From the IMG/VR virus record IMGVR_UViG_3300032225_001576, positions 1 to 30,375 of that record: a stretch of DNA of 30,375 nt; one strand, written 5' to 3'. Within the stretch, counting starts at the first letter, position 1. Every line of letters starts with the position of its first letter. Below the pieces are notes generated by a model, which worked only from the letters and a program-made list of their open reading frames with translations, was not told the DNA's origin and searched no databases. Made by a program: the position numbers and the translations under genes. This document shows, piece by piece, positions 1 through 30,375 of this stretch. This stretch comes from a virus (Duplodnaviria > Caudoviricetes).

Positions 1-40
1 GCCAAAAACAACCACGTTTTTTAGCCACGAACTCCGGCCG

Positions 41-2167
41 GTGAAAATGGCCGTCCGATCCGATCAAAAACGCCGCACTGACGACGCCCAGGCGAAGCGT
101 GACGCCGAACGGTACGAGGACATAAAGTCGCGCACCGGCAAACGTGCTCGCCGCGTCTCTGCCGCCGGCCGCGACATCGGCACTCCGCCGCCAATCGTCG
201 ACGCCGGTCGCCGCGATTCATGCCGGCTCAACTTTCGCCTCTTCTGCGAGACGTACGCCGCCGAGTCGTTCCCGCTGGCGTGGTCGCCGGATCATCTGAC
301 GGCGATCGCCAAGATCGAAGCTGCGGTGCTCCGCGGAGAGCTGTTCGCCTTCGCCATGCCTCGCGGTTCCGGCAAGACCACGCTCTGCGAGTGGGCTTGC
401 CTATGGGCACTGCTGAATGGACACCGGCAGTTCATCACGCTGATCGGCTCCGACCAGTCGATCGCGGAGCAGATGCTCGACAGCATCAAGAGCCACCTCG
501 AGCAGAACGACCTCCTGGCGGCCGATTACCCGGAGGCGACCTACCCGATCCGGGCGCTCGAAGGAATCAACGCCCGCGCCCGCGGACAGACGATCGACGG
601 CAAGCCGACGAAAATCGAGTGGACCGCCGACCAGATCACGCTCGCCACAGTTCCCGGCGGCGTGTCTTCCGGTGCGGCCGTCCGTGTCGCCGGCATCACC
701 GGCCGCATCCGTGGCCTCCGGCACACCCGCCCAGACGGCAAGACCATCCGCCCAGACCTAGTGCTCGTGGACGATCCGCAGACAGACGAATCGGCGGACA
801 GCCCGTCGCAGGTATCGAAACGTGAGCGCACCCTTGACGGTGCCGTTCTCGGCCTCTGTGGTCCCGGTGTGGACATGGCCGGGCTATGCACCGTGACGGT
901 AATCCGTGCCGACGATCTCGCCGATCGGCTTCTCGATCGCCAGAGAAATCCAAAGTGGCAGGGCGAGCGCACGAAGTTGGTCTACGAGTGGCCCGACAAC
1001 GAGGATCTCTGGAGCCAATACGCAGAGCTGCGGCGAGAGGGGCAGCGAAGCGGCGTCGGCACTGCGGAGGCGGACGCTTTCTACAGAGACCACCAGGCGG
1101 CAATGGACGCAGGCAGCCGGGTTGCATGGCCTGAACGCAAGGCTCCAGGAGATCTATCCGCGATCCAACACGCCTGGAATCTGCGGATCGACCGGGGCGA
1201 ATCGGCATTCAATGCCGAGTACCAGAACGAGCCGCTGACAGACGACATGACGACGGACAAGCTCGACCGTCGGCAGCTTGCCGACCGATCGACTGTTGTC
1301 GGCCGCGCCGTAGTTCCGCACGGACACACGAAGCTGACGGCGTTCATCGACGTGCAGAAGAATCTCCTCTACTGGATGGTCTGCTCGTGGTCTGAATCTT
1401 TCGGCGGTCAAGTGATCGCCTACGGCTCATACCCCGACCAGGGCGTGTCGTACTACGAGGCGCAGTCGGCAAAAAAGACGCTGGCTCTCGCCAAGCCTGG
1501 AGCGTCATTCGAGGCCGCTTTGTATGCCGGCCTTGAGGAAGCAACGAAGGTGCTCCTATCGCGCGAGTGGTTGCGGGAAGACGGGGTGCCGATGCGGATC
1601 GCCCAGACGATGATTGACTCAAACTGGGGCACATCGACTGACACCGTCCGCAAGTTTTGCCGGTCGTCGCTGTTCTCCTCGACGATCCTCCCCAGCCGCG
1701 GACGCGGTGTTGGGGCGACGAGTGCCCCGATGGGAGTGAGGCGCAATCGTGGCGACCGTGCCGGCTTGAATTGGGTGGTCGGCAAGACCGCGAGCGGAGT
1801 CCAGATCGAGTCGCAGTACGACACGAACTGGTGGAAGACGTTCGTCTCGGCCCGGCTCCGGCTCGGCCAGGGCGACCCGGAAGCGATCATGTTCCACGCC
1901 GGCTCGCACGAGATGCTTATCGAGCACCTCGTCTCGGAGTTTCCGCAGCGGAAGGACGCACGCGGCCGGATCGTTGACGAATGGAAGCTCCCGCCTGGGC
2001 AGGAAAACCATTGGTGGGACTGCCTCGTCGGATGCGCCGTCGCAGCGTCGATTTCTGGTCTCGAGGTGGCGTCGAGTGAAACGGGCACTCGCAAGCGGAA
2101 GAAGGTCAGCATCCCATCCGGCCCTGACGGTAAGCGGGTGATCGTCACGCGACGCCACAAGGCGTAG
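41..2167 (+). CDS. Terminase large subunit (lambda GpA-like)
   Basis: Walker A AMPRGSGKTT, Walker B LVLVDD, C-terminal nuclease motif ENHWWDC; directly upstream of gpW-like and portal genes. Start GTG41 or ATG47. Confidence 0.92.
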   Translation: MKMAVRSDQKRRTDDAQAKRDAERYEDIKSRTGKRARRVSAAGRDIGTPPPIVDAGRRDSCRLNFRLFCETYAAESFPLAWSPDHLTAIAKIEAAVLRGELFAFAMPRGSGKTTLCEWACLWALLNGHRQFITLIGSDQSIAEQMLDSIKSHLEQNDLLAADYPEATYPIRALEGINARARGQTIDGKPTKIEWTADQITLATVPGGVSSGAAVRVAGITGRIRGLRHTRPDGKTIRPDLVLVDDPQTDESADSPSQVSKRERTLDGAVLGLCGPGVDMAGLCTVTVIRADDLADRLLDRQRNPKWQGERTKLVYEWPDNEDLWSQYAELRREGQRSGVGTAEADAFYRDHQAAMDAGSRVAWPERKAPGDLSAIQHAWNLRIDRGESAFNAEYQNEPLTDDMTTDKLDRRQLADRSTVVGRAVVPHGHTKLTAFIDVQKNLLYWMVCSWSESFGGQVIAYGSYPDQGVSYYEAQSAKKTLALAKPGASFEAALYAGLEEATKVLLSREWLREDGVPMRIAQTMIDSNWGTSTDTVRKFCRSSLFSSTILPSRGRGVGATSAPMGVRRNRGDRAGLNWVVGKTASGVQIESQYDTNWWKTFVSARLRLGQGDPEAIMFHAGSHEMLIEHLVSEFPQRKDARGRIVDEWKLPPGQENHWWDCLVGCAVAASISGLEVASSETGTRKRKKVSIPSGPDGKRVIVTRRHKA

Positions 2168-2168
2168 C

Positions 2169-2206
2169 CACACCCCCTCTCGATCCGTTGCCGTCTCCGC
2201 GACTGT
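2169..2206 (+). promoter_or_regulatory. Putative late promoter copy 1: CACACCCCCT-N22-GACTGT
   Basis: One of five copies with identical spacing; lies between terminase stop and ATG2213. Confidence 0.65.
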
Positions 2207-2212
2207 GGAGGC

Positions 2213-2410
2213 ATGAGCGACGAACTTGCCAGCAAGATCGACACGGTGGCCCAGGGGCCGAAGCGCGTCCGCACCGATGCCGGTGAGGTCGAGTCGCAGT
2301 CCCTCGCCGACATGATCGAGGCCGACAAGTACCTTGCCGCTCGGAACGCCACGGCCGCCAGCAATCGCGGTCTCCGGTTTAACAAGATCATCCCGCCGGG
2401 GACGACTTGA
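2213..2410 (+). CDS. Head-to-tail joining / head completion protein (gpW-like)
   Basis: 65 aa between terminase and lambda-type portal, the gpW position; helix-beta hairpin-helix pattern. Confidence 0.7.
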   Translation: MSDELASKIDTVAQGPKRVRTDAGEVESQSLADMIEADKYLAARNATAASNRGLRFNKIIPPGTT

Positions 2411-4201
2411 ATGGGAATCGTTTCCCTCATCCGTACCGGCCGCTGGTCGCCTCCGAAGAAGGCGATTCAGGTCGTTCGCCCGCTCGCACGGGCGCGGTTT
2501 GACGCCGCTCAGACGAGCGACGATTCCCGGCACTGGGCCAATGCCGACTCCCTCTCGGCAAACGCCGCTCTCGTGCCTGAAGTGCGGAGAATCATCCGCA
2601 ACCGTGCGCGGTACGAGCGTGCGAACAACGCCTACGTCCACGGGATCTGCGTCACGAAGAGCAATGACCTCATTGGCACCGGTCCGCGTGTGCAGCTCGC
2701 CACCGGCAACGCCGAGGCGGATCGGTCGATCAGTCGTGCGTTTTTCGATTGGTCGTGGTCAGTCCGCCTGGCGGACAAGCTCCGCACCGCCACCGAGGCC
2801 CGCGTTCTCGACGGAGAAGCGTTCGCGCTGTTCTTCACGAATCCACGGATTGATCCTCGCGGCGTGCAACTCGATCTCCGGCTGATCGAGGCCGATCAAG
2901 TCGCATCGCCGGCCTACCAGTGGCAACAGACGGTCTCGCCTGACGGCTCGCTCGTGGATGGCGTCGAGCTTGATGTGTACGGAAACGTAATCGCGTTCCA
3001 CGTGCTCAAGTCCCACCCCGGCAGCAACTATCTGATCGGGGTGAACGAGTACGACCGTGTCGACGCCGATCTCATGCTGCACTGGTTCCGGCCGACGCGG
3101 CCTGGCCAGCACCGCGGCCTCTCCGAGCTGACGCCATGTCTGCGGCTGACGGCGAACATGCGGCGGTACACGGAAGCCGTCATCCGTGCCGCCGAGATCG
3201 CCGCCGACCTCGCCGCGTTCGTCCACTCGAACTCGCCGGCCGCACAGGTGGACGAGGTCGATCCGTTCGCCGCGATCGAGATTGAGAAGGGCACGCTTAC
3301 CACGCTGCCGGAAGGCTGGGATATCTCCCAGCTCAAGGCCGAACAGCCGACGAACACGCATCAAGCGTTCACGCGGACGATCCTCGGCGAGATCGCCCGC
3401 GGCGTAAATCTGCCGTACCACAAGGCGGCTTTCGACGCCTCGTCATACAACTACTCGTCGGCCCGCCTGGACGGCCAACTCCACGAGCAGAACGTCCGCG
3501 TCGAGCGGGACGAACTGGAGCGGGCGTGGCTCGATCGCATCTTCCGCGAGTGGCTCGACGAAGCACTGCTCGTTCCCGGCATGATTCCCGCCGGCCTTTC
3601 TCCGGCGTCGGAGTGGAATTGGGCTTGGGTGTGGGACGGCCGCGAAGGCGTCGACCCCAACAAGGAAGCCAACGCCACCGAGACGAAGCTGGCAACGCTG
3701 ACCACTTCGCTCGCTGCCGAGTATGCACGGCAGGGGAAGCAGTGGGATGTCGAACTGCGGCAGATCGCCGCCGAACGACAGCTCATGGGCGAGCTTGGGC
3801 TGTCGATCGGCGACCGGCCCGCCCAGGTCGTCGTTCCGCCGGCCGATCCAGTCAACGCTGCCGGCGAGCCTGGAGTGATCGCCGCCGAGTCGTACCAGCC
3901 GACCGCCGAGATGCGAGCCGAGGCCGAACGTGGCCTCGCCTGGCGTCGTGAATTCGGCCGCGGCGGCACCGAAGTCGGCGTTGCCCGTGCCAGGGACATC
4001 GCCAACGGTAGGCCGCTCTCTCTCGACACCGTCCAGCGGATGGCGAGTTACTTCGCCCGGCACGAGGTGGACAAGCAGGGCCAAGGCTGGAGCCAGGGCG
4101 AAGACGGCTATCCGTCCGCCGGCCGCATTGCCTGGGCGCTGTGGGGAGGCGATCCCGGTCAGGCGTTCGCTAATCGCATCACCGAGGGGGCCAACGCATG
4201 A
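2411..4201 (+). CDS. Portal protein, lambda family, with extra C-terminal domain
   Basis: Motifs RNRARYE..NN, DGEAF, LIEADQV, RPGQHRG, SSYNYSSAR, VDPNKEA; ~100 aa extension after the usual end. Confidence 0.92.
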   Translation: MGIVSLIRTGRWSPPKKAIQVVRPLARARFDAAQTSDDSRHWANADSLSANAALVPEVRRIIRNRARYERANNAYVHGICVTKSNDLIGTGPRVQLATGNAEADRSISRAFFDWSWSVRLADKLRTATEARVLDGEAFALFFTNPRIDPRGVQLDLRLIEADQVASPAYQWQQTVSPDGSLVDGVELDVYGNVIAFHVLKSHPGSNYLIGVNEYDRVDADLMLHWFRPTRPGQHRGLSELTPCLRLTANMRRYTEAVIRAAEIAADLAAFVHSNSPAAQVDEVDPFAAIEIEKGTLTTLPEGWDISQLKAEQPTNTHQAFTRTILGEIARGVNLPYHKAAFDASSYNYSSARLDGQLHEQNVRVERDELERAWLDRIFREWLDEALLVPGMIPAGLSPASEWNWAWVWDGREGVDPNKEANATETKLATLTTSLAAEYARQGKQWDVELRQIAAERQLMGELGLSIGDRPAQVVVPPADPVNAAGEPGVIAAESYQPTAEMRAEAERGLAWRREFGRGGTEVGVARARDIANGRPLSLDTVQRMASYFARHEVDKQGQGWSQGEDGYPSAGRIAWALWGGDPGQAFANRITEGANA

Positions 4202-6081
4202 GCAATCTCTCGATCCGATCTGCCGTCAAGTTCCTCCGCGCCGACGATCACGGGAGCGAGGGCGAAGGGCTTTCGACGCCGCGGATTCCGCGGTTTTCGA
4301 TGGTCGGCTACACGGGCGGGCTGATCCGCCAGATGTGGAGCCGGGAGCCGGTTGTCATCGACCTCGCCGGCATGACCGTGCCGTCGGTGATCCCGATCGT
4401 CTTCGGCCACGACTACTCGCTCGAAGCCGTTCTCGGCCAGGGCACCGGCACCGTCGGCAATCAGCTCGTCATCGAAGGCGCGATCCTCTCCGTCTGCGAA
4501 GCGGCCATGCAGGTCGTGCAGCTCGGCGACCGCGGCTACCAGTGGCAGGCATCCGTCGGCGCTGACGTTGACGAGGACTACCTCGTCGCGTCGGGCGACA
4601 CCGCACAAGTCAACGGGCAGACCTTCCAAGGTCCGGTCCGGATCGTAAAGCGCTCCACGCTGCGGGAGTGTTCGTTTGTCACCCTCGGGGCCGACGCAGC
4701 GACGGCCGTCACCATTACCGCCAAAACGGCGGGGGAGTCTCCCATGTCCGCAGAGACGCAGGCCGCCGTCGACGTGATGCCGACCGGCCCCGATGTCCAA
4801 CAGACCGACGCAATGCCAACCGGTCCTTCCGACATGGCTTCGTCCGCGCCGAAGGTCGATCTCGCCTCGATTCGTGCCGAGGTGGTCGCCGATGTCACCC
4901 GCGAGGTGAAGGCGACGCTTCTCAAGGATCTCCGCGACGTGCGCGGCGGGCCGGCGATCCACGCCAGCAAGCCGCAGCTCGACGAGGACCAGGTCACGAT
5001 CGCCGCGATGCAGGTCGTCGGCGGGCTCGGAAAGCAGATCGAAGCCAAGTACGGCGATTCGCCGATGGTCGAGGCCGCGAACAAGCGTTCCCGCACGATC
5101 GGCCTGCAAGAGGTGCTCGTCAGTGCCGCTCGCAAGGGTGGCTACGACGGTGTTCACAAGGTGACGGCCGGGAACATCGGGGTGATTCTGCGGGCCGCGT
5201 TTGCGACCCACAACATCTCCAACATTCTCGCCGCGACCTACAACAAGTACCTGCTCAACGGCTTCGAGGCCGTCGAGTCGGTGTGGGATCAGATCTCGCT
5301 CGTGCGGCCGCTGAACGACCTGAAGGCGATCACCGGCGTTCGGCTCGATGGCGGCTTCGTGTTCGACGAAGTGGCGGGCGACGGGCGGCTGAAGTCGGCT
5401 GATGCCGGCGACGCGACCCGCACGCTCCAAGCGAAGACCTACGGACGAATTTCGTCCATCACCCGTGCGGACATCATCAACGACGACCTCGGTGCTCTGA
5501 CGGCGGTTCCCCGCCGGCTTGGCCGCGGTGCAGCTCTGAAGTTTAACTCGGTCTTCTGGACCGAGTTCCAGGTGGGTGCGACTGCCAACGCCAGCTACTA
5601 CCAGGGGGCGACCGCTGGTGCCGGCAATGCAATGGCGATCGGGTCGGTCGAGACTGCGTACGCTGCCTACCGATCGCTCAACGATCCTGACGGCAACCCG
5701 CTCGGCATCACGCCGAAGATCCTGCTCGTTCCTGTCCAGCTTCGGATCACGGCCGACAAGATCCAGACTGGCAACACGCTCCTGGCCTCCTCGCTCGGCT
5801 CGACCTCGAGCCGTGTCGTCGAGCCACAGGCCAACGTGCTCGCCGGGAAGTTCACGATCGTCGATTCGGCCTACCTCACCTCGTCTTCGACGTGGTGGCT
5901 GTGTGCAGACCCGAACGATCTGCCGGTGATGGAGGTGGGCTTCCTCAACGGTCAGCGGTCGCCGATCGTCGAGCAGGCGGAAGCCTCGTTCGACACCCTC
6001 GGCATCGAGGTCCGCGGTTACTTCGACTTTGGCGTGAGCAAGGCGGAAAGCCGCTCGTGCTACCGCATGGCGACCTCCTGA
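4198..6081 (+). CDS. Prohead protease-scaffold-major capsid fusion (Mu gpT-like capsid domain)
   Basis: N-terminal protease-like region (FGHD, WQASVG, LRECSFVTLGAD); C-terminal capsid motifs TYGRISSITRADIINDDLGAL, PKILLVP, EVGFLNG, YFDFGV; ATGA overlap with portal. Confidence 0.9.
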   Translation: MSNLSIRSAVKFLRADDHGSEGEGLSTPRIPRFSMVGYTGGLIRQMWSREPVVIDLAGMTVPSVIPIVFGHDYSLEAVLGQGTGTVGNQLVIEGAILSVCEAAMQVVQLGDRGYQWQASVGADVDEDYLVASGDTAQVNGQTFQGPVRIVKRSTLRECSFVTLGADAATAVTITAKTAGESPMSAETQAAVDVMPTGPDVQQTDAMPTGPSDMASSAPKVDLASIRAEVVADVTREVKATLLKDLRDVRGGPAIHASKPQLDEDQVTIAAMQVVGGLGKQIEAKYGDSPMVEAANKRSRTIGLQEVLVSAARKGGYDGVHKVTAGNIGVILRAAFATHNISNILAATYNKYLLNGFEAVESVWDQISLVRPLNDLKAITGVRLDGGFVFDEVAGDGRLKSADAGDATRTLQAKTYGRISSITRADIINDDLGALTAVPRRLGRGAALKFNSVFWTEFQVGATANASYYQGATAGAGNAMAIGSVETAYAAYRSLNDPDGNPLGITPKILLVPVQLRITADKIQTGNTLLASSLGSTSSRVVEPQANVLAGKFTIVDSAYLTSSSTWWLCADPNDLPVMEVGFLNGQRSPIVEQAEASFDTLGIEVRGYFDFGVSKAESRSCYRMATS

Positions 6082-6102
6082 GCCCTGCCAGCGTAATCCG
6101 TG

Positions 6103-6135
6103 CCCGGCGGGCCTGGGATGTCCAGGCCCGCCGGG
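6103..6135 (+). terminator. 14-bp GC stem-loop after capsid gene (terminator or mRNA stabiliser; no U-tract)
   Basis: CCCGGCGGGCCTGG (6103-6116) pairs perfectly with CCAGGCCCGCCGGG (6122-6135). Confidence 0.55.
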
Positions 6136-6175
6136 GTGACGCTCACCAACAACTCCAGACACACGAGGCTTTTCG

Positions 6176-6535
6176 ATGGCGACTCTCAAGCAGAACATCG
6201 GTGACAGTTGGGACTACACGCCGACCACCGCAAAGGCGGTTGGCGACGTGGTGATCCTCGGCAAGATCGTCGGCGTCTGCTCGCGTCCGATCGCGGCCAA
6301 CGCCAAGGGTTCAATCAACGTCCGCGGCATCTTCACCTTCACGAAGGTGACCGGCGGCGCGCTGACCGCCGGGTCGGTGGCGTATCTTCACAGCAACCTG
6401 AACGTCACTGGCTCCGCGACCACGACCGGTATCGCCGGCCTCGTGGCTGTCGATGCGGCTGCCGGTGACACGACGGTCGATGTGTCGATCAACCACGGCA
6501 TGCTGTTCGACCTGAACGCTACCGGCCCGTCCTGA
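6176..6535 (+). CDS. DUF2190-family capsid cement/decoration protein
   Basis: 119 aa after capsid gene; DYTP...VGDVV..G..VGV....IAA...G.....GIF pattern and AAAGDTTVDV terminus. Confidence 0.8.
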   Translation: MATLKQNIGDSWDYTPTTAKAVGDVVILGKIVGVCSRPIAANAKGSINVRGIFTFTKVTGGALTAGSVAYLHSNLNVTGSATTTGIAGLVAVDAAAGDTTVDVSINHGMLFDLNATGPS

Positions 6536-6553
6536 TCGGATTCATACCGCAAG

Positions 6554-6600
6554 CCGCCGGCGGTCGCCTTTGCTCGGGCACCGCCGGCGGTCTTGTGTCT
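6554..6600 (+). terminator. Probable intrinsic terminator
   Basis: CCGCCGGCGGT (6554-6564) / ACCGCCGGCGG (6580-6590) 11-bp stem followed by TCTTGTGTCT. Confidence 0.55.
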
Positions 6601-6612
6601 GCGAGGTGACCG

Positions 6613-7038
6613 ATGGCCGACATGCTCTCCGCCGGTGCCGCGTGGCTCGCCGACCAGTTCGCGGCGTCGGCGTCGCTCACCGTGGCCTACAAGCGGGGCG
6701 CGAACTCGTCGCAGTTCGTCGCCACGATCGGCAAGAGCATGTTTGAGTCGTCGGGGCAGAATGGCGTCACGGAGCAGTGGGAGAGTCGGGACTACATCGT
6801 AAAGACTGCCGACTTGCCGTACGGCGAGCCGCTGCGTGGTGACATGATCGTCGAGGACATCGGTGGCGTGTCGGTGTTCTACGAGGTTACCGCACCTCGT
6901 GGCGTTCCGCTGTTCCACTACGGCGATGCCTTTCAGCAGCTTGTCCGCGTTCACACGAAGCGGACGGACAAGGATCAGACGTACATCATCACGGACCAGG
7001 GCGAAGAGATCGTTGTTCCGCTGACCGCCCAGGGGTGA
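6613..7038 (+). CDS. Head-tail joining (closure/adaptor) protein
   Basis: 141 aa, GAGGTGA RBS, beta-rich pattern ending RVHTK, position after DUF2190. Confidence 0.65.
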   Translation: MADMLSAGAAWLADQFAASASLTVAYKRGANSSQFVATIGKSMFESSGQNGVTEQWESRDYIVKTADLPYGEPLRGDMIVEDIGGVSVFYEVTAPRGVPLFHYGDAFQQLVRVHTKRTDKDQTYIITDQGEEIVVPLTAQG

Positions 7039-7042
7039 CCGC

Positions 7043-7633
7043 ATGCCGCTCTTCAAGCGCGTCGACCAACTGCCGGCGGCGGCCGGTGTCACCGGCACTG
7101 ATTATCTGATCCTCTCGCGGCCGTCTGGCCCGACCGGAACGGTTGGCACGCGGGCGGTGACGCTCTCGCAGTTGTCGGCCGTGCTCGGCGGCGGTGGTGG
7201 TGGCGGAAGCACTGGGCCGACCGGGGCGACGGGCAGTCCTGGTGCGGCGTCCACGGTTACCGGGCCGCAGGGTGTTCGTGGCGATACTGGTCCTTCAGGC
7301 GTTCGTGGCGATACCGGGCCGTCTGGCGTGGCTGGCGGCGTCGGTCCGACCGGCCCGCAGGGCGTGGCTGGCAGCAACGGAAGCCAGGGTGTTACCGGAC
7401 CTCGCGGCGATACCGGCCCGCAGGGCGTGGATGGCACGGCGGGCAGTCAGGGGAATACCGGCCCGACCGGAGCGACCGGCGCAGCGTCAAATGTTACTGG
7501 CCCGACGGGCAGTCCTGGAACGGCCGGAAGCAACGGAAGCAACGGCAGCCAGGGTGCCACTGGCCCGACTGGCCCCGCCGGGGGCGGCTCGTCTCGCATC
7601 CATCCCTATCCCGCCTCATTCCTTTTCGGGTGA
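7043..7633 (+). CDS. Collagen-like fibre protein
   Basis: Long G-X-Y run (GPT/GAT/GDT/GPQ/GSN) after a short N-terminal domain and poly-Gly linker. Confidence 0.88.
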   Translation: MPLFKRVDQLPAAAGVTGTDYLILSRPSGPTGTVGTRAVTLSQLSAVLGGGGGGGSTGPTGATGSPGAASTVTGPQGVRGDTGPSGVRGDTGPSGVAGGVGPTGPQGVAGSNGSQGVTGPRGDTGPQGVDGTAGSQGNTGPTGATGAASNVTGPTGSPGTAGSNGSNGSQGATGPTGPAGGGSSRIHPYPASFLFG

Positions 7634-7636
7634 TCT

Positions 7637-8005
7637 ATGGCCGCTCCCAACCTCACCAATCCAACGACGATTAACGGCAAAACGGCAGTGCTCCAGCTTG
7701 CGAGCACATCCGAAACGACTCTGCTCACAAACGCCGCTGCCAGCGGAAAATGCCTGCGCGTGGGGCAGATCACCGTAACCAACACGGGCTCGGCCACGAT
7801 CACCGTGACGGGAAAATTCTATTCCGCGGCAAGCGGCGGAACCGGCTATTCGATCGGCACCGCCGTGCCTCTGGCTCCCGGCGTGCCGCTCATCCTTGTC
7901 GGGAAAGAGAATCCGATCTACCTCGAAGAAGACCGACGAATCACGATCACCGCGAGCGCATCCAGCGGCCTTGATGTGGTGTGCAGCTACGAGGACATTT
8001 CGTGA
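7637..8005 (+). CDS. Small beta-rich virion/fibre-associated protein
   Basis: 122 aa, Thr/Ser/Ala rich, starts 3 nt after collagen gene; ends IYLEED...LDVVCSYEDIS. Confidence 0.65.
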   Translation: MAAPNLTNPTTINGKTAVLQLASTSETTLLTNAAASGKCLRVGQITVTNTGSATITVTGKFYSAASGGTGYSIGTAVPLAPGVPLILVGKENPIYLEEDRRITITASASSGLDVVCSYEDIS

Positions 8006-8922
8006 TGGCACGGCCGATTGGTGGGCAAATCTCGACGCGGTATCCGGCGATCAGCGGCGGCGCGGTCTGGTCGCCGCGCGATGGTGGCATCGCCCGCGCG
8101 CCGTTTTTCACCGCCTCGGCGCTCACGTGGCTCGCAAGCAACACGAGCATTGTGTCGACCACATCCGGCGGTTCCGCCAACGCCGCCGGCGCGTGGACGC
8201 AGTTGTTCGCCGCATCGGCGACGGCATCGACAGACACGATTTCGATGCTGTTTCTCATGACCTACGGGGCGTCAGCCAGCACCACGGCCGACAACTCGAC
8301 GCTGATTGACATCGGAACCGGAGCGAGCGGCAGCGAAACGGCGATCATTTCGGACTTGGCGGTAGGCGGTTTGCAAAACACGTCTCTGCCATTGGCGGTG
8401 CCGGTTCGCATTGCCGGAAACACGCGAATCGCGTTTCGCTCGCGGTGCGCGACTGCAAGTCGTGCGAACCAACGCACGCTTGGCGTTCACGTGTTTTCGT
8501 CACCGTTTGCCGACCGCATCCCCACCTCTCTCGACACGCTTGGGACATCGCAATCGACCAGCGCCGGCACGGCGATGAGCGGGGCTTCCGGCTCGTGGGT
8601 GCAGATCACCGCGGCCACGGCCAAGGACTATCAAGCGTTGATCGTCGTGCCGTCGGGCGCGGGAAATTTCACCGGCGGCTCGACCACGACCAACCGTCTC
8701 GATTTGGGGATCGGCGCGGCCGGCTCGGAGGTGGCGATCTCGTCTGTGATCACGGACGTTACCGGAGCGAACGGATTTATCGCGCCGCAGTACGGTCTCC
8801 CAGGCCTTGTCGGCGTGTGCGGTCGTGCGATCCCCGCCGGCACGCGAATCGCCGTTCGCCACGACCGTGCAACCAATCCATCCTGGCTCGCGGCCTGTGT
8901 GATCGGGGTGCCCTATGTCTGA
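8005..8922 (+). CDS. Putative fibre head / adhesin with two internally repeated domains
   Basis: TGATG overlap gives start 8005; paired motifs GAWTQL/GSWVQI, IDIGTGASGSE/LDLGIGAAGSE, IAGNTRIAFR/IPAGTRIAVR. Confidence 0.65.
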   Translation: MARPIGGQISTRYPAISGGAVWSPRDGGIARAPFFTASALTWLASNTSIVSTTSGGSANAAGAWTQLFAASATASTDTISMLFLMTYGASASTTADNSTLIDIGTGASGSETAIISDLAVGGLQNTSLPLAVPVRIAGNTRIAFRSRCATASRANQRTLGVHVFSSPFADRIPTSLDTLGTSQSTSAGTAMSGASGSWVQITAATAKDYQALIVVPSGAGNFTGGSTTTNRLDLGIGAAGSEVAISSVITDVTGANGFIAPQYGLPGLVGVCGRAIPAGTRIAVRHDRATNPSWLAACVIGVPYV

Positions 8923-9205
8923 CGCATGGCACGTTGTCTACGAGTCCGCCAGCGGCGACGCCCACTCAATCGGGAGCGGTCCGGTCGGCTCTCTGCCGTC
9001 TGGTCTGGCCGCCTCCTCGATCACCGACGACCAGGCCGACGCGATCCTGTCCGGCGAATCACGCTGGGACTCGGCCACGCGGGCCGTGGTGCCAATAATT
9101 CCGCCTCCGCTGCCGGAAGTGACGGTCGATCAGATCGTGGTTTGGATCGCGGCCAAGGGGTTCGATCCGGACACGGCGGTGCGAGAAGCGGCAGAGTTTG
9201 CGTGA
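8915..9205 (+). CDS. Hypothetical protein, possible fibre assembly chaperone
   Basis: 96 aa acidic ORF overlapping previous stop; RWDSAT..VV..PPP pattern; position after fibre gene. Confidence 0.55.
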   Translation: MSDAWHVVYESASGDAHSIGSGPVGSLPSGLAASSITDDQADAILSGESRWDSATRAVVPIIPPPLPEVTVDQIVVWIAAKGFDPDTAVREAAEFA

Positions 9206-9243
9206 CGCACCCCCTCCGCTGACTGCGTTCGCCTCGGCACGAT
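9206..9243 (+). promoter_or_regulatory. Putative late promoter copy 2: CGCACCCCCT-N22-CACGAT
   Basis: Same motif and spacing; followed by AGGAGG RBS and ATG9264. Confidence 0.65.
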
Positions 9244-9263
9244 TGCGAGCCTAGGAGGACCGC

Positions 9264-10334
9264 ATGCACGAACACCTTCACGCCTTGGCGATCCACGCCT
9301 ACTACTGCGGCGAAACTGAGACCGGACGACGAGCAAGCGACCGGCTACTCAACATGCCGCTGCCGGAAGACCTCGAGCGGCAGGCTCGATCCAATCGCAC
9401 GTGGTACACGCCGCTCCTGGCCGAACTGGCGGTCCATACGCCGCTGCGGATCGAAGTCGAGCCGGCACATTGCGGCTGGTCAACGTTCAACCCCACGATC
9501 ATCGCCGACGGCAACAGCCTCTTGGCGATCGTGCGGTCGAGCAATTACCGGATCGACGCGGCCGGGCGGTACGTGATCCCGCCGGAAGACGACGGTGCGA
9601 TCCGCACCGAGAACATCCTCTGCCGGATCGACAAGGACGGGAACGCCTCCGACGCGAAGGTGATCGTCCCGCCGGCCTACGAGACTAACGGCTACCCGGT
9701 GCACGGCCTGGAAGACTGCCGGCTCCGTCGGACGCCCCGCGGCTTCGGCGTCTCGGCGACGGTCCGCGACGCGGCCCCGTGGGCAGGGCAGTGTCGGATC
9801 GGCGTGGCAGACCTAGACGTTGACGATGCCAGGCTGCACGGTATGCGTGTGCTGGAGTGGGAAGGGCTCCAGACGCACGAAAAGAACTGGATGCCGATCG
9901 ACAGCCAGGACGGCTGGCTCTACGCGGCCAACCACAACGGGCAGACGGTCACCGTGTCGGCCGACGCCGACATGCCGGGCGTGTACGAGGTGGCGGCCCG
10001 CGGCTCGGCCACGCACCTCGCCAAGGGATTCCGGGGCGGCGGGCAGCTCGTGCCGGTGCGTGGGGGCTGGCTAGGAATAGTCCACGAAGTCGCCCACCTC
10101 GAGGACGGCCGGCGAGCGTACGAGCATCGCTTCGTCTGGTTCGACGCGTCGTTCACGCTTCGCCGGTGGTCGCCGCTGTTCTCGTTTGTGAAGACGAAGT
10201 CGATCGAGTTCGCCGCCGGGCTGGCGTGGCTGGACGGGCAGATCGTCGTCGCCTTCGGGGTGAACGACGCGGAAGCCTGGACGACGACGCTCGCAGAGGA
10301 GGACGTATGCGAACTGCTCGCGCCTGTCTCGTGA
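9264..10334 (+). CDS. Glycoside hydrolase/phosphorylase-like five-bladed beta-propeller protein (GH43/GH130-like)
   Basis: Motifs FNPTI, GLEDCRL, EKNWMP, FRGG, YEHRFV, IEFAAGL; short helical N-terminus; strong RBS. Confidence 0.7.
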   Translation: MHEHLHALAIHAYYCGETETGRRASDRLLNMPLPEDLERQARSNRTWYTPLLAELAVHTPLRIEVEPAHCGWSTFNPTIIADGNSLLAIVRSSNYRIDAAGRYVIPPEDDGAIRTENILCRIDKDGNASDAKVIVPPAYETNGYPVHGLEDCRLRRTPRGFGVSATVRDAAPWAGQCRIGVADLDVDDARLHGMRVLEWEGLQTHEKNWMPIDSQDGWLYAANHNGQTVTVSADADMPGVYEVAARGSATHLAKGFRGGGQLVPVRGGWLGIVHEVAHLEDGRRAYEHRFVWFDASFTLRRWSPLFSFVKTKSIEFAAGLAWLDGQIVVAFGVNDAEAWTTTLAEEDVCELLAPVS

Positions 10335-10972
10335 CCGGGTACGTTCGGCTTGATCTGCCGAATCGATCCCACGACGAATACGAGCGGCTGGGCCGGCAGC
10401 TCGTCGGCGCTGCCGAAGCGGGTGGGCACGAAGTGCAGACGTTCGGCGGCACGGTTGAAGACTGCTGGCACTGGCACCTCTCCGCTGGGGCCGAACTGCC
10501 GCTCGGCAATCCCGGCAAGGACTCGCGGGAGTTCCTCGCCGTGCAGCATCAGAAGACGGCCTGGGTGGCGGACGCCGCGAAGATTACCGACTCCGACGTG
10601 CTCGTGTGGATGGACTACGGCCTGCTCCACGTGCCTGGCATCACGGCCGGCATGGTGCCGTCGTTCCTCGATCGGGCCGCTGCGGCGGCACCGCGGGACA
10701 GGATCGGCATGGCGTCGATCTGGGGTACGCCGTGGACGCGGCCAAATTGGCGACGGTGCGAGTGGTGGTGTGCCGGTGGGGTGTTCACGGTGCCGCGGCG
10801 ATGGGCGGCGATCTGGCATGGGGCGGTGGTGGAACAGGCACAGGCGTTGCGCAGACTCGGACACGTCACGTGGGAAGTCAACACCTGGGCTGGGGCGTGG
10901 GCTGTCAACACGCGGCACGTCCGCCCGTGGCTCTGCGACCACAACGAGACGATTCTGGAGGCGGGGCCGTGA
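10307..10972 (+). CDS. HtrL/YibB-like putative glycosyltransferase
   Basis: True start ATG10307 after AGAGGAGG; motifs LVTGY, HQKTAWV, VWMDYG, WCAGGVF, TWEVN. Confidence 0.6.
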   Translation: MRTARACLVTGYVRLDLPNRSHDEYERLGRQLVGAAEAGGHEVQTFGGTVEDCWHWHLSAGAELPLGNPGKDSREFLAVQHQKTAWVADAAKITDSDVLVWMDYGLLHVPGITAGMVPSFLDRAAAAAPRDRIGMASIWGTPWTRPNWRRCEWWCAGGVFTVPRRWAAIWHGAVVEQAQALRRLGHVTWEVNTWAGAWAVNTRHVRPWLCDHNETILEAGP

Positions 10973-11655
10973 ATGACTACGTCGTGGTCATCCCGACGCG
11001 GAACCGCTACCGGCTGTGCCTACGGGCGATCCGGTCGGCGCTGACGCAGACAGTCCCGCCGGCGGAAGTCTTCGTCGTTGACGACGCCTCGGACGATCAG
11101 CGGTATCAGTGGCTTGAGGAGATCGTCGGCAGCCCGCGGCTGACCGTCCTTCGGCGAGCCGTCTCTAGCCGGGACGAAACCGGGGCTGGGTTTGCGGTTG
11201 GCTCGGTGCGAAACGAAGCCATCCGGCACGTGATCAAAATCGGATTCAGCGGTTGGGTAGCGTTCCTCGACGACGACGATGAGTGGATGCCAACGAAGAC
11301 CGCCACGCAGTTCGCGGCAGTCCGCGAGCACGACCCGTATCTGGTGCTCTGCTCCAACGCATTCAACCGCAGCCCCGACGGTGTCGTCTGCGGGTATCAC
11401 CACGAGAAGCATGGCGTGCAGATCACCGACACGACGCGAGACGTGACCGCGATCTGCCGAGTAATGAATCCCGTCATCAACTCGACGGCGATGATCCACA
11501 CGAGGATCGTCGAGCGGCTCGGCGATCAGCAACCGACCGGATTCGGCGAGGACTGGGACTACTGGAAGCGAGCCGGCAGGCTCACCGGAATCATGCGGAT
11601 CGAAGAGCCGCTGGCGTGGTACACGACCGGCAATCCAAAGGAATACACCCTGTGA
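10969..11655 (+). CDS. Glycosyltransferase family 2
   Basis: GTGA overlap start 10969; VVIPTRNR, VVDDASDD, RNEAI, AFLDDDDEW, GEDWDYW. Confidence 0.9.
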   Translation: MNDYVVVIPTRNRYRLCLRAIRSALTQTVPPAEVFVVDDASDDQRYQWLEEIVGSPRLTVLRRAVSSRDETGAGFAVGSVRNEAIRHVIKIGFSGWVAFLDDDDEWMPTKTATQFAAVREHDPYLVLCSNAFNRSPDGVVCGYHHEKHGVQITDTTRDVTAICRVMNPVINSTAMIHTRIVERLGDQQPTGFGEDWDYWKRAGRLTGIMRIEEPLAWYTTGNPKEYTL

Positions 11656-12686
11656 AAATCGGTATCTACGCTCTTGCAAAGAACGAAGCGAAGCACGCAG
11701 AAGCGTGGGCCGCGGCGACCGCCGATGCCGATGTCCGCGTGGTGACCGACACAGGCTCAACCGACGGCACCGTCGAACTGCTCCAGGCGGCCGGCGTGGC
11801 CGTGGCCCGGTCGTTCGTCGTGCCGTGGCGGTGGGATGTGGCGTGGACGCAGGCGCTCTGCAACCTTCCGCCCGATGTCGATGTCGCCTTCCGGGTCGAT
11901 CTCGACGAGCGTCCACAGTCCGGATGGCGAGCGGCGATCGAGGCGGCGTGGGACGGGACGGCCAACAATCTCTTCTACGACTACTGGTGGAGCATGGACG
12001 ACGACGGCCGTCCGCTCCTGCGGTTTCATTGCGATCGGGTCCACGCCCGGTCCGGCTTCGTCTGGCGGCAGGCCACGCACGAGGGGCTCGTCTGCTGGTC
12101 GGGAGACAAGGTCCAGCGCAAGGCCGACGGCCTGGTCGTCGAGCACCACCGCGACAAGGGCAAGGCGCACAAGACCGACCTCGAGCTGCTCAAGGTGGCG
12201 GTCAACGAGTCCCCGGCCGACGCACGGGCGCGGTGGTACTACGCTCGGGAGTTGGACTACGCCGGCATTCCAACGGCGGCAGGCGAGTTTGCCGGCTTCC
12301 TGAAGATGCCCGGTGGATCGCCGACAGAGCGGGCTTACGCTCTGCGGCGGCTGGCGTCGATCACCGGCGACGGGGCATACCTCGACCGGGCCGCGCGGGA
12401 ATCGCCGGGCGAGCCGGACGGGTGGGAACGGCTGGCGCTGGCCGCTCACCACGGCGAGGATTGGCCGCGGTCGCTTGAGTTCGCGGAACGAGCGATTGCC
12501 TCGCCGGTCAGCACGCATGCCACCGATCCGCTGGCAAAGGCGAGGGCGGCAGAGCTTGCGTCAATCGCCCTCTGGCACCTCGGACGCAAGGCGGACGCCC
12601 TGACGCACGCCAGGGCCGCTGCCGCACAATTGCACTGGGACGAGCGGATCGTCGGCAACGCAGCGGAAATGGAGGCGAGTCTATGA
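11652..12686 (+). CDS. Glycosyltransferase family 2 with C-terminal TPR-like repeats
   Basis: GTGA overlap start 11652; IYALAKNE, DTGSTDGT, VDLDE, HEGL; helical C-terminus with ARARWYYARE. Confidence 0.88.
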   Translation: MKIGIYALAKNEAKHAEAWAAATADADVRVVTDTGSTDGTVELLQAAGVAVARSFVVPWRWDVAWTQALCNLPPDVDVAFRVDLDERPQSGWRAAIEAAWDGTANNLFYDYWWSMDDDGRPLLRFHCDRVHARSGFVWRQATHEGLVCWSGDKVQRKADGLVVEHHRDKGKAHKTDLELLKVAVNESPADARARWYYARELDYAGIPTAAGEFAGFLKMPGGSPTERAYALRRLASITGDGAYLDRAARESPGEPDGWERLALAAHHGEDWPRSLEFAERAIASPVSTHATDPLAKARAAELASIALWHLGRKADALTHARAAAAQLHWDERIVGNAAEMEASL

Positions 12687-13129
12687 GCGTCCAGAACGAC
12701 ATCATGACGGCGCTCGTCGCCTCTCTCGACGCGGTGACGTGGACGGCAACGGCCGACACGGTGACGGTCGAGACGAAGAACTTTCCGCAGTACGACATCG
12801 AGGATCTCGCCGACCCGGTGATCTGCATCACCGACGGCTCGATCGAGTCGGAACGGATCGCCAGGTCGTCGCACATGCGGGACTACGCGGTCGAGATTTA
12901 CCTTGCTCGGCACACGCCGGAAGAGGCGGATTGCGACGTGATGCTCGATCTGCTCGAGGAGCTGCTCGGCAAGCTCGAGGATCACTCCTGGCCTGGGATC
13001 ACGTGGCCGACCGGAGTCACGTCGCCGCAGACGATCGTGGTCGAGAAGAACCCCGGCGAGGCGCTGCAAGAGCGGAACGTTTGGCGGGCGGGGATCGTCG
13101 TGACGTTCCGGGTTCCGAGGAGTCACTAA
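12683..13129 (+). CDS. Putative tail terminator protein
   Basis: 148 aa acidic protein, ATGA overlap, neck-tail region position. Confidence 0.55.
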   Translation: MSVQNDIMTALVASLDAVTWTATADTVTVETKNFPQYDIEDLADPVICITDGSIESERIARSSHMRDYAVEIYLARHTPEEADCDVMLDLLEELLGKLEDHSWPGITWPTGVTSPQTIVVEKNPGEALQERNVWRAGIVVTFRVPRSH

Positions 13130-13130
13130 T

Positions 13131-13757
13131 ATGGGCGAGATCGTCCGCATCAAGCTCGACGGGCTAGGAACCGGGAAGGTCACGGGACGAACGAAGTTCA
13201 AGTGGAACCACGTGCGCGACCGCATGTCCGCCGGGCGGCAGAAGGCTCTCAAGATCGCCGGTGCAGAGGTTCGACGGGCCGTTCAAAGGTCGATGTCCAA
13301 TCGCCGGCCGTCGATGGAAAAGCTCGTGGAGATCGGCACCGTAAACGGGCAGCGTCTTGTGGCACGGCGGAAACAGACCGCGAAGCCCGATAGGGTGACA
13401 AGCTGGAAGACGGCACAGTTCCCGAAAGGCTTCCTGCGGTCGGACATCCAGTACGACTACGACTCGTCAACAGACAGCGTCGTTGTCGGGCCGGCAAAGC
13501 TTCCGAAGCTCAACAAGCTTCACGAGGTGGGCGGCACGATCAATCTGTGGTTCGTGAAGACCGCCGCCCCGGCGAAGGTGCCGCGGCGATTCTCTGGCGG
13601 GGCCGTGTTCGGCATCACGTCAAACCGTCCCATTGGCAGCGATTCGATCAAGCTTGGGGCGCGTCGGGTAAAGGCCCGCCGGTACATGGAGACCGGGTTA
13701 AAGAACGGCATGGCGAAGATCCCCGCAGCGTTCCGCGACGCGATCTCCGGTCCCTGA
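13131..13757 (+). CDS. Putative neck / tail completion protein (HK97 gp10 / Mu gpG-like)
   Basis: Basic 208 aa; LRSDIQY...VVVGP, LHEVGG, KARRYM motifs. Confidence 0.65.
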   Translation: MGEIVRIKLDGLGTGKVTGRTKFKWNHVRDRMSAGRQKALKIAGAEVRRAVQRSMSNRRPSMEKLVEIGTVNGQRLVARRKQTAKPDRVTSWKTAQFPKGFLRSDIQYDYDSSTDSVVVGPAKLPKLNKLHEVGGTINLWFVKTAAPAKVPRRFSGGAVFGITSNRPIGSDSIKLGARRVKARRYMETGLKNGMAKIPAAFRDAISGP

Positions 13758-13762
13758 CCCGC

Positions 13763-13800
13763 CACACCCCCTCCGGCCTTGCCGCCTCGCCGCCGACGAT
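13763..13800 (+). promoter_or_regulatory. Putative late promoter copy 3: CACACCCCCT-N22-GACGAT
   Basis: Same motif and spacing; upstream of GGAGG RBS and ATG13830; a partial copy CACACCCC lies at 13806-13813. Confidence 0.65.
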
Positions 13801-13829
13801 AGAGCCACACCCCACGCGGAGGCTCTCGC

Positions 13830-14168
13830 ATGGCCGGCGAAACGATCGTCCTCGGCAAGAACGTCACCTACTCGGGGATCACGAACGTGATCGAAGGGTC
13901 GATCACGACCACGTTCACCGAGATTGACAAGACGAAGGCCGGCGACACGGAGCGAACGTTTCTCCGCGGGTGGGCGGAGCAAACGCTTGACGTTACGTGC
14001 GTGGACGTGCCAGGCGTGACCGAGGGCAGCGTGGTCACGGTCACTGCGTCGGGAGCGAACGGTCACAACCTCTCGTCGATCAAGTTTCTCGTGACCAACG
14101 TCAGCCAAGACGAGCCGCTCGACGACAAGATCACGTATTCCGTCTCCTGCACTCGCGGCGTCCAGTAA
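13830..14168 (+). CDS. Tail-tube-like protein, paralogue 1
   Basis: 112 aa beta-rich; IVLGK start, VTNVSQDEPLDD..TYSV end; major-tail position. Confidence 0.65.
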   Translation: MAGETIVLGKNVTYSGITNVIEGSITTTFTEIDKTKAGDTERTFLRGWAEQTLDVTCVDVPGVTEGSVVTVTASGANGHNLSSIKFLVTNVSQDEPLDDKITYSVSCTRGVQ

Positions 14169-14177
14169 GGAGCAATC

Positions 14178-14498
14178 ATGGGTGTCACTCTCGGCCGCGA
14201 CGGCGGCAATCCCACAGGCGCAAACGGCGCAACGGGCATCACGAAGGTCACGTGGACCCGCGAGGCCACGGCGATCGACGTTTCGCACCGCGGACTCGTC
14301 AATCCGTCCGGGATTTCCTACAAGGCCGCGACGGGCGGGTTTATCACCCGTACCGCACAGATTGAGTGCCTCGACGCGACGGCGGTCATGTCGTCGCTGG
14401 CGTCTGCCGGCACCGGCTACATCGTCACCAACGTCTCCGAGAATCGGCCGCTTGACGGTTCGGTCACGTTCACGTTGACCGCCAAGAAGACCTCCTGA
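14178..14498 (+). CDS. Tail-tube-like protein, paralogue 2
   Basis: 106 aa; TAAGGAG RBS; VTLGRD start, VTNVSENRPLDG..TFTL end. Confidence 0.65.
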   Translation: MGVTLGRDGGNPTGANGATGITKVTWTREATAIDVSHRGLVNPSGISYKAATGGFITRTAQIECLDATAVMSSLASAGTGYIVTNVSENRPLDGSVTFTLTAKKTS

Positions 14499-14511
14499 CC
14501 GTGGAGGCGTC

Positions 14512-14868
14512 GTGGCAATTGTTCTTGGTCGAGACGCTGGCCTGACGTGGAATGGTCTGACCGTTCCGGCCGCGCGTGACATGCTGTTGAACGTCACGAC
14601 AGTCACCCGCGACATTCAGCCCTTCGGCTCGCGGTCCATGATTTCGTACCAGACCGGGTACGGGCTCACTCTCACCGTCGAAACAATCGACGACGCTGCG
14701 GCATCGACCGCCTTCGCAGCAGCGGTCGCCGGCACCGAGATTGCAGTGGTGGCCGGAGGCTATTCGTTCACGGCGGTCGTGTCGAGCGTCTCGGACGCCA
14801 TGCCGCTTGAAGACAAGCGGGCATGGTCGATCGAGATGCGAAAAACCCAAGCAGGACTCCGCACGTGA
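14512..14868 (+). CDS. Tail-tube-like protein, paralogue 3
   Basis: 118 aa; GGAGG RBS; IVLGRD start, VSSVSDAMPLED..AWSI end. Confidence 0.62.
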   Translation: MAIVLGRDAGLTWNGLTVPAARDMLLNVTTVTRDIQPFGSRSMISYQTGYGLTLTVETIDDAAASTAFAAAVAGTEIAVVAGGYSFTAVVSSVSDAMPLEDKRAWSIEMRKTQAGLRT

Positions 14869-15380
14869 AAGAGTTTCGTGATGACCAAGGCCGCCCGTGG
14901 CATGTGTCTCTGACCGTGTCGTCGGCGAAGCGGGTGAAGGATCTGGTTCGCGTCGTGCCGCCGCCGCGGACCGCAGACGAGCCGACGCCGACGGAAGCTG
15001 TGCCGTTCGATCTGATCGACGCCGGCGACATCGCCCGCACGTTCCAGATCCTGCGGTCGAACTTCTCCGCACTCGGCGAGACGCTTTACGCCCTCCTGCT
15101 GCCGGCGATCGAGAAGGCCGGGCTGACGAAAGAGCAGTTCCTTGACGGACTCCGCGGCGAGTCGCTCGAGCAAGGAGGGCTGGCGGTCGAGGAGGAGCTG
15201 ATCGCTTTTTTCCCACCTCGCCTCCGCGGCGTGGTCACGACGCTGGCGGCTCGGATGACCGAGCTGACGGCCGAGGTGACGAAGCAGGCGGAGGCGGCCC
15301 TGCGGACACCTGGTCCGTCATCTGGGAGTGCTGCGGCATCACCGGACTCGACCCCGACAACCGCACCCTCCGAGAGTTGA
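14865..15380 (+). CDS. Tail assembly chaperone (gpG-like)
   Basis: GTGA overlap start 14865 (MKEFRDDQGRPW); between tube-like genes and tape measure; low-complexity Ser/Pro tail. Confidence 0.7.
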   Translation: MKEFRDDQGRPWHVSLTVSSAKRVKDLVRVVPPPRTADEPTPTEAVPFDLIDAGDIARTFQILRSNFSALGETLYALLLPAIEKAGLTKEQFLDGLRGESLEQGGLAVEEELIAFFPPRLRGVVTTLAARMTELTAEVTKQAEAALRTPGPSSGSAAASPDSTPTTAPSES

Positions 15381-15583
15381 TCGCGGCCCGTGATGCACGC
15401 CTGGAAAGCGACTGGTGGCACACGGCACAGCAACTCGCGCAGTTTGCGAACACTCACCGTGGCCAAGGTAAGCCGGCAGTCGAGGCCGCGAAACTCAACC
15501 CGTTCACGAAGGCCCGACCGACACCGAAAAGAGAAGCGACCGAGGCCGATCTGCTCGAGCTATTCGGACCCGCCGGAGGATGA
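15311..15583 (+). CDS. Tail assembly chaperone C-terminal part (gpT-like), probably expressed by -1 frameshift; start coordinate approximate
   Basis: -1 frame open 15146-15583; protein-like from WSVIWECCGITGLDPDNRTLRELIAARDAR; only a TTG start at 15377. Confidence 0.6.
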   Translation, partial: WSVIWECCGITGLDPDNRTLRELIAARDARLESDWWHTAQQLAQFANTHRGQGKPAVEAAKLNPFTKARPTPKREATEADLLELFGPAGG

Positions 15584-15586
15584 AGC

Positions 15587-17089
15587 ATGAGTGCGTCAGC
15601 AGTCCGCGGCGGCCAGGTCTACGTTGAGATCGGGGCGAACCCGTCGAAGTTCCTTTCGGCACTCTCGTCGATCAACACGAAGGTGGCCGACGTTGGCATG
15701 ACGCTCGAACATGCCGGTATGGGCATGGCGGCGATCGGTGCGGCGATTGCCGGTCCGATCATGGCAGTCGGCGGTGCGTTTGTGGAACGGACCGCCGAAA
15801 TCGCCAACATGCAGCGGGCGCTGAAGGACGTGGGCACCGCCGTCGGCGAGGCGGTCGCTCCGGCGTTCGTCGGCATTGCCAACGTCGTCGCCGGGGCCGC
15901 GAAGGCCGTCGCCAAGTTCGTCCGCGACAATCAGCAGCTCGTCCGCCTGGCGGTGGCGGTCGGCGGATATTTCACGGCCTGGGGCACGGCTACGTACGCC
16001 CTCGGATTCGCCTTGACCACGGTGTCAAGGACAATCGCCGCCACGGTTGGTCCGGTCAGCGGGTTCCTCGGAGTGGTGAAGGGTGCGGCGGTGGCCGTCG
16101 GTGCCTTTGCCGCGAGCGGCCCGGTGCTTGCGGCCGCGGCGGTGCTCGCCGGGATCGGGGCCGGTGCCGTGGCGGCCGGCGTCGATCTGCGAAAGCTCGC
16201 GGGGGTGATCGGCAAAGAGTTCGCCAGCCCGATCAGCAATCTGAAGGCCGTGTTCGGCGATCTCCTCGGCACGGTGAATCTCACCGTCGAAGGGGTGTAC
16301 CGAGCGATCGCGGCCGGCGATCTCGCCGGGGCAGTCGACGTTTTGTGGGCCGGCTGGGCCGCGGCGTGGGCTCGCGGCGAGCAGGCGATCATGGGCGCTC
16401 TCGATCCGTGGATTGAGGCCGTGCAGAACGTCTTCTCTGACTTCGGGATCGGCATGGCCGCAGCTTGGGATCAGATGTGGGTCAATATGGCGACAAGCGA
16501 ATGGGGCGCATATCTGCTCGGCGCGATGGACAACGTGCTGAATGGTATTTTCGCCTACTGGGACTGGCTCACCGGAAACCTCGAGAAGGGCTGGACGGAG
16601 TTGTGGCGGCGTGTCGGTCGTATCTCCGACGAGGCCGCGAACAAAGAGTTCGCCCGCATTGAAGCCGCAAACGCTGCCAATGCCGATCAGCGCGGCCGCG
16701 ATCGTCCGGGCTTCGCCGGTCGCACCGGGCTGACCGACGAGCAGAAGGCAAAAATGCAGCAGGAGAGCCGCGACCGGCAGGCGGCGATGTTCGCCGAGGC
16801 CGAGCGGATTCGGCAAGACCGTGCCGACCGCACGCGGCAGAACGTTGCTGACCGGGCCGTCGCCGTTGCCGACGCCAACCGCAACCTGCAAGCGCAGGTG
16901 AATCGGTTCCCCGTGCCCGGGCCAGTGGCGATGGCCGCGACAACGAAGACCGAGACGGCCGGCACGTTCTCGGCGTTCGGCCTGGGCCAGCTCGGCACCG
17001 GCAACATCGACAAGCAACAGCTTGAAGAGCTGAAGCACATCCGCGAGGAATTGCAGCGTCAAGGCCGCATGGGCGGGATCGGACCGTGA
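15587..17089 (+). CDS. Tape measure protein
   Basis: 500 aa Ala/Gly-rich helical protein with periodic Trp; GGAGG RBS; follows chaperone pair. Confidence 0.82.
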   Translation: MSASAVRGGQVYVEIGANPSKFLSALSSINTKVADVGMTLEHAGMGMAAIGAAIAGPIMAVGGAFVERTAEIANMQRALKDVGTAVGEAVAPAFVGIANVVAGAAKAVAKFVRDNQQLVRLAVAVGGYFTAWGTATYALGFALTTVSRTIAATVGPVSGFLGVVKGAAVAVGAFAASGPVLAAAAVLAGIGAGAVAAGVDLRKLAGVIGKEFASPISNLKAVFGDLLGTVNLTVEGVYRAIAAGDLAGAVDVLWAGWAAAWARGEQAIMGALDPWIEAVQNVFSDFGIGMAAAWDQMWVNMATSEWGAYLLGAMDNVLNGIFAYWDWLTGNLEKGWTELWRRVGRISDEAANKEFARIEAANAANADQRGRDRPGFAGRTGLTDEQKAKMQQESRDRQAAMFAEAERIRQDRADRTRQNVADRAVAVADANRNLQAQVNRFPVPGPVAMAATTKTETAGTFSAFGLGQLGTGNIDKQQLEELKHIREELQRQGRMGGIGP

Positions 17090-17099
17090 GGAGGAAGCC

Positions 17100-18023
17100 G
17101 TGGCTCTGACATGGATTGAGGATGTAACAAGCCGATCGTCAACAATCTACCGGCTGGGCCGGCGCGATCCGAGCACCCGCACGCGGATCTGGAACGTGAT
17201 CGGTTCGAGCGACGAAGACGCTCTCCACGCCGACATCAACGTCAAGCTCTCCACGCTCTACACCTACTGGACGTACCCCGGCCAGCCGCAGGTCAAACTC
17301 CGCGCCGAAAACTATTCGGTCTCCTACCAGGGCGACGACGCGTGGTTGGTAACGGTCGCCTACGAGAAGATCGGTGCCGACGATCCGACGCAGACAGGAC
17401 CGCTGAAACGAGTGCGGTCGTTCGACACGACCGGCGGCACGCAGACGGTGACGCAGGCGCGGGGACAGCAAGGCGGAGAGCAGGTGTATGGGCCAAACGG
17501 ATTGTTGTTTGGGCAGAATGCGCCGACAACGTACGGAGCTGTGAATGTCGACGATCGCAACGTAAACGGGGTCGACATCGTTGTTCCGCAATTGACGTGG
17601 TCGGAACAATACGACGTTCCGTCAACGTACATGACGCAGGCGTACATTCGCGCCATCCATCTGCTAACCGGAAGCGTAAACGACGCGTCATTTCGCGGGT
17701 TTCGCAAAGGCGAGGTATTGTTTGCAGGCATGAGCGGATCGCAAGAATGGGACGCACAGCGCGGCAACGGGCCGTGGTCGCTCACCTACAAATTCATTGC
17801 GTCGCCAAATCGCGGCAACGAAGCGTTTGGCGCATCGCTGCCACCCGAACCAATTGGAGACATCACTGCATACAACAAGGGCGGACATGACTTCTTGTGG
17901 GTGAAATACGCATCGCAAGATGATCAGAACAATAACATCGTGATTCGCAAACCTCTTTTTGTGTACATCAACAAGGTCTACCCGGACGGCGACTTCTCCA
18001 AGATCGGAATCGGTGTCGCATGA
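17100..18023 (+). CDS. Putative distal tail / tail-tip protein
   Basis: 307 aa aromatic beta-rich ORF immediately after tape measure; GAGGAGG RBS. Confidence 0.6.
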   Translation: MALTWIEDVTSRSSTIYRLGRRDPSTRTRIWNVIGSSDEDALHADINVKLSTLYTYWTYPGQPQVKLRAENYSVSYQGDDAWLVTVAYEKIGADDPTQTGPLKRVRSFDTTGGTQTVTQARGQQGGEQVYGPNGLLFGQNAPTTYGAVNVDDRNVNGVDIVVPQLTWSEQYDVPSTYMTQAYIRAIHLLTGSVNDASFRGFRKGEVLFAGMSGSQEWDAQRGNGPWSLTYKFIASPNRGNEAFGASLPPEPIGDITAYNKGGHDFLWVKYASQDDQNNNIVIRKPLFVYINKVYPDGDFSKIGIGVA

Positions 18024-18802
18024 GCAACACGCCAGGCCGCGTGACGCCGGGGCCGATCAAGGGGCAACTGTCGGCACGTGCGTTGAACCGTGCCCAGGAC
18101 GCCGCTGACATCGTGTTCGGCCAACGGCCGATCGGCGTGGCGGACGGCCCGGGAGCCGGTCCCGTGCCCTACACCCCGATCCTCGCCAAGAACAACGCCG
18201 GCAGTGCCGTCCGCCGCTGGGGCGTGTTGTCAGTGGCCGGCGTGGTCTTCACGCCATCTGGGGCCACAGGCAACGCCACGCAGCAATTCCAGGATCAGCC
18301 AGTCCTCTCCGGCGGTCTGCCTACTGGTGGCTCGGCGTTTGTCGTGGCAGTGGAGCCGATTGCCGCTGGGAGAATCGGCCGGTGTGCCGTGGCCGGTGTG
18401 GTGCAGGCCAAGATCAACGTCGTCAGCGAGTCCGACACGTTCGCCACGGCGAAGGACGGCGACCTGACGCAGCTCACGTCGGCCTCGAGCGGCGAGGCCA
18501 CGATTCTGTGGAAAGAATCCGGCACCGGCTCGGGGAAGTGGGCGCTGGTGCGGTTCGGGTCGGCGGGGGCGGCCGGCGTGCGGCTCGGGAAGGTCAGCGG
18601 CACCTGGACGAAGGGCGCGACGGCGAGCGTGACGCAGTGGAAGGGCGACGGCTCGGCAGCGGTCAGCGGGCCAAGCGGCCCGGTGACGTTCACGGCAATC
18701 AACCGGGCACAGACCGTGACGGGGCCGACGGGCGGATTCTGGGTCGGTTGCGAGAGCATCGACGGGACGTGGCACCTCGAATGGTCGGAGTGCTCCGCAT
18801 GA
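18020..18802 (+). CDS. Putative tail-tip / baseplate protein
   Basis: 260 aa, ATGA overlaps on both sides, Gly/Thr-rich beta pattern. Confidence 0.58.
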   Translation: MSNTPGRVTPGPIKGQLSARALNRAQDAADIVFGQRPIGVADGPGAGPVPYTPILAKNNAGSAVRRWGVLSVAGVVFTPSGATGNATQQFQDQPVLSGGLPTGGSAFVVAVEPIAAGRIGRCAVAGVVQAKINVVSESDTFATAKDGDLTQLTSASSGEATILWKESGTGSGKWALVRFGSAGAAGVRLGKVSGTWTKGATASVTQWKGDGSAAVSGPSGPVTFTAINRAQTVTGPTGGFWVGCESIDGTWHLEWSECSA

Positions 18803-19890
18803 TTCTCGGCGGCGGGTCGAATTGCCAAGGGTGCGGGTGCGGGGGTGCATGCCCGAAATGCACCCGCACATGCCAGAACCCACACAGCGGCTCGGCGTTT
18901 CAAGAGGTGTGGCGTGGATATTCGTTCGGTGCTGTTGATGGCCGTGCCACCGACGGCTACCTGACGTTCTCCGGCGACGAAGACAACCCAGCGTTTATCC
19001 CCAGCGGTGGGCCGTTTCACCAAGAGATCGGCGGCACGTTCTACCTCGACAGTTCTGTGAGTCGATTTCCGTGCAGTCTCGCGGTGTCGTTCTGGCGAAC
19101 GCTCTTTCCGGCAAACGCCAGCACCGATACCGCGCTGTCTTCAAACACCGTGACAATTGCCTGCGTCACTGGTCAGTTCATGACGAACGACGGAGTGTTA
19201 GTCAACCCCGGCGAGACATACACATTCACTGCGGCCGTGCCGCTGGTCGGCATTTTCGCCGGAGATCCGCACAGTTCAACAGGCACCTTCGGCGGTTACG
19301 CCACGTGCGACGGAACGATGGTTGGAATCCGAGCACGGATCGACTGGAGCAGCTCGGAGCGGGTCCACGTGCTGCATGGGATCGTAAGGGAGTGCTACGA
19401 GGAGGGGAATCCGTGTGCGACGTTTTGCTCTGGAAACCCATCTCCCAATGCGCTCTACCTGACGTTGAGCGGGTTTTCAACCTCGTCCGGAACGTTGCAC
19501 GCATCGTATCCGTCTGGAACGTATGTAATTGATCGAGTTCCAGAGTTTTGCAACTCCTACATAACGCCACTTGAGGACTGCAACGGAGTCACGTATTCAT
19601 TCGGACCGTTCATTCCTTTTGTTGGCGTGAATCACAATTGGATGACTGGTTACGTCGGCTCTGAAAACGTCTTTATGGGATTCGGATTTAGGGACTCGCG
19701 TGGGTGTTGCATGAGCTTTCTTTTGCGACTGAACGTGCCATCGTTGCCGTGTGTGTCGTTGACTGGCGTGAGCGGAACTGCTTCATGGTCTGTTCAGCGA
19801 GGGGGGTTTTTTGCTCCGGTTGATGATCCCTGTCGAGTTGAAGAAAACAACGATGCAAGCGGTACTCTTTCGTGGACAATATCATCGTGA
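18799..19890 (+). CDS. Cys-rich putative receptor-binding / tail-tip protein
   Basis: True start ATG18799 (ATGA overlap), MILGGGSNCQGCGCGGACPKCTRTC; visibly lower GC towards 3' end. Confidence 0.6.
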   Translation: MILGGGSNCQGCGCGGACPKCTRTCQNPHSGSAFQEVWRGYSFGAVDGRATDGYLTFSGDEDNPAFIPSGGPFHQEIGGTFYLDSSVSRFPCSLAVSFWRTLFPANASTDTALSSNTVTIACVTGQFMTNDGVLVNPGETYTFTAAVPLVGIFAGDPHSSTGTFGGYATCDGTMVGIRARIDWSSSERVHVLHGIVRECYEEGNPCATFCSGNPSPNALYLTLSGFSTSSGTLHASYPSGTYVIDRVPEFCNSYITPLEDCNGVTYSFGPFIPFVGVNHNWMTGYVGSENVFMGFGFRDSRGCCMSFLLRLNVPSLPCVSLTGVSGTASWSVQRGGFFAPVDDPCRVEENNDASGTLSWTISS

Positions 19891-20264
19891 GTCGTTGCGA
19901 CCTCTCCACCCCCGACGCCACGTGCCGGCGCTGTGGCTTCGTCAGCAAGATCCGCGGAGCGATCCGGCAATGCACGGTGCCGGTGTCGGAGACGTGCGGC
20001 CCGGGCTGCCAACTTAAACGAACGCTGTCCTGGTTGAGCGTCCGCGACGACGGCTCCTGCGGGTGCGGCAAATACGCCGCCCAGATGGACGCATGGGGGC
20101 CGGACGGCTGCGAGGCCCGCATGGATGAAATCGTCGCCCACCTCGTCGACCAGGCCTCGAAGCGAAGCGTGATTCTCGGGGCGATTCCGGCCGTTGCCGT
20201 CGTGCCAATCGTGCGACGAGCGATCGACGCCGCCCGGCGGGAAGCCACACCCCCGCCGGGGTGA
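19887..20264 (+). CDS. Cys-rich hypothetical protein (possible chaperone of the preceding gene)
   Basis: GTGA overlap start 19887; CRRCG, CGPGCQL, SCGC...MDAWGPDGC. Confidence 0.65.
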   Translation: MSRCDLSTPDATCRRCGFVSKIRGAIRQCTVPVSETCGPGCQLKRTLSWLSVRDDGSCGCGKYAAQMDAWGPDGCEARMDEIVAHLVDQASKRSVILGAIPAVAVVPIVRRAIDAARREATPPPG

Positions 20265-20283
20265 CAGCCCGGCCCGTCAGCAT
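20246..20283 (+). promoter_or_regulatory. Putative late promoter copy 4: CACACCCCCG-N22-CAGCAT
   Basis: Same motif and spacing; GGAGG RBS at 20292 and ATG20302. Confidence 0.6.
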
Positions 20284-20301
20284 GGCCGCACGGAGGCGAG
20301 C

Positions 20302-20583
20302 ATGGCGAGACGATCGGCCACGGTGCATATCGGAGACCGGAAGTGGCGGATTCGCGTCTGCCGCGTCCCGCGAGACCGTCACGGCGACTGCAACACCGAG
20401 ACGGGCGTGATCCGCGTTTCCGACAAGGTCGCCGGCTTCGATTTCGTCAACGTGCTCCTCCACGAGCTGATTCACGCCCGCTGGTGGTGCCTGGACGAGA
20501 GCGAAGTGACGGAGTTCGCGGAAGAGGCGGCGGCCGTGCTCGAAGCGTTCGGAATCACCCGATCGGAGGACGAGGATGCATAA
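20302..20583 (+). CDS. Small zincin-like (HEXXH) metallopeptidase-fold protein
   Basis: 93 aa from ATG20302; HGDC...IRV...LLHELIHA...DESEV. Confidence 0.7.
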   Translation: MARRSATVHIGDRKWRIRVCRVPRDRHGDCNTETGVIRVSDKVAGFDFVNVLLHELIHARWWCLDESEVTEFAEEAAAVLEAFGITRSEDEDA

Positions 20584-21604
20584 GCAAAAACTCCGCGGCG
20601 CGGCCCTCGGCGACGAGATCACGGCGATCGTCCGCGACATCGTCGCCCGCCATCCCGACGCTCCGGCTCGGACGCTGGCCCGGCGGGTGGTCGAGGAGAG
20701 CAACGGGGCACTGACGATTGAGCAGGCACGCTCTCGCGTGCGGAAAACGCTCGGCCTAAATGGAGAAGACAGCCGGCGTTCAGCCACCACCAAAGAACTG
20801 CACCGCGAAGTACGGCGCGCCGGTGAGAGGGTCGCTATGCCGCCAAGCCAGGCGGAGCCGTGGGAGCCGTACGACCTGGGTATCATCGGCAAAGTCGGCG
20901 TGCTCTCTGACATCCATGTTCCGTATCACGACGAAACGGCGCTCTGGACCGCGATCGAGCACCTCCAGACTGAAAAAATTGATGCTCTGCTGCTCAACGG
21001 CGATTGGGCAGACTTCTACTCGATCTCGCGGCACGAGAAAAATCCAAAGCACCGCAACTTCCGTGGCGAACTGGAATCCGTGCGGCAACTGCTGCGGTGG
21101 ATACGCCAAGAGTTTCCCAACGCTCTGATTACCGCGAAGAGCGGCAACCACGAAGAGAGATTCGAGAAGTGGCTGTGGCAACACGCGGCCGAGATCAGTG
21201 ATGACCCCATCATGGGGCTCGACAACTGGTGCGGACTGTCGGGCAACGATATTTCGCTGGTGAAGGACAAGCGGATCATTCTCGCCGGCCAACTGCCGAT
21301 CCTGCATGGACACGAGAAGGGAAACGGGATCTCTTCGCCGGTGAACCAGGCCCGCGGAGCGTTCATGCGGCTGCACCACACCGTGCTCGAAGGGCACGGG
21401 CACCGCACTTCGACGCACTCCGAGCCCGACATGATGGGCCGCGAGACGGTCTGTTTCTCGACTGGCTGTCTGTGCGATCTGCGGCCAGCGTACGCGGTCT
21501 TGAACAAGTGGAACCACGGCTTCGCGCTCGTGCATGTCCACGCCGACCGGTCGTTCGATGTCGAAAACCTGCGGATCACGAAGGGGAAGGTACGGCAGTC
21601 ATGA
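20576..21604 (+). CDS. Calcineurin-like metallophosphoesterase with N-terminal helical (HTH-like) domain
   Basis: All five motifs: SDIH, NGDWAD, GNHE, HGHE, GHGH. Confidence 0.88.
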   Translation: MHKQKLRGAALGDEITAIVRDIVARHPDAPARTLARRVVEESNGALTIEQARSRVRKTLGLNGEDSRRSATTKELHREVRRAGERVAMPPSQAEPWEPYDLGIIGKVGVLSDIHVPYHDETALWTAIEHLQTEKIDALLLNGDWADFYSISRHEKNPKHRNFRGELESVRQLLRWIRQEFPNALITAKSGNHEERFEKWLWQHAAEISDDPIMGLDNWCGLSGNDISLVKDKRIILAGQLPILHGHEKGNGISSPVNQARGAFMRLHHTVLEGHGHRTSTHSEPDMMGRETVCFSTGCLCDLRPAYAVLNKWNHGFALVHVHADRSFDVENLRITKGKVRQS

Positions 21605-22404
21605 CGGACGCTGAACTGCTGGCGATCGACCAACGCATCCAGAGGGCCGGTGCGGCGAACTGCTGGACTGGCACACTTGGCAGCCTTGCAAGCGACGCCC
21701 GGCGGCTTGTGCGGCACATCCAGGAGACGCGGAAGATGGAAGAGAAATACCCACCACGGATCGACGTGGCGTGCGACACATGCCGTGGGATCGTCGGGCT
21801 AATTCCGACGTGTCCCGACTGCAATGGCACCGGGAAACGCTGGAAGGTCAACGGTCCTTCGGAGCCTTGGAAATACCGCGACGAAGATCCGCCGTGCTTT
21901 CGCCCTGGTTTCGACAAGGACGACCACGAGCGGAAAGCTACTGCGACGCGGGAAGCGGCAATCGCTGAACTTCGTCGGCGATCCAAAGAGCGACGTGCGT
22001 ACCCGGTCGATCACATCCTCCGCGGCGAGCGTGAGCTGCGGCACTTCGTCGGCGACGAGGTTGAGCCGGAGGCGACGGTGATCGAAGAGGACGAAGCGGA
22101 AGGACCGCCGGTTGCTGTCCGTCTACTCGAGCAAGCCACCGCTGCCGTGAAGGATCGTCACGCGGTCTACGGGCCGCCAACGGCCCATTTCGCCCGCACC
22201 GTTGGAATGGTCAACAGCCTTTTTCGCGACGTGCTCCGCCGACCCCTGACAACGTCGGATTGGGCGCGAATCATGCTCCTCGACAAGCTCGCCCGCGACC
22301 TCGGGCCGCGGCCGCACGCAGACAACGCGGTCGACATCGCCGGGTACGCCGCATGCCTTGCCGAGTGCAACGCGTCCGCACCCCCTGCGGCCGGTGAAGG
22401 GTGA
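21601..22404 (+). CDS. DUF6378-like domain protein with internal CxxC zinc-ribbon
   Basis: ATGA overlap start 21601; C-terminal DRHAVYGPP..HF...MLLDKLAR...DNAVDIAGYAAC; CDTC/CPDCNGTG in middle. Confidence 0.72.
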   Translation: MTDAELLAIDQRIQRAGAANCWTGTLGSLASDARRLVRHIQETRKMEEKYPPRIDVACDTCRGIVGLIPTCPDCNGTGKRWKVNGPSEPWKYRDEDPPCFRPGFDKDDHERKATATREAAIAELRRRSKERRAYPVDHILRGERELRHFVGDEVEPEATVIEEDEAEGPPVAVRLLEQATAAVKDRHAVYGPPTAHFARTVGMVNSLFRDVLRRPLTTSDWARIMLLDKLARDLGPRPHADNAVDIAGYAACLAECNASAPPAAGEG

Positions 22405-22414
22405 GTCGTAGCGT
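22377..22414 (+). promoter_or_regulatory. Putative late promoter copy 5: CGCACCCCCT-N22-TAGCGT
   Basis: Same motif and spacing; GGAGGTGA RBS and ATG22430. Confidence 0.65.
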
Positions 22415-22429
22415 GGTGGGAGGTGACGC

Positions 22430-22678
22430 ATGATCGGTCGGCCGACGCACTGGAGAACCGGCCCGCATGGCCGGGAATCGGTGGCAGCCGCTGGCGATTT
22501 TGTGTCGCTGGAACGGTTGGTGACGAGCCGCGAGAAGTCGGGCCGGATCACGTCCAGGCCGGAGCGGACGGACCGAGAGATCGAGGTGATCGCCTGGCGG
22601 CTGGGGCTGACTGTGGTGCAGGTCCGGAAGGCGATCGCCGAGGGGCGAACGGAGATCCTTGATGCCAACGACCGGTAG
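22430..22678 (+). CDS. Small protein with C-terminal HTH-like motif
   Basis: 82 aa; strong RBS; EIEVIAWRLGLTVVQVRKAIAEG. Confidence 0.6.
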   Translation: MIGRPTHWRTGPHGRESVAAAGDFVSLERLVTSREKSGRITSRPERTDREIEVIAWRLGLTVVQVRKAIAEGRTEILDANDR

Positions 22679-23186
22679 CCTTTCGGGCGTCATCGCCACG
22701 ACGACCTCGATCACGCAGACGCAAACCGACACTGTTGGCGCGTCGAATCGTGGCGTGACGGTGGGGGCGAACTACAAGCTCGATTCCGTCTCCGGACCAG
22801 TGGCCGATCAGGTGTGGGTGAGCACCCGCACCCTGAACGCCGGATCGAGCGAGACGCTCGATCTGCTCGCGCTCTCTGACACGATCCAGGGTGCCACAGG
22901 CATCCAAACGATGCGGCAGGTTCGTCTCGTCCGTGTGACCTGCAACGAAACGACCACCGGGCCGCGAATCGTGGTCGGACCGTCCGGCACGAATGGCTGG
23001 GGCCGCGTCGCCGGCGAAGTCGGGCCGGGCGGCGAACTGCTCGCCGTCCAGCAGACGCACGCATGGGGCGTCACGAGCACCGAGCGTGGCGTGACGATCC
23101 GGGCCACCGGGCCGACCGGCGGCGTCGCCGTCTCCTATTCGATCGTGGTGGCTGGAACGAGCATTACCGGGCCAACGGGGTACTGA
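22662..23186 (+). CDS. Thr/Gly-rich beta protein, probable virion component
   Basis: 174 aa; GGAG RBS; composition resembles structural proteins. Confidence 0.6.
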   Translation: MPTTGSLSGVIATTTSITQTQTDTVGASNRGVTVGANYKLDSVSGPVADQVWVSTRTLNAGSSETLDLLALSDTIQGATGIQTMRQVRLVRVTCNETTTGPRIVVGPSGTNGWGRVAGEVGPGGELLAVQQTHAWGVTSTERGVTIRATGPTGGVAVSYSIVVAGTSITGPTGY

Positions 23187-23187
23187 C

Positions 23188-23553
23188 ATGACACCGGAAC
23201 AGCTTCAATCCGCAGTCACGCAATTCATCGCGGACGCCCGCGCGAAGGCGCAGGGCGGACTGACCGTAGCCGAGTTCGGCGCGCTCGTGGTCGAGCTGCT
23301 GCACCTGGTCGTCGGCGGCCTTGACTCCGTCACCACGCTGGACGGGCCGAGCAAAAAGGCGTGGGCGCTCGCGTGCGTGGGCTTGCTCTTCGACGCCGTC
23401 GCCACGTCGGCAGTGCCTCTACCGATGCAGCCGGTGTGGCTGATCGTTCGTCCGGCCGTTCGCTCGCTCGTGATCGCCGCTGCTGGCGGGGCACTGGAAA
23501 AGATCTTGACGCTGTCGCGGGCCGCCGTGCCCGCCCCGGAGAAGCCCGCATGA
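23188..23553 (+). CDS. Hydrophobic helical protein, possible holin-like
   Basis: 121 aa with hydrophobic stretches; abuts neighbours; function is inference only. Confidence 0.5.
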   Translation: MTPEQLQSAVTQFIADARAKAQGGLTVAEFGALVVELLHLVVGGLDSVTTLDGPSKKAWALACVGLLFDAVATSAVPLPMQPVWLIVRPAVRSLVIAAAGGALEKILTLSRAAVPAPEKPA

Positions 23554-24146
23554 TTCCGTATTGGCTGATCGCCGCCGTCGCCGCGGTGGCATACCTGCTG
23601 TGGACGCGACCGGCCGCCCCGGCGGGGCTCCCGCCGTTGGTGCCGACCGTGGCCCCGGCGCTGACCGTCCCCGCACCGGCCGCCACCGGCCCGCACCCGC
23701 TGACCATCGCGGCGATCCTGGCTGCGGGCGGCATGGTCGCGTGGTCGCTGCACGATCGCCCCGCCCCGCATCCTGCCCCCGGCCCCGCGCCGGTGGTCGG
23801 GCTCGATCTCCGCGGCCGGTTTGTCGGGCCGGATGCCGCGTCCGATGCCGCCACCACGGCCGCCCTGCTCGAGGAGCTCGCCGGCCAGATCGAGTGGGAC
23901 GGGCAGCAGACGGAGCCGCGGCTCCGCACCGGTGCCGCGTTCGACGATCTGCGGCGGTCCGCCCGCGAGCTGCGGACGCGTGGCGTCTCGCTCGGGGCTC
24001 GGCAGCCCGCCGTCCGCGACGAGATCAAACGGTTCCTCGACGCCGAGGCCGGCACCGAGGGCGGGCCGGTCGACGCCGCCGCCCGGGCGAAGTGGGTGAA
24101 AGCGTACCGAGCGGTTTCGCAGGCCGCGGCGGAGGCGACGCGATGA
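23550..24146 (+). CDS. Membrane protein (two hydrophobic segments, Pro-rich linkers, helical C-terminal domain)
   Basis: ATGA overlap start 23550 (MIPYWLIAAVAAVAYLLW). Confidence 0.65.
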   Translation: MIPYWLIAAVAAVAYLLWTRPAAPAGLPPLVPTVAPALTVPAPAATGPHPLTIAAILAAGGMVAWSLHDRPAPHPAPGPAPVVGLDLRGRFVGPDAASDAATTAALLEELAGQIEWDGQQTEPRLRTGAAFDDLRRSARELRTRGVSLGARQPAVRDEIKRFLDAEAGTEGGPVDAAARAKWVKAYRAVSQAAAEATR

Positions 24147-24286
24147 AGACGTTCGCCTGCTGCGCCGGGTACTTCTTCGTGATCCTCGTCGGCTGGCCGT
24201 TGTCGTTCGTCGCCGCGGTGCTCTCGCACGCGGCCGACTGGCTGGATGACCTCTCCTATCAACTCCTCGACGGGTGGTTGCCATGA
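24143..24286 (+). CDS. 47-aa single-pass membrane peptide
   Basis: ATGA overlaps at both ends, GGAGG RBS; MKTFACCAGYFFVILVGWPLSFVAAVL. Confidence 0.6.
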   Translation: MKTFACCAGYFFVILVGWPLSFVAAVLSHAADWLDDLSYQLLDGWLP

Positions 24287-25416
24287 CGCGACGCGCGCAG
24301 ATCTGGAGCTGGTCCGCGATCGGTTTCGTGATCGTCGCCGCGATCGTCGGGGCGTTGGTCGAGCGGGCCACGCACCGGATCGCCGCGCGGGTCGAGAGCC
24401 GGTTCGGGTACACGCCCGACCCCGAGGGGCTCCGCCAGGTGATGGCCGAGTTTGGCCCCGCCGGGCGATTCTCTGCGGCCGGTGCCGAGGCGATCGAGAA
24501 GGCAGAGCAACGAGATACCTTCCTCTACCGATCGGCCTACAAGGCTCACCAGGCCGTTTACCACGAGCCGTGGATCGTCGGCCGGCAGGGAATCGGGGAT
24601 TGCGTCTCATGGGGCTGGAGCCACGCGGTGTGGATCGCCCTCTGCTGCGATTGGGAGACGGGCCGTCTCGCCAATCCTCCGCCAATGGTCGCCACCGAGA
24701 GCATCTACGGAGGCTCCCGCGTGGAGGCTCGCGGCCGTCCGGGGGACGGGCGGAATCCGGTCGGCGGATATTCCGACGGCTCCTATGGGGCCGCCGCGGC
24801 CCGGTGGGTGCGAGACTGGGGCGTGGTCTTCCGCCAGGAGGTGGGCGGCCACGATCTCCGCGTCTACTCGCCAGATACGGCAAAGGCGTGGGGCGCGTTC
24901 GGCAACGGCGGGCAGGGTGACGCCGGCAAGCTCGACGAGATCGCCAAGCTCCACCCGGCGAAGCACGTGGCCGCGGTCGGCACGTTCGCCGAGGCCGCAG
25001 CCGCAATCGAGAGCGGCTACCCCGTGGCCGTCTGCTCTGGGCAGGGATTCGCCAACGTCCGCGACGCCAACGGATTCGCCGCTGCGTCAGGCTCGTGGGC
25101 GCATTGCATGGTCTTTATCGCCGTCCGCTACGCGGCGAATGGCTCACCGGAAGACGGCCTGCTGTGCCTCAATTCATGGGGGCCGACGTGGATCTCCGGT
25201 CCATCGTGGCCGGGCGACATGCCAGCCGGATCGTTCTGGGTTCGCCGCTCCGTGGTCGATCGAATGCTGAACGGCGAGAACACGGACTCCTTCGCCGTCG
25301 GCAGCGTCGACGGCCTCGGCCATCGGCCACTGGACAACGGCAACTGGCTCGAGCCCGCCCCCGCCGCCCCGCAACCCGCTTCCACGATCGCCGGCACCTA
25401 TTCCCTCGCCCCGTGA
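24283..25416 (+). CDS. Papain-like (C1-type) cysteine peptidase with N-terminal membrane anchor
   Basis: Q..GDCVSWG (catalytic Cys), WAHC (His), LNSWG (Asn), GSFWV; TM segment WSAIGFVIVAAIVGALV. Confidence 0.85.
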   Translation: MTRRAQIWSWSAIGFVIVAAIVGALVERATHRIAARVESRFGYTPDPEGLRQVMAEFGPAGRFSAAGAEAIEKAEQRDTFLYRSAYKAHQAVYHEPWIVGRQGIGDCVSWGWSHAVWIALCCDWETGRLANPPPMVATESIYGGSRVEARGRPGDGRNPVGGYSDGSYGAAAARWVRDWGVVFRQEVGGHDLRVYSPDTAKAWGAFGNGGQGDAGKLDEIAKLHPAKHVAAVGTFAEAAAAIESGYPVAVCSGQGFANVRDANGFAAASGSWAHCMVFIAVRYAANGSPEDGLLCLNSWGPTWISGPSWPGDMPAGSFWVRRSVVDRMLNGENTDSFAVGSVDGLGHRPLDNGNWLEPAPAAPQPASTIAGTYSLAP

Positions 25417-25424
25417 GTCCCGTC

Positions 25425-25697
25425 ATGCCCATCGACCGCAAGCTCGTCTTCGCCGTCCTCATCGCTCTGGCCGCCGGATGGTGGCTTGGCTCGTCGCCGG
25501 CCAGCCCGATCGCTCCGCAGCCCCAGCGGCCGGTCCTGCATGCCCTGGCACGGCTGACGCGTACCGCGGCCCGGCTCGGGTTGTGGATGGCTTTTGCGGC
25601 CGAAGCACCGCAGCCGCAGGAGCAGCGGCAGATCGTCAACGCGCCTGCTGTCGACGCCGACGGGCACCGAGTCGTGAATCACGGGGAGGGCTGGTGA
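25425..25697 (+). CDS. Small membrane-anchored protein
   Basis: MPIDRKLVFAVLIALAAGWWLG; stop overlaps next start (TGATG). Confidence 0.62.
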   Translation: MPIDRKLVFAVLIALAAGWWLGSSPASPIAPQPQRPVLHALARLTRTAARLGLWMAFAAEAPQPQEQRQIVNAPAVDADGHRVVNHGEGW

Positions 25698-25972
25698 TGA
25701 CCCTATGGCAATCCCTCCTCGCCCTCCTCGCTTCCCTTTCGGCTGATCCCGCGGAGATCGACCGCGAACCGCCACGCGCCGCCGCGGCCGTCGCCGCGGC
25801 CTACGCCTCGCTCGCACCCGAGACGGCCCCGACGCCGCCCCCGGCACCGGCGAAGTGTGGCTGCGGGGGGAAGTGCCAGGGAGGCGTCTACAAGCCGGAC
25901 GGCCGGATCGAGATGCGATGCGAGGGGAACTGTGGGTGCGGGTGCCGAAAAAGCTCCGCCCCCGGCCGCTGA
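25697..25972 (+). CDS. Small secreted/membrane protein with Cys-rich C-terminus
   Basis: GGGGAGG RBS; signal-like N-terminus; CGCGGKC...CEGNCGCGC. Confidence 0.62.
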   Translation: MTLWQSLLALLASLSADPAEIDREPPRAAAAVAAAYASLAPETAPTPPPAPAKCGCGGKCQGGVYKPDGRIEMRCEGNCGCGCRKSSAPGR

Positions 25973-26018
25973 CCGGCAATGCCCGCGGGCTGCCGTCGCG
26001 CCGGGGGCGGGGACTTTT
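25956..26018. terminator. Long stem-loop between convergent transcription units
   Basis: CCGCCCCCGGC (25956-25966) / GCCGGGGGCGG (26000-26010) with inner CGGCA/TGCCG and GCCC/GGGC pairs, then GGACTTTT. Confidence 0.6.
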
Positions 26019-26220
26019 ACGTCTTCCTCGGCCGCCCCATGCCCGGCGTGGCCACGATCTTGGCAACGTCCCGCCGGTGGACGAACACGGTTCCGTCGAT
26101 CTCGACGGACGGGACGATCCCGTCCTTCACGAGCCGGTATGCCAGGGCACGGCTGACGCCCGCCATTTTCGCGGCCGTGGCGGGTCGGATGTAATCGGTG
26201 GTGTTGATGCGTGGTGCCAT
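26017..26220 (-). CDS. Excisionase-like / HTH_17 DNA-binding protein
   Basis: 67 aa MAPRINTTDYIRPATAAKMAGVSRALAYRLVKDG..PSVEIDG..FV; ends GRPRK. Confidence 0.78.
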   Translation of the reverse strand: MAPRINTTDYIRPATAAKMAGVSRALAYRLVKDGIVPSVEIDGTVFVHRRDVAKIVATPGMGRPRKT

Positions 26221-26236
26221 GCAGAAGGTAATCGGT

Positions 26237-26452
26237 TCAGCGGCCCGGCTCGCTGAAGAAAACGCCGCACTCGTCCTGTCCACGGACGAGCCCCTGACGC
26301 TGCATATCGAGCTGCCACAAAGTCTCGGTCAGCCAGTGCGTCAGCCGCGAGCGGGTGTGGTGGACGCGGGACCGGGCTTCGCCGCTGAAGGCGAGGCCGG
26401 TGGCGGTCAGGCAGACGACGAGCAGGGCAGAGGCGGGGAGGAGGGTTTTCAT
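26237..26452 (-). CDS. Hypothetical protein with signal-peptide-like N-terminus
   Basis: 71 aa; AAGGA RBS; MKTLLPASALLVVCLTATGLAFS. Confidence 0.55.
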   Translation of the reverse strand: MKTLLPASALLVVCLTATGLAFSGEARSRVHHTRSRLTHWLTETLWQLDMQRQGLVRGQDECGVFFSEPGR

Positions 26453-26473
26453 GGGGTGGTTCCTTGTGGTGTG

Positions 26474-26500
26474 ACCCGCCCGGCGAAGTGCCGGGCGGGT
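26474..26500 (-). other. Intergenic 11-bp stem-loop
   Basis: ACCCGCCCGGC-GAAGT-GCCGGGCGGGT. Confidence 0.55.
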
Positions 26501-26513
26501 GGGGCTGGGATGG

Positions 26514-26693
26514 TCAGGCGTCTCGCCTGTCCCTTCTTTTCAGTTCCTCGATCACTGCCGCCTTGAGGTGCGGCCAGTCGGCGTTCATCATCTCCCCAAC
26601 AATGCTTTCGGCCGACTGGCCGGGGGCGCGGAGGCGAGAAACCTCGTCGGCGGAAGCGGAGATGGTCGAGAAGGCAAACTTGGGGGCGTTCAT
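26514..26693 (-). CDS. 59-aa hypothetical protein (not in the supplied ORF track)
   Basis: Hand translation MNAPKFAFSTISASADEVSRLRAPGQSAESIVGEMMNADWPHLKAAVIEELKRRDRRDA; CAGGA RBS; first gene after a sigma70-like promoter. Confidence 0.62.
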   Translation of the reverse strand: MNAPKFAFSTISASADEVSRLRAPGQSAESIVGEMMNADWPHLKAAVIEELKRRDRRDA

Positions 26694-26732
26694 CTGTTCG
26701 TTTCCTGGGTGGTGTCGTTCTCGTCTGCCCCT

Positions 26733-26781
26733 AGTATAGACGATCGTCCAAAGTAATCAAGCGGGGTGAGAAAAAATTTTT
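26733..26781 (-). promoter_or_regulatory. Sigma70-type leftward early promoter with AT-rich UP element
   Basis: Minus strand TTGATT (26760-26755)-16 nt-TATACT (26738-26733); A/T tract at 26771-26781; palindrome GACGATCGTC (26739-26748) in spacer. Confidence 0.72.
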
Positions 26782-26789
26782 CCGGGGCC

Positions 26790-26806
26790 GTTTTCGGCCG
26801 AGAAAC
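26790..26806. repeat. 17-bp inverted repeat, left copy
   Basis: GTTTTCGGCCGAGAAAC is the exact reverse complement of 28203-28219. Confidence 0.85.
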
Positions 26807-26809
26807 AGG

Positions 26810-27739
26810 CTATTCCGGGTCGGGTACGAATTGGGCGTCGTCGCCGAGATCGAGGGTTGGGAGGACCATTTCCGGCAGCAGTGCGACCACGGAACGCCTG
26901 CCGACGATGTCGGGCGCTAGGTAGTGGTCCCTGGTGATCGACGGGGAAGAGTGATCGAGGTGGTCGGTTGCGTCCGCTCCGGCGGCATGCACGAAAGACC
27001 CGCTCGACTTGCGGATGCTGTGGAATTGTTTGTAGACCACGCCGGCTTCCCGGCAGAGCGATCGAAGAGAGGGGTAGATCGAGTTCGGGTGGCGGGGCGT
27101 CCAGTTCCAGACGAGAGCGTCGGCATGGCCCACGTGCCAGCGGAGCATCGCGGCAAGATCGTGGCGAATGTCGCGCTCGATGTCTCGCGTCTTGCCCTTG
27201 CGTGTCTCCGCCCGAAAACGGATTCGCGGTGCGTCAAGGTCCAAGTCCTTCCATCGCACGGACAGCGTCTCGGTGATCCGAGTGCCACATAGAAACATGG
27301 TGTAGATCAGCGTCGCCCACCACCAGGAGGCGGGCTTGCCGTCGACCTTTCCGCGACGCAGCCGGCATGCCATCAAGAGCCGCTGAATGTCGGCTGCCGA
27401 GTAGGCCACCACGACTCGCTCCGGCGGCTGCTTCCGTTTCAACAACGGGAATTCCATGTTGGCGATTTCTCGCCGGTGAGCCGCGAAGTTCCAGATGGAC
27501 TTCAGCGACTTCCACTCGCGTTGGATCGTCCGTGCCGCGGCGATTTTCCCGCGGCGCGGCGTCGTCGATCGCCACTGAAGAAACATCACAATCGAGTCGT
27601 TCGTGAAGTCGGTGAGTTCCGGTTCGCGGCCAAGAAACTCCTGCCACCGATCAAGGGTCATGCGATAGGACGCAACCGACTTGGCATCCAATTCGCGGAA
27701 GGGGGCGTATCGCTCGAGAAGGAATTGTCGGGCTGTCAT
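26810..27739 (-). CDS. int: Tyrosine recombinase / integrase
   Basis: Catalytic set R (GTRITE), K (TRKGK), HxxR (FHSIRK), H (LDHSS), Y (RDHY); likely start ATG27739 with GGAG RBS (alternative 27760). Confidence 0.9.
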   Translation of the reverse strand: MTARQFLLERYAPFRELDAKSVASYRMTLDRWQEFLGREPELTDFTNDSIVMFLQWRSTTPRRGKIAAARTIQREWKSLKSIWNFAAHRREIANMEFPLLKRKQPPERVVVAYSAADIQRLLMACRLRRGKVDGKPASWWWATLIYTMFLCGTRITETLSVRWKDLDLDAPRIRFRAETRKGKTRDIERDIRHDLAAMLRWHVGHADALVWNWTPRHPNSIYPSLRSLCREAGVVYKQFHSIRKSSGSFVHAAGADATDHLDHSSPSITRDHYLAPDIVGRRSVVALLPEMVLPTLDLGDDAQFVPDPE

Positions 27740-27824
27740 GCGTGGCGCTCCGGTGAGCATCCATGCGATTCGCAGCGTGGCTCACGTAAAGCCGCACTCT
27801 CCATGCAACTCGCAGACTCGGATC

Positions 27825-27861
27825 GTACCACGGTGTACGTGTGTTCACTGTACCGGGGTAC
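27825..27861. promoter_or_regulatory. Cluster of GTAC/GTTC half-sites (operator-like)
   Basis: GTAC-N4-GTTC at 27835-27846 and GTAC-N4-GTAC at 27850-27861 between divergent int and HTH genes. Confidence 0.45.
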
Positions 27862-27928
27862 TTTCAACATTGGCGGTCGCTGGTGGACTCTACGCAGAGT
27901 CGGCCGCCGAACGAAATCAGCGAGCACG

Positions 27929-28180
27929 ATGGCACTCTCCAAGCAGCAGCAGCTCGACAAAATCCTTGAGGGCCACACGTCTGCCGCGTCCGCGGCCAAG
28001 AGCGCCGGCTGTTCTTCGGGATGGGTGAGGCGTTTGCTGAAGAAAAACGAACTGCGCGGCCTATGTGCCGCGGGCTGCTGGTTCGTTGACGACCGCGACA
28101 TCGGCAAACTGGCCGACAGCCTCTCCAGCCGAAGCAACGGCAAGCGCGGAACGGCCAAGCGGCCTACGTCATCTCGATAG
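27929..28180 (+). CDS. HTH_17/MerR-like small DNA-binding protein
   Basis: 83 aa; SAASAAKSAGCSSGWVRRLLKKNELRG...WFVD. Confidence 0.68.
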   Translation: MALSKQQQLDKILEGHTSAASAAKSAGCSSGWVRRLLKKNELRGLCAAGCWFVDDRDIGKLADSLSSRSNGKRGTAKRPTSSR

Positions 28181-28202
28181 TGTGCTGGCTCGTGCACGGC
28201 CC

Positions 28203-28219
28203 GTTTCTCGGCCGAAAAC
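28203..28219. repeat. 17-bp inverted repeat, right copy
   Basis: GTTTCTCGGCCGAAAAC. Confidence 0.85.
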
Positions 28220-28250
28220 ACGCTCTTTTCAGGCACACTAGATTTCCCTC

Positions 28251-28280
28251 TTGACGAAGTTCCAGCCTGTCACTTACCTT
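28251..28280 (+). promoter_or_regulatory. Sigma70-type rightward promoter candidate
   Basis: TTGACG-18 nt-TACCTT; a second candidate TTGGAC-16 nt-TAGGAT at 28378-28405. Confidence 0.5.
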
Positions 28281-28452
28281 CCCGCCCATCGTCAATCGCA
28301 CGTGGCAGTTCGGCCGCGTGGAAGTGACAGATGGACACTTTGGCAAGGACGCCGTTTTCCGCCGCATTTCCCGGGGGTTGGACGAAACGACTTCAGCGGT
28401 AGGATCGGTTCCAACTAAGTGAACATGCGTACAGTTAGAGGAGTCGGCGGAA

Positions 28453-28911
28453 ATGGAATCTGGGATTGGAAGGGCACGAAATCACGACCTAATCGACCTC
28501 TGCTTCGGGCTGGGTCTGTCGGTCGAACGAACGGCTTGGGTATGTGGCGAATCGCTCTCGCGGTGTTGGCACGAGTGGTCGGTGCGAACGGGATTGCCAA
28601 CGCCGGCAGACCCGCCGCCGTCGACGATCAAGCGTCGGGTGCGAGAGGTGAAGCGTGGATGGACGGAGGATCTTGAGATTCTCGCGCGGCACGGAATCAC
28701 GCTGCGGCCGAGTAGCGAGACCGTGAGGTACAGGAACGAGGCGAGACAGGCCGGACAGCGGATCAGGAATCAGCGGAAGACGCAGAAGGCACGGGAGCAG
28801 AGATGCCACTTCGACTCGATCGACGAGAAGGCCAATCCATCACGATCCCCGGAGATCGTGACGCAGATGACGTTGTGGTGCGAGTGCATTCCATCCGAGG
28901 CGACCGCGTGA
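28453..28911 (+). CDS. Hypothetical protein, possible HTH regulator
   Basis: AGAGGAG RBS; GLSVERTAWVCGES HTH-like segment; last 109 nt overlap csrA. Confidence 0.55.
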   Translation: MESGIGRARNHDLIDLCFGLGLSVERTAWVCGESLSRCWHEWSVRTGLPTPADPPPSTIKRRVREVKRGWTEDLEILARHGITLRPSSETVRYRNEARQAGQRIRNQRKTQKAREQRCHFDSIDEKANPSRSPEIVTQMTLWCECIPSEATA

Positions 28912-29018
28912 GATTGGAGGTCGTGGCGAACCACGACCAAGCGATTTACAGGACAGAGCTGTTCAGGCGGCTCGAACAACAGGAGACGACGAATGTCGAA
29001 CAACGTCATGGCCGGTGA
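28803..29018 (+). CDS. csrA: Carbon storage regulator CsrA/RsmA family RNA-binding protein
   Basis: LRLDRREGQSITI...VVVRVHSIRGDRVRLEVVA...IYRTEL matches the CsrA pattern LxLxRxxGESxxI...VRLGxxA...VxRxE; GGGAG RBS. Confidence 0.82.
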   Translation: MPLRLDRREGQSITIPGDRDADDVVVRVHSIRGDRVRLEVVANHDQAIYRTELFRRLEQQETTNVEQRHGR

Positions 29019-29214
29019 TCGTGAGGCCGCCGGGGCAATTGCCGGCATGCAGGAGGTCTACGGCCGCCCGCTGCCGAGCGTGGACGACTGGGTCCAGGGC
29101 GAAAGCGGCGGCAAGCGGTTCTCGGGCCGCGTGATGTCCGCCGAGCCTGGCCGCGTGTGGGTGGAGATCGACGGCGGGTGGATCGTCGTGCCGCCGTCGG
29201 CACTGGATATGTAA
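28993..29214 (+). CDS. Small hypothetical protein (SH3-like beta C-terminus)
   Basis: 73 aa; CAGGAG RBS. Confidence 0.65.
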   Translation: MSNNVMAGDREAAGAIAGMQEVYGRPLPSVDDWVQGESGGKRFSGRVMSAEPGRVWVEIDGGWIVVPPSALDM

Positions 29215-29333
29215 CAGGACGGGCCGCGGCAGGAGGCCAGCGGCAGGGAGCCCGCGGAGCGGGAGTGGCACGGATGACGGGCCGTCGGCGTCGGAGACGC
29301 CGGCGGATCACGGAGGCGAGAGCAGGACATGGA
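29215..29333 (+). ncRNA. Candidate CsrA-binding GGA-hairpin array (CsrB/RsmZ-like RNA or 5' leader)
   Basis: 11 GGA motifs in 119 nt; loops GGC-AGGAG-GCC, GGC-AGGGA-GCC, CCCGC-GGA-GCGGG, CA-CGGA-TG, CGGCGTC-GGA-GACGCCG. Confidence 0.55.
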
Positions 29334-30054
29334 CGGCAAGCCGATCAACGAGCGGTTCGACGTTCGCCGCGTCGGCAAGAAGTGGGCGGACGCCTACATC
29401 TCGCAGCGTCACTACAGCGGGAGTGTGGTGTGGTCATCGCACTCTCATTTTTCGGTAGAGGACGAAGCTGGGCAGGTGTGGGGCGTGTTGCAGTTCGGTC
29501 CTTCGATGAATCCGAAAGCGACTGCGAAGGTCATGGAAGGACTGGAACCGAGAGGGCTTGTCGAGTTGAACCGCATGGTGTTCGAGGAATCACATCCAGC
29601 CAATCTTGTCTCGTGGGCAATCTCGCGGGCGATTCGTCTGGTGTGTCAGGCAAAGCCATACGTCGAAGTGTTCCAGAGTTTTGCGGACGAGCGGTGCGGA
29701 AAGATGGGCGGCGTTTATCAGGCGGCGAACTTTCTGTTCCTCGGAAGTCACCGGACAGAGTTTTACTTTCTCGATGGAGAGTGGTTTCACAGATCGCTTC
29801 TGGGGCGTGGCGTTGTTGACTGTCGCGGCTGGGGATCTGGCCCAAAGGCAGAACGGCTTCGCAACGGGCGTGAAAGGGCCGAGCGCCATGAGTTCACGCA
29901 GTACCGATATGTGTTACCGGTGTCGAAAAGGGCGAGGGAATCACTTACGGCAAGGGCACTTCCATATCCCAAGCCTGGAGTTGTGACTGTCTCGCCAGCC
30001 AGGAGTTTGGCGGTGTCTCGTCCGACTGGGCCGCAAGGCGTGTTGTTCAGTTGA
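29329..30054 (+). CDS. Mom-like GNAT-fold DNA (adenine) modification protein
   Basis: HYSG, GVLQFG, ELNRM, ISRAIR, SFADE..G..GGVYQAANF..LG; visibly lower GC than flanks. Confidence 0.78.
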   Translation: MDGKPINERFDVRRVGKKWADAYISQRHYSGSVVWSSHSHFSVEDEAGQVWGVLQFGPSMNPKATAKVMEGLEPRGLVELNRMVFEESHPANLVSWAISRAIRLVCQAKPYVEVFQSFADERCGKMGGVYQAANFLFLGSHRTEFYFLDGEWFHRSLLGRGVVDCRGWGSGPKAERLRNGRERAERHEFTQYRYVLPVSKRARESLTARALPYPKPGVVTVSPARSLAVSRPTGPQGVLFS

Positions 30055-30084
30055 TGTGTGACGGCTTTCACGGAAGGGGTCGGC

Positions 30085-30375
30085 ATGGCAGCCGAAGGCG
30101 TGATCCATGTGCAACGGACGTTCTGGCGGATGCCGGCGCGTTCCGCCGCGCCGGGGTCACGCAAGGCCGCCGTGCGCCTCTGCCGAGTGAAGGCGGTGCG
30201 GACGAGGCCGGAGACGAAGGTGCAGCGGCGGGTGCGAATTCACCAGGCCGTTCGCCCGCGAGTTGCGGAATGGATTCGGCGAGCACGGAGGGAACAGGCA
30301 CGGCTTACGCACGTGCTCAACGTCTACGCCTCGCCGGTGAAGGCTGGCGGCCGGTCGCTGGCGGGTGATTCGTAC
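30085..30375 (+). CDS. Hypothetical basic protein, truncated by window end
   Basis: GGAAGGGG RBS; MAAEGVIHVQRTFWRMPARS... open to position 30375. Confidence 0.5.
   Translation, partial: MAAEGVIHVQRTFWRMPARSAAPGSRKAAVRLCRVKAVRTRPETKVQRRVRIHQAVRPRVAEWIRRARREQARLTHVLNVYASPVKAGGRSLAGDSY

Follow-up and report, generated by a model that had tools for sequence, protein, structure and literature searches.

A conserved GGA array in the early operon of this temperate phage family looks, on sequence grounds, like a CsrA-controlled intercistronic leader rather than a CsrB-type gene. The reading we favour, with moderate confidence, is that this RNA element may act in cis as a multi-site CsrA operator that represses the next gene; that a CsrA-family protein is its ligand, in whatever role, appears very probable. 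CsrA binding, dimer bridging, repression and the host are what we infer from these comparisons. The window, meaning the whole stretch of DNA analysed, is an entire linear virus record of 30,375 bases (completeness 75%) with terminase, portal, head and tape-measure genes; a beta-1,4-glycosyltransferase-like gene (phrog_13126) lies inside the structural region at 11283-12683. A tyrosine integrase is coded on the minus strand, and beyond it runs a rightward early operon in the order 152-aa gene, csrA, 73-aa gene, GGA stretch, mom and a gene truncated by the end of the record. The phage csrA reported in the earlier note is confirmed by its Pfam score, and the features of this region are as follows.

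28803..29018, + strand: csrA, a divergent phage allele (Pfam PF02599, 42.9 bits against a cut-off of 27)
28993..29214, + strand: gene for a 73-aa protein, predicted to be a small beta-barrel; ends with a stop codon directly against the RNA element
29216..29316, + strand: conserved RNA element, made of three hairpins, each preceded by an A(N)GGA linker, with a further site on the Shine-Dalgarno
29216..29219, + strand: linker site A, AGGA; A(N)GGA in 45/45 distinct copies
29223..29244, + strand: hairpin H1, loop AGGAG in the window; a GGA-containing or ANGAC/ACGAA loop in relatives
29245..29250, + strand: linker site B, ANGGAG; 45/45, N changing at least 12 times on the tree
29251..29263, + strand: hairpin H2, GGA loop; compensatory C-G to A-U and C-G to U-A changes
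29269..29276, + strand: linker site C, CANGGANG, nearest the high-affinity consensus; A(N)GGA in 45/45, N being any of the four bases
29282..29306, + strand: hairpin H3, GGA loop; 5/11 pairs changed on both sides
29309..29316, + strand: site D, ANGGAGG, which overlaps the next gene's Shine-Dalgarno; 33/45 distinct copies
29329..30054, + strand: mom-like DNA modification gene (Pfam Mom, 175.6 bits), inserted 3' of the element
30085..30375, + strand: start of a 167-168 aa gene, cut by the record end; directly 3' of the element in most close relatives

All 11 GGA positions listed previously for 29215-29333 are exact, and nowhere on the + strand of the window do 119 nt contain more than these 11 (mean 2.18). 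Nine per 119 nt are found at 19273-19464 and at 28637-28811, the latter lying in the 3' end of the 152-aa gene, without hairpin architecture and not conserved as such. The expectation of about two was, however, too low: because the stretch is 49% G, shuffling it gives 5.4 (mononucleotide) or 6.3 (dinucleotide), and 11 or more arise with p 0.003 and 0.005, respectively, for a stretch chosen after the fact. Since local composition alone yields five to six, the raw count is modest evidence. The near-consensus site CACGGATG at 29269-29276 was correctly read. Of six supposed ANGGA motifs, four are found (29247, 29272, 29312, 29331), and three more are AGGA (29217, 29232, 29325). The predicted fold has three hairpins and unpaired linkers (z -2.40; reverse strand -1.16); it places the GGAs at 29232, 29256 and 29293 in loops, as had been proposed, but 29247 in an unpaired linker, and pairs the GG of 29262 and 29305 at stem bases. 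Nor is the stretch wholly intergenic, because 29331 lies inside the mom frame (start 29329); 29325 and 29331 both arrived with the mom insertion. The 73-codon gene (28993-29214) separates csrA from the array. The proposed sites at the ribosome-binding sites also fail in the window: that of csrA, ACGGGA, is not A(N)GGA, and that of the gene at 28993 is an ordinary Shine-Dalgarno.

In the element, a module made of A(N)GGA and a hairpin occurs three times in a row, usually closed by the fourth site over the Shine-Dalgarno. The window has one copy (97 bits with the covariance model; the architecture descriptor agrees), and CANGGANG is not enriched genome-wide (27 versus 22), so no phage-wide regulon is seen. 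The start codon of mom itself falls within a CANGGANG motif (29328-29335). Close relatives run the element straight into the gene at 30085, and mom is an insertion in the window's genome, in which a Shine-Dalgarno motif is duplicated at 30069-30076. Other insertions lie just upstream of the element, at 3430-3990 in L004 and 3447-4640 in L017 (another mom, C5-methylase), and the 5' end of the element is duplicated in L017; in all, two different mom genes and one C5 methylase occur at the element's borders. A family search with the 167-aa downstream protein gave none, and in relatives a Sak4-like recombinase gene follows it.

Conservation was examined first from csrA. In a set of 19 viral loci anchored on csrA (68-94% identity), the element stands 3' of csrA in 18, and the nineteenth contig ends just before it. 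Aligned alone it is 81-85% identical, against 69-77% for longer gene-containing stretches. Pattern scans independent of csrA (the metagenome scan covered 120 of about 270 stretches), together with a covariance model, raised the set to 45 distinct copies that are 55-100% alike; this count was made after pattern matches without a full element, judged by eye or model score, had been dropped and the doubtful L273 (34 bits) excluded. Where whole records were searched, there is one copy per genome. Across 27 aligned copies, 98.5% of cells pair, compared with 31-53% in slid controls, and 6/22 pairs change on both sides (0/500 shuffles, a figure inflated by relatedness); as the copies are related, none of these counts is independent. 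G-U pairs are frequent, and on the mRNA strand. The covariation suggested as a check in the earlier note is thus present in related phages, and the element, which might have proved to be coding sequence, is non-coding in the window's clade, since spacings differ by single bases; the upstream frame also stops twice there.

Anchoring on the 73-aa gene (47 loci) exposed a diverged subtype just 5' of the recombinase gene that is traversed by a small membrane-protein frame. Here consensus folding on a sequence-only alignment is poor, indels keep the frame, and the Cys-rich tail of the frame shows no conservation across lineages. The frame runs through the element about 250 nt before the recombinase gene in L305, L314, L327, L328, L333, L338, L376 and L420 and stops at or beside the recombinase start, suggesting translational coupling of the two; in L335 it has neither the tail nor the element. 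A third set, the best 80 of 540 Sak4-like loci, was anchored on the recombinase and not chosen for RNA or csrA. A descriptor of the architecture, composed after loci had been viewed, matches 45 of these 80 on the + strand (counting L401, whose match looks spurious) and none on the - strand, and eight control motifs match 0-2/40 loci where the descriptor matches 20/40. These controls bear on whether the GGA runs are mere chance or the remnant of a protein-coding tail, with Gly-Cys encoded by GGA-UGC. The G-rich composition, which lifts the expected count to five or six, and the open frame with frame-keeping indels in one subtype both speak for such an origin. Yet in that subtype the GGAs are spread over all three reading frames and just 13/195 Gly codons nearby are GGA, overlapping peptides differ among lineages, and the window's clade has the single-base spacing differences and two upstream stops. 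With the covariation and the strand and motif controls, an origin by chance or from coding sequence is largely refuted, and we consider it highly improbable.

A(N)GGA occurs at 135/135 linker sites of the 45 distinct copies, with N varying, against a background of 30% of GGAs in the window; GGA was preset by the search patterns for element-first matches, but the leading A was in none of them. On the tree, N changes at least 12 times at site B and nine at site C, and A(N)GGA is never lost; when A leaves position -2, A stands at -1. With the requirement for A dropped, 34 of the 43 best structural matches keep it at all three sites, versus 0.39 per site. This optional, free N matches the A(N)GGAX rule described for RsmE, and loops at the same positions interchange among the NGGAN, AGGAN and ANGGAN series of the same work (PMC4005645), including AGGAU, AGGAC and AUGGAG. 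Some features fit less well. Single-stranded sites bind more weakly, and the commonest loop, a C-G-closed GGA triloop without a leading A (56/72 at H2), is not among the high-affinity forms in the available text of that source (PMC4005645). Of the 15 distinct csrA-anchored relatives, 12 have no GGA in H1. The high-affinity ANGGAN hexaloop on a stem is absent from the window's copy and present in other lineages.

Could another ligand account for these features? One alternative is that the element is bound by some protein other than CsrA, such as the small beta-barrel encoded next to it, or that it forms single-stranded DNA hairpins near the recombinase genes. Some loops do lack GGA, and in DNA a GGA triloop closed by C-G makes a very stable hairpin. 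The 73-aa protein, which matched no Pfam or PHROG family, has a structure model with four strands (pLDDT 76) and weak likeness to Hfq, Tudor and Sm folds (E 0.04 or worse). This alternative would leave unexplained the free-N A(N)GGA at unpaired sites, the overlap with the Shine-Dalgarno and the enrichment before csrA; the 73-aa neighbour is shortened to 46-49 aa or missing beside many copies; and frequent G-U pairs on the mRNA strand do not fit DNA hairpins. We therefore regard it as very unlikely, and a CsrA-family ligand remains the reading on which the rest of this account is built. As an Hfq-like partner, the neighbour was rejected because its fold matches are weak. Its gene lies directly 3' of three unrelated csrA types (the window's clade, L070 and L302) and also near csrA in L419.

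The window's CsrA keeps the equivalent of Arg44 (R50, invariant), a residue described as essential for RNA binding (PMC7366521), as do 34/34 distinct phage CsrA variants. In the alignment it carries D in place of Thr5 and E in place of Gly33, and it has family-specific changes near the RNA surface, a point against the operator reading; its profile matches RsmE/CsrA structures (E 5e-7 to 2e-5). Proteins of the CsrA/RsmA family form an intertwined homodimer with five strands; the monomer model here (pLDDT 71) has three strands and one helix. Among the 66 recombinase-anchored loci with at least 2 kb upstream, csrA is unusually common and diverse, occurring in 48 with 34 distinct variants (L353-L432), whereas csrA homologues were reported in 30 of 2517 phages, or 1.2% (PMC7366521). 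Both element and csrA are present in 32 of these loci, the element only in 16, csrA only in 16 and neither in two; by lineage (n=26), the split is 12, 5, 8 and 1. The co-occurrence with csrA that the earlier note proposed to test holds for the 32 loci that carry both in the same operon and breaks down in the 16 with the element and no detectable csrA. By Pfam and a local profile over the whole sequence, csrA was not found in three near-complete genomes with the element (100%, 99% and 92% complete), and by Pfam search alone it was not found in four with the read-through subtype (95-100%); conversely, one 100% complete genome has csrA and no match to the element's model. The arrangement is therefore not self-contained, contrary to the earlier note, and because these seven near-complete genomes keep the element, host CsrA likely binds it.

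The position of the element relative to csrA also varies, being after csrA in 12 loci (the window's clade), directly before it in 15 and about 640 nt before it in 6, and many csrA-only loci have a two-hairpin array 5' of csrA. Over the 135 nt that precede the start codons of phage csrA genes, the density of hairpins with ANGGAN loops is 6.2 per kb, compared with 0.29 elsewhere. Control of the csrA ribosome-binding site, as formerly suggested, accordingly looks right outside the window's clade, where 17/31 csrA leaders have such a loop, and finds no counterpart within it (0/5 distinct leaders). In L302 and L329, where the loop is ACGGAC, and in L423 and L424, a terminator-like hairpin with a U-run stands directly 5' of the csrA start.

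The likely host of the phage family is planctomycete bacteria. The element occurs on three short phage-like contigs in two bins, Pirellulales and Planctomycetaceae, which code for 3 and 4 CsrA matches; since it depends on these three contigs, whose binning may be wrong, the host is a matter of inference only. The element model gave one match, to an already found contig, in 121 genomes of the putative host order (30 candidates scored per genome), and GenBank phages gave no match to the window's csrA or to the element. One lake RNA run held relatives, with RNA contigs that cover the element, one joining it to the usual next gene (side 21 nt); because many other genome parts are covered and neither ends nor strand are shown, these are no evidence of its expression.

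How might such an element act? In the operator reading, the ribosome-binding site would be occluded by CsrA dimers, which likely come from the host and to which the phage's own CsrA may add, and the next gene would thus be repressed. Each dimer would bridge a linker site and a loop 9-21 nt away, as spaced in the window's copy; 18 nt is the reported optimum (PMC4894983). The gene under control would differ by lineage: csrA itself in 15 loci, giving negative feedback, the recombinase or the gene preceding it in most others, and mom in the window's genome. As mom stands behind the element in that genome only, its control is not the ancestral job. The level of unbound CsrA in the cell would in this way govern entry into the recombination block, and some CsrA would incidentally be titrated. 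The layout is that of CsrA-repressed leaders, given the nearby start codon, site D and the lack of an own promoter or terminator in the window; the number of sites that overlap the Shine-Dalgarno in CsrA targets ranges from 1 to 6, and translation of csrA is itself repressed by CsrA (PMC3856055). A loose Shine-Dalgarno and start codon follow within 60 nt in 68/72 copies. The 'target' half of the original 'sponge or target' proposal is in this sense upheld, as a conserved, structured, non-coding CsrA-type array for which binding is predicted.

Against a cis operator, the 6-8 sites exceed the need of one repression event. Further, 11 of the 45 copies have no Shine-Dalgarno match straight after H3 and one more has a match without GGA, yet all 45 keep three hairpins; this loss of site D with the hairpins kept, along with the varying downstream gene, fits a sponge as well. 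The element could be mainly a sponge, within an abundant early mRNA or cut out of it, that soaks up host CsrA and frees host or phage mRNAs. Its 6-8 sites in about 100 nt resemble RsmZ in size, the core persists whichever gene comes next and in the seven genomes without detectable csrA, a U-run follows H3 in 10/72 copies, and mRNA leaders are able to titrate CsrA (PMC4894983). Other observations speak against a discrete gene. In the window, a sigma-70 consensus scan gave no promoter-like site before the element and there is no terminator-like site at its end; Rfam gave no match below E 5 in this region, and on seven related loci only tRNA matches and no Csr/Rsm model, so that the 'CsrB-like' gene of the earlier note is not borne out. 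Moreover, the upstream stop codon abuts or overlaps the element, a membrane-protein frame traverses one subtype, a start codon lies just downstream in nearly all copies, and in 15 loci that start is csrA's. We consider a mainly sponge-like role possible but doubtful, and note that target and sponge roles are not mutually exclusive (PMC4894983).

CsrA binding might instead act on transcription, by refolding H3 or uncovering an entry site for Rho, and in this way decide how far transcription runs on into the recombination genes; such a switch seems very improbable. It would suit the location in a lambdoid-type early operon, the U-run after H3 in L423 and L424 and the similar hairpin in L302, but 62/72 copies, the window's included, have no U-run, and the element strand is G-rich. 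Rho sites show a C-rich pattern. CsrA can promote Rho termination, at pgaA (PMC4052769). We return, then, to repression in cis, whose closest precedents are the CsrA/RsmE-repressed leaders of E. coli glgCAP, pgaABCD and csrA and P. fluorescens hcnA (PMC3856055, PMC4005645). These share A(N)GGA loops and linkers, the last over the Shine-Dalgarno, and the element before csrA in some lineages parallels csrA autoregulation (PMC3856055). Unlike them, the element is phage-borne and intercistronic, a fixed three-hairpin module behind which the downstream gene is swapped; its likely host is a planctomycete, and many loops are GGA triloops or lack GGA. The sponges CsrB/CsrC and RsmX/RsmY/RsmZ (PMC7366521, PMC4005645) are alike in having about 100 nt, 6-8 GGA sites and short hairpins, with AGGAN and ANGGAN loops in some element copies, but the element has no Rfam match and no visible promoter or terminator of its own, lies inside an operon and overlaps a ribosome-binding site. 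The C. jejuni flaA and Salmonella fimAICDHF leaders likewise hold a GGA array in mRNA as a possible target and sponge; they are chromosomal 5' leaders, whereas the element is an intercistronic phage module with more sites than the two of flaA (PMC4894983).

In phage Mu, too, mom follows a structured leader that a small RNA-binding protein, Com, recognises; Com activates, whereas CsrA would repress. Mobile csrA alleles are known from phage PTXU04, whose CsrA homologue gp28 on knockdown shrinks plaques (PMC11879866), and from a plasmid (RsmQ, PMC9928087). The available text of PMC7366521 and PMC11879866 names no phage RNA partner for such proteins, while csrA here is diverse and travels with a candidate RNA. 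A literature search, with most subscription papers outside its reach, found no phage-encoded CsrA-binding RNA; nor did a term look-up in a review of phage sRNAs (PMC12197685) or the main text of a 224-motif survey (PMC5737381), whose supplement may hold a similar motif. The 'GGAM' motif was considered as a likeness and dropped, as it proved to be the guanidine-IV riboswitch. The parts are thus familiar, and what is new is their arrangement, in which phages combine a portable module with diverse CsrA proteins of their own. The element offers a short conserved candidate target for phage CsrA, in which natural variants predict which bases matter; it suggests that the host CsrA pool serves temperate phages as the gate to their early recombination genes; and it opens a way to study Csr regulation in Planctomycetota, a phylum with several CsrA copies in the bins analysed.

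Not all loops follow the GGA rule. An ANGAC pentaloop substitutes for the GGA loop in one hairpin per element, at H1 of L002-L020 and at H3 of L370, L374, L389, L392, L393, L400, L266 and L269, and it also occurs in three loci without nearby csrA (L042, L064, L085). Just before csrA, the third hairpin has the loop ANGGCU (once ACGGUU), with all four bases at N, in 13/15 csrA-leader loci, among them L385, L402, L418, L419, L423, L424 and L427, on a stem with a conserved internal loop; this is possibly a recoded CsrA-type site. The recurrent free-N non-GGA loop underlies a bolder and rather unlikely proposal, that the phages run their own Csr circuit in which A(N)GGA sites read host CsrA and the one recoded loop per module, ANGAC in two clades or ANGGCU-type before csrA, is read only by the diverged phage CsrA. 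Host and phage inputs would then together set early lytic-versus-lysogenic commitment after transcription. If true, a protein of the CsrA fold would be reading a code other than GGA, and one phage RNA would combine the signals of host and phage regulators; the recoded loops make altered CsrA specificity directly testable. Finally, short tRNA-like matches lie near the integrase in L377 (1014-1074) and L407 (800-856), possibly attachment-site sequence.
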